A stretch of DNA of 64,000 bases from the NCBI GenBank assembly GCA_001938485.1, contig MQRK01213816.1:1-64000 (forward strand). Reading direction: 5' to 3'. Under the pieces are notes generated by a model. It searched no databases. It was not told where the DNA came from and was given only the letters and a program-made list of their open reading frames with translations. The translations under genes and the position numbers were made by a program. How positions within the stretch are numbered: the stretch's first letter is position 1; the number at the start of each line of letters is the position of its first letter. Of the stretch, positions 1 to 64,000 are shown one piece after another. Source of the stretch: Girardia tigrina (Eukaryota).

Positions 1-36
<36 letters not shown>
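1..36. repeat. (TA)n microsatellite
   Basis: Direct TA dinucleotide run at the window start. Confidence 0.95.
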
Positions 37-39
<3 letters not shown>

Positions 40-49
40 TGACCTAAAA

Positions 50-260
50 GGAGTCGGAGTTTAAGGATTTTGGGGAAGTCATAGTTGAAGTCAGAGTAGG
101 AGTCAAAGGTTGAGTCGAAGTCGGAGTCGTGAAACTCGTCTCCGACCAAAATAATAATAAATATTATAAATTTAACTTAAAAGGAGTTGGAGTCGAAAGC
201 TGAATCGAAGTTGGATTCGGAATCGGAGTCGAACAATTTTAGTCCGACTCCGCAGCCCTG
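50..260. mobile_element. hAT-type element terminus with GGAGTC subterminal repeats
   Basis: Many degenerate GGAGTC/GAAGTC hexamers, ending in TCCGACTCCGCAGCCCTG (reverse complement CAGGGCTGCGGAGTCGGA), a hAT-like TIR. Confidence 0.55.
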
Positions 261-1009
261 GTTATAATGGCTTTATTTGAAAATGTTTAACAGAGAAATT
301 TAGTGTAATTTTTTACAAATATTAATAAAATTTTTTAATAGACTTCAAATTTTAAATAAAATTATTATTTTTAAAAATATTGTTTTATCTGTTATCTGTT
401 TTGATCAACTCATTTTTCTACTAAAATAACATTTTAATTCAAATAAACTTATACAGAATATTTTATATTCAAATTTAAAATTTTCAAGTATTATTCTAAT
501 TAAGTTTTAAAATTTTCAATTTGATTTCAATTTCAAATAATTTTTTTGAAACTATTTAAATTTTGATCTGCGAATTAAAATTAACTTAATTAACTAAATT
601 AATTAACCTCCTCACAGACACTTGCGCATGCAGAGGATGAGGGGGATTAATCCTTCTCCGAAAAAATTGAATTACGATCTTTATTAGCCCTAAGTTTTTT
701 AATAGCATATTAATAAGAATAATTTAAAACTCTTATGTTTAAAATGTGAACTCTCTATATTCTTAAGAAAATATTTTTTAAAAATTTAAGAAAATATCTC
801 CTGAAAAATTTAAATTATGTTCTTAATTACTTCTAAGTTTTTTAACTAACTATTATTAAAGAATAAGTTAAAATATTTAAGTTACAATTTGTGAATTATT
901 CAAAACAACTAATATTTTGAAAATTTAAGAAAATCCCCCCGAAAAATTTTAATTATAATATTAATTACATATAAGTTTTTCAGAGCATAGAAATTTTCCT
1001 TCCTCAAAA

Positions 1010-2333
1010 CATAAGACATGCTGCAGATAACGAAATCCTCCTATCTATATAAGTCAGTAATGAAAAATCGGAAATTTAACTTTATGGAACTTTATCACCT
1101 TCATGAAGTGCTGCGATTCAAGGATGTGAGAGAAATTAATGTAGCATTGGTAGTACATTAGTTGAAATACTGCTTCACAATATGAACACTGGAAGTAGCT
1201 TTTACTATTATAAAATGAAGTCGGTGATTGAAACAGTTAACGTATGGTATTTTCCTTTGAATTTGGCCTGTATCTTTGCTTGGACGGCTCTAGATGATAT
1301 ACTCATTACACTAACGCCATCGTAGCATTGACTCAACAGATAATTTGTATTCAGTTTATTATCTTTTAACGTTGTTAGTGTTAAAGCAGTTTGGGACACT
1401 GCGTCCAAATTTACAGTATTTTTTATCAAAAGTAAAGATTTAAATGCTCCTCTTTCCTTTATATATCAAATTTCAATTGCTATACTCTCTCAATTGCATG
1501 TGTCCTTTGTCCAGTTTTCTAACAAGGTGTACCATGGAACATCAGCTGTGAATATGTCATTCACAATATATTCTTTCACTAACTTATCTATCAATCAGAT
1601 AATATCATTTTGTATTTCCGGTGACAAGTAGCTGACATTCTTTGGAGTGTGTTAATAGACCTCTGCCAAACTGATATCATTTTGATGTGTAAATTCAAAC
1701 AGAGTTATAAACAGATAATGTTCTTCAATTTTAATCAATATAGTGGCGTCTTCGTAATGCCAGTTCATTTGTAGCAAGAAATTGAATGATATCACGAATG
1801 GATTGTATATAGTATCTGTTATCCCCTACTCCTTTGTCATTCAATAGAGTTTTCACTGAAAGTCTTCTTTCTTTGCGCTGTTCTTTTTCATGCCATAACA
1901 TCATAGGTCGTTGAAAAACTTCACTGAAATTATGCTTTGGAAATCTTCTCTCCTTCTCCAGGGTTTTCTTCCAATTCACAAAACCTTGGGAAATAAAAGC
2001 TTTTTCCTTACTTGCTTACTTACTTACTTACTTTAAAACACGACAGGGATAACAAAGTGCATCATCTCAATCTTGTGAGTTCTCCAGCCATGGAAATCTA
2101 TTCAACAAGTCGTGGTGAAAACTCCAATCGCCTTTGTCAAATGGATTTGCAGAAAAGAGGTGTGGTATTGAAGAATTATACAAAATAGGTATTAGATTAG
2201 AGCTGATTGGTACTGATGACGAAGACGTTGATGCCGTGGATACAATCCAAAACACTAGAGTAGGTGGAATGGGTAATTGAGATGTGGCTGTTGATGAATT
2301 CGCTTTATTTAAACGGATAACAAATTTATCCAT
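1010..2333 (-). mobile_element. Degraded hAT transposase (ZMYM1-like, TTF-type Zn finger + DUF4371)
   Basis: Fragments across frames: FPWLE..QD, DALCYPCR, GFVNWKK, NRYYIQSIRDIIQFLATNELALR, YLSPEIQND, SQCYDGVSVMS. Many stops and frameshifts. Confidence 0.8.
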
Positions 2334-2689
2334 TATTATTGTAAATTATCATTTAAAAAAGTATTAAATATGTAAATGAAACCCCATTCACCATATAAAG
2401 CTGTACACATATACATACACAATTTTATCAATAATTCATACCCCAAATGTAGATTTGAGTGCATGATGACGTGGGCTGCATATGTGCATGTATGTACTGC
2501 ATTATTAAGAGATAGTGTGATTGTGTGTTGACGTGTGCAAATTCATGATGTACCTGGTTATTCATGAATTGAACAGATAAAAATTTTTTTTCATTGGTTT
2601 CTTTAAAAATGTTAAGTGAATTTTTTCAAAATAAGAAATATGTTAGGGGGGCTGGCATTTTTTCCATGAACCTTAGCCCACGAATTTTC

Positions 2690-3230
2690 GAAGAACAGGC
2701 TCCAGTAGGTATGAAAATTAAAATATTTTTTCTAACTAATAAAATTTCTAATTATTTTTCATATAAATCTAAAACACAATTGGGTATGAATGTAAATTTC
2801 ATTTACCAATATAAATATCACAAGTGTGAATCTTTGTACATTGGAGAGACAAATCGTCATCTCCGTGCTAAAATTGCAGAAAATACTCATTCAAGTAGAA
2901 AACGCTCAAATTTGAACCATATTGTGAAATGCCATGGAACTCATAGGAGGGTATTTGATAATTATTTTCGGATTTTAATGAGTAACTTTGATCAAAATTA
3001 TGAAACGACAATTACTGAAACACTATTAATAAAGTTTTGTAAACCTAATTTAATTATAAAAAGTGATTCGTCCAATCATATTAGAATATTTTAATGTTAC
3101 ACATTATGATGAAATGTCAATCTTACTATATAAACAATAATTGTTTTACTTAAATACTTAATACTGAAGATGCCTCAAAAGTGGCGAAACATGTTTTCTA
3201 ATAAAAATTTTAAATTTAAATGGTGTCATT
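2690..3230 (+). mobile_element. Penelope-like element 3' fragment: GIY-YIG endonuclease + pseudo-LTR
   Basis: ORF 2594-3094 has FIYQY..C..LYIGETNRHLR and E.LLIK..KPNL. It is followed by TATATAAAC and a hammerhead-like motif. Confidence 0.8.
3160..3196 (+). ncRNA. Minimal type-I hammerhead ribozyme motif (Penelope pLTR), degenerate
   Basis: CTGAAGA-T-GCC[tcaaaagt]GGC-GAAA-CATG-TT: core boxes, stem II and palindromic stem III are present; stem I is poor. Confidence 0.6.
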
Positions 3231-3439
3231 TTAGTCTAATTGCAAAATAACCACTGGATTTAATCATTATGTAAAAAAATATATTACTATTCATATGACT
3301 CATTCTAGGAAACGTAAAGTATTAATTTATACTCTAATCTACATAATATTCTATGAAATATAATACGTTAGAACGAACTTTTTGTCAGTAAGTTAACATT
3401 TTATGAAAAGTAAAACTTTCACTATAACAATGGGTCATT

Positions 3440-4345
3440 TTCATAAATGTATTCGTCGTTGCTTTTTTATTCTTCTCTCACGAGGTCAGAACAAGAAAAT
3501 TCAGCGGCGGAAAATCTTGACGTTATTAGGTCGAAAAACTTTTGAAGGGCCTGTTCCATGTGTTCATATTCAATGAGGAAAAGTTCCAATGACCGGAGAA
3601 AATAAAAATCGAATAGGGCAACATCTGGGATATATGATAAGTGCTTAAGAAAATCCCAACTCTTTTCTTCAAGTTTCATGAGCATCAGACGTGAAACAAG
3701 ATGTCTCGCGTTGTCTTGTTGAAAACAAACACAAACCCTTGTGATAACACAATTACGCATAGCAGCCTGGTCAAATCTGGTGCAGTAAGATTCAAAAGTG
3801 ATGGTTGGACTGCGAGGAAGAACTTCGCAGTGAACAAGTGCCGATGTTATCCACAAAAAGCATAACATCACATTTTTTGGACGAAGATCACATTAGGCGT
3901 CCGTTTTCAAAGTTGATTTGAAATCATTCATTGTTTTTTTCTGGTTATTTTTGACAACCCACTTCTAACTGAATTTCAAAATCATTTGAAATTCCACACG
4001 GCTAAATTTGTACAATAGCCAGAAACAGTCGTTGATTTGACGATGTTTATACATTTTGTAATATTCGTGGAGAAATTTTGACTCCGTTGATTTTTTATTC
4101 ATTTTCTGAATGTTCCGAATAATGAAGTTTGGAGTTCAGCTGCCATTTCGAGCGTTGTTTGGGTTGGATCAGCTTCAATGGAACAGTGTAGCGTTTGTTT
4201 ACAAATGGTTGTTGAGCGTCCGGAGCGCTTTTTGTTTTTACGATGCATATTGCAGGAAAGTATTTTTGCATACAATTGGATACATGTTCTTAAAATTGTA
4301 AAATAGTAAAAAGCGGAATGTTTTCACTCTTTTATTTGACATTTC
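3440..4345 (-). mobile_element. Degraded mariner transposase
   Basis: MLCFLW...VHCEVL, FQQDNARH, HLSYIPDVALFDFYFLRSL (cf. HPPYSPDLAPSDYHLFRSL). Confidence 0.8.
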
Positions 4346-4880
4346 AACTTGTTTCTAAAATCAATAACTTTTTATATAAAAGATATTAGAATTCGAATAA
4401 TATATCAAAATGCTCTAAAATATACAGTATATAAAATCGATAATATTAAAATAGACAAAATTAAATTAAAAAATTTATTTACTTTTTTTAAAAAGCTGGT
4501 AAAACTTTTTTTTCAACTTAATAATAATTAATTTACTTTAATTTATTATCTTACTTTTTAATTAAATTTGAAAAAATAATTATAATTATCAGCCTGATGC
4601 AATAAATTAATTATTGTATTTATTACTAATTTAATGAAAAAAACGGCGATGAAGACAATTAATCATGGAGCAGATTGCATTTCTTTGTATTAAGACCAGT
4701 AATAACTGGCTACACAAAATAATTACATTTTTCATCGGTTTAATATATCTATTAAAAATTTCTAAGAAATTTTAACTTTCAAATAGAAGTAATATAACGT
4801 ATATTAAACTATTCATTTAATTAATTCTAGGAAAGACGACACGAAATTTCTGGTATTAATAAAGATTGATAAACTTATTT

Positions 4881-5121
4881 GAGCGTAGTTATGCAGAAAA
4901 CAGTCAGTCCACAAAATATACAAAATGAGATAGAGCCACTTTATATCTTACCTGACTATAGAAATGTGTTAAATCATCTTTTTTGTATAGCATTTTACAA
5001 GCTCCTTTTATAACAAGTGAACTGGCTGTTTGTTCTAGAACATTATTAGACAACTCTCAATTCATTGCATATAAAAACTAAAAATACCTTTTTGTGGACT
5101 GCTTTCTGCATAACGATGCTC
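4881..5121. mobile_element. MITE, probably Sola superfamily
   Basis: Imperfect ~30-bp TIRs GAGC(G/A)T(A/C)GTTATGCAGAAA..CAGTCCACAAAA, GAG...CTC termini, and a 4-bp ATTT duplication (4877-4880 / 5122-5125). Confidence 0.7.
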
Positions 5122-5190
5122 ATTTAATTATATAAATGAACCTTTTGACTATATAAACAACAAACAATTGATAATGTATTAAGTAAAAAC

Positions 5191-6310
5191 TAGGGCTGGG
5201 CATGGTACACCATAACGAGAAGTTTGTTATTTTTTTTAATAAAAAACGTCCATCTTGCTTTGTATATTCTATGTATTTATCTGAAACAAAAGGGTTTGAT
5301 TATGTTAAAAATTTACTAGAAAGTGTCAGAAGTTGGTTGGAAATTTTAAACACAGTACTTTGCTACATCAGCTTTAAACATTTGGCAAAAAACTTGAAGT
5401 TCCGCAACATAGGTTGATTCAAAACTCCATAACTAGATGGAACGCTTTGGCTGATATGTCTGAGAGTTCATTGAAAACGTAGACTTTCCCTTTCTACAGT
5501 TCTACAGTTAAATACAAAAAAGACTAGAACATATTGTCCGTTAAACTTTCTCAAAATGATTGGAAACTAATTCAAAAAATAATATCAATTCTAAAACCAT
5601 GGAAATTAATAACAGAAGCAATGTGTGGCAAAATATATTTCTGCATCTTTAATATCCCCTTGTGTTCATCAGCTTTTGAATGAAACAACTCAACAAAAAT
5701 TCGGAAGGAATAGCAAAAATATTTGTCTATCCATGACTATTGACTTGAAAATGCGTAATCCAATAAATCAAACTCTGGACACCCCAAAAGCCATTTCAAC
5801 TCTTTTGGATCCATGATTCAAAATTTTCTCATTCCTTGAAGAGGAATAAAAAACCACATAATTATTAATTTTCAAAACATTCGACTTCAACAACAGAATT
5901 TTGAATTAATACATAAAATTAATGTAAATGATAATCTAGAAGAATACTAGTTCTCAACTAAGTTTACGAAACTCACACCCATGAACAAGTTGGTATTAAA
6001 ACTTGCTGGAAAAACAAATATCAAACATAATTCATAAAGTGTAACTTGTGAATTTTTAAATCAACTGAAATATTACCTTATGCAGCCACTGAATCAAAAT
6101 GTGCCAGATGGCACGAAAATGCTAATTGTTTCTAGATCTAGATTGTTTCTAGATTGCATCTTTGGCCAGAAAATATTTATCTATACCAACTACCAGTGTT
6201 ACTTCTGAACGTGTATTTTTAGTTACAGGAAATATCGTAACAGCGCGACGGAATTGTTTAATACCTAAGATTGTCGAACTGCTCACCTTAACCTTTAATT
6301 TGAAATAAAA
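5191..6310 (+). mobile_element. Degraded hAT (ZBED1/Ac-type) element
   Basis: TAGGGCTGGGC terminus, LIQNSITRWN, TLLDP, and C-terminal dimerisation motif ARKYLSIPTTSVTSERVF..TGNIVTARRNCL. Confidence 0.8.
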
Positions 6311-6699
6311 ATGTATTTGTCACCTTATGTTTAATTATATTATTATTATTGTATTTGTATAATAATACTATAATTAGTAACTTAAAATTTAATGGGTAGT
6401 GTTTCAGAAAAATAAAAAAAATATTTAATATTTTGATAAAAATAACAGTTTTTTTGTTAAAATAATTTAAAGTTTCTATGTTTCAGAAAATTCGTGCACC
6501 CAATATCCCAATCGTTTGTCATGAATATACCCCTATATTTATGAATCAATTTCTCTATTATCTTGTCGTTTTATGTATTAATTATTTTTTGTGCTTCTTT
6601 ACCTCTATCCTCGTCCATGTTTCCTATCCCAAATTTTGCTTCGATTTCGCATATGTTCGTTTCCCCCGTTTCCTTATGTGTTTGACTTTTCCATTGCAA

Positions 6700-7375
6700 C
6701 TCTAAAGTACTGAGCAAATGTAGTGTGTCTATTTTGGTACTTGGAAATTATGACACTTGGATCAAATAAATTCCATTCCTTTAGTCTAGATGAAAGCAGT
6801 TCAGCGCCTTCTTTAAGAAGGTTTAAGTCTCTGACAAGATCATCAAGTGCTTGCTGATTTGGATAGTGTGGCTCTTTAGACTATTAAGCTTCTTGTTCTT
6901 CTTCATACTCATCGTCCTTAACCGATAGTTCCCTGTAGGCTTCATTTTGTTCTGGTGATTCTGGAACAGATAAATGTTCATCATGTGACACTGGTGCAAT
7001 AGAAGAAGGTATATCAGGATAGACTAGTTTCTTCTTATCCTGTGATTTCTTATAAGCAGTGATATCCACCATACAGAAGTAGTAGTCGTTGATGTGATTT
7101 TTTGGCTCCCTCCAAATTCTAGGCACTGCAAACGGCATTCGTTCCCTGCTGCCTCTCAGTCACCCTTCCAATGTTGAATTGCAGCATCCACATATAACAT
7201 GAGCAGCCCAGGATTTATCTTGATCTCCTATGGGCATTCTAAAATATTTCTCATGTGCTTCGTAGTACTTCGTGTCCCTAGATATCTTATATTTGATTTG
7301 AGAGGGGCCAAAATAATATCCACAAATATAGCAAAAACAGTCAGATGATAATTAACAGTGTCTAGAAGATATTTT
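6700..7375 (-). mobile_element. N-terminal fragment of a Chapaev-3-like (CMC) transposase
   Basis: DCFCYICG, GDQDKSWAAH, MPFAVPRIWREPKNH..DYYFC, YPDIPSSIAPVSH, DDLVRDLNL.K..AELLSSRLKEWNL. Superfamily assignment is from memory of the motifs. Confidence 0.6.
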
Positions 7376-7789
7376 TATCTACAAACAAATAACAAAAACC
7401 TATTAATAGAAAAATCGTTAAAGATATAACAAAATAATGGTTAGCGGAGCCATTAAAAGGAATTTTTCAAAAAATGGCTTTTTCATCCGATGAGAGCTTA
7501 ATTTCAATTTGCAACTCGCCAGAATAATTTATTATTTTTTTAATTTAAAAGGTAAAATATTTTAATGTTTATATGCTTATTAAATATTTTAAAATTAAAA
7601 ATAGTTAAAATAAAACAACTATCAAGAAACAAATACGTATTTAAAAATAAATTATGTTTTTAATGTGTTTTTTAAATATTTTACAAATTAAAAATCATAT
7701 AATAAAAGAAAATCATAAAAAAATTAAATATCTATTTAAAAATAATAAATTTTGGTGTTAAAAAATGAATTCTGATATTGATGTTGCAA

Positions 7790-8351
7790 CCACTTCTCAC
7801 ACATCCAAACCGCTGTAGCCACATAAAAATAATTGTTACCATTAGAATCAGCACACTGAAATTGTTTAAAAAACACTAAAAAATGAAATGAAACATTTTC
7901 TGTTGCCCTGTGCAATCTGGATATCGTCTACTTTCTCCTTGATTTCTCCTTTGGTCTCAGACTGATCTCCAATTTCTCAAATTTCTTATTTGTTCAACTG
8001 AGTATCGTCTGTTCTCTCTGTGTTTCTTTCAGATATTCTGTTTTTATTTGAAATCTTTTGTTTATATTTATGTAACATTCTTCTGTTCCAGGACATGAAT
8101 TATTGCATCTTCCACATCTTATGTTCTTGCATTCGCGTCGGACAAGACCTTGTTCTCCGCACGCATAACATGTCATATTTTCTCTCGCTTACATTCATTA
8201 CTTTTGTTTCCCCTTTCCTGACAGTTTCAACATGTGATGTTGTTCTGTACCGAAGGTCGTCCTTCAAACGTTTCTCTTCTGGTTGTGTTTCTTGACACCC
8301 ATACTTTTTTAACCATATCTCTATAAGTTGGTCGTATTGCATGTATTGCAA
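7790..8351 (-). mobile_element. Gypsy gag fragment with tandem CCHC zinc knuckles
   Basis: CYACGEQGLVRREC and CGRCNNSCPGTEEC, both degenerate CX2CX4HX4C. Confidence 0.65.
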
Positions 8352-8365
8352 GGATTTTTAAATAA

Positions 8366-9780
8366 TTGATTTATTTCAAGAAACAGTTTATTCTAGATAC
8401 AGACGCTAGTTTTGACAGCATAGGGGTGGTACTATTGCAAATAGGTGAATCAGGCAAGGAGCAAGTAATAGCATATGGATCACATTCAATGTCAGCATAC
8501 AAAAAAAGATATTGCATAAAAAGAAAAGAACTTTTGGTAATTTTTTACTTCTGCCAACATTTCAATCATTACTTTTACGTGAAAAAATTTAAACTGAGAG
8601 CGGACGATAATGCTATAACGTTCATGTTTCATACAAAGAAACCATTAACGTCTCAATTCCAAACGTGGATGAATTACTTGAGCAGTTTAGATATAAAAAT
8701 AGAATACAGTAAAGGAGAACTATACAACAACGCGGATATACTATCCAGACGAAATTGCGACACGTGCACCCAGTGTTAAATGGAACATGAAGAAGCTAAA
8801 AGGGTAAGAATAAGACTAGATTGTTAGTATTGACTACAATAAGCCAAGTGAGAGCAGGTCAAAAAGAATGGGTACCAAAAGAAAAACGGAATGATTTAAT
8901 CATACAGACAAATAGATTATTATGTCATGCAGGAGTAGAAAAAAGTATATGAATATCTAAGGAACAAGTTTTATATGGAGGAAGAAAAGAAAACAGTTAA
9001 GGAGGTAGTCGGAACATGTATAGAGCGCCAACAAACAAAGACAATGACCACGAAGACAAAGGAAGAAAACGTTAAAATAACAGCGTCAGAAATATTTGAA
9101 AAGGTTTATATAGATATATGTGAACTGTGGCATGAGACAGTAAGAAGAGAAAGATACACTCTCGGAATGAGAGGTCACTTTTGCAAGTATATCAGCTTGA
9201 TGGCAATCAAGAGACAGGACGAAGAAACAATTGTACAAACAATATTAGAAAAATGGATATTAAAATTTGATGCACCAAAGGAGATACATGTTGATTGTAG
9301 TAAGAGTTTCGAGGCGAAAAAAGTTAGAGAAATGTTGGAAAATAAAGGCGTTAAAATAATTTTCTCCAGTCCATACCACCACAATACAAATTGAATAATC
9401 GAAAGACAATTTAGGACCATTCGAGAATTCATTCAAGCTAGTTTAAAAGAAAGGAATGCCATGAGTTTGGCAGATATATTACCAGAAGTGGAATTCGTAT
9501 AAAACGCATCAAAACAAAAAACAATAGGGTGCAGTCCAGCGGAATTTGTGTTTGGTAAGAAAATAGACAGACAGCAGTGGTACAGTGAAAGCAAAATAGA
9601 CTGAGATGATACAAGACAAAGAATAAAAGAAAAGAACATCCCGGAAGGAAATGAGACCATAAGAGTATACAACGTTGGAGATATGGTCTGGATATAGAAG
9701 GAAATAAAAACAAAAGGCGAAGACAGATTTGAGGGACCATATGAAATCATAGAAAAGATTCATGATATGAGATATAGGCT
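8366..9780 (+). mobile_element. Gypsy pol fragment (RNase H - integrase - GPY/F tail), pseudogenised
   Basis: FILDTDASFDSIG, KELL, NADILSR, H2C2 region, FEKVYIDI, PKEIHVD, SSPYHHNTN..IERQFRTI, FEGPYEI. Confidence 0.9.
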
Positions 9781-11990
9781 TATTAAGAACACCAATTTGA
9801 CTTTTTATATTTTTATTTAAACAACAATTTTGATTGTCCTTAAGACAATCTTTGTCAAAACTTTCGTACATTTGCATTCTAAACGAAATTGATTAATGAC
9901 TTAATTCTCATTATTTTTTTAGCAAATGGGGAAATAAATATTTTAATAAAATATTTACTCAAAACTTATTGGATAATAATTAAAATGATTATTAATTATT
10001 TTAAAAATATTAATTTGATGTATTTATTAAATATTATAAAAATTAATTAACTTATTTAAAATGTTAAAATTATTTGAAATTAAAAATAAATTTAAACATG
10101 ACATATTTTTAGATAATAAGAATTCAAATATCAATCAGCCATCTGGGTAAGAGAGACACATTTCTAAATCAACATACACATTCAAACACAAAACATCAAA
10201 CATTCAAATATTCCTCACATACCCCTCGATTTAAATGGCTTTAACCATTCAACATTTCTAATAAAACTTCTTCCATCTTCAAGCTGTAACTTGTAACTTC
10301 TTTCATGATTTCTTTTCACCACTGTTGCGAGACCCATGTAACGGTCATCTTCTTTTGAGACATTTTCCTTCTTAATTAATACTTTGTCTCCGACTTCAAA
10401 AATTTTTCTTGTCTCTGTTTTTTGTTCAACTGCTTCAAATTTTTGTTATCTTCGTAATTGTTTTTCCACCAATGTCTCAGTTTTATTCCAAATACTACCT
10501 GTCGTAGCTTGTACAGTACTATTTAACATAAACTCGCTTTCTAATAAGACTTCTGTCCAATCTTTATGATCTCCATCTTTCATTCTAATATTCAAAGCAT
10601 CTCTGATCGTGCAAAACTGTCTTTCCACGATTCCATTTGTGTTATGATGATATGGACTCCAATAAAATACCTCAACTTAAAATTTTGTCGCCGTGTACTT
10701 GAACAAAGCCGATTCAAATGTTTTTCCTCTCTCTACGTGGATTTCTTTTGGTGGTCCGAATTTTCATATCCATCTGTCCAATAACAATTTTCTAACTGTT
10801 TTTTTCATCTTGACTAGTTGCTGCATTCAGGCTAATATATCTACTAAACTGGTCAATTATTGAAAATATATTGACATCCATTTATATTTCTTTTGAATGG
10901 TCCACAAAAATCAATGTATATTTTCTGGAAAGGTTCATCCGCTAATTGCTTTATATGCTTTTCTTTCATTTTGATTGATAGTGTCTTCCTTTTCTGACTA
11001 TTTATGCAACTTTGAACTATTTCTTTTATAAATTCTCTCATATTTTCCATGTCAAAATCATCTCGGAGGTAGTTATAGACATTTTTACAACTTGCATGAC
11101 ACAAAAATTTGTGCATTTCTTCAATAAAATTTGCTCGTTCTGCTTTCGGGATCCAGTATTTATTATTTTGATTTATGACGATATCATTCTTTAATGCCCA
11201 TTTTCTTGTTCTACCTTTACTTATGTCCTCGATTATTTGTTTTATTTCATTATTATTCTTCTGCCTTTTAAAACCATCTGATTCATCACTTAATTCCAGT
11301 ATTCTTGTTTTAGTCTTTCCTTTCTTGGCCTCTTCATGCATTGTTTGACACGAATTGCATAGTTCGCACGAATTTCTTGACATTGCATCAGCGTTTGAAT
11401 GTTTTTCACCTTTTCGATATTCTATTTTCATGTCAAGACTACTCAGAAAATGTATCCATGTTTGGAACTGTGGTGTGATAGGGTTCTTTGTAGTCATCAC
11501 AAACGTAATAGCTTTATGATTTGTTCGCAACAAAAATCTTTTTCCATACAAGAAATGTTTAAAATGCTGTGTGAAATAATAAATTGCAAGTAGCTATTTC
11601 CTTGTAATGCCATAGCCTAGTTCATGTTTTTTCATTTTATGTGATCCATACGCAATCACCCTTTCTCTTCTACATTCGTCTTTCTGTGATAACACCGCCC
11701 CTATCGTATCAAAACTTGTATCTGTGTCAAGAATGAAGTCTTTGGCAAAATCAGGATATGCCAAAATTGGAGTTTTAATCATTCTGTCTTTTAGTTTTTG
11801 AAAAGCTTCATCACATTCATTAGTCCAAATCAGTTTCTTATCCTTATTTTTACCTCATAAACCTTCCAATACTTTTGCAAATCTTGCGTAATCCTTTATA
11901 AATTTCTGTAGTAATTTGTCAAGTCCAAAAAGCTTCGTAAATGTTTAATGCATGATGGGCTTTGAAACTTGCTTATCGCGTCAATTTCTG
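9781..11990 (-). mobile_element. Gypsy pol fragment (RT tail - RNase H - integrase) + PPT + partial 3' LTR
   Basis: PILAYPDFAKDFILDTDTS, NADAMSR, FQKIYIDFCGP, ERQFCTIRD. Minus-strand PPT-like GAGGGGTA is followed by TGTGAGGAATA at 10219. The distal LTR end is uncertain. Confidence 0.9.
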
Positions 11991-13011
11991 ATCATGAAGT
12001 TTTCGACATGGTTATATTATAATGTCTTATAAAAGGTTATAATATTATGGTAGTTATATTATTAAATAGTATAACCAAAATTTTTTTAACTTAATTATGG
12101 TTATATTATTTGGTGTTTTATACTATTTGGCGATATCCGTTAGATAAGTATAAATACTTTCCATTCACAATCTATCAAGAAATGTCAGAATCAAATCATA
12201 GATCTACAAGGTAAGATTGTTAGGTTACGTTCCTTAACCAGAAAAGAAGGATTGAAGTAATGATTCAATTAAATCTTTCTATGAAAACATTGTGTTTAAT
12301 GTGTTATTTTTTTATCTTGCAAGAGAGGACACTTTGATGTGTCGATTAACCGCAAATGGCATATGGTCCGAAAAGCTCACGTTTCGAAACAGAAACCTAA
12401 AACGTATTTCATTATGTATTATTTGACTGAGTTATTAAAGAATCATTTAAATATTTTCTTTTAAAACTACTATTCCTCTACGATAATTTCTAAATTTCAC
12501 TTTCTAAAAGAAATATTCTATTTATATAATAAACAATGAATGAATTCCCTAAATTATAAATTAAAATTTGTAATTAATATATCGTCAAAAAGAATCTAAA
12601 AATTCCTGTAGAAAGATTGTATTTTCAGATAACTCTACATGAATTAATAATTAAATTTATTGTGATTTTTCATTTATTTAGATTTTTTGATAAAAATAAT
12701 GTAAATAAATCTATTAACAATAAAATTCTAATAAATAATTAAAAATATAATTAAATAAGATTTTTTTAATTATTCTATTTTTTGACGTATATAATTGTAT
12801 TTTTTCGATCTTAATTAAACGAGAAAATTTTTCTAAAATTATCTATACAATTTCGAGCAATTTATCTTTTGTCCCAAAATAATTTTTGAAATTATATTTT
12901 GTTATATTTTTTACAAAAAAATACTATTTTTAATTGCAAGAAATTAATTAGAATTTTTTTATCATAAAAAATATTTTTTTACAAAATTTATATATGAAAT
13001 TTATTTATTAG

Positions 13012-13396
13012 TGTGAGGAATATTTTGGATTGTGAGTTGATATTGTGCATGTAGAATGTTGATTCGGATTGTGCCTCTCCTACACAGATGGATGATTTGT
13101 ATTTTCTTTGATTCCTACTAATTAAAAATAATTTAATTTAATTTTAAAGTAAAAAGATTTAAAATAATTTTTGAATGTATTATTTATTTTTTAATGTAAT
13201 TTAAAATTTTAATATATTAATTTATTATGCTGTTTTTTTTTAATTTTAAGATTTAATTTTAACCAATTAGATTCTTTATAATTAATAAATTTTATTAACA
13301 GATTTTCATTTATTGAAAATAATTAGTATGAACTCAGAAATATATCGATCAAGAAAAATTTCAAATAGAGAATGCGCTTGTGATATTAATAAATGT
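13012..13396 (+). mobile_element. Gypsy LTR (TGTGAGGAATA family), 5' part; interrupted by the element at 13397 and probably resuming at 16804-~17078
   Basis: Same TGTGAGGAATA start and ...CAGATGG motif as the LTR at 10219 (minus strand). Confidence 0.55.
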
Positions 13397-13507
13397 TGTA
13401 AAACTCATTTTGAATTTTAAATAAATTTTCTACTTTTCTCAATTTTCAATAGTTCTATGAAATTAAACTCCGGAAATATCCGTTGAGTATTTTTTGAACT
13501 CTATAAA

Positions 13508-14374
13508 ATGGTGTCAGAAAAAAGAAAGGGCGACTCTGATCCGCTATCAGTTATCCCGCCTGAATACATTCCAGCGATCGAGATTCCAGGCGACGCTGTT
13601 CCGATCGCCGGTACCGATGATTTTCAGGCCAGCGACACAGAGATCGGCACAACAAAAATCGGTTGTTCGAGTCTTTTCCTAGCGTCCGGTACGTCGTCAA
13701 CGGATCACATGTGGACCTTATTTATTCGATCAATTGAACCGATTAAACTCTTCGTTCACATGCGACTAACCAGTCCGGTCATCAACATGCCGGGCGATGA
13801 TTGCCGCAATATTAAACCGAAGATCCTGAACCGACGGTTAGAAATCACAATTCCACGATCAGTCAGTCCGCCCTGTTACAATATACGCCTTCAACAGACC
13901 AATACAATCAAAATTTCGGCCGGTGGTCTTTGTATCGTCGCTTTAATTTTCAATATCCGACAAACCGCGACACACACCGATCAGAATCTTTCAGCTCCCG
14001 GCTCGTCAACCGCTTCCACCAGATATAATGATCTGCATGTCTCACTTCCTGATTCAGCAACCGCTTCGACCGGATTCACCAATTTGAATCTCTCAGTTCC
14101 AGACTTGACAAGCGCAACCGGATCGATGAATCACGAGCAGACCGCAGTTCCACACAAGACCGATCCCAGTGACATTCAGAAGATATTTTTTTATTATATT
14201 AATTTTTATTTAATTAATTTGTATAATTTTTATTTATACTATAATTATTACTATATAATTAAATCATTTGGGTTATATATCACTGTATTGTTCTCATTAA
14301 GAGATAGCGACCCCAGGGGGAAAATATTTATGCTCAATATTTACCGACACACTTACTTACCGTCAAAAAAATAA
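13508..14374 (+). CDS. ORF0 of the LTR element (288 aa, unknown function)
   Basis: Long open frame in AT-rich DNA, same frame as gag. Contains three ~16-17-aa S/T-rich repeats and a hydrophobic F/Y/I/L stretch. Confidence 0.55.
   Translation: MVSEKRKGDSDPLSVIPPEYIPAIEIPGDAVPIAGTDDFQASDTEIGTTKIGCSSLFLASGTSSTDHMWTLFIRSIEPIKLFVHMRLTSPVINMPGDDCRNIKPKILNRRLEITIPRSVSPPCYNIRLQQTNTIKISAGGLCIVALIFNIRQTATHTDQNLSAPGSSTASTRYNDLHVSLPDSATASTGFTNLNLSVPDLTSATGSMNHEQTAVPHKTDPSDIQKIFFYYINFYLINLYNFYLYYNYYYIIKSFGLYITVLFSLRDSDPRGKIFMLNIYRHTYLPSKK
13509..13519 (+). promoter_or_regulatory. Primer binding site (tRNA-Leu type)
   Basis: TGGTGTCAGAA lies 3 nt after the 5' LTR end and matches the common Gypsy tRNA-Leu PBS. 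Confidence 0.75.
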
Positions 14375-14486
14375 TGTTCTTAAGTGGTATGAGGACGACA
14401 TGAACTATAATTTCACTCATAATATCCATCATTGCGATCAAATTGATCAATCAATCGGTAAATACTCCTCCATGAAATTAAACAAG

Positions 14487-14710
14487 AACATTTTTATCAC
14501 CATAAGGGGCTTTGCAGATCTCTCTCATAAGATTTTCACGGTCAATATCAAGTCCCCAGTGGCTGATCTCATTGTCATCCTTGAGACCCTGACAGGATCC
14601 CCATTATACTTATTACATGGGTTTAAGCCCTTCGTCCGCACCTCACTTGGAGCCAGTATAACATCATTAGCGATACTGCGGTTAATTGCCAATCTACAAT
14701 ACTGGGGGGT
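14487..14710 (+). pseudogene. Ubiquitin-like domain (75 aa, C-terminal LGG) upstream of and in frame with Gag; one frameshift at ~14628
   Basis: Reconstruction NIFITIRGFADLSHKIFTVNIKSPVADLIVILETLTGSPLYLLHGFKP/LRPHLTWSQYNIISDTAVNCQSTILGG aligns to ubiquitin (GxP, L..xK.L, T.S.YNI, LxGG-like end). Confidence 0.7.
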
Positions 14711-14827
14711 AGTGATGAACCCACCGATTTTAAAAGCCAACCGGTTTCCAACACCAGCGCTCTAACGATCGCACCGCCGACTTTTTTCACCGATCAGACC
14801 AGTTCACCAAAGGTCTGACTTGAGCTA

Positions 14828-15817
14828 ATGGACTTTAGGTTCAAGAGCATGTGGATCAAGGTGCAGCACGCCCTATTTCAACATCTGCTCGGAACCATTC
14901 AGACAGATCAGCTCCAAGCCATAGTACCTCACCTTACTGAGATTTTGCAACATTCGGAGCCCTACAATCAACTTCGAAAACGCATTATGATGGCTCACGA
15001 AACGACATTGGATGTCGTCTTTGAAAATTATTTCAAGACGCAGAAAATCGATCTCACCAAGCCATCCCAGTTTCTACAACGAGTCATCAGTGATCTGGAG
15101 TTGATCCAACCAGAGATCACACAGGATAAAAACAGTGCAATTTTGAAGAAATTCTTCATTCAATCGCTTCCGCCGATGCACAAGGCCATTTTTGCAGTCA
15201 CGAGCACTACCGATTTGCAAGAATTGGCAGGAATGGCCGACAGAATCTCCGAAACAGTGTCATCAAGTTCAGATACTAGTTTCAATGTTGCCACACCAAT
15301 CGCCGATAACACCGGTCCGAGTTCGGCTACACAACAAAGCTCACAAATTGCTGCACTGATAGCCCAGGTGGCCCAAATGGCCACAATAATGACCGAGCTA
15401 ACAGCAACCGTAGAATCACTAACAAGAAAAACAAATGATGAATGGCACGGACAATCCAGTAGTTGTCCTAACAGCAGGAACAGTTCCACAACCAGTCGAC
15501 AACTACTCTGCTATTACCATCAAAAGTTCAGGACACAGGCCAGAAAGTGCCAACCTGTATGTGAATGGAAGGGCGACCGGACGACATTAGAGATGAAAAA
15601 CATGTGTACTTTTCATTCTAAGCATGCCGATCGATCCAGATCATGCGCTAATGTTTGCAAGTACCAGCCGATAAAAAAACTGAGTTCCTCTTCGGTTTTT
15701 GCAACTGACTCAGAAGATACCAACAATTTATGCGGCATTTTCACGTACGAGTCTACCATCGACAGTCATACCACTAATATCACATCATTCTTGGCAGACA
15801 CTGGATCTGCAATATGA
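14828..15817 (+). CDS. gag: Gag (CsRN1/Mag-type) running into protease
   Basis: EPYNQLRKRI, KPSQFL, FIQSLP, LAGMADRI; two CxxH...C...C knuckles (CYYHQKF..ARKC..VC; CTFHSKH..SRSC..VC); ends at FLADTGSAI*. Confidence 0.85.
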   Translation: MDFRFKSMWIKVQHALFQHLLGTIQTDQLQAIVPHLTEILQHSEPYNQLRKRIMMAHETTLDVVFENYFKTQKIDLTKPSQFLQRVISDLELIQPEITQDKNSAILKKFFIQSLPPMHKAIFAVTSTTDLQELAGMADRISETVSSSSDTSFNVATPIADNTGPSSATQQSSQIAALIAQVAQMATIMTELTATVESLTRKTNDEWHGQSSSCPNSRNSSTTSRQLLCYYHQKFRTQARKCQPVCEWKGDRTTLEMKNMCTFHSKHADRSRSCANVCKYQPIKKLSSSSVFATDSEDTNNLCGIFTYESTIDSHTTNITSFLADTGSAI

Positions 15818-16055
15818 GTATTACCGCACCGATTCAATCCTTGCAGCATTCCCACTACCAGACAACTCCCAGCCGCAAATCGATTCATTGTTCATACATG
15901 TGTAACCGTTCAATTGTCGTTTTCATTGACATAACTGGACCAGATCTTCAAGTGGACTTTCACCATTGGTGATGTCACACAACCTATACTTGGCGCAGAT
16001 TTTTTAGATCATTTGGAATCTTGGTGGACTGCAGAAACAAAAAGCTTATCCTAAA
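15788..16055 (+). pseudogene. Retropepsin-type aspartic protease (disrupted)
   Basis: FLADTGSAI*VLP...LPAAN...FKWTFTIGDVTQPILGADFL.H/GILVDC; two stops and one frameshift. Confidence 0.85.
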
Positions 16056-16556
16056 CTGCTTTTTGAAGACCCTCCTCACTGCACCAACTGCATCCCACAC
16101 ACAACCCTTGTAATCTCTGAATAATGTTTTACCAAATAATCCGTTAACATATTTCCATTTATCATAGCAAAAGAAGGAAATCGATTTCTCTCTGGTGCCC
16201 GATTCTAACATGCGGTCTAACCATTCTTCAGTGGTCCTTGACAATAAACCGAAGCAGTTTCTCGACTCAATCAAGCCATTAAACCCATCAACCCAGACTG
16301 ATAAACCAAACGAACAATCTTTCCCTAAGTCAGTCATCGATTTAAAAGGTACACAACAATCTATCAATATGAGGAAGCTAAAACCATGCATCCACAACAA
16401 GGAAATGGCAGTTGACACTCCGTCTTCATCCCTAAAGAAACGTTCAGTCTTCTTTTCTCTGTGAGTTCAATATGATGATTCTTGCATAGCTCTCACAAAG
16501 ATTTGACATGACCAAGCATCGTTCCATCATGCTCCGCATCTTTCGTTGGGGGCTGA

Positions 16557-16803
16557 TGTAGTGGTCACCTTTGTAAGAAAAATTTAGAAAATTAATTTTT
16601 ATATAAATATTTATACATATAGATTAAATATATTAAAATTACCATATAAATTATTTATAACACAAATAAAAACAATTTGTTTATTCGAATTACATTTTTG
16701 TGAAAATTTGAATTTTAAATAAATTTTCTACTTTTCTCAATTTTCAATAGTTCTATGAAATTAAACTCCGGAAATATTCGTTGAGTATTTTTTGAACTCT
16801 ATA
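16557..16803 (+). repeat. 3' LTR of the Ubl-gag element
   Basis: Begins TGT after GTTGGGGGCTGA; its last 97 bp match the 5' copy. Confidence 0.85.
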
Positions 16804-19032
16804 GATGTTGTTAATATTGATGTTGTATTATTGGTTTATTAAGAAGTTTTTTTACTTTTTTATAATGCGATCAAATAAATAAATCATTAATAAATAACTT
16901 TATTTTTTTAAATATTTTTTATTCGAAAGTATATAATTTAAAAGTAACTAAAAAGGTTTAAACGACAGGAAGCTTGAGTTGTCAAATGACACATGGTTCT
17001 TGATTGAAGTAGATAACTTTGATTATATATATCTTATATTTGTATATGATCGGAAAGCTGTTTGCGGCGCAAACTTCATCTAAATTCTGGTACATAAAAT
17101 AAAATTTATTTGAATACAAATTGTTACTTTTTGTTATTTCTGAATATTAAAACAAGGTTCTTTTTTATGAGTTTTAATTTTACATTTTTCTAAATTTAAC
17201 CATATTATAAATATGAATATAATAAATATTTATAATTTTATTAAGCGTGTTTTTAATGCGTATTTATTGTGTTTTGATATGAACGACTTTAAAACATATT
17301 GAAATTAAAATATCTATATTAAAATATAGCTACTATTCCTAACAGTATATTTAAAATGGTGTATGAGTCATTATACCTATTAAAAGATAAATAAAATGAC
17401 AATTATATTTTTTAAAAATAATTATGAACGAATTAGCTATTGAGTAACAAGCCAAAATAACAAAACTTGATCAGTATTAAAAACATTATTAGTGACATTA
17501 ATATATTTATTAATAACACAAACAGCAATGTTATCAAAACAATTTCAGAAGTACTTTTATGATTCATCATCACTCTTGATTTTCAATATTCATTTTCTAA
17601 TTAATAAACTTAAGCCGGATGAAAAATTGTTTTAAAAACAAAACTCATCTATTTCAAAAATATCTCTAGACAATATATTTCGACAGATCAACGGGTGAAT
17701 TTACTTGTTATATAAACAAATGTCTAAGTAGAAACTTGAACAATAAGCCAAGACACAATACTACAGACGATACTAGTAAAAAGTTCAGAAACCTTGATTT
17801 AGATGACCCACATTAGTTTTAAGAAAAGCAAAGCCATATTTTTAAAGAAAATTTAAAACATGAAAAATATTTGATGAGAAGTCAAAAACTACCTGTTGGC
17901 CAGCGATGTTATCAGTATTGCTCTTGATGAGATTATTGACCAGAATAATAAATAAACAATGAGGGATACACTATTTAGGGATAAATAATCTGATAAGAAA
18001 ATATTTTTTCTAGAATTTCGAAAAAATAATGTTTTAATATAGTATAGTTATATGGGTACCAAACGCGATTTTTAAAATTAGCTCTTTGATTCAAATCTAG
18101 ATGTAACATATGTAAAATAAATTTTTGTGAAACAAAAGTAACTACTGAATGACATTTTCAAAGCTCCACACATTAACTCACACATTATATGTAATTCAAT
18201 TTATCAGTTTTAATTTCGCACATTTCAATGCTTGTTCACATACGTAAGTGCATTTAAAAACTGAAATCCATTTTCAAAGCCTGATTTATAGGATTGGGAA
18301 AGTCTTCTGAGGACACTCGAACATGAAATCCTGTAAAGGTTGGTTCACAAGCTGGTCATAAAGCGAAGTCTGATACTGCAGTTTAATAAACTCTAGCTCT
18401 AGTGTGACTGCCACGGTTGATGAATCTACAAAAATAGATTTTCGAAACATCAAATGTCTTTGTGAAAGTTGTGAAAATCAGAAAAATGATAGTCTATATT
18501 TTCTTCTTAGTGGATCTATTTTATAAACTAGTTTTTTCTTTAGAGAAGAATCATTATTTAATTTTTCTTGTAATTTTTCACATATAGAAAAGGTCTGAAA
18601 TTGCTTCCTTTACTTTTCTGGATAAATAAGTGTAGTTTCGTTTTAATAACTTTAAAATCTTATTATACATCCTAGATCATTTTTTAACCCAAAACTTCAA
18701 ATTTAATTCATTAAAGTAACGGATAATGTCACACAAAATATCCAATCCAATAAAAATAATAATCCCTTAAAGTTAAATATTTCTTTTGATTTATCTTTCA
18801 GAAATATTTCAATTTCAAGTGTATGATTTAAAAAAAACATTTAAACCTTAATGACTTCACAAATGAACCTAACTGTGATATATAACGCCATTATATTCCG
18901 AACATATTTTACTCAAGCATTTTGAAATTTTAATGATGTGATTAAATAAATATTCAAAAAATTAAAAAATGATGACAACTTATTTTTAAAAACAAAAATA
19001 CGCCATTTGTTAAATATGCATTTATTTTTCAT

Positions 19033-19071
19033 GACCATTAATTTCGACGGTATAACCGTCATCGTCAGGTC
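19033..19071 (-). ncRNA. Minimal hammerhead ribozyme motif (Penelope)
   Basis: Minus strand GAC-CTGACGA-T-GACGG[ttata]CCGTC-GAAA-TTAA-TG-GTC. Cleavage-site position is G, so probably inactive. Confidence 0.7.
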
Positions 19072-19223
19072 TCAAGAAAAAAATGAATTTTAAATCTGCT
19101 TATTAATGTACAAACGGGTCTCTCGAAAACCCTATTGAGCGTGTTTAGATGACATAATAATCCATTGATGACATAATCACTGCTTGCCTATATAAGCAGA
19201 TTTAAAATTCATTTCTTTCATGA

Positions 19224-19262
19224 GACATGACGATGACGGTTATATCGTCGAAATTAATTGTC
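19224..19262 (+). ncRNA. Hammerhead motif copy with mutated core
   Basis: GAC-ATGACGA-T-GACG[gttatat]CGTC-GAAA-TTAA-TT-GTC (C3 changed to A). Confidence 0.6.
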
Positions 19263-22099
19263 AAGAAAAATAAATGTGATTAAATAAAGTTCACAGTTTT
19301 CGTCACACATTTAAGAATGTGATCTTAATCATAAGATCTTGCCATACTATGGTTCCTGTTTAGTATTTAATTGTTTCACAATAGCCAAGAATCATTACAA
19401 TAAAGAATCTTTCGATGAATTTTACCTTCCAGTCCATTTTACCTTCTCACTGTACTTTTTATACCATCCGTTGTTACACTTACTAATTTATTCCATGAAA
19501 TACCGCATATTTTCAATTACCATGGACAATTTTAAAACTCAAAAGGACATACGAGAAAGAATGACAGTGTTCGAGAATCAAAAAGTAATCGTTCATTACT
19601 CTAAGTTTAATTTAGTTTGTGACTTTGTAAAAAAATGTCAATTAAAACAAAGAAATATGTTGAAATGATTTTTGATAAATAGAAAACAAATTAATGCGTG
19701 TTTTATTATGTGATTTAATATGTAATGTTATTTTATGCGATTAATTAAATTGGTTATTATTATTATATGAAAGAAATGAAATTATTTTGTTTAAAATGTT
19801 TAGTTTTAAAAATGAGCGGATAACAAGTGTGGTTTTTAAAAAGATAGATAAAACGTTTTGTTGGGATATTGATTTTTTATTCGGAGAATTTTGATATTGG
19901 TTGAATCTTTTGATTTTTACACAGATGAAAATTTCCGATAGAAGAGATAATTGAGCGATGAATTTTGTGGATCACATTGAAGTTCGAAGAGAGAAATCGA
20001 GATGTATATCGAATAATTTCCTAATCAAAGATGGTGATTGAAAGACTCGGTATTCGGATAATGAAATGTCGAAGATTGAATTTCACTTTGCTGTTCTATG
20101 TAGATTCGATTTGAATTTTGAATGTTTAGTGTTTTATTTATGCGACAGAGCAGTAATTAATGATAATAATTTTCCGGAGGAGACGAGGCAGAGAATCACC
20201 GTGGCTAGGGGCGAAAACCATGCAGCTGCAGCCGCTCCTCTAACATACATTTTTAATAAAATTTTTCAATTCTGGACACATTTCCACAACAGACAATAAA
20301 TCTTTCTATCAGAAACTAACTTTGCTGCTTTTCTTACAAAACACTGATGAAATTATCTTATACAAATTTACTTTAATAAAGTACTTTATTGTATGGTATG
20401 TGAATTTAAGTAAAGTGTTCAATATTATATCGAAAAAAAAATCCGTTAATCACATTTTTGCACCTCTTCATAACTATATTCCGTATACGGTGCTAGCAAA
20501 TAATCGAAACGTCATTTCCATTTGTGTGATGTAGAAAGTTGCCCGGTTGTGACCCACAAGTTGTTGATTGGGCATCCATTTCTTAAATCATTACTTTATC
20601 AAATATAACTTAATAAATTTTATTTTTTTGACAAATATTATAACAAAAAAACTGTATTTTAATTAAAATTTATTTTCATTCAATTATTTTTTAAAAAATT
20701 TTAATTCAACAATGTAATGCTTGATTAATAATAATCAATTTTCACTGAAAATTAATAAATAATTTACAAGAGAAAAAATATTGATTATATATTATCACAC
20801 ATAAAATATTCATTATAAATATCAAATATCAACCATATTATTTGATGATTTATTATAACAAATAGGCAAATGAGTTGGATATTAAATTTTGATAAAATTA
20901 AATTAAATTTTTTGGACACTATGATAAAAAATATTTCTAATTTTTTTTTCGTTTGCTCCGTTTTTTTGAATATATAAATATGTAGTTTGCAAATTATATT
21001 TTTTTTAAATATTAGAACAAATTTATCTTAACAAAAAGCAAATAAAAAAAGAGAAAAATAATTTAATAATTTTGTTTTATCAAAACAACCGCTTGTTTAT
21101 TTGAATTAGTTTTAAAATAAATTTTTAATACGAAAAAAAATCTGACAATTAAAAGAAATAAATAATTGTTTAACAAAGTTATTTTAACAAAATAAAAAAA
21201 TTATTTTTTCTTAATTTACAATATTCAAGAAATTATTAACACTTAAAAGTAAAATACTGTCGGTTAATTAAAACAATCAGAACAGTTTTTTATAACTGTT
21301 TTATTATATATCGGTTATTTATATAATTAATTTTTGTTTCAAAAAAAATATTAATATATATCTGAGGATTATTTTAAATTGTGTACGGATGTGGTGGGTT
21401 TATTTGAGTGTGCTGATGTTTTAATTGTGTTAGGATTCAAAATGTTATTATTATTATGTTAATAATATTATCATTATATTTAAATTCCTTGTCTCTCTCT
21501 CTCGAAAATAATAGCTATGACAAACACTTGAGTGACAATCTGTGATAATTTTAAACGAAACGAATTCGATTTTCGAAAATGGTCAATGGAATTATTTGTT
21601 GTCAGAATTGAATCGGACGATATTTTGAAATTGAATCTGAAATTTGGTGAATAACAGTTTTTATTTATTCGTTTTTAAAAATAAAAATTGAATATAATTC
21701 ATTTAAAATGGGCCCGCACACCGAAACCGAGCTCCTCAGTTTATTTTTCCTGCGCTCCTGTGCTACCAGCGACCAGTCTTCAGCGCAACCTGTAGATCGA
21801 CCGTAACACCTACCCAATTGGAAATTTGTTGATTTATTGTATTTTCGATAACTGATCATTCGATCCGAATTTACATTTTTTAAATTAATGGAAATTTAAT
21901 AATCTGATATATTTTAAATTTAAAAAATAATAATATAAGGTAATTTCTAATAAAAGTAATATTTTTCAAAAATTAAAATAAACATCTTTAATGTTTTAAT
22001 TAAAGACATTTTAGAGGTTTGAATTATTTTAAAGTTAGTTTAATTATTTTTTTAATTTGATGAAATATTTTAAAGTTAATATAGTAATAAATTAAAAAC

Positions 22100-22970
22100 A
22101 ATGCTCATCCATTTAAATATATATTTATAGACAATATATTTCGACGGATCAATCGTCATCTTCAGGTCACTGATTAATAATCAATTCACCTGTATATAAA
22201 TACAAAAATGATGATTATGTAATCGATTGCATGAAGTCATGCTAATCAAAAATTCTCAATAAGATGGTTGAGACTGCCGATTGAACATTGATTTTAGGGC
22301 AACATGACCTAATTAATAATGCTTCACAGGACACTCTTTCCCAATAACTATCAAATTGCTTACACAGAATTTTCCAAAGAAATCAGTATTAACATCACCT
22401 TTGCATTTTTTCCTATGTTCTGCAATATTACTCTTACTCTCTTTTCGACCATGTTCTTGTAGTCGTTTACAGAGATGACGGGCAGTCTCTCCAATGTATG
22501 TGGCATGGCACCCATTACATTTATATTCATAAACAATATCAATTGAACTTGTTAAAGGTGTAAAAGATTTACTGAAAAGATTACTGTAAAGATTACTGAA
22601 CATATTTTTAATTTTATGAGATCGTGCTATAATTTTTAAATTTAATTCATGGTTAGTTGCTTTTAACAATGCATTTTTCTAGTTTTTAAATCCTTCAGAA
22701 TAAGGTACAATGAAGCAATATTTAGGCACATTATTAATATCTAATTATACTTCGATTTCTTTCTTAGATCCGTCAGGAAAAGTTAAACTCTGATTTTTCG
22801 AAAAATCTTTCAAAAGTATTTTATCTACTGTTTCCTTTATTAATTTTTCAAGAAAGATTTAGAATTTGTTAAATATGAAAAAGTATTAATAAAAAACGTT
22901 CTTTGTTAAATCAGAATGGTTATTCTAAATCTTTTCTGGAAAAAAAATTAATAAAGGAAACAGTAGATAC
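22100..22970 (-). mobile_element. Penelope-like element 3' part (RT C-terminus, GIY-YIG, pLTR) with 5' inversion
   Basis: IVYEYKCNGCHATYIGETARHL..R.QEH; upstream IVPYSEG; inverted segment encoding LNQNGYSKSFL. Confidence 0.85.
22130..22168 (-). ncRNA. Minimal hammerhead ribozyme motif (Penelope pLTR)
   Basis: Minus strand GAC-CTGAAGA-T-GACG[attgatc]CGTC-GAAA-TATA-TT-GTC: intact core and stems I, II and III. Confidence 0.75.
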
Positions 22971-24807
22971 AGTAGTAATGAAAGAACTTCCGAGAGTTAT
23001 GATGACTCTAAATGTGATATCAATAAATTTTTGCATAGTTAATTGTGTCGGTGCTCTTAACATATTTAATAAATTTGTTTTTCAAAAAAAAATTTATATT
23101 ATTTCTCTTTCAGCAAAAAACCTTTTCATGATAAAATAATTAAAAAAGTGCTTTTGTTCATCAAAATATTTATTTATTTATAATATTTATATGGAAATTC
23201 AACATGATATTTAATTAATATTTAATTAAATCGACTCAATATCGGGTTTTATTTTATAAAAAAATTAACTAAAATATCTTTCAAGCATAACAAAACAAAT
23301 ATGAGAAACAAAATATATTTCGCCCCGGCGCAGTTTGAATTATTTGTTACTTTTGTTTTTAACTGAAACTAGAAATTTGAAACAAAAAAATTGAAACAGA
23401 TCTTTGATATTCATTAAAAATATATATATTTGTTTAAATATATAAAATAATGGTTGGGAAAAGACAATTTATTATTTATTTATATTTCGTTACAATCAGG
23501 TTTAATGCATTAAAAAGATAATTAAATATCTTGTCGAACAGGGTACGTGAGGGGGTTAATTTTTTCTATCCATAAAAGTAAAATTTTCGTACAAAAAGTG
23601 AATCGTCTGAATTGATAAAAGATTCAAAATAATCAATACTATTCTTCTTTTGTATAAAAAATCAAACAACATCCTATTTTTTTAATTATCAAGGGTATAA
23701 TTGCGAATACGTATACCAAAATTGTAAAAGATATAATAAATTTGTATGTAAAGAATATATATATATATATTTGTATTATTATATATGGCGTCTAAAGGAA
23801 TGGGAATAATTATGTGGTTTTCTCATAATGAAAATGTCGCCAATCTTTTATCAATTCAAAGGAAAAATTGTTTCTCAGTAATTATTATTAACGAAAGTAT
23901 ATACAAACCGCTGGAAACACATGTCCTGTAAATATTAACCAAAAATAATTAGTAAAAAAGTAAACTACATTATTTTTTTCGGGAAAAATAATTTCTTTTT
24001 AGACTTATTTTTATTTGTATTATATGCAGTCGTAGGTTGTATTTGTATTACAATGATAGGTAATGGTAAAAAAATAATTTTTTTCTGAAGAATAAAAATT
24101 ATATTTGATGTCAAATAAGAAAAAAAACAAAAAATATTTATTTGCATTCATGTAGCAAAATTAATATGATCTTTTGCAAAATCAAATTTAATTCTAAAAT
24201 ATAATGTTGCTGGGTACGAACTGCCTTGCCTAAGGATAAACATTTTTCTGAAAATTTCATATTTTTTATCATTTGTTATTTAAATTATTTACTGCATTGA
24301 TGTAAGCGCTCAGCATTTTTGCATAAACGTTCAGTATTTTTTCACCCAATTCTCAGTATTTTATTTTAAACGCTCTAAAAAATAAACGAATCATATGTAT
24401 AATAATCATCCTCTCAGTAAATTAATATATTCGCAGTATAATAATTGGTCACTTAGTAAATAAAAAATATGCTATGTTTAATAATAAATATCTCAGTAAA
24501 ATAAAATAAAACTAAATAAAAAAATTAACATCTAAGTAAAAAAATCATACGTATGGGTATATTAAAAAAAATTCTATGTTATTTTTAATAAAAGGATCAG
24601 CAAAGCGGAAATTAGTAATGTCAAAAAACAGATTTCATCTTTGTTCTACCATAAAAAACAATTAATTAATTTACAATGTCATTTAAATCAATTACTAAAA
24701 TATTTATTATTATTATAAAAAAGTATTATATTTCATTTTCATATTATTTTCATCTATTTCATTTTCTATTCTTATCTGTATTTTAGAAATAAAATCAATC
24801 ATTAAAA

Positions 24808-25890
24808 ATGACAAGCAATTTTACGCATATTCCAGAATATCAGTCATCTGATTCTGAAACGAGCTTTCAGGAAGGTAATAATACTGTTTAAAAAAAGAAC
24901 GTTGAAAAGGTCACGAGTTTGGGAGGAAGATAGTCGTTTTAAAACACAAGCCGAAGCACTTAATAGAGTTAAGCAAGAAAAGATTATACCATTATACGAA
25001 TAAGACTGCAAAGGATGAAAGAATGTTTTTATAGGTGTAATTTATCTAAGTTCAAAGGAAAGCAGTGCGATGCAGGTATTTATTTATTATACGATTCTAC
25101 GAGCGAAGAAGTTATTTTATATAGAGCTAAGGCTGAGCAAACACACGATGAAAATTCTGCTAGAAATGTTATTACAGAAGATGTAAAAAAATATTCACGA
25201 TCTAGTTTTAAAAACAAAGCCAAAGAAAATATTAGAAAAGTTACATGAGAAGATAAAAAAAAGATACAATACCAACAATAAGACAGTTAAGAACCTTTTT
25301 AACTAAATTGAAAAAATAAAAATATAGACTGGCTATAATAAGTTTAGGTGAGTTAGAAGAAATACTTAAGGATAAAACAATGGTCCCAGAGTCAAATGAT
25401 GAAGCTTTCACATTAAGTTATTATCTACATTATGAATTGAGCGATAATGAAAGTGATGAAGAAGAGGAAGAAGTAGAAAGTAATATTTTCAGATTTTTCA
25501 TAACTACAAAGCGATTATTGCGTCAAATAATTAAAAGAAAAAGTCTACATACTGACGTTACTTATAAGTTGAATTGGTATGGCTTTCCAGCTTTACTTTG
25601 TAGCACAACAGACTTAGATCATCATGTATATTAAGTGTATATTAAGATAGTTGTGGAAAGTTTATGAATTTATTTCAAAATCAGGCATTTTGCAGTCAGA
25701 ATATTCCTTACTATACATAATGTCCTTCTTTAAGCCAAATTATTTCATATCGAGTCTGTTTAAACTGTAACTAATACTGCGCTTCTTCAGAAATGTTAAA
25801 AATTCTTCGTAAGAGTCTCCATAATCGTATTATCAACACTAAAAAGAAGCCAAAAAAGTAATATCAAAGTGAAAGAAAAAAATCTTGATT
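24808..25890 (+). mobile_element. Degraded MULE (MuDR) transposase
   Basis: YRCN.....QCDA.IYL....H DNA-binding motif; FRFFITTKRLL; LHTDVTYKLNWYGFP..CSTTD (first catalytic D). Upstream CTCAGTA repeats. Confidence 0.8.
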
Positions 25891-26097
25891 GAAATTAATG
25901 AAAATGTCTAATGGATAAATGAAGAACATCTCGATGCTCAAGTAATTAAACCTGATCTGTGCACTATCGATGGAAACATTCCTTTGATTAATATTGAAAT
26001 ACACTTGAAAAAAATATGAAATTTTGAAGAAAAATGATAATTATATACTAAAAAATATGAATTATATTATTTTTTTCTTCATAATAAGATTTAACGA

Positions 26098-26212
26098 TTT
26101 TTTGTGACATCACAAGGGGATGGAGGGTTGAGATTTTGTGACACAATGTGAAAGAGGGGGAGGGGTTAAAAGTCATTTTTTCGTGTGACATATTCGTTTA
26201 TTAACGGCCCCT
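26098..26212. mobile_element. PIF/Harbinger-type MITE end
   Basis: GTGACA repeats, G-rich blocks and a terminus ...AACGGCCCC followed by TAA. Only one end is seen. Confidence 0.45.
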
Positions 26213-27139
26213 AATGTTTTTTTTAATTTGAAATAAAATACTATATCGGCCAGTATTTGCATATCAATCGGGAAGTTAGCACAATGGAAACTGGTAGTTT
26301 TTTTGGCTACTCGCACTTGTAAGGGTATTTTCATAATATTTTTAATTTATGAATTTATAATCCCTTATGCCAAATGATCAAAATTCAAATTATAAATATT
26401 TTATTATATTTTTAATATTTTGGAATTTAATTATCCAAAAACCTTATTATAATAATCACTCTAAACGAACTAACAATCTTTGTATACTTTTTGAAGACAA
26501 GGTCTATGGTAGACTGAGTGACCCCAAAAGATATTAAGATGGGCTTTAATTTAATTTTGAATTTTTTATAAAAATAATATTCTTTTAATTGAAATTATTG
26601 TTTTTATGTGATATTTGTATCGGCAATCTCGACAAAAATTTGTGTCGCAAACTGTTTTGAATACATAATTGAGAATTTTGTCAATATTTTTTAATTAGAG
26701 AAATGAATGAATTTGAAACTCGAATAATTATACTTATATTTGTTTTGACAATTTTCTTCGGATGAAAATGTAATCGATTTTGACATATATTAGAGATTTT
26801 TGTGAGAGTTTCGGAGATTTAGATACTTTCCAATCAATATCTGTTATCATTAATAAAATAAGAGAATGGTCATCGATATATAATTTAATATCTTGCATTG
26901 AATTTATTACTGACTTAAAACGAGATTGGAATAAGTTTTATTAAGAAAACTTTAGGAATTTTGATGATAAATATACTTAAAATGTGATCTAGCAGAAAGA
27001 TAGTGACTCACAATCTTATACTGAGAGGTAGAGTTAAAGAGGCATAAATGTAAGAGTTCCGAACTAAATAATTAAAATAAAAAATATACTTAAATTTTGT
27101 AAAAAAACAAAACTTAAGACACCTAAAATACCTGTTATG

Positions 27140-27177
<38 letters not shown>

Positions 27178-27182
<5 letters not shown>

Positions 27183-28496
27183 TTCCGATCAAATTGAACT
27201 TTTTATCAATGAATCGCAACATTTTGTTCAAAAATTTAAACTAATAAATATCCTAATAAATAAGTTAGGGTTAATATTAAATATAGAAATATAAAAAGAA
27301 CTTAATTTGTTTAAATTTATTTAACGCAATTTCACGCTTTTTTCAAAAATCAAAATGGATTCAAATAATTCGAACAATACTGCCTTGACAGTTAATCCTG
27401 CAAATCAAACCCCAACAAGAGTTTCATATGCTAAAATATCAAATGAAAAACGTTAAAGCTTAATTAGACTCGTCTGTGAACAAGGACAGAGTATATTAGA
27501 AGCATCAGAAATCGTTCAAATTAACTGTAATTCAGCAAAGAGTAATAGTCAATAAATATAACAAGCACAATATTGTTAACCTCAAAGCAAAAGGTGGTTC
27601 AATAAGAACAGTTCTCACAGCGTATAATATAAACAAAATTGAGAAGATCGTTACATTTAACCCACAGTTTACACTTAAATAATTTAAAGAAAATCTTGAG
27701 CAAGCAGCTGATCCAGAAATTTCGATATCAATTTCTAGCATTAATAGATGTCTAGAAGAGTTAAAAATAACTATGAAATTTTCCCATAGAGAGCTGGATA
27801 GAGTTAATTCGGCCAAAAAAATCATTTTGAGAAAGGAATATGCGCTATGGTTTAACAACCATTTCAACAATGATTTTTCCGGGGCGATATTTATCGATGA
27901 ATCATCTTTTAATTTACATTTAAAAAGATCTCATGTGAGATCGAAGCAAGGAACTCGTGCTATAGTATCAACACCAACAGTAAGAGGTAGATCAATTTCT
28001 TTAATTGCAAGTATGAAAATCAACGGAATGGGCTATTGCAAAACAATTGCTAACTCTACCTTCAATGCTAATATTTTTACTGAATATATTACTGAACTAT
28101 GTTGCTATTTGAGAAGTGTCCTTCATATGCATAAAGCTTGTTTAATAATGGATAACGCCAGATTACATAAAAAAACGAAATTGAAAGAATAACTTCAGAA
28201 TTTAATTTTGAATTTAAATTCCTTTCGACTTATTCTTATATGTTTAACCCTATTGAAAATGCTTTTTCAAAAATTAAGAATGGTTTAAGATCAAAATTAA
28301 GATTGAGGACTAATGAATTATTGTTGTCTGAACTGATGTTATCTGAAACGCATAACATCACGGCATCAGATAGCGCGGGATATTTTAAGAACATTCTTCG
28401 AAATATTATAAACTGCGCAGCTGAATTGCCATATGNNNNNNNNNNNNNNNNNNNNNNNNNNNNNNNNNNNNNNNNNNNNNNNNNNAATTGCAAATG

Positions 28497-28498
<2 letters not shown>
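27178..28498 (+). mobile_element. Tc1/IS630-like DD34E element flanked by (TA)n on both sides
   Basis: Disrupted transposase from ATG 27355: FIDESSFN, MDNARLH, NPIENAFSKIK. Spacing D-34-E after correcting one frameshift. 3' end partly in a gap. Confidence 0.85.
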
Positions 28499-28550
<52 letters not shown>

Positions 28551-29429
28551 TATGTTTATTACCGTATTTTTTTCGAAAAAGTAAAATTCTCATATAAGTT
28601 ATTGATGAACATTAGTATGAAGTTTACAAAAAATCAGAAATGGTAAGGTTTTTGCAAAAAAAACTTCACCCACCACTTCACTTTTCGATCGACGTATATG
28701 TAGCATGATATTGCTATATTACCAAACAAAAAAACGTTTCAATTGTTTAATTTTTTCTATATTATGACAACCAAAATCTAAAATTATACAGAATACTGAA
28801 TGTAAATGTCACGGGTTTACGATAAATTTCAGTTACTTGTTACTCAAAGAAAACGCAAATTCAATCTCTCGACGCTCTTACACAATGGATACTTTTATCA
28901 ATCTCTCAGCACACGTATTGCTACGCTCTGTATTTAGAGACGAAGGGTTTGTAAAAAATGTGTTTCTAAGCAGATTTATGCTTTCGGGTAATTCTTAACA
29001 TGTCCTTTTAGATCGCCATAATCTTGTTCATTAAACATTCGTCCATTAAACCATTCTTTGCTCCAATTTCCACAAAGGAAACTACATATGTCATGTAACT
29101 GGTATCGAAAATCGGGTACGAGAATAAATGATAAAAAAGCGAAAATTACTCTAGAAACCTGGTAATTCTTGAAATCTATTTTCGAAAATCTTGTTAAACT
29201 GTACATAATACTTAAATACTTTCATTAGATGAATCAAAAATATCATGAAAATTGTTTGTAAAGATGATTCTGTATGCGTTTTTAATAAATGTTTTCACCC
29301 AAATTGTGATGTTGCTAATAGGGGCTATTTTGGATTCAACAATTGGTTTTAAATAGAAAACATTGTGCCACTAATTTTGGAGATGGTTATCATCATCGAA
29401 CGAAATCTGAAATCTTGAACGACAAGACA

Positions 29430-29620
29430 ATTGCAATGGGAGGTGGAACATTATCATGTAGGAAAACCACTTGATTGCGCTTGTCCAATCAAATTGCTGC
29501 TTGAAGTCAATAGAGTTGTTCATAATAAAGTTTGCTTATAAATGTTGCATGTCTAAGTAGTAATTCACAAAAAACAGAAGCCTCTTTATTTTGCAAAATT
29601 TAGAGCACATGTAAGATGAT
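29430..29620 (-). mobile_element. Mariner transposase fragment
   Basis: YYEQL.RL..AI...R.QVVFLHDNVPP. Confidence 0.55.
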
Positions 29621-29984
29621 CATGTTTCTTTATGTAGAGGAATCATCATTTAAGACACAAATTTTCGTCTCCTATTACTCTAAGTGTAGTAATTCTTATT
29701 CACAAAATAAAAAATGGAGTGATATCAAATAAAAGAAATGAAAATGTAATTATCAAAAAAATAACAGAATTAATTTTGTTTAAAAAACCTAAAAAAATTG
29801 AAAGTGAAGTCACCATTTAAAAACGAAATAGACATTTTACTTTCTGTGAACAGTTCAGTCAGTGTACATTTCTGTACATTGAGTTTCATTTGTTCTGTAA
29901 TATAGAAAAAATAAATTTTTATGTGATTCAAATTGTTAATTCTCCATTCATTATGTCGATTTAAACCCGTTTTAGGAGTGGATA

Positions 29985-30235
29985 GGGTGCAGTCGAGACT
30001 ACTTGCCTGGAGCGCTATGGAAATGATGGCTGCCAATACTTTGTGGGAGGCCATCAACGAGAGGTTATTTGTTGTTATCTGAATTCCTTCTGTTGGCGCA
30101 TCATCGACAGGCCAATCCAGTCGTTTCGGGCTCGTTTCCATTCGACGGGGATAATCTATCGGGGTCGGTTAAATTGGTCCACAATTTCGAAGTCGAGCAA
30201 CATTCCGTCCTCTCCTCATCCATGCCAGCCAAAAT
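29985..30235 (-). mobile_element. Non-LTR retrotransposon RT fragment
   Basis: GC-richer island; IIPVEWKRA followed, after a frameshift, by NNLSLMASHKVLAAIISIAL (cf. IP..WK.A...RPI.L....K....I..RL). Confidence 0.45.
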
Positions 30236-31929
30236 ATGTGAAAAAAATATTTATGCTTTTGACTATCTAAACTATGACGTACAAAAAAAGAGAAGTGATT
30301 ATTGTTACCCAACATTTTTTTTGTTTATTTCACTAAACTCAAACGATAGTATTGTAACGAAAGTATTCACAATCCTTGTCCACAGTCAATTAACATGTTC
30401 ATTGTCAAGAGTTGTCATGAAATAATGTGCTTAAATCTCTTAATTGAAGGATTATTTTGCCCTAATTCAACTAAAAATTTCCTATGTAAAACCGACAAAA
30501 CCGATTTTATAGAATTTTATAAAATTTGAGCAACTTCCTCAGATTTAACATTACGAATAAAGTAACGAATTGGGAGCTTCTTCCTACTCGAAGCTTCCTA
30601 ATTAATCAACTAAGATAAATGCACATATAATCTTAAAGGACACCTAACACAAATTATAATTATTTGCGTCAATTGTTACTATTTTCATGTACAAAAATAG
30701 AAAATAAAATTTTGTTTATCACTTTTTTAAATGTTTTAAGAATTTGTTTCCATTAATCGTCTAATTAAGATTTTGTCTGAATATGACATTTAAAACTTTT
30801 TCGCTATAAAAAACGTAAATTTACATTTAAATTTCTTCAATTAGTAATTAAATTTGTCGAAATACTTTGAATTTTTGAAATTCTTTTTTATTTTTTAGGA
30901 AAATTCTCAAATTATTTACTTCCATTTTATAAAAAAAAGATACTCGTAGGGACAGGCTGGGTGCAGTTGCGCGGCCGCGGCACTGCATCGCCTGGGGATG
31001 TCTTAGTATCTCAGAGTAGGGAAAACAAATGACTTACAAATTGAGAGGGGGGCATAATCGCAAACTCCTTTTCGAACGAAATACACAACGAGCGACTTGT
31101 TGTCTTTTAAACTGAGAGTGTCAGCATTTGATGCTAACGCCTTGATGATAAGACTCATTAATTAAATGATTTCGGACAGAAATGTGGATTCTTAATTTTG
31201 CTGTCGATCATAATTTATTTTGACAATATTATTTTCAAGACAAAAAAAGTCATAAAATGTTAGGATCTTCAGCATCCGTCGTCTCTCGCAAACAACAGAA
31301 ATAGACTTCCCTTCTCTGATCATACCTATCAGGCTTTTTGTATGTGCTGCAAATACTTTTTTTAAATACTGTCTTCTCAGTTGATGAGAACTGGGAAAAA
31401 CTCTGATATCCGTTTAGGTTCGTTCTTAGTACGCCTTAAAGTTTGTGTCAACAAAAACATGAAGTGGCACATTGGCACTTTTGAAAACTACCACCAGGCG
31501 AATTATTTCTAGATCTCAATGCTGCTGTAGTGTGGTTTACTTCACGAATACTTCAGATATACAACTTAATTATTAATAAATTATTATTAATAATAATAAA
31601 TTAAATAATAAATTTATTGGCATCTAATAAAATTATAGATTATGGGGATCTACGACAAAACGCCGCGTGACTGTAAGTAGCCTTTATGCCACTTTCATTA
31701 TTATCAAATTCAGTACTCATAATTTAACACCACAATCTTTATTAATATCAACAATTCACGTGTTTAAACAAATTTCTTGTTATTTAAATTATCTCACCAA
31801 ATATTAATCTATTAAACTTTTCTTACGATTGAATTTTGAAAATATGCTGAATTTTAAACTTTAAAATAATTTTTACATTTTTACGAAATTTCACGAATTT
31901 TTATCATAAAACTTTTTTATCATTTTTGT

Positions 31930-32000
31930 TAACAACACCGCGGATAAAAACGCCGCGGACAAAAACACTGCAAACAAAAACACCGCGAATGAAAACGTCG
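31930..32000. repeat. ~15-bp tandem repeats (AAAACRCCGCG core), probably a MULE subterminal array
   Basis: About five degenerate copies, plus one at ~31655. Confidence 0.55.
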
Positions 32001-33009
32001 AATTTAATAATTAAATTAATATTATTAAAATTATTTAATTTTGTAAAAAATTTTTAAGTAATATTAATATTATTAAAATAAATAATATTAATTGAAAATT
32101 TTTCAAAAAGGGATTAAATTAAGCTATAAAATGACTGAAAATGTCTGGAAGCCGCAAAGAATTTCAATGCATATTTGTGGTGAAAAACTAAATTATAGAA
32201 AATTTAAATTGATTCCAATCCGTTTTGTAGATAGAATGTTAATATTTTGTTTTTCAGAAAATATTTTTAAAAAGTCAAAACATTTTTAAATAAAAAATAT
32301 AAAAATATTATTTTCTTCTAAATTTTGGAATTATTTTTATAATAATATTGGAAAACATTATCTTTATTTTTAATATTTTAATGTTAAATAAATTAATAAA
32401 ATTAAAAAAAAGTAAACTATTAAATAAACATTAAAATATTTTCTAATATTATTATAAAAATAATTCAAAAACTTTAAATAAAATAATATTTTTATATATT
32501 AAAAGCAGAATTTGGCCAAATTTAGAGGGCTTCATTGATTTCTTAAAGATTGTATCTAAAAGTGGTCAAAATGGGAAGTTGATAAATTTTAGAATTGGCT
32601 AAAATTTAAAGGTTATACTGTATTTTGAAAAACATGTTTCCGTCTACATTAGGAAACATTGAAAATTTAAATATTTTATTAAAACCAAACTTTTTTTTCT
32701 TAATTTTTTAATTTTAACATGTCAAATATAGTTGCCATTTTATTATTTGTTTAAATCTGAGAGACATTTAGTTATGACCAACGAAGCGTGACAATTTGTT
32801 GAATTGAAGCGATAAATCTTTTTCTTTACAAACGTAAACAAACAAGATCTTTTCACTCAATTTTGACTCAAAATAGTCAGTTTTATAACTTGTTTTATTA
32901 AGTGAAATAAATTAGACTATGTATGTTATTTATTTTTAATTGTGTAATTTATGAAATAAATAAAAAGAACGTGACAAAATAAAAATCTAAAGTCTTTGAA
33001 AGGTACTCA

Positions 33010-36000
33010 CTAGGGAACCTCCCGAACCCGCACATCCCGATTTCGATGAAATTTGCTACATATATAGAACTCACCGCGCTGAATAAGATACATTTGGAAC
33101 CACCTGCTCTAAAAGCCTAGAACTCGAGATATTCGACCTTTTTAGGTTTCAAATATTTTTTTTAATTTTATGTCAAAAGATAAAAAACAAAGGGTGAATT
33201 TATTATTTATTCATCAAAGTCATCACAAAAATGATAATCAATGTAAAAATGATTAAAAAAAGTGGTGATTTGCACCAGGAACAAATAAGAAAAGGTATCT
33301 CTCCGCATGACAACTGCGAACATGTTAGAAGCACATTATTGAAACAAAAATCTGTAGGATTTACAAACCGTTCATAGTCATCAATGTAACCACAACAAAA
33401 CCAAGCATATTTCCAAGTATTGACATATCTTAGAGATGAAAATTGATTATGAATAAGAGAGTGAATTATGATGATTTCATCTCTTAAATGAAGTGTTACA
33501 TTAATCGAATGAAGTAACACAAAATTTGAAAATCTACGATAATAGTTTTTGTATACATGAAAAAAATATCTATCTAAAGGTTGCCACATCCCTGTAGTTT
33601 TAGGTGGAATCATCACGATTTTTAAATTCTTATTCTGTTCTTCAGAAGCCATCCTCAAACTGTCATCATTATAACAGCTCCATGAATCCACAAGCAGAAG
33701 AGATTCTTCGCCAATATTTTGGAGTAAAACCTTCCTTGTCCACACATGTAAATGCGCCTTACCCAATTTACCCGATGATGATGCAAGTAGATAGATGTTA
33801 TTTGGCCTAAAAACCTTTTTCGCAACTTGTGGACCGAACTTTCCTTCAGCTTCTGGAAGAACGAGCAACATTGGAGATAAAAGACTACCACTCGCAGATA
33901 CAATATGTTGAATCGTATATGAATGAGTTGTAGCGTTTATTTGCTGAACAGCCACTTCAACAGTTTTGGATCCACAGGGTGCGAGGGTTCTTCCACTGTG
34001 CATTTCATAATTGAAACCATATTGGTCAGTGTTGTAGACATCTGTAAGTGCCATTTCGGCGATCTTTTTCTTTGTTTCTCCAACAAAGACAGTGGCTGGT
34101 GCGGTCAAAATAATTTTCCCTTAAATACGACATTTTCAATGATATTTTGTTTATTTTTCTCGATACAATCCGATTATGCTTTTTAAATTTGTGGAGCCAA
34201 TGTGATTTCGCTTCAAAATTAAGTAATGATATTTCTCTTGCTTTATCCAATGCCCATCTTCTTAAATCGTTGTCAAGAATTATCATGTGCTTGGCAGTCG
34301 AACCTTTAAAAAAGATTTCAAGTATGCCACCAAACTTGATTAAGCTTTAGAGCTCGTGAACCTCCTTTGTTGACAATATCTGTAAAACGATAGAGTTGTC
34401 ACCTGTCCTTAGTGAAACGAAATCTGTGTTTCACAGTGTCAACATTTAAAAGTTTCATCTTTCCTGATTGCCAATATTCGACTGCAGCCCGCATTTGTTC
34501 AAAACTTATTTCATCAAGAGGACTGCTGAAATTCTCATCATCTTCGACGGAAGAACAAACGTGATCATCGCTATACGAAATATCGCTTGCATCAAATTTA
34601 TCATCTTCAAATTCCGAAGCATCTTGCATTATTAAATTTGATTCGGTAGTAAAGATGATTTCTTCTCCAGTCAAGGAATCGTCAAGAAGTTGCTTGATAT
34701 GTGTGAAGGACAGGCTCACTCTCAAAATTTTTGAAACAATTAATTTTTATAAAGAATTTCTAAAATAAGGAAATATTTAAAATCAAGTTTTCTAAGCAAT
34801 TATAATTAAAAAATATATCTTAATTAATTTAAAAAAATTATTTTCGGAAATTATCAAATTTAATTAATTAATTGTAGAGTAAAAACTTATTTTGAAATTA
34901 ATTGGGAAATAAAGGATTTTTAAATAATTGATTTAAAAATAATATATAAAGACAAGGATAATTAGGTTTGTACTAATTTTAAAAGTTATTCTAATAATAA
35001 AAATTTGAATATTGTAAATTATTTTTTGTATTTATATCGTATTTAAAATTTGTATTGTATTTAAAATAATTGTAGGTAAAAATGATTTTAAACTGAAATA
35101 TTGATAATAAATAAAACGTTAAAATCTTTATTAATTTAAAAACTTTTCCCAAATAAAAGAAAATAACATTAAACTAATTCTAAAATAATAAAAAATCATT
35201 TCGGTTAATTTAGTAAAAATATGACTACAATAAATTATGTTGGTTTTAATTTAAATTAAATTGCAAAAAATAGTGGTATGTAAATTTTCAAAAATAAATA
35301 TAATATAAAATTTCAATTTTAAAATAACTTATCAGTATTTATAATTTCATATTTTTATATAGCAATCTGGTCAAAAAGAAAACGAAGAAAAGTTCCTCAA
35401 CAAACAATTGTTATTAAAAAATTGTTAACTAAAAATTGTTTGAATAATTGTTAATTCTGTTATAAATAAAATTTTGATGTTAATGAGTCTTAATCTCGAT
35501 CAAGAACTCAAAAATATGGACAATTAACTCAATCGGTGTTGTCCCATTCTTCAATCGGTCTACAATATTCGCAATTAATTCCTCGGCCATCTTATGGGAT
35601 AATTCTTTAATTCAAAGATAATTGTTTCTTTGACTTACCTTATGTTATTTATCACAAAAAGGTATGTAGTTTTTACTTAAAAATTAACAAATTGAACACA
35701 AATTTAAATAAAATTTATTAATTCAATAAAGTATTATTGAAAACTAGTACTTGAAATTTAGTAAACAAAACGTATTGATAACAACAGAACATCTTTGGTG
35801 CCTAGGTAATTAAATACGTTTAATAAACGTTTTTTACCATAGAAATTTGCTTAAATACAAACAACACAGCAATATAGAAAAATGCCGCGACAGCTTCGCT
35901 ACGCTAAGCAATGTGGTTACATTGATGACTATGAACGGTTTGTAAATCCTACAGATTTTTGTTTCAATAATGTGCCTCTAACATGTTCGCAGTTGTCATG

Positions 36001-36297
36001 CGGAGAGATTCCTTTTCTTATTTGTTCCTGGTGCAAATCACCACTTTTTTAAATCATTTTTACATTGATTATCATTTTTGTGATGAATTTGATGAATAAA
36101 TAATAAATTCACCCTTTGTTTTTTTATCTTTTGACATAAAATTAAAAAAAAAATTTTGAAACCTAAAAAGGTTCTAGGCTCGAGTTCTAGGCTTTAAGAG
36201 AAGGTGGTTCAAAGTGTATCTTATTCAGCTCGGCGAGTTCTATATATGTACCGATTTTCATCGAAATCGGGATGTACGGGTTCGGGAGGTTCCCTAG
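33010..36297 (-). mobile_element. Full-length Tc4/Tc5-like (pogo group, DD37D) DNA transposon, 3288 bp, ~385-bp TIRs
   Basis: CTAGGGAACC...GGTTCCCTAG termini; TCA duplicated within a CTCAG (CTNAG) target; TIRs 33010-33394 / 35912-36297. Confidence 0.9.
33203..34725 (-). pseudogene. Tc5-like transposase, frameshifted into 3 ORFs
   Basis: HTH region DNDLRRWALDKA..FEAKSHWLHKFKK; VYNTDQYGF, ATTHSYT, LLVDSW, QPLD. 37 residues counted between the 2nd and 3rd D. Confidence 0.88.
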
Positions 36298-36561
36298 TCA
36301 GGATAAATTGAAAGATAAACCGTAAATTAATGCGTAAATAAAAATCTGAGGGAAGAGACTTTATACTTAATAGTTTTTTCTTAAGAGTACGGTACTATAA
36401 GAGCAGTAAATAACTTCTTACTCTATAAAATTGTAATTTTAAATTAAATTATTTGAATTATTTACTTATTTTCATTATGTATATATATACATAGTCTAGT
36501 GAACAATAATTTGAAATTTTTTGAATAGATATGTGTTAAAGCATTTTTTTAAAATTCAACA

Positions 36562-36602
36562 TTATACATGTTTCGATGATGATTTCTGATCATTTTCAGC
36601 AA
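36562..36602 (-). ncRNA. Degenerate Penelope hammerhead motif
   Basis: Minus strand TTG-CTGAAAA-T-GAT...ATC-GAAA-CATG-TA-TAA (core G8 changed to A). Confidence 0.45.
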
Positions 36603-36779
36603 CTATTTGAGTTTTATTGTTATTTGTGTTATATTGATTTTAATAATTTAAATAATTTTTTAAAGTATAACAAATAATTTAATATTGATATTAAAGTTTA
36701 ATTTTATTGATTAATATAAACAATAATTTAATTTAATTTAATTTATTTAAAGATATTTAATATTGAGGTAGCTTTACTT

Positions 36780-37925
36780 TTCCCATTTTATTTCCCAAAG
36801 TTCTTTCTTTGCAACATTGGCAGTGATCAAGAACCTTTCTCAATCTACTTGAATGTGAGTATTCACTAATCCGTGTTTTGAGATGACGATTCGTCTCTCC
36901 AATGTGGGCCTCCCATCTCTTTCAAATGGTATTGAGCCTCTAGGCTCTTTACAGGGTCCACCCAAACTAAAGAATCACCAACAGCCCCCCATTTGCTTAC
37001 TACGAGGTCGGATAGTTTCTGTCTCCGAGATCTTTTCGGCTCCCCTGTGAAAAACGACCACCAATGGGTTGTATAGCCATGGTTCTGCATACCTTTTCCT
37101 GCATTCGTAGGCTTCGTAAGGCCGCGAAAGGGACATTTGAACTCTCCTTTTGCAGTGAGATCTGCCATCCTAAAAGTGAGATGTATTTCTTCAGTACCTA
37201 TCGCTTCCTCCACCGCTGTCGAGATAATCGGGGGGTCCGTCACGGATTGAATCAGGTTACCTAGAATGTTGTTACTCTCTCTTCTGTGGTATTTGTTGTA
37301 CTGGTTTGCGCTGGTGTCATTGTCGGTCATCCATTTTCTTCTGTCTCTTCCAATTTATGATCCCGGTAGAGGTGCCTTGTCAGACACCCCTTCGTTTTGT
37401 ACGACTTTTTACATACTATACATGGTAATGGTAATTGCTGTTGTTGTGTCTCGTTGGGCTGATCATGATTAGCGGAAGCGGACACCGAGTGGTTCCTTTT
37501 CATGGATCCATTCAGTTCCTTCTTTTCAGCAAACGCCTTGTAGCATCTTTCTATTGGACATTGATGGAGTTTGTCTCTCTCGTTGATCCGCTTCGGCACA
37601 GTTGTTCTTGTTCTATTGAGTCTTCTGATCGAATAAAGGAGTTTATGTATGTTTCCCTCGATACAGTAGTATCTCTGTGAACGATGAGGTTAATGAAATC
37701 TCCATAAACCGTATCATTCCCAAATAGCCACTGTATGTCCGCTCGAAGGCATTTCGAAATTGATTGCTTCTTTCTCTCAATGATCACTTTCCCATCTGTA
37801 TTTTTCCCCTCCAGATTCGTTTGATTGTCCCGACTCATCCGTCTTACTGTGGAAAGTAAGCCTTTGACTCGCGAAAATATCAGTGGGATATGGGAGTCCG
37901 TATGGATCTTTTCAGTCTAATGTTT
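36780..37925 (-). mobile_element. 5' fragment of an R2/NeSL-like non-LTR retrotransposon with three C2H2-type zinc fingers
   Basis: Three overlapping frameshifted ORFs: CPIERCYKAF...MKRNH, CIVCKKSYKTKGCLTRHLYRDH, FKCPF....GMQNHGYTTH. Intronless and GC-richer than the flanks. Confidence 0.55.
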
Positions 37926-38077
37926 CTTCCTTACTATTGTTGGGCTTTTATTATCTTTTTTATGTATTATTTCTTTTTTTTATTATAAACCCAACAAATT
38001 ATTTTGATACGAACATCATGTTTCAGCTTTATGAAATCATCAGTTCTTAAATCTAATCAACTGCAATTGTTTATATA

Positions 38078-39357
38078 TTGGGTTGAGGAATAAGTTCCTG
38101 CCGTTTTTTGAAAAATTACAATTTTATTTTTTAACAAAAAAGTTACTACAAATTAATCACAAATATAATCTCCGCCGTTGTTCACGACTTCTTCCCAACG
38201 TTCAGCGAGTTTTTCAATGCCTCTTTGGTAGAAATCGCTCGGTCTTGACTCGAAGAATTCAGCCAACCAAACTTGCAGTTCTCCATCATTGTTGAACGAA
38301 ACACCACGCAAAGCGTTAGAAAGCGAACGGAAAAGATGAAAATCAGATGGAGCCAAGTCAGGTGAATACGGAGGGTGCGGTAACACCTCCTAACCAAGCG
38401 TTTGAATGACTTTTTTTTGTCATTTTGGCAATATGATGACGTGCATTGTCGTGTTGCAAAATAACGCCATGTTGTCGATCCGGGATGTTTTTGTCTTATA
38501 GCGGCGTTGAGTCTATGCAGCTGTTGAACATAAATTTCTGCGTTCACTGTTTGGTTTCGAGGAAGCAATTCATAATGAATAATTCATTCACAACCCCACC
38601 AAACGCATAGCATTGTCTTCGTGGATGAAGATCCTGTTTTGCTCGCGATGTCGATTGTTCTTCTCGGCTCCGCCATTCTTTGCGCTGTTTCATGTTGACG
38701 TACAGGCACCATTTTTCATCACCCGTTACAATTCGATAAAGAAATTGTTGCTTATGACCGTGAGTAGAGCGATGACGAAATTGTGGAGCGCTGGTTTTCG
38801 TTGTTTTCGGTCAAAAGATGCGGGACCCAAGCTCCCATTTTTTGAACTTTTCTTATTGATTTCAGGTGGTTCACGACAGTTTCTTTGATCACAATCCATT
38901 TGTTCTGCCAATTCTAGAGTGGTTTGGCGGCATCTTCAGGCAAAAGTTTGTTCAAACGCTCTTCATCGAATTCATTTGGTCGTCCTGAATGAGGTGCATC
39001 CTTGAGGTCAAAATTGCCAATTTTAAATTTTGTGAACCACTCACGAGCGGTTCTATCAACTATAGCACCTTCTCCGTATACAGCACAAAGCTCTCGGGCA
39101 GCGTCTGCGGCTTTGGCGCCTCGATTATACGCAAACAATAGATGGTGTCGGAAATGCTCATTTTTGTCGACTTGACACTCCATTTCAATGGTCTAAAAAT
39201 CGACAAAAATTAATTTGAATAAAAAAACAAAATACACATTTTTTGGAGCAAAACAATAGCTTTCAAAATAACATATAACATTACATAAAAAAATTTGATT
39301 TAAATATTAAATTGATTAAAAATTCAAAAAACGGCGGGAACTTATTCATCAACCTAA
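38078..39357 (-). mobile_element. Full-length mariner element (1280 bp), frameshifted D,D34D-type transposase
   Basis: TIRs TT(G/A)GGTTGA(G/T)GAATAAGTTCC(T/C)GCCGTTTTT with TA on both sides; MECQVDKNEHFRH..., HDNAR, HPPYSPDLAPSDFHLFRSL, NNGGDYI. Confidence 0.95.
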
Positions 39358-39359
39358 TA

Positions 39360-39900
39360 GTTAGAAAACCATTACGTGATTCATGTCTTAAGTAAAAATA
39401 CTTATTATGATTGGAGAAATCACTTTGCATGTTTAAACTAAGTTTCAAAAACTTAATTAACACTGCCTCATTAATTATCCTTTTATTATTATAATCAAAA
39501 TTATTAATTAAAACCCGAAAATCACTGTCATGTCCTTTTCTACAATTTCCATGACACTTCATCATAATTCATATTTGAGCTATTTCTATGAGCTATTTCT
39601 AATGAGCTATTTCATTTGAGTATGTTCAGTAAGTTGACGATGTGTCTTTCAAATGTGCAGGTGTTCACAATTGTGATATTTATATTGATAAACTATATAA
39701 CATTTCATACTAAATTGTGTTGTAGCTTTCTAGAAAAATAGTTGGAGATTTTATTAGTTGAAAATAGTATCTTAATTATAACTCCTTGCAGAACATGTTT
39801 CTCCACGACACGTGTCCAACTCATTTAAAATTTCGGTAAATGGACATTTTAAATTTGCTTTTGCCTTATCATTCACTTCTTATGTTACATTAGTTATACG
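39360..39900 (-). mobile_element. Penelope GIY-YIG fragment; its pLTR continues at ~37990-38077 beyond the mariner
   Basis: YQYKYHNCEH, FRVL..NFD..KRIINEAVLIK..LNMQSDFSNH; homologous to 2700-3094. Confidence 0.75.
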
Positions 39901-41365
39901 GTTGGTATTATTTTACTTTAAATAAATTGCATCAATTTTATTTTTAATGACGTTATTTAAAATCTTTTTTATGATAAGATGCCTGAAGTTTATTCTTCTG
40001 TAAAACAACATCCATGATGCATTCACTGTATTTTACATATTTTCTACAAAATAAAAAAATAATAATTGAATAAAAATTAAATTAAAAAAAAATAATAAAA
40101 ATAATTCCAATCAAATTCCTAAATTTCATCATCATGAATTATTTTATTTTTACAAAAACTATATTTTTTGCAAATTTCAATAAATAAATCTGATAATGAT
40201 AATAAATCATTTGACAACAATAATTACATTGTAAGAAATCCAATGAAATTAAATTATTCCTCAACAAATATTATTAATTAAATTGAAATCAGACAGATTT
40301 TATGTTTTTTTTCTATCATTTATTTGTTTATTTTTTTCCTTTTTTCTGTAAAAAAAATTAAAAAAATATCAATCATACATAATTGAAAGTTTGAAGATAT
40401 ATTAAACTGATTTATATAAAAAAACATTTATAAAGATATTTTTTATAATTATTAAAAATTACAGAAAGCAGAAAAATTATTTTTTTATTTTTTTATCTGG
40501 TAAAAGATTGTATTATTCACCCGATATTTGGTTCACGGAAATGCCATTATCCCCTTCCACACAGCCCGGAGACTTCTCCTCAAATCTCGAGACATTTGTC
40601 CTCGGCTATCCACCCCACCTCTCTGAATAATATTAATTTGCTCAACAGGGAACTCTTTAATATCATAATTTCAACTATTTCCGTTTAAATTAAACCGTCA
40701 ATCTTTATGAAAAAAATAATATAAATAAATAAATAAACACGATTATTTCTTTGTTTCTCTCTATGATTAAAATCTGATCTTCACTTAATTAATTTTCTTT
40801 AAACTTTTTTTTCGTTTTTTTAAAAAAAATATAATGATAATAAGTAATCAATCAATAAAAATTGTCTCATCTACCACAAATAAATGTCCGTCAATATCCA
40901 TTAGTTCGCCCATCAGAATGTTTCCCATTAGAAGACCGTGCCAATTAAACCACAGCTGACATTTTACAAATGCCATTCTGCTTTCATGATATTTTCATGA
41001 AACTATTTTATTTTATTTTAATTTATAATTTATAATTATCATTTATTATTTCTTTAGGAAAATTTTGTTGTTTTTGTTTGTTTTTTTATATTATTTTTAT
41101 TTTTTTATTATTATTTTATTAACTATATCATTTTTCTCAAGTGAAAATAAAAAAGAAAATAAATCAAATTATTTTTTTATAATAAATTTGCAAAAAAATA
41201 AAATTTTATTTTTTGACTTTTTTAAATATAAAATTAAATAAAAATTTTTTTCAAGAAATATAAATATTAAAATATTTTTCAATTAGTAATTTATAACGTT
41301 TATGTTGAATTAATATATATTTATATAAATTTTGGATTTTAATTAATAAGAATAAAATGAATATA

Positions 41366-41402
<37 letters not shown>

Positions 41403-42101
41403 NNNNNNNNNNNNNNNNNNNNNNNNNNNNNNNNNNNNNNNNNNNNNNNNNNNNNNNNNNNNNNNNNNNNNNNNNNNNNNNNNNNNNNNNNNNNNNNNNN
41501 NNNNNNNNNNNNNNNNNNNNNNNNNNNNNNNNNNNNNNNNNNNNNNNNNNNNNNNNNNNNNNNNNNNNNNNNNNNNNNNNNNNNNNNNNNNNNNNNNNNN
41601 NNNNNNNNNNNNNNNNNNNNNNNNNNNNNNNNNNNNNNNNNNNNNNNNNNNNNNNNNNNNNNNNNNNNNNNNNNNNNNNNNNNNNNNNNNNNNNNNNNNN
41701 NNNNNNNNNNNNNNNNNNNNNNNNNNNNNNNNNNNNNNNNNNNNNNNNNNNNNNNNNNNNNNNNNNNNNNNNNNNNNNNNNNNNNNNNNNNNNNNNNNNN
41801 NNNNNNNNNNNNNNNNNNNNNNNNNNNNNNNNNNNNNNNNNNNNNNNNNNNNNNNNNNNNNNNNNNNNNNNNNNNNNNNNNNNNNNNNNNNNNNNNNNNN
41901 NNNNNNNNNNNNNNNNNNNNNNNNNNNNNNNNNNNNNNNNNNNNNNNNNNNNNNNNNNNNNNNNNNNNNNNNNNNNNNNNNNNNNNNNNNNNNNNNNNNN
42001 NNNNNNNNNNNNNNNNNNNNNNNNNNNNNNNNNNNNNNNNNNNNNNNNNNNNNNNNNNNNNNNNNNNNNNNNNNNNNNNNNNNNNNNNNNNNNNNNNNNN
42101 N
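41403..42101. other. Assembly gap (others: 28436-28485, 52179-53072, 57638-57753)
   Basis: N runs; ORFs spanning them are artefacts. Confidence 0.99.
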
Positions 42102-42149
42102 AAACGCGTCGTCTTGTTTTTATCCCTATTATATAGATTTTACTTTGCA

Positions 42150-42189
<40 letters not shown>

Positions 42190-42943
42190 CAGATAATGAC
42201 TTTTTGTACCTAAATTTATTCATTTTCTTATTTTTCCACAAATGTAGAAACTCAACGCGCGTTTTGCATACATTTTACTAAACCCAAGGTTTATGTTTCA
42301 TTTTCAGAGGGTAACCGAAGTAATTCATGTTAGCTTCTTTTACAAACGTTGTCGTGTTTAAACGGTATTCTTTAAACATATATTCTGCACAAATGAAACA
42401 AAAATGATTCAGATTATTCACACAAACTCGTATTGACGATGCCATATCAAATTATACTAAGAAAACTGCAAAAAAGGTAATTATCAGCAATTCAACACTA
42501 TAAAACTATGAATTTTAATTGAACGCTATGTCATAAACAAGAGATGTTACAAAACAAATGAGGGTATTTTTAGAATCAGCGACCTCAAATTAGTGTAAAA
42601 TCACGTAATAAAAGTCATTTATCAGATACTTTCCATTTTGTTGTACAGTATGATTTTTAGATAAATATTTTAAAACAATATAAATAAAGTTTAAAAACAT
42701 AAATATTTGTCAATTATCTAACATTGATATTAAAGGTTTACCAATAACATCAAAAAAGGTTGAGGTTTATGGAGGTTTGATTATTGGATAGCGACATTTT
42801 GGATGTTCTATAGAGAAAAAATTCTCTTCGACTACCAGATCATCAATATTCTCGGCAGGTATTATGAACAGCAACCGTTAACTACCAACTGATTGGCTCC
42901 CAGCGATATATTTTTCCATATGTCCAATTTATATTCATACTCC

Positions 42944-43060
42944 AAGAACCTTAAAAATAAATTTTATAAATAAAGAACCTTATAAAGAACTAACCTTATA
43001 AACTTATAATCTTATTAAGAACCTTATAGACCTTATAAACCTTATAAAGAACCTTGAAAA
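42944..43060. repeat. AACCTTATAA minisatellite
   Basis: About eight degenerate copies. Confidence 0.7.
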
Positions 43061-43193
43061 TAAATCACGAAAACTGACTATGGAAAAATTTATTTTTCTT
43101 GTAATTAACAACTAGATGAGAAAAAACGTTCTGAACAAATAAAAAATTCAAACGAATTTATAGTTTTTCAAAACTTTTCACACAAAATTCAAC

Positions 43194-43582
43194 ATGACTG
43201 GACTTTGGGTCAACTGTTTCGGCAACAAAGTCCAAATCGATCAAGTAAGTTTTTCTATCAAATAAAATAATTATATTTTCATTTTAGATCAACAAATATG
43301 GCAAATCAGATAAATAAAGTAAGTTGTTGTATCAAAATAATAATAGTTTGTTTTTAATTTCAGATTTCAAATGATCAAAGGTCAGATCAATTATGTTAGT
43401 TTTTAATCAAATAATATAAATAATCATATTTTTATTTCAGATCAAAGTCTAAAATCAATAAAGGTCCCAATTATTTAATGATCATTTTATTTTAAGATCT
43501 TCATCAGCCTCAGGGCTCGAATCGGAGTTTCTGAATCGGAGAAACTCCTTGATCCCAACATCCATGTGAGGAAGGAATAGGA
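43194..43582 (+). other. Candidate small spliced gene with micro-exons
   Basis: Introns 43245-43287 (GTAAGT..TTTTAG), 43319-43363 (GTAAGT..TTTCAG) and 43395-43440 (GTTAGT..TTTCAG) separate two 31-nt exons; a fourth acceptor lies at 43496. Reading frame unresolved. Confidence 0.55.
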
Positions 43583-45844
43583 AATTTTGAATCTTCATAG
43601 TGTAATTACTGGTTAGTTTCCAGTAATTTATTATGAAATCATTAATCGATTTTAATATCATATTAATATTAATATATAATATTTTAACTTATACATAAAT
43701 ATATTTATCATTTATTCCTCCGAAATCTGAAAATTCAATCAAAATTATTGGATACGCATAAACACTGAATCTATATGTTCCATAAATTTATAAATTTGTT
43801 ACTTTACTCAGCAATTCGATATACTTTTTCATCGAGATAAAAACTGAAATAGGTTCAGTCAATTCAACTCTCTTGAAAACTCATTACTGTCAGTCTAACG
43901 TTTTCTTATACATACATATGATACTTGATACTGTATTTATTATTAATATTTGTATTGTTTAACAAATTTTACGGTAAACACTAAAAAAAATTTATTAATT
44001 TTCTTTAATAATTTTAATGAAAAAATTAAGTTAATTATTTGAAAAATAAATTTAATCTATTTTTTTAATTTAAAAGATTTTTTAAAATTATATATATATA
44101 TATATATATATTGTTATAAGAAAATAATATAAATAATAATAACGTAGAAAAGTATGATCCTTTCTGAACAAGTTGTCTGTCTCTTCTCTTCGAACAAAAC
44201 ATAAAAAGAAGATGTTTAAGTTTCTGTGATATATTAATTGGTTAAAGATAGAATAATGAGTTAATAATATAAATTATTTTTGTTTCGTTTGTGATTTTTC
44301 TTTACAAAACAATAAATATGTAAATGATAATTATTTATTTTAATGAAATAAGCATCGTTTTAGTAATTATTCTTTTCCTCAAACTTTGCCCGGAGGTGCC
44401 AGATTCTTTTGAACTGAATCCGTTGACTTTATTTTGCAAATAAAAATATTTAAATTTCTTAGTAATTCGTTTTTTATATTTGATAAAATAGAAATATTAG
44501 ATTTATTTCTCGACAGAAATTAACAAAAAAAATATTTATGTTTCGAGAATTTGTTTAATTTCTTTCGATGTGACACAAATGCGTTTGGAAATCAAACAAA
44601 AATTGTTTTTTTTATTCAATAAATATTTAATATTTTTATAAAATTAAAATTTATTTATAAATTCATTTTTTTAGCCGAAAGACATTTTTTTCTGATTTTG
44701 ACAAATATTGATTGATATTAATTAAACATTATCATATTGTTTCAAGAGTGAGTTGAAATGGGGGGGGTTGATTAATTAATAAAATTTAAATTTATTTTTA
44801 ATATTTTATATTTTTACGAAATAATAATAAAAAGAAGCCAATATAAGTTTTTATTTTTATAAAATATTTTTTGTTTGGATATATGGTTATTTTGAAATCT
44901 ATTTTATAATTTAATATTTTTTAATGTTATTAAAGTTTTTAAATATGTGTTATTGATGGAAAATATTTTTTACTAGAATAATTATTTGATTTATTTATCC
45001 TATACCCAAAAGGAAGAGGAAAGAGAATGTATAAAGAAAAGTCAACCGCTTAAGTCAAACACAAGTCAAATGCATATAATACGCGACCAACGGCTGTTAT
45101 GACCACCATCTGCGTTTTACGGAGTTTGATTTAATTATTTAATTTTGTATTTGTTAATTTCACTAATATCGGAAGAAATTTGGTATTTGTTGATGAAATG
45201 TGAAATATATATAAAATTATATGGTTCATTTATGGTTCATTTGTTATTTTAATTACCTGTGATGTTGAATATCATGTTGCAGTGTGGCGATGTTTCCCCG
45301 TGTGAAGTCTTAACAAACATTCCCATATAACTAAAAGCACATCAGAGTTAATGATTCGGTTAGGTATATCCCAGACTTTAACATTTTTTTTCAACCCCAA
45401 CACAAACACTTTTGCTAGATTGATTAAAAATAATTGTGTGACAAATTAATTTGTTTAAAGTGAATTGTTGGATATATTATTTTCTTATTTGACAAATAAC
45501 AAAATGATAAATTTAAACAATTTAATAGAATAACTATTTGTTTTTTTCTTAACCATAAAAGACCTTTGCTAATCAATTAATTAGCATTTCATTCCCTCGT
45601 TCAATCTGTACTTGTGATTGTGGATGACGAACTCTTCCAAAAACCGAAAAAAACATTCCAGTCGTCATACAGGGCTTTTAAGTAAGAGACTTTAAACTCT
45701 TTCATTTTGTCCTTTTAGACAAAGGAAGGGGAGTCTCTTATTAAAAAATTAGAGTTTGCATTGAATTTTTAACCTAAAAATTCATAAATTATTTTTTTAA
45801 TTTAAAATTTTTACCTCCTCTACATTTTAGCACCTAAAATAATC

Positions 45845-46300
45845 ACTTGCGCAATGGTCAATTGGCTTTGAAGTATGGTCTTCCAACGAGCGCTGTAGCT
45901 ACAATCTTGAAAATGAAAGATAAAATTAAAGAATATTGGCACAGGTTCAACAAGAAAGCATCTAACATCGATGAGACCTCTGGATAAAGCTCTATCAATG
46001 TGGTTTAATTAAAAGGGCGTCTTGAATGTGCCAATTAGTGGGCCTCTATTGGTCGAGAAGACACGGTAAATTGCACGCGAACTCGGCATGAAGGCCTTCA
46101 AGCCAGTAACGGTTTCAACGACCGTTTTAAAAAGAAACATTTTGTAGTCTTTAAAGCTGAACAAGGAGAAGCAGAGGCTGTCGATGAAGATGTGGTTTAT
46201 TGATGGAAAGTAATTATTCTTCCTTCTTTACTTCAACGCTATTCTACTGCAGATATGTACAATGCTGACGAATCAACTCTTTTTTATGAATGCATACCGC
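45845..46300 (+). mobile_element. Tigger/pogo transposase N-terminal fragment (CENP-B HTH)
   Basis: TILKMKDKI, DKALSMWF, VPISGPLLVEK, ASNGFNDRFKK, QGEA, YNADESTLFY. Confidence 0.8.
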
Positions 46301-47819
46301 AAATTTTGAAGGTTATAGGCGTTTCTGTAGCTTTGAAAGATACTCTTAGCATATATGAAACAAAATATAATCAAATAAAAATGTTTCATCAAGGTCTTCA
46401 TTAAATTTTCCATCGCTTCATGAAATGTATAATTTTATCACTTTATTAACAAATATTATAAATTACATCGTAAATCGCACTATAAGATTATTATTATTGT
46501 AAAACTACTTATTTACCAGTCAAAAATGAAAGGTCGATAAGTTGTTTTATCTAATGTGATATGTACTAGGCTAACCGAATTAGCGAATTAGGTGAACCTA
46601 GTGTTGGTTAAACAAATAACGTTTGAACAATTATACAATGTATTCTACTCACTGAACTAACTACAAAAAAAACATAATATTTACCAGCATAAACTAACCA
46701 CAAATTAATGTATGAATAAATGCTCAGCGTCAACTAAGTGAAAGAGATAATGATTCTTCCGTATGTTAGTTAATCGACAATTAACAGTATACATGACAAT
46801 TATTTTGTTTATAGATGATTGAGTTCGTTGTTTGATGATGGAGTTCGCACCTTGACTTGAATGAGGAGATTGATAATAAAATTTGTGACGCAATCCAATA
46901 TAGCTAAATTTGCTTTCTTTAAATTCTTTCTTCAGCAAATTCTGTGACAGCAAATATTGCCAAATAATAATAATGAGTATTGCAATTTATGAATTTAATT
47001 TCTGTCAATTTTATTGATTGTAATTTTAAATTCATAAATTGCTAATAGCAATTCATTTTCTCTTATATATAATTAAAAATTAATCTTCGGCCTTTTCTTT
47101 CTGTGTCCATTTTGTCTTTTCTCCTTTCTTTTGATCTCTGCTCTTCACTGAAACTTTAGACCTCTTATATATAAAAAATGAAAATAAAAAAACGTAATAC
47201 GATTAAAAAAATTGTACATAAAAGCCAGTGTATATGATAAAAAAATATTCGCTACTGTAAAAAAAAATAAAAAGGCAAATGTATACACATGGCATTATAT
47301 GTGTTACACATGAATAAATAAAAAAATATATAATGATAACAATACATAAACATCATCCGACTTCTATAATATTACAATTATTATTATTATCATTATTGAT
47401 ATTATTATTAATAATATTATTATTATTGTTATTATTATTATTAAACCGTATTTCTTATTTACAATTTTATAAATTTATTAAAGTATAAATATCTAATAAT
47501 TTATTTTCAGTTAAATATAAATTTATATTATTAAAATGCTCTTTCTGTCGGCAACGATCAAAGAAATGAGATTTATCTTTTTAGACCGATAAACATTTTA
47601 AATTTTCACTTAATTTCAACAATATCCGGATTCAAAATTTGAATTTTCAAATGTTTAACTTTATCCTTGATAGAATAGTAACAATAAAAATACTTATGCT
47701 TGTAAAATTAACAAATTAATTCAAAAATATTTTCTATTTTTGTAATAAGAAGTGAGAAATTGTATTAATCAACTTTAATAAATTAATAATCAATTTAAAA
47801 AGTTGTACTATTTGAAAAC

Positions 47820-48460
47820 ATTCACATTCTAGTACTCAAATCTCCGAATCAAGCATTTATTCGCACACACATTCATACATACATTCAGACAGAGATCTGC
47901 ATTGATTTCCTAATGAAGCAAACTGATCCCCTTTCCTTGTAATCCTAAAGGAATAAATAGTGTTTAGCTAAAGGAAATGTAGAAATAACAGGTCTGTGAT
48001 GCCCTTAGATATCCGGGGCCGCACACGCGCTACAATGGCACTACCAGCGAGTTTTATTCCTAGCTAGAAATGGCCGGGTAACCTGCTGAATCACTGTCGT
48101 GTCAAGAATAGTGGATTATCCCACTTGAACGAAGAATTCCTAGTAAGCACAAATCACTAGCTTGCGCTAATTACGTCCCTGTCCTTTGCACACACCACCC
48201 GGCGCATTCCTTGTAATCGGACATCCTCCTTTCCCAGTTCGTCTAAAATCTCCTTTTACCTCTAGAATAAACTCTTTCGTCAGATATTTTTGATCTCCTG
48301 TAAATTTCATCATTCCGTTTGTCTAACTCAGTTAATAATTGTTTCTTATTAATATATGTCGACCGTTTTCTATATCTTTGATTGGTATTATTTATCCTGT
48401 CGTTCAAAGGATTTATTTTATTTTCCCATTGCCGTTTGCCACGTTCTTTAAGCATATTTA
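47820..48460 (-). mobile_element. LTR retroelement 3' end (pol tail, PPT, 3' LTR) hosting the 18S fragment
   Basis: Minus strand GGGAAAGGAGGA polypurine tract immediately followed by TGT at 48223; AATAAA downstream. Confidence 0.5.
47945..48206 (+). pseudogene. 18S rRNA: 18S rRNA 3'-region fragment (rRNA pseudogene) with 12-bp TSD
   Basis: AATAACAGGTCTGTGATGCCCTTAGAT..CCGGGGCCGCAC.CGCGCTACAATG ... GAATTCCTAGTAAG ... ATTACGTCCCTG.CCTTTG.ACACACC.CCCG, with substitutions at conserved sites; TTCCTTGTAATC at 47933-47944 and 48207-48218. Confidence 0.92.
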
Positions 48461-48939
48461 GGTTTTCGTAACATTTTGTTTGTGATGATTATTTTAAATT
48501 TGGTATATTGAATTTTGCATGTTGAGTTCAGTATTTGGAAATGTGTTTCTCCCACCCAGATGGAAAATTTATATTTTGGATGTTCGCGATGAATAATTAT
48601 TCGAGTATAATTTGCATTTTAAATTTCAACATAATATATTAAAAAAACTTTAAAAATATTAAATTGTTTAAAATTTGAATATGAAATAATTTTATTAATG
48701 TAAATAATTTTTAACTTATTTTTAAATTCAATAAATAAATGTTTTTCATTAGATAAAATCATTTTTAAATTAAATTAATTTTTAAATCAAATTATTAACC
48801 AAATTATAAAAGTAGAATTTATAAAAATAAAATCTGAAAATGATTTAAAATGAAAATTTGTTCGAATAATTGTACAATAACGAGACACAAATAAAAAGTT
48901 ATCAATTTATCAAAAGTTATCAATTATCAATAAAAAGTT

Positions 48940-49500
48940 ATCCCTCTGGCTTTTATGAGTAATTTTATACGCTTTGGCATTGATTCCACCAACTTTTGAC
49001 GATTATCTTTGATTTTTGGATCATTGTGCCAAACATCAAAAACTACTTTTGAAACGTTTTCTAAGGTGGTGCAATGCATTTTCCTCTGAAAAAAATGTTT
49101 TTGAAATTGACCCTAAATTCTCTATAAAATTGATGACAGATGAATTACCGAGCCAATCTAAACAATCAACGCCATTGTCAGCAAAAAATTTACTCACCAT
49201 CTTAGAAGAATGGCATATGACAAGGTCTAGCTGAAAAACTGGATTTTGCACTTGTATTCTCAACAACTCTGGAATCACTGCATCATGCAAAACTTTGATA
49301 TTTGTTAAACTGTTCATCATCCCCTGAACAGGAACTTATGATCCGAGGCAAGAAAATGAGAACAGCAGGAGAAAGTAGCTCTCCATTGTTTCTGCGGATA
49401 AACTGATAACGTTAACAAAAAAGGGACTTTCGTCAGAAAATAAAACTCATTTCCAATCCTCAACAATCCATAATTTTTAATTCATGGAATTTAGAAACCT
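48940..49500 (-). mobile_element. Degraded Tc1 transposase
   Basis: DWK*VLFSDES, FQLD...CHSSK, WLGNSSVINFIENL, LVESMPKRI. Confidence 0.75.
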
Positions 49501-49744
49501 ATTTTTGAAGACTTTTTACTCAAACAATTTTCTTCAAACTTTTCACAATTACTCATTTTCAATGACAATAAATGATAATGTGAAAATTTGATCAAACTAG
49601 TAATTCAAAAAAAATTGAAAATTGATAGAGATAGACATTAAATTGTAATTAAATGACGCACGATAAAAATAAAACTATGATATTTATAAATGTAGTTGCA
49701 TTTTATATTATTTATCTATATATTTATGTATTTATATTATAAGC

Positions 49745-49789
<45 letters not shown>

Positions 49790-51899
49790 TTATATTAATT
49801 ACATTTTTGATTAAAAATATAACAAAATAATTATTGACTGAGGAGGAATTTTATTCTAATAGTTTAAATTCGAATATTTCCCTATTTACATCAGATATAC
49901 CACCGTCAGACTCAAAATTTTCAGTTTAGAGTCACGAATCGTCAAAGAAAATCAATATTTACGAAGATTATCCGATTTTCGGAATTTTATTTCAACAATT
50001 GAAGGAAAATGTATTTTTACATTATTGACCAAAAATCCAGGAGAATCACAATTGGGAAAGAAAAACAGTTTTGATTTTTAATCAAAGAAGACTGTATCTA
50101 ATAACATTTTAATAATTAAGACCATTCCCTGGAATCTAGTAATTTGACTCACACTAGACTCACCTTTACTCACGAATCTTTGTGTTTATTTTTAAGTATT
50201 TATACCAATTATATTTTTTTATTAAAACATCTTTATTTTACTATTTACAAGCTTTTATTACGTTTCATTTGTTTGTCTGTCTGAATGCATCAAATCTTGC
50301 GATCGAAAATTCGCCCACTTCCCGTTCACCTAGCGACATGAAACTTTTAGGACTGATGTATTATAAGTGACAATACACTTTGTCACTGTCACTGCTCATC
50401 TACCGCCTTTAGTTTAGCAGCAAAAAGCAATTAAATTGTTGTTCTCATGTTTTCCTCAGTAGTAGGCTTTGAAATTTGCTACATCTAAATGCAAATAGAA
50501 AGCGGGTTTTCTCCTAATAGGCTTTGATAATTCAGTCACAAAAATGTGGGAAGTGGGTGAAATAGATACAGAACCGCAAACATATGACAAATTATAAAAG
50601 CTTGTACACCAAACAAGTTTTTTGGTATGATTATTATATACCCTTACATTAACATACAACTTATGCCAAGGCAGCTTAACAAGTCGTTAAAAATAAGAAC
50701 AATATTGTTCACCTTCTTTACAATAAATAATAATAACACTATTTTCACATAATATCTAAATCAATAAAATAATATTCACTAATATCAATCATTTGTTTTA
50801 ACGGGATTTATTTTTGTCAGAGGATGTAAAAGATCTAAAATTATTTTATTATATTTTTTCCGAACCGACGTTGCCGCATAATATGTATAAATAATCTTTT
50901 ATACGCCTTTTATTAAAAAAATGTTTCCTGTTGATGTCTTTGTACTATTCTAGATATAATTAATTGTAAAATAGCATTTTATAAATTGTGATTTAAAGAT
51001 GGTGTCGATAGGAAAATTAAAAAATGATATGTTTCTTTATTACTAACATAGCGCCCGTAGGGAGACTTACCTGGAAAGATGCTCACAAACGATCATAAAA
51101 AAATAATATGGTCTAATAATTTTCGTTATTTAATTTATTTGAAATGGTTTTTGAGAAATTTGTTGACCCACGTTTAATGTGATTATATTTTTTTCGATTT
51201 AAGTGAGTAAAGGTGTTTCAACGCTAAATTTGGCCAGGAAAGATACAGGAAGTTAGGATGTCTCAATTTTATCTCGGAATAAATTGACGCCGGTTATTAT
51301 TAATATATTTATTAAATTGAGACATAAAAAATACCCATTGAATTAGTTAAACATTATATATGTTAATAAATCTAGAATTTTTTTGATAAATATTGTAAAA
51401 ATAGTGATTTGGACGTATCAGCAAATCACTATTTGTACTATAAAAAATAATTAACTATGCGAAACCAGCCCAATCCAAAAGATATCCTGAAATTGGGTTG
51501 GACTAACTTGAAGTTAGTAAAAATGAAGAACTAGAGTCCAATAAAAATAAAAATAAACAAAAATCAAAAAACGCTTTTAATTCCGAATAACACATACCTG
51601 AAATCACAAATAAGTCTTTATTGTCTTCAGCAATATTCTTCTTTAAGCGATAATATAATCTGTCAATTCAATTTTAAATTTTTTATTGATTTATGTATTT
51701 TCATTTTTAATTCGCCTATGACAATATTTATTGTCGCTGGAGATATAAATGAAGCGGGACCAAATTTAGTACGACAACAAATAATGCATCTACATTGTCT
51801 TTCAATTTAAATACGATAAAAGTGATGATATTTGTCTCGAGTGAGGTGTAAAGTGAGAGAGATTAGTTGGGGTTAATTTGTCAATCTCTAATTCTTTAA

Positions 51900-53370
51900 A
51901 AGATAAAAATGGAAAAACTTAGGTCGATTTATTACCAAAAGTTAAATATTCCTTAAATGCCACAACACAAAATTCAATCGGAATGAATCCAACAGAAGTT
52001 GTATTTGGTTTCCCGATAAATAGGCAATTGAATAGTAATAAAGAGATAGAAAGAAATTGTGAAGATACAGGGTGCGGCAGCTATTTGAGAACAAAATGAC
52101 ATAAAGTTCAAAAAATGAATATACAACAGAAAAATAACATTTATTACAATTTAAAATTTTACATATATTAACACGTACNNNNNNNNNNNNNNNNNNNNNN
52201 NNNNNNNNNNNNNNNNNNNNNNNNNNNNNNNNNNNNNNNNNNNNNNNNNNNNNNNNNNNNNNNNNNNNNNNNNNNNNNNNNNNNNNNNNNNNNNNNNNNN
52301 NNNNNNNNNNNNNNNNNNNNNNNNNNNNNNNNNNNNNNNNNNNNNNNNNNNNNNNNNNNNNNNNNNNNNNNNNNNNNNNNNNNNNNNNNNNNNNNNNNNN
52401 NNNNNNNNNNNNNNNNNNNNNNNNNNNNNNNNNNNNNNNNNNNNNNNNNNNNNNNNNNNNNNNNNNNNNNNNNNNNNNNNNNNNNNNNNNNNNNNNNNNN
52501 NNNNNNNNNNNNNNNNNNNNNNNNNNNNNNNNNNNNNNNNNNNNNNNNNNNNNNNNNNNNNNNNNNNNNNNNNNNNNNNNNNNNNNNNNNNNNNNNNNNN
52601 NNNNNNNNNNNNNNNNNNNNNNNNNNNNNNNNNNNNNNNNNNNNNNNNNNNNNNNNNNNNNNNNNNNNNNNNNNNNNNNNNNNNNNNNNNNNNNNNNNNN
52701 NNNNNNNNNNNNNNNNNNNNNNNNNNNNNNNNNNNNNNNNNNNNNNNNNNNNNNNNNNNNNNNNNNNNNNNNNNNNNNNNNNNNNNNNNNNNNNNNNNNN
52801 NNNNNNNNNNNNNNNNNNNNNNNNNNNNNNNNNNNNNNNNNNNNNNNNNNNNNNNNNNNNNNNNNNNNNNNNNNNNNNNNNNNNNNNNNNNNNNNNNNNN
52901 NNNNNNNNNNNNNNNNNNNNNNNNNNNNNNNNNNNNNNNNNNNNNNNNNNNNNNNNNNNNNNNNNNNNNNNNNNNNNNNNNNNNNNNNNNNNNNNNNNNN
53001 NNNNNNNNNNNNNNNNNNNNNNNNNNNNNNNNNNNNNNNNNNNNNNNNNNNNNNNNNNNNNNNNNNNNNNNNTCGTAAGAGTAGCTTCTGCCATGTCTAC
53101 CAGCAAAAATAAAATTATGTAATTATAACACACAAAAAGATATAGTGTCTATATTACGTGTTCTCAAATAGCTGCCGCACCCTGTATATTAAATACTGTT
53201 AGACAAAATCAAAGTAAAATTGCATATGATGATAGTAAACGGGGAAATAAAGAATTTAATGTCGGAGAACATGTTCTAGTAATAGTTGAAAACAAAAGAT
53301 ATAACCGTTACGAAATCAAGAAATCAATAAAAGTGATGAAGAGATTAGTTTAAGAAATGTAAAGATTGTA
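51900..53370 (+). mobile_element. Gypsy integrase C-terminal fragment split by a TIR element
   Basis: LLPKVKYSLNATTQNSIGMNPTEVVFG before the insertion; KEFNVGEHVLV after it. Confidence 0.6.
52068..53184 (-). mobile_element. Tc1/mariner (maT-like) element, interior mostly an assembly gap
   Basis: Perfect 25-bp TIR CAGGGTGCGGCAGCTATTTGAGAAC with TA duplication; possible ORF start MAEATLT on the minus strand. Confidence 0.85.
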
Positions 53371-53739
53371 GAGGCTTATTAATTAAAATCAAAATGATAT
53401 AATTGAGTTCTATTAGTGCTTTATTTCTACACTTTATTTTTTTTACGGAATTCCCTGATTGTTTTCGGATTGTTGTTTTTTTATTTTTTTACTGTGAAAT
53501 ATTTTTTTTGTGTTGTAAATTTTTTTTAAGACACACTGTATGCTTGTGAGATATTTTTTTTGTCTTGGCTTGTATCAGTGATTTGAATTTTGATAGGAAA
53601 GTTTTCATTATTAATTTTGATTTGAATGAGATGAAATTCAAGTGATTTGTTGGACTGTGATTTTTATTGTTGATAATTAACATTTATTGAAACGAACAAT
53701 GCGACATTTGACATAAAAACAAAAATTCGAGTCAAAAAA

Positions 53740-54516
53740 ATGAATTCAAATCTAAATAGTAAGAGTGAATGTATAAGCCCTCAAAGAGATTTAAATCCTA
53801 CACTTCTAAAGAATTCATCAAGCATATTTTTACGAGATTTAGATCACCATAATTCTGATAACTTTTGGACTGTAGATCCTTATTTGTTTGGAGAGTATTA
53901 TCAATTATCAGATGAAAACGATTTTCACATACATTAAAAACAAGTCGAATTTGTCTCAATTAGAACTAAATAAAAACTGTGCGATTAATTCATCAAATGT
54001 ATTTAGCTCTCCAGATGAAGTTTCATTTACTAAATCAAAATCCCCAATACGAGAAAATGGTGAATCTAATAATATTTTTAGGAAAGTAAATAAAAAATTA
54101 TATCGAAAATTACCTATTCTTTTTATTGACACAAAAGATTGGCAATCTTATATTTAATTAGCAACAATTAGGAATTCTTCTATTAATAATGCTTTTAGTA
54201 TTGGTGCATTTAATAATGGATTACCAAAGATTGGTAGATTTGAAAACAATAAAGTTCATCGACTCTTAAATTCAATTTTTAATCTGTATCTAGACTACAC
54301 TGAGCTGTGTGAAGAGGATGAAAAACTTTATGAACAAATGTCTAATAAATATGTATCAAATGATTCAATCTCTTCTGACACTATAGAATATCTAACTTCC
54401 AAAAGTTCATTACAAGTATCTCAAAAGAAAAATATCAGATTTACAAAAACAGTCAATTCTAAAAATGATAAATTCAAAACGACATTTAGGATTAATATGA
54501 TGAAATTTTTATTATG
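53740..54516 (+). pseudogene. Degenerate intronless ORF of unknown family (~255 codons)
   Basis: Joins across one frameshift (~53930) and one TAA (54155) into a long S/N/K-rich reading frame; no recognisable domain. Confidence 0.35.
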
Positions 54517-55427
54517 ATGTATAATAAAGGTATTATACGTTGTTAGATTTGAAAAATTTTTTTATTAAAGGTTTTATTTAATTACTGTTGTGTTTTATTA
54601 TTTGATTTTTTTTTATTTAACTGATATAAAAATACGAAATAGAAAATATTGTATTGACACAATACGAGCAATACACTATTTTCTATAAAGATCTTTTATG
54701 AATTACCAAAATCGTCATTATGCAAAATCGTGTTAATTTAACCATTTAACGACTTGTACGGTTTTCGATTGATTTCATCGGCTTCCAGGCGTCTTCCGGC
54801 CAAGCTGCTGCATCGACAAAATTTATTGATGCGGACTATCCAGATTAACCATGTACTTAAATGGATTTACTCCGGTTCCTTCGTAATTTCACATTTAAAA
54901 GCGTTACCGACAAACAAACAAATACACTTTTTTCGACAAATATTATTTTAGATTGTGTGACAAAGATTATTAAACTTTGATCGATGAATATGAGTTGAAA
55001 GAACTCTTTTGGATTACATAAAGATGATGCAAATTGTGATTGTAATAAATGTCGTAATCAATGTGTGATTTTAACACATAGTTTGAATGAATTTATAAAG
55101 ATATAAAGAAATTAGACATATGATAGTGGAATAATAATAATAATTCAAGCAAGATTAATTGTAAAATTTACTATTTACTGACGATCGCAAAATAGTAAAT
55201 TTTACGTAAAAATAAATAAAAGTAAATAAAGAACTTCGAACTTTTAACACTTAAACAAAGATAATAAAAAAAATAATAAGAATAAATAACCCATTTAGCA
55301 TATAATAGTTTTATTCATCGTCATTAAAATAAACACAATTCACAATGTCTAGCGGTAATTAATTATTATTTTCCATTTTTATATTCAATCGATAACTTTA
55401 ATTCTATATCTTTGCAGGATACTAATA

Positions 55428-55870
55428 ATGCGCAATTGTTCTTTGGAACAGATCACTTTGATATTTATTATTTTGACGATAAATGTGTCGATAAGTTATA
55501 AACTTTCCTGAGAGAAGGAACTTTCTAACTCATTTTTTCACTGGTTTGACTTTCTAAGGGAAACTTTATTAAATGTCATAACGAAAGGCGAAACCATTGT
55601 TCAAACCATTTTGGAGGAATATTTTATCGCAAAGTATTTAAATACTTCCAACTCATTGTAGCGTATATTCCATAAACCTCACACAATTTACCTGTTAAAT
55701 AGCTACTCACACTTACATACATTTCAAATGGAGATAACGCTCGAACAACCCGCGATAATGTATAATTTACTCGATATGTTTGGCCGGACAATGAGTAAAA
55801 ACAATATTCCGTATTTTATGTATGGTGACACGTTATTGGGTCATTCAGACATCACGATCTGATTCCATTT
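55428..55870 (+). pseudogene. LicD/fukutin-family phosphotransferase pseudogene (type II membrane), 3'-truncated
   Basis: One frame from ATG 55428 with N-terminal hydrophobic ITLIFIILTINVSISY and stops at 55509 and 55659. Continues LLDMFGRTMSKNNIPYFMYGDTLLG, then a frameshift to SFRHHDLIPF (cf. YFLxGGTLLGxxRHxxxIPWDDD). Confidence 0.8.
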
Positions 55871-58800
55871 AAGTACACCATATCTTTCAACATAGTCTCT
55901 TTTCGATGTGTTTTAATATGACTATATCATAATCATATTTTCTTTCAATAACAATTTTCTTTTTCAACAGCGAATTATTGATGACAGGTCTAATTTGTGA
56001 ATGATTTCGTCTCCAAAAGGGGAATAAAAAAATAAAAATAAAGACACACAGAATAGACGAGCATGTTTGAAGAACAACACAATCACACTCCTCACACACA
56101 GGACCAAATACAAAGAACAACTAATCAAGCCAAGACTTTGTACAAAAGCAAAAGAAAGAAAACACACATGAAGTATACGAAAGTAGCATTTCACATTAAT
56201 TAATAAAACCCTATTACATTTGTATGAGCAGTAAAATCATTGACGAAAAACAGATAAAGTTTTCTTTAATATTAATATAATATAATGTAAAAAAATAATT
56301 TGAATATAGTATCTTTTCTCCTGACCAAAAGATAATTGTGAAAATTAAAAACAATCTTTAAATATGTGATAAAAAGAATCAAACTTTAATAAATTAATTT
56401 TTTATTAAATATAAATTTTCAAAGAAAACCGAAATTTATTTATTGGATTGCAAAAAAAACAAACTAAAGTCAAACACATTTTTTTTATATTTTTAATTAA
56501 CACATAAAAAAATCTTTTTGTCGGTCTTGGAAGACCAAATACTTCAATTAATATTCCGCAAATTTATATAAACAAAAATAAAATAAATAAATAAAAAACA
56601 AATTATTTTTTTGTTTAAAGAAATAATGAAAAAGAATTATTTTTATTATTATAATAATATTCATTGGAGAAAAAAAATATATTAAAAAATTGGAAAAACT
56701 TTTCTTACATAACAAAAAGAAAATCGTTTGAAATTATTGGAAGAAAAATATTTAAAAAAAAATGAAATTTAAATAAAAAATTTAAATAAAAAATTTGGAA
56801 TTAACATTAAAATTTCACAGTTGAAAACGAAACTCTACATGAATAAATGAAAAGATATTCTTCTTGAAATTAATGAAATTTTATTCTTTTAATTAAATTA
56901 GTCTGTAAAATATAAAAAAATATAGAGAATCAATATGAATTGAAGGTTTTAGTAATTTGTCTTAATGCACATTTAATTGGATTTCAATAGGCAGAGCTAT
57001 TAATCGAAAAATTGATCAATAAATTCAATTACCGTCGATGGGCCATTGATTCAGTTTCCAGACTATTAATAGGAAATTGATAAATTAATCTTCTAACTTC
57101 GCTAGACGAATTAGGGTTAAAATATTTTCCGTTTTAGTAGGTTTGCCAAATTATTTATATATTGCAATATATAAAATTAATACACTGATGAAGTAGAAAT
57201 TTTAATTAAATCTTAACTTCTTCTGGTGGATTTGTTTTAATGATCGATATTGAGTAATCGATTAGCGTGTCTGATCAACAATGATTCACAATACGGCCGA
57301 TCAATGTTTGAAGTGTGACTAATTGATGCCGATCTAGCAGACATTATATAATGCGGCTATTATATTTACCATTGTGAAAAATATTTTTTTTTATTAATAT
57401 AATAAAACAGATTTTTAATTATTACTAATAATAGATTTATTGTTAATCATAATTTATTGACGAATTAATTTTCAAATCTTGATTTTCATTTTTAGCGCAA
57501 TTTCCATACTGACAATTACGATTATTAATTGGTTATTTCTGTGTGGATGGATGGATGGATGTGTCCGCAGCTTTAAGTCGTATCTCCTCCTCAACGAAGC
57601 AATATCGAGGGCTAGTTCCAAAAGCAAATATGTTAAGNNNNNNNNNNNNNNNNNNNNNNNNNNNNNNNNNNNNNNNNNNNNNNNNNNNNNNNNNNNNNNN
57701 NNNNNNNNNNNNNNNNNNNNNNNNNNNNNNNNNNNNNNNNNNNNNNNNNNNNNTCTCGGCAACCAGACCACTTAGCGACTTGAAACATTTACCAATCGAT
57801 TCCTGCAATAATTTAGAACAATATTGCCGAAGAAAGTTTTCAAAAATATCCTTTCGTTCGGTCACAAAAAATCATAGTCAAATACTGATATAAACGTTTT
57901 AATAATTAATAGACAACTATTAATTTCATATGGATTAATTAATTAATATTTTGGCACCGAATAACATAAAGAAATTGCGCTTAAATTGTCACTAGACTTT
58001 TTATTAACTTGTTTTAATAAAGGAGAGCTTAATTATTTTCTTTAAGAATCGAGAGACATTTTTTTGATGTCTAAGTTGTTTGACCGTTTTTGGACAAAGA
58101 ACTTTTTAGAATCGAAAAAACATTTACCACCATTTATCAATATGGTTGAATTATAAAAATATGGCCTTTGTTACTTCAAACAAATTGCTTACTTTTCATA
58201 CATCCAAAAAAATCGCTTTATACTCTTATCGGAAGTTGGTAATCATATTAAGTTCTCATAGCCCATAGTACGGCTCTTTCATAGCCCTAATTATGTTTGG
58301 AAATCACTCACCTTGTACTTGCAAACATCCCCAAGACAATGGGAGGCAAAACAGCTAACTCACTTATATTCATAGATACTGCAAACTAAATGTTTGGTCC
58401 ATTGGATAAACTGAAGTTCAGGATATTTATAAACCAAATAATTATCATTATTTTATTTTTACCAGCTGCCTTAATTTCTCTTGAAGGTTCCTTCTTATCT
58501 AGTCTTGATGTTTATCTGTCTCAAAAAATATTTAAACACGGAAACGTTGTGTTTCCTGATTGTTGACTAGAAATAAAATTCATCATTTTAAATACATTAC
58601 ATTTTGTGTACATTATGATTACCCATTTCTTATGTCTAAAATCTGACATCAAGGACAGGACTTTATCTTTCTTTATTCCAACGGATTGACTAAAAGATAT
58701 TAATGTTTTTTGCAAATTTATAGAGGCACACTATTTAGGCGGCATTTAGAAGTATTTTCATTCTTTTAATTAGATTACTTTCTAGGTATATATATTTGTA

Positions 58801-59016
58801 TACTTACTCTCACTCATAATTATAATTTTGATTTATAATTTAACATAATTTTTATTATTTATTTTGGGATGTAAATGTTTCAAATCTATTAAGTCGAAAA
58901 TGACTGAAATTAATAAAAAACATTTGATATATTTTTGATAAAGATAGAATTTTAAAAAAGTATTAGTGCATGGTTTTGGAACTGTTAGTAACATAGTAAA
59001 AGTAAAATCAAATATA

Positions 59017-59425
59017 CAGTATGATTCATAAGTCTGTTCAACCCCCTTATTTTTTGAGAAAAAGATCAAATTTTTAACAAAACATATATTATGTGGAACT
59101 TTCAATACTTAGTTGAATGTCCTTTCATGTCTTTTATCATTTTTAATCGCCTAGGCATGGATCCAAGAAGACTTTTACAATAGTCTTTTGATAGTTCGTA
59201 CCGTATTTTTTGAACAGCCACCCACAGCTGTTCTGACGATGTGCACTTTATCGTCTGTAATTTCCTTTTTAAAAGTCCCCATACATTTTCGATAGGATTT
59301 GCGTCTGGTAAATTGCCTGGCCATGGTAAAAGGTCGACTTCCTTCTTTTTTAAGAAATTAAATGTCGACAGTGCACGGTGTGGTGGTGCAAGATATAGTT
59401 TCCTGGTACATTTGAGCATTCATTG
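59017..59425 (-). mobile_element. Tc1 element 3' end with TIR
   Basis: LLPWPGNLPDANPIENVWGLLKR, SMPRRL, KGHSTKY*; terminus TA|CAGT at 59015-59020. Confidence 0.85.
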
Positions 59426-59499
59426 AACCTTTTTTCTTTTCTAGGAATACCTACCCCGTTTGCCGAAAAGCACCCCTAGACATGAACTTTGGCTCATTA

Positions 59500-60710
59500 A
59501 CATTAACATTTTCTATTCATCAAAATTGCAATTCAAAGGAACTCCTGGTATTGACACTTTTCTTTCTTCATCAGGATGGTGCAATAGATTTATGGAACGG
59601 TATGGCCTGACACTGAGACAGCGCACAAAAATTTCGCAGAAGCTGCCAAAGCAATTAGAAGAAAAGGTGGATTCCTTCCATAAATTTGTAATAACTATGC
59701 GAAAATGCCATGGATATGAGTTATCGTAAATAGGGAATATGAATGAGACACCAATGTATTTCGATATGCCGGGAAGCAGAACTGTTTATGCCGTCGGTGA
59801 CAAAAGCGTTTCAGTTAAAACAACAGGTCATGAGAAAATTCATTTTACAGTTGTTTTAGCGTGCATGGACAATGGAACGAAGTTAAAACCAACAATTATT
59901 TTTAAGAGGAAGTCAATCCAAAAATATGTCAAGTTTCCGTTAGGGATTATTGTCCGCGCTCATCCAAAAGGCTGGATGGACGAAGATGTCAAACTTTGGC
60001 TGTAAACTGTTTGGAATGGCCGTGCAGGTGCTTTGATTCAGAAAAGTCTGGGGATTACTATGGGATATGTTTCGGGCCCATCTGAGTGACAGTTGCAAGA
60101 AAACTGCACGTGAAATGAAAACTGATCTTGCGGTTATCCCAGGCGGTCTGACATCGGTCCTGCAGCCATTGGACGTTTGCATTAATAAACCATTCAAAGA
60201 CTGGATACGCGCCAATTGGACGGACTGGATGTCATCTGGATCTCCAACTTTAACCATACACAGAAATTTACAAAAGCCGGACATTGCCCGTATTACAACT
60301 TGAATGAAAGAAGCATGGGAGTCCATTCCGTCGGACATAGTAAAGAATTCATTTTTGAAATGTGGTATCAGCAATGCTTTGGATGGGACTGAAGATGATG
60401 TCATTTATAAAAGTGCAATGAAGAACAGGAAGACGTGGACGATAATGATGATGATGGATATACAGGTGATGATTTGGCAACAGATGAATTTTTGGCCGAA
60501 ATGTTCGGAGAGAGTGACGATGAAGAATTTAATTAATAAATGATTTGTTTTTTTATGTTAAGACTGTTTTTTACGGTTTGAAGGTTTAAAAGGGCTTTAA
60601 AAATATAGTGATCGCATTATATGTGGACGCTAGGTTTCTGCGAGATATCCTTGTCAAAATTATATGGGTCGCATTATACGTGGGATCGCATTATACGCGG
60701 TAATATACGG
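59500..60710 (+). mobile_element. pogo (DD35D, POGK/Passer-like) element, 5'-truncated, with 3' TIR
   Basis: SSGWCNRFMER..L..R.RT.ISQKLP, NMNETPMYFDMP, WDMFRAH, QPLDVCINKPFK (35-residue spacing); TCGCATTATA repeats and ...TACGG|TA end. Confidence 0.9.
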
Positions 60711-62099
60711 TAATACTAAAATATTAAAACATTATTATATTAAGAAAAAGTTAAATTTAATTAATTATTAAAAAGAGTAAAATTTGACTTTTTTAAATAA
60801 TATCTTTTGAAAATAAAACGCATGTTTATAAAAATACTTCCTTAAAAAATATAAAAATTATTAACATTAAAATTATTATTGTTTATCCTCATAAATATTT
60901 TAATTTCTTGTTTTAATGATTTAAAAAAGGGTTCTTTAGAAAGTATTCTTTTAATAAATAAGATTATTAATTTTAGTTTTTTATGTTTTTAATACTTTGT
61001 TTAATCTCTTTAAAAATCATTTATTTATTAGGTATTTTATTTTAATTAATTGTAATTAATATTTTTTTCAATAAATAATATTTATTAAATAAAAAAATTA
61101 TCTTTATTGAATCAAATACTTAATTTTAAAATTTTACGATACATATTCTTGTTCCTCTAATTTTTATTTTATTTTAAATTATTTTATTATGTATTATATA
61201 CATTTTTAAATTGATAATTGTTATAAAATATACAATGTGAGTTTTTCTATGTTCAACAGCTGTAGACAAATATGATTTTATTTACTTTAAAATAATTTCT
61301 GATTTTTAAGATTCATTATAACAATTGGTTATTTCTTCGATAATAATAATTTTATAAATAATTTAATTAATTTTTATCTGAATTATCAAACAAAATTTGA
61401 AAGAGCAGAATTTTTTTTAAAAAACAATTAAGATGGAGGAATAATTTTATGGTACTATTTTAGTGAAGAACTGTTTTCTTTAAATAATAATTAAAGGAAA
61501 AGAAATACCTAAGGAAATTGTAAAATATAAATTGATTTTGAATAAATACATAATGATCTTTTGATTTTGAAATCGCAGACCTCGGTTTTAAGTATCCTTA
61601 ATGGAAGCCTAGTGTAAAATGTGTACATATAAAAAATAAATGGAGCATAAGATTAGGGTAAAAGTGGAAATATTGTGGACAAAAACACTGTTTAGAAAAG
61701 GATTACATGAAGAAAACATTGATGAGTTCAAAAACATTAAGATATTGTTCGCAATTCAAATTTATTATTAATTCAATTTATGATTCAAATATATTATATT
61801 TATATTCGAAATTCTTCACCTGCGACTTCAAATTCAAAATCAAGACATTTTTGTTGAAGATCATTCAAATGACAATCACTGTTTCATTTTATCCTTTTGA
61901 TTTGATTTATTCTTGTTTATTTTCATATGTATACAGATATAGATTAAATTAAACAAGTAAATTAAATTAAGTAAATAATTAACTAAAAAGAAACTTAAAA
62001 ACAAATAAAATAAAAAAAATTAAAGTTAACAATATTTATCTTTTTAAATGAAAAAGATGAAATGAATCATTGAGTCATTGCTAATTATCAAGTAAGCGG

Positions 62100-62820
62100 T
62101 GAGCCCAGAGCCTTTTTTAACATACTGACTAGATGGGGGGGGGGTATTTCACCCCCACAGGGACCAAAAATGCCCCCCAGTCGAAGGCAAAAGTGATAGA
62201 CTGGGGGGAAAATTTTTTAATCGATTTTTAAAACTACCTTTCTATTTTTTGTGATCATGATCTGATGCTTTTGCAACAACATAAGATTTAAATTTAGCTG
62301 TTCTAGCTGAAGACTGAACCACAAATACACATATTGCCTCCTTCGATACAGAAGAATCCCTTATCAGCACTTCTCACAATACTATGGAATGGTACATGCA
62401 CAGAAAAGTGAATGTAAAATGGTAAGTATAAAATAGTATGAATGCTTGAAAGCATTAATGTTTGCACCTCCTGAAGGGAAGCGTAAAACACAATATGTGA
62501 AATGTAGAGTGTGTGAAGAGTTTGTGAATGTAGATTACAATTTTACTCACAATTGCACTGTTTACTTGGCTTATGACTGCCATGCAGATACAACTGTAAA
62601 ATTGAAGGCTGTCATAGATCATCTTGACTCAATCATATTTAAGGCAGCAGTGTAACATGTAGATTCAAATTCATTCCTCTTATCACCATTGGCTGAAATG
62701 TTAGCATAAGCACAATGCAGAAGTTGTGGAGTTTCTTACCTCACTTGCCATCGACATTTATAATGACAATATGATTAGTACTCCTTCTGCCAACAGCTTG
62801 ACCTTAAGGTATTTATCTCA
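62100..62820 (+). mobile_element. hAT-like element 5' fragment
   Basis: G/C-run-rich subterminal region; VKCRVC...VIDHLDS zinc-finger-like motif; IYND....SANS..LR. Confidence 0.4.
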
Positions 62821-62822
62821 AG

Positions 62823-63160
62823 TACACAGGTCAAAAATTATTAAGACTTCGCGAAAAAGAATTTATTGCGGGACGGGTCATGTGTAACCGTGTCCACAAT
62901 ACTGTTGACTTGATCAAGCTTGACGCGTTTATTAGCGACCGGATGACCGTCACCTAAATTGTACAACCAATTACACGATAAAAGTTGATGTTAAATCTGA
63001 TTCGTCCCGGATGTAATTTTAATCGACGTAACAGTCGATTTATTCGATAGCTCTGTCTTGACAGTCTTTTGTAATTGCTAGATAATGAGAACGAGAATTT
63101 TCGATAAACGTTTATTTATAAACGATGTAGTATCAAATTGATCCTCCATATTCCACCACT
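62823..63160 (-). mobile_element. Tc1/mariner 3' fragment
   Basis: Degenerate remnant of the (W)P.RSPDL...F motif near 63000; TIR-like TACAC.GGTC.AAAATTATTAAGAC at 62823. Confidence 0.4.
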
Positions 63161-64000
63161 AAATAGATTGATTTTGTAATTTGAATTTTGGCGTTTTGTT
63201 AATTTTTATTTTATCAATTGTTAATGTAGTTTTAGATTTTTATTAATTTGTTAATTTATTAAAAAGATTATTTAATTACTTATTTTAATTATATTTTTAA
63301 AACTTTACTTTATTTTAATTTACTCGGTTAATTATTTTTAATTTATTTAAAATTATCCGGTCAACTCTTTTACTTTCCGCTCCACTTTGATACCCACAAA
63401 AAACTGCTTAATATTTTCCAGGGTAAATTTCAATCGATCATCGGGTTTTTCGCGGTTTTCAATATAAGTTTTCAATGGTAATGTAAGCGTAGGTTTTAAA
63501 AAGTATTACTTATATTTTACTTCCTTTTAATGTATTTTTACATAATTTTAAAATTAAATGTATCTCATTTATTATTTTTTTTAATCTCACATATATCTTT
63601 AATTGCGTTTTGATCAACCCGTTGATGAGAACAATAATTTCTTGAAATGCGTTAATTGATTTTAATTTTTTAACAGATTTTTGATGGGGCTCAGTCTACC
63701 AATGTTGAAATTACAAAAAAAGTTTAATTACTTTGTAAACTACTTTATATTCTACTTCTTCGTTCTTTATCAGACATTATTTATCGGGATAATCTTTGCA
63801 CTGTTATTTTAATGCCAATTTACAAGACACCGAACTAAGGCAAGTATTCGGTCTCCCTACCAAATAAAATCCAAATTGATGTTATTTTCATTATATTATT
63901 TTGTAGTTAATTTTGTTATTTATGACAGAGAATATATTGAAACTGTGTAGCATTTATTTCATCACGGTTTTCAACACATGTAATACTTTAAATCGCAGCA

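Follow-up and report, generated by a model that had tools for sequence, protein, structure and literature searches.

Retrotransposon Gag proteins usually start at their own methionine and are matured by the element's own protease. Within 64,000 nucleotides of Girardia tigrina DNA (contig MQRK01213816.1, positions 1 to 64,000 of the forward strand; hereafter the window), a candidate ubiquitin-like domain (Ubl) ending in di-glycine (GG) lies directly ahead of Gag. Is this arrangement an accident of one damaged copy, or is it a conserved feature of the element, and if so, what could it do for Gag?

The locus is a broken 3.4-kb copy of a long terminal repeat (LTR) element, located at 13.4-16.8 kb of the window (Table 1). 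RT, RNase H and integrase are absent, and the copy is dead. Most of its 5' LTR has been swapped for other repeat DNA, and past position 13413 other contigs diverge from the window. An ATG at 13508-13510 overlaps the primer-binding site (PBS), and ARAGORN identifies tRNA-Leu(CAG) at two of the fetched pattern matches to the PBS. The leader contains a second frame break at ~14326-14365, followed by a stop codon at 14372-14374. Gag carries a premature TGA at 14816-14818, inside its DUF7041-like domain, and its two CX2HX9CX3C motifs reside at 15509-15562 and 15605-15658. A weak EspC match in Gag, under the cut-off, was taken as a coiled coil. The protease assignment is supported by a Pfam RVP match in a sibling copy (L003).

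Table 1. Features of the LTR element, in window positions.
Feature	Position	Strand	Remarks
5' LTR, 3' end only	13409..13505	+	97 nt, 99% identity to 16707-16803
Primer-binding site (PBS)	13509..13519	+	complementary to 3' end of host tRNA-Leu
Leader ORF	13508..14486	+	subfamily-variable; without Pfam family in the window copy
Ubiquitin-fold domain (Ubl), predicted	14487..14710	+	frameshifted at ~14627-14630 in the window copy
Di-glycine (GG) end, predicted cut site	14705..14710	+	
Linker	14711..14770	+	short, acidic, variable; predicted new Gag N-terminus
Gag	14771..15679	+	DUF7041-like N-terminal domain and two CX2HX9CX3C motifs
Aspartic protease region	15680..16060	+	catalytic motif at 15797; broken by stop at 15815-15817
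Pol-less tail, G-rich tract at end	16061..16556	+	deletion common to L061, L066 and L073
3' LTR	16557..16801	+	96% identity over 246 nt to 5' LTR of L004

Three other copies (L061, L066 and L073) align with the window across all 860 nt at 85-94%. This pol-less Gag-protease sublineage (window 15700-16560, L061, L066 and L073) was itself copied, and the LTRs of L061 are 99.6% identical. Two other features were seen in the window. Decayed fragments of unrelated Gypsy pol genes occupy 8939-11854, with an integrase on the forward strand and an RNase H and an integrase zinc finger on the reverse strand. At 33006-36301 there are also long repeats in inverted orientation, one of 213 nt (98%) and one of 123 nt (91%), spaced ~2.5-3 kb apart; they probably mark a DNA transposon.

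First-look searches of the genome gave 177 and 888 candidates for the family. One full-length copy (L062) encodes RT, RNase H and integrase in the Gypsy order, and its best PDB match is Ty3 Gag-Pol (E 1.8e-76); the family is a Ty3/Gypsy LTR retrotransposon. Members of the CsRn1 clade (CsRn1, PwRn1 and AgCR) combine a CX2HX9CX3C (CHCC) Gag with PR-RT-RH-IN order and a tRNA-Trp PBS (PMC2582038). Our family shares the Gag motif and the domain order, but its CHCC motif is doubled, it has the leader-Ubl-GG module, and its PBS pairs with host tRNA-Leu(CAG). Because the PBS corresponds to Leu rather than Trp, we call the family CsRn1-like and do not file it as a CsRn1 member. The CsRn1 paper makes no mention of ubiquitin (PMC2582038). 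Assignment to Burro was also considered and rejected: those elements exceed 25 kb and have an N-terminal CCHC Gag with cargo downstream (PMC6431247), whereas the window element is 3.4 kb, has CHCC motifs and carries its Ubl upstream.

In the window copy, the N-terminal two-thirds of the Ubl (from 14487) occupies one frame, while the C-terminal third, the GG and the start of Gag occupy another. The original prediction restored a single base to obtain a 75-aa domain whose GG continues in frame into Gag, with one TGA where a Trp would be expected. Natural copies bear out both proposals: the frameshift at ~14627-14630 is absent in 24 of 25 aligned siblings, and a sense codon stands at the position of the stop in 40 of 43 motif matches (duplicates still included). 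The Gag motif is in frame past the junction in 68 of 113 distinct copies that reach it, and in 58 of these 68 the domain ends in GG. The uninterrupted Ubl-GG-Gag frame that other copies were expected to reveal is therefore present in nature; all later analyses were carried out on natural unbroken copies, and a repaired window sequence was unnecessary. Most of the remaining junction-reaching copies carry 1-base indels, many of them in the run of G residues that encodes GG. This run (window 14703-14710) is an indel hotspot among copies, reflecting decay or assembly error.

When copies were chosen by Gag alone, the Ubl was present in 26 of 30, and the remaining four resemble internal deletions. 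In unbroken copies, the ORF that begins upstream at 13508, overlooked previously, reads as one unit with Ubl-GG-Gag. Contigs from four sequencing runs of relatives (three of which are only guessed to be RNA) tile the leader, Ubl and Gag.

No Pfam family, of the ubiquitin clan or any other, matched any of four domains at E<=10, and a single-sequence PDB search returned one match, which was taken as chance. A profile of 45 copies searched against PDB hit ubiquitin-fold chains in 20 of 21 rows, each weakly (E 0.06-1.9). Language-model features (ESM Atlas) placed the domain with ubiquitin-family clusters at 0.91-0.93. An AlphaFold model based on 12 close copies was discarded (pLDDT 53.6). The model based on 45 natural copies reached pLDDT 88.5 and has the order strand-strand-helix-strand-strand. 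Foldseek and VIA-align matched it to ubiquitin, SUMO, FAT10 and ISG15 (TM ~0.7-0.8), with at least 496 PDB chains at E<=0.001, headed by SUMO and ubiquitin. The best structural matches (SUMO, ubiquitin and FAT10) have Z 11.9 and an rmsd of ~2 A, and among viral matches, fragments of pestivirus (BVDV) polyproteins rank top. Sequence identity to SUMO, ubiquitin, FAT10, ISG15 and the pestivirus matches is 12-22%. The Gypsy domain is thus predicted to adopt the beta-grasp ubiquitin fold, as a structure model had been expected to reveal.

The source of the domain was also sought. The Ubl profile matches host ubiquitin weakly (E 0.009, with 1 of 300 shuffles as high) and host FUBI more weakly still (E 0.16). 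FUBI is unsupported as the donor. A Rad60/SUMO search for a donor gave ubiquitin-type matches only, among the 15 loci fetched. In passing, we observed tandem diverged ubiquitin-like units without GG (L331/L332, G000:C236568) and the host FUBI-eS30 gene, which consists of one exon and whose FUBI Ubl lacks the R72-type Arg (L220, G000:C171812).

GG was surveyed across 17 subfamilies, represented by 70 in-frame copies of full length. It is the commonest state in all but two subfamilies (15 of 17), and both exceptions are represented by single copies; among single non-GG copies, 10 of 11 are nearest to a GG copy or have a GG copy within 0.004 of their nearest. All four Gly codons are used at each GG position. 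The dN/dS of the Ubl in 26 unbroken copies, among which synonymous sites saturate, is 0.39, 0.33, 0.13 and 0.15 in bins of rising distance, compared with 0.38, 0.24 and 0.14 for Gag, the pairwise values being non-independent. These data indicate that the Ubl and GG, like Gag, are under purifying selection. The conservation of GG that had been proposed as a check is accordingly seen between subfamilies, despite synonymous saturation. Within subfamilies, GG departs about as often as other Ubl sites (18/102 versus 493/3672), although the first count is inflated by four tail-deletion copies. These four differ from one another by 2-5% and have all lost the same 3 residues, which leaves a shorter tail ahead of GG. 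They were evidently copied, and they may have moved in trans.

Key residues, numbered by alignment to host ubiquitin, were scored in 45 copies. Leu or Ile occupies the L73-equivalent in 44 and Lys the K48-equivalent in 43, whereas the I44-equivalent is T in 22, L in 18, S in 4 and K in 1. Arg is found at the R42-, R72- and R74-equivalents in 0, 1 and 0 copies, respectively, and 11 copies have Pro at position 74. In the 68 in-frame copies, GG is followed by S in 36, N in 25 and G in 3, and by Pro in none. The signature of a cleavable precursor is therefore present: a conserved GG, an L73-type hydrophobic residue, and no Pro next to the cut. The Ser foreseen as the first residue of released Gag holds for the 36 copies only, with N or G taking its place in others, and the columns of the linker each show 3-10 amino-acid states across the 17 subfamilies.

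Purifying selection on the fold and core residues might instead mean that the Ubl stays attached to Gag as a tag for folding, docking or trafficking, for example by recruiting ubiquitin-binding or membrane-budding machinery. Propagation of the tail-deletion copies and a tail devoid of ubiquitin's Arg residues would both suit such a tag. However, the I44 patch is not kept, and an uncut tag has no need of GG; uncut Ubl domains such as that of Rad23 lack it. Gag would also have to bear 190-500 residues of unrelated leader. We regard a permanent tag as unlikely.

A second alternative is that cleavage does occur but that the leader-Ubl-GG piece is the useful product, either a modifier conjugated to host proteins or a decoy for deubiquitinases or E1. 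E1 recognizes R42, R72 and R74 of ubiquitin. Cutting would leave a free GG, the K48-equivalent is kept, and host domains occur in frame within leaders. In the BEL/Pao elements described below, the ubiquitins are 95% identical to host ubiquitin. Against an active product, the E1-recognition surface (R42, R72, R74 and the I44 patch) is not kept in the 45 Gypsy copies, two of the BEL groups have C or N at position 74, and the leaders are near neutral and freely swapped. In addition, human cells degrade such GG-ended products (PMC8013793). Because R42, R72 and R74 are missing, conjugation of the released Gypsy Ubl appears unlikely, and the conjugatable product envisaged by the original prediction finds no backing in these residues. 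An active role for the released piece is a quite improbable reading overall.

The leader itself behaves differently from the Ubl. The median stop-free run upstream of the Ubl is 85 codons in the Ubl frame, versus 13 and 22 in the other two (76 copies). Likewise, the 99 codons upstream contain 182 stops in the Ubl frame, versus 602 and 369 (73 copies). In ten copies, no stop interrupts the frame from the PBS ATG through GG, and their leaders span 190-502 codons. Nevertheless, the leader dN/dS is 0.54-0.87, compared with 0.29-0.50 for the Ubl of the same five groups, even with an alignment filter that biases the leader values down and with pairs that are non-independent. A Pfam search of 118 leader-region frames from 14 loci detected only INTS7_N, RasGEF_N, a weak Frag1 and neighboring pol fragments. 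From the PBS through Gag, two public proteins agree at 477 of 478 residues, yet upstream of it one carries an INTS7 fragment and the other a bromodomain fragment. Such comparisons show a leader that is kept open but is near neutral and interchangeable, and that carries scraps of INTS7, bromodomain and RasGEF genes. What is conserved is the open frame and the Ubl-GG, not the leader protein.

Two side observations concern this region. In public proteins P0009-P0022, a bromodomain fragment always ends at the same residue and is followed by nine different short tails; this variety is expected if the fragment sits in the LTR, with 3' LTR copies reading into different flanks. In L061, L065 and L301, leader and Ubl modules have been recombined onto other Gag subfamilies.

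The position of potential start codons bears on a third alternative, in which the Ubl is left over from an old capture and Gag arises through an internal start, through splicing or through the action of the element's aspartic protease. Of 31 copies, 16 have the PBS ATG in the frame of GG; in one subfamily it is out of frame in all 3 copies. Some subfamilies have a Met shortly upstream of the Ubl, and the elements do encode their own protease; all three facts would accommodate a relic. However, at synonymous saturation the dN/dS of the Ubl equals that of Gag, none of the Gypsy copies read has a Met in the stretch from GG to the Gag core, and the Ubl is kept in pol-less and full-length copies alike. 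GT..AG ends were found at 0 of 15 joints listed from the contigs of four runs, although contigs cannot exclude splicing. A mere relic is very unlikely in our estimation.

Sister families in the same genome provide a further comparison. The Ubl profile matched none of 30 sister DUF7041 loci, and the Ubl-less sister Gags that were read have a Met ~30 residues before the Gag core. The tRNA-Leu PBS is common to these families, and their long "open frames" are N gaps. A Gag tree was built from 26 copies with the Ubl and 10 without it, rooted at the midpoint and with long branches flagged. The label changes once in this tree, and the Ubl-bearing copies lie on one side of a branch with 100/99 support. 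Protein searches with the Gypsy Ubl recovered only P0001, P0002, a weak P0003 and two unrelated repeat proteins, and scans of metagenomes and viral contigs confirmed no locus.

A search of the genome for ubiquitin itself (PF00240) yielded 3445 first-look candidates. Sixty further loci were read, and many are of the BEL/Pao type, with ubiquitin immediately before a DUF1759 Gag. One such element was confirmed by its Pao peptidase, RT and integrase. There are at least four BEL/Pao-type groups (L160-L219 and L326-L338; G000, for example C243682, C236717, C49435 and C215667), and public protein P0006 is a more diverged BEL-type version. Upstream of ubiquitin, their leaders contain Hsp90 or PRMT fragments. 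The synonymous difference between these ubiquitins and that of the host is saturated (0.89-0.94), and GG is kept in 28 of 30 and 10 of 11 copies. The tails read RLCGG, RLRGG or RLNGG, so the R72-type Arg is retained while position 74 varies. In one group, a partial upstream ubiquitin ends in GS or GN (8 of 8), whereas the ubiquitin proximal to Gag keeps GG. Judged from sequence, the ubiquitin-GG at the Gag junction arose independently in the BEL/Pao and Gypsy families. The Ubl-GG-Gag architecture is thus real, old, selected, and present in two unrelated superfamilies.

The comparative evidence lends good support to the idea that a host protease would cleave at this GG. We therefore favor, with a probability of roughly two in three, a reading in which the first frame consists of leader, ubiquitin-fold domain, GG and Gag, and in which GG likely serves as a host-deubiquitinase cut site that frees Gag with a fixed N-terminus. 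Translation would start at the PBS-overlapping ATG or further upstream in the LTR, and a host deubiquitinase would cut the precursor after GG to release Gag. The leader-Ubl piece would then likely be destroyed through its exposed GG end, which would act as a C-degron. Under this scheme, the N-terminus of Gag would stay fixed whatever sequence is captured upstream, and the element could tolerate and spread scraps of host mRNA at its 5' end with Gag unspoiled.

Cutting after GG and disposal of the released piece have precedents in known systems. In pestiviruses, ubiquitin is a processing signal for NS3 that is cut by host hydrolases (PMC8310069). As in our elements, the ubiquitin of cytopathogenic BVDV is captured from the cell, is often preceded by host-mRNA scraps, is in frame, and defines an N-terminus. 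However, the pestivirus cases, with ubiquitin upstream of NS3, arose recently and sporadically as mutants of an RNA virus (PMC8310069), whereas the Gypsy module is fixed across 17 subfamilies, has ~20% identity to ubiquitin and precedes Gag. The closest host parallels are SDE2 and FUBI-eS30 (FAU), in which a diverged N-terminal Ubl with GG is removed by a deubiquitinase and leaves a product with a GG C-degron (PMC13572447, PMC8013793); KLHDC2 destroys GG-ended products (PMC8013793). These differ in being host genes with the Ubl at the extreme N-terminus. USP5 cuts the SDE2 Ubl, which is <20% identical to ubiquitin, and requires an R72-equivalent Arg that the Gypsy Ubl lacks (PMC13572447). Because only one of the 45 Gypsy Ubls has this Arg, and 11 of them have Pro at position 74, USP5 is not assignable as the Gypsy protease. 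Host FUBI likewise lacks the Arg that USP5 needs.

Among retroelements, Burro/GYPSM1, a giant planarian Gypsy element, also encodes a polyprotein with a ubiquitin/SUMO-like domain. In its 4,873-aa ORF, Gag is N-terminal and the SUMO-like domain is internal, between MATH and BCL2-like domains downstream of Gag; the part of that report consulted describes no GG cut site before Gag (PMC6431247). The 2A-like (StopGo) peptides of APE-type non-LTR elements are similar in that a borrowed signal separates a retroelement protein from its leader, but they act by ribosomal skipping rather than proteolysis (PMC3708506). A SUMO-like domain inside the Burro polyprotein and 2A-like separators in non-LTR elements are thus already known. 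Literature listings and the openings of abstracts turned up no account of ubiquitin or a Ubl placed before Gag, although Repbase, Dfam or GyDB may hold one.

We lean slightly towards a broader proposal, that Ty3/Gypsy and BEL/Pao elements independently adopted ubiquitin-GG as a host-cut spacer before Gag. Such a spacer would insulate the capsid, turn the LTR and leader into a free zone for gene capture, and make retrotransposition reliant on a deubiquitinase that the host could control. That Gypsy elements, BEL/Pao elements and pestiviruses share one solution points to a repeated evolutionary trick. The natural series of Ubl tails, with canonical ubiquitin at one end and a domain of 20% identity that lacks the usual arginines at the other, offers a probe of deubiquitinase requirements. 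Cleavage at GG would also account for the changing host-gene scraps carried in frame with Gag, and so would provide a route to chimeric genes. If the proposed cleavage is correct, production of retrotransposon capsids needs a host deubiquitinase, which is a new host dependency, and this enzyme would be a possible control point alongside small-RNA silencing.
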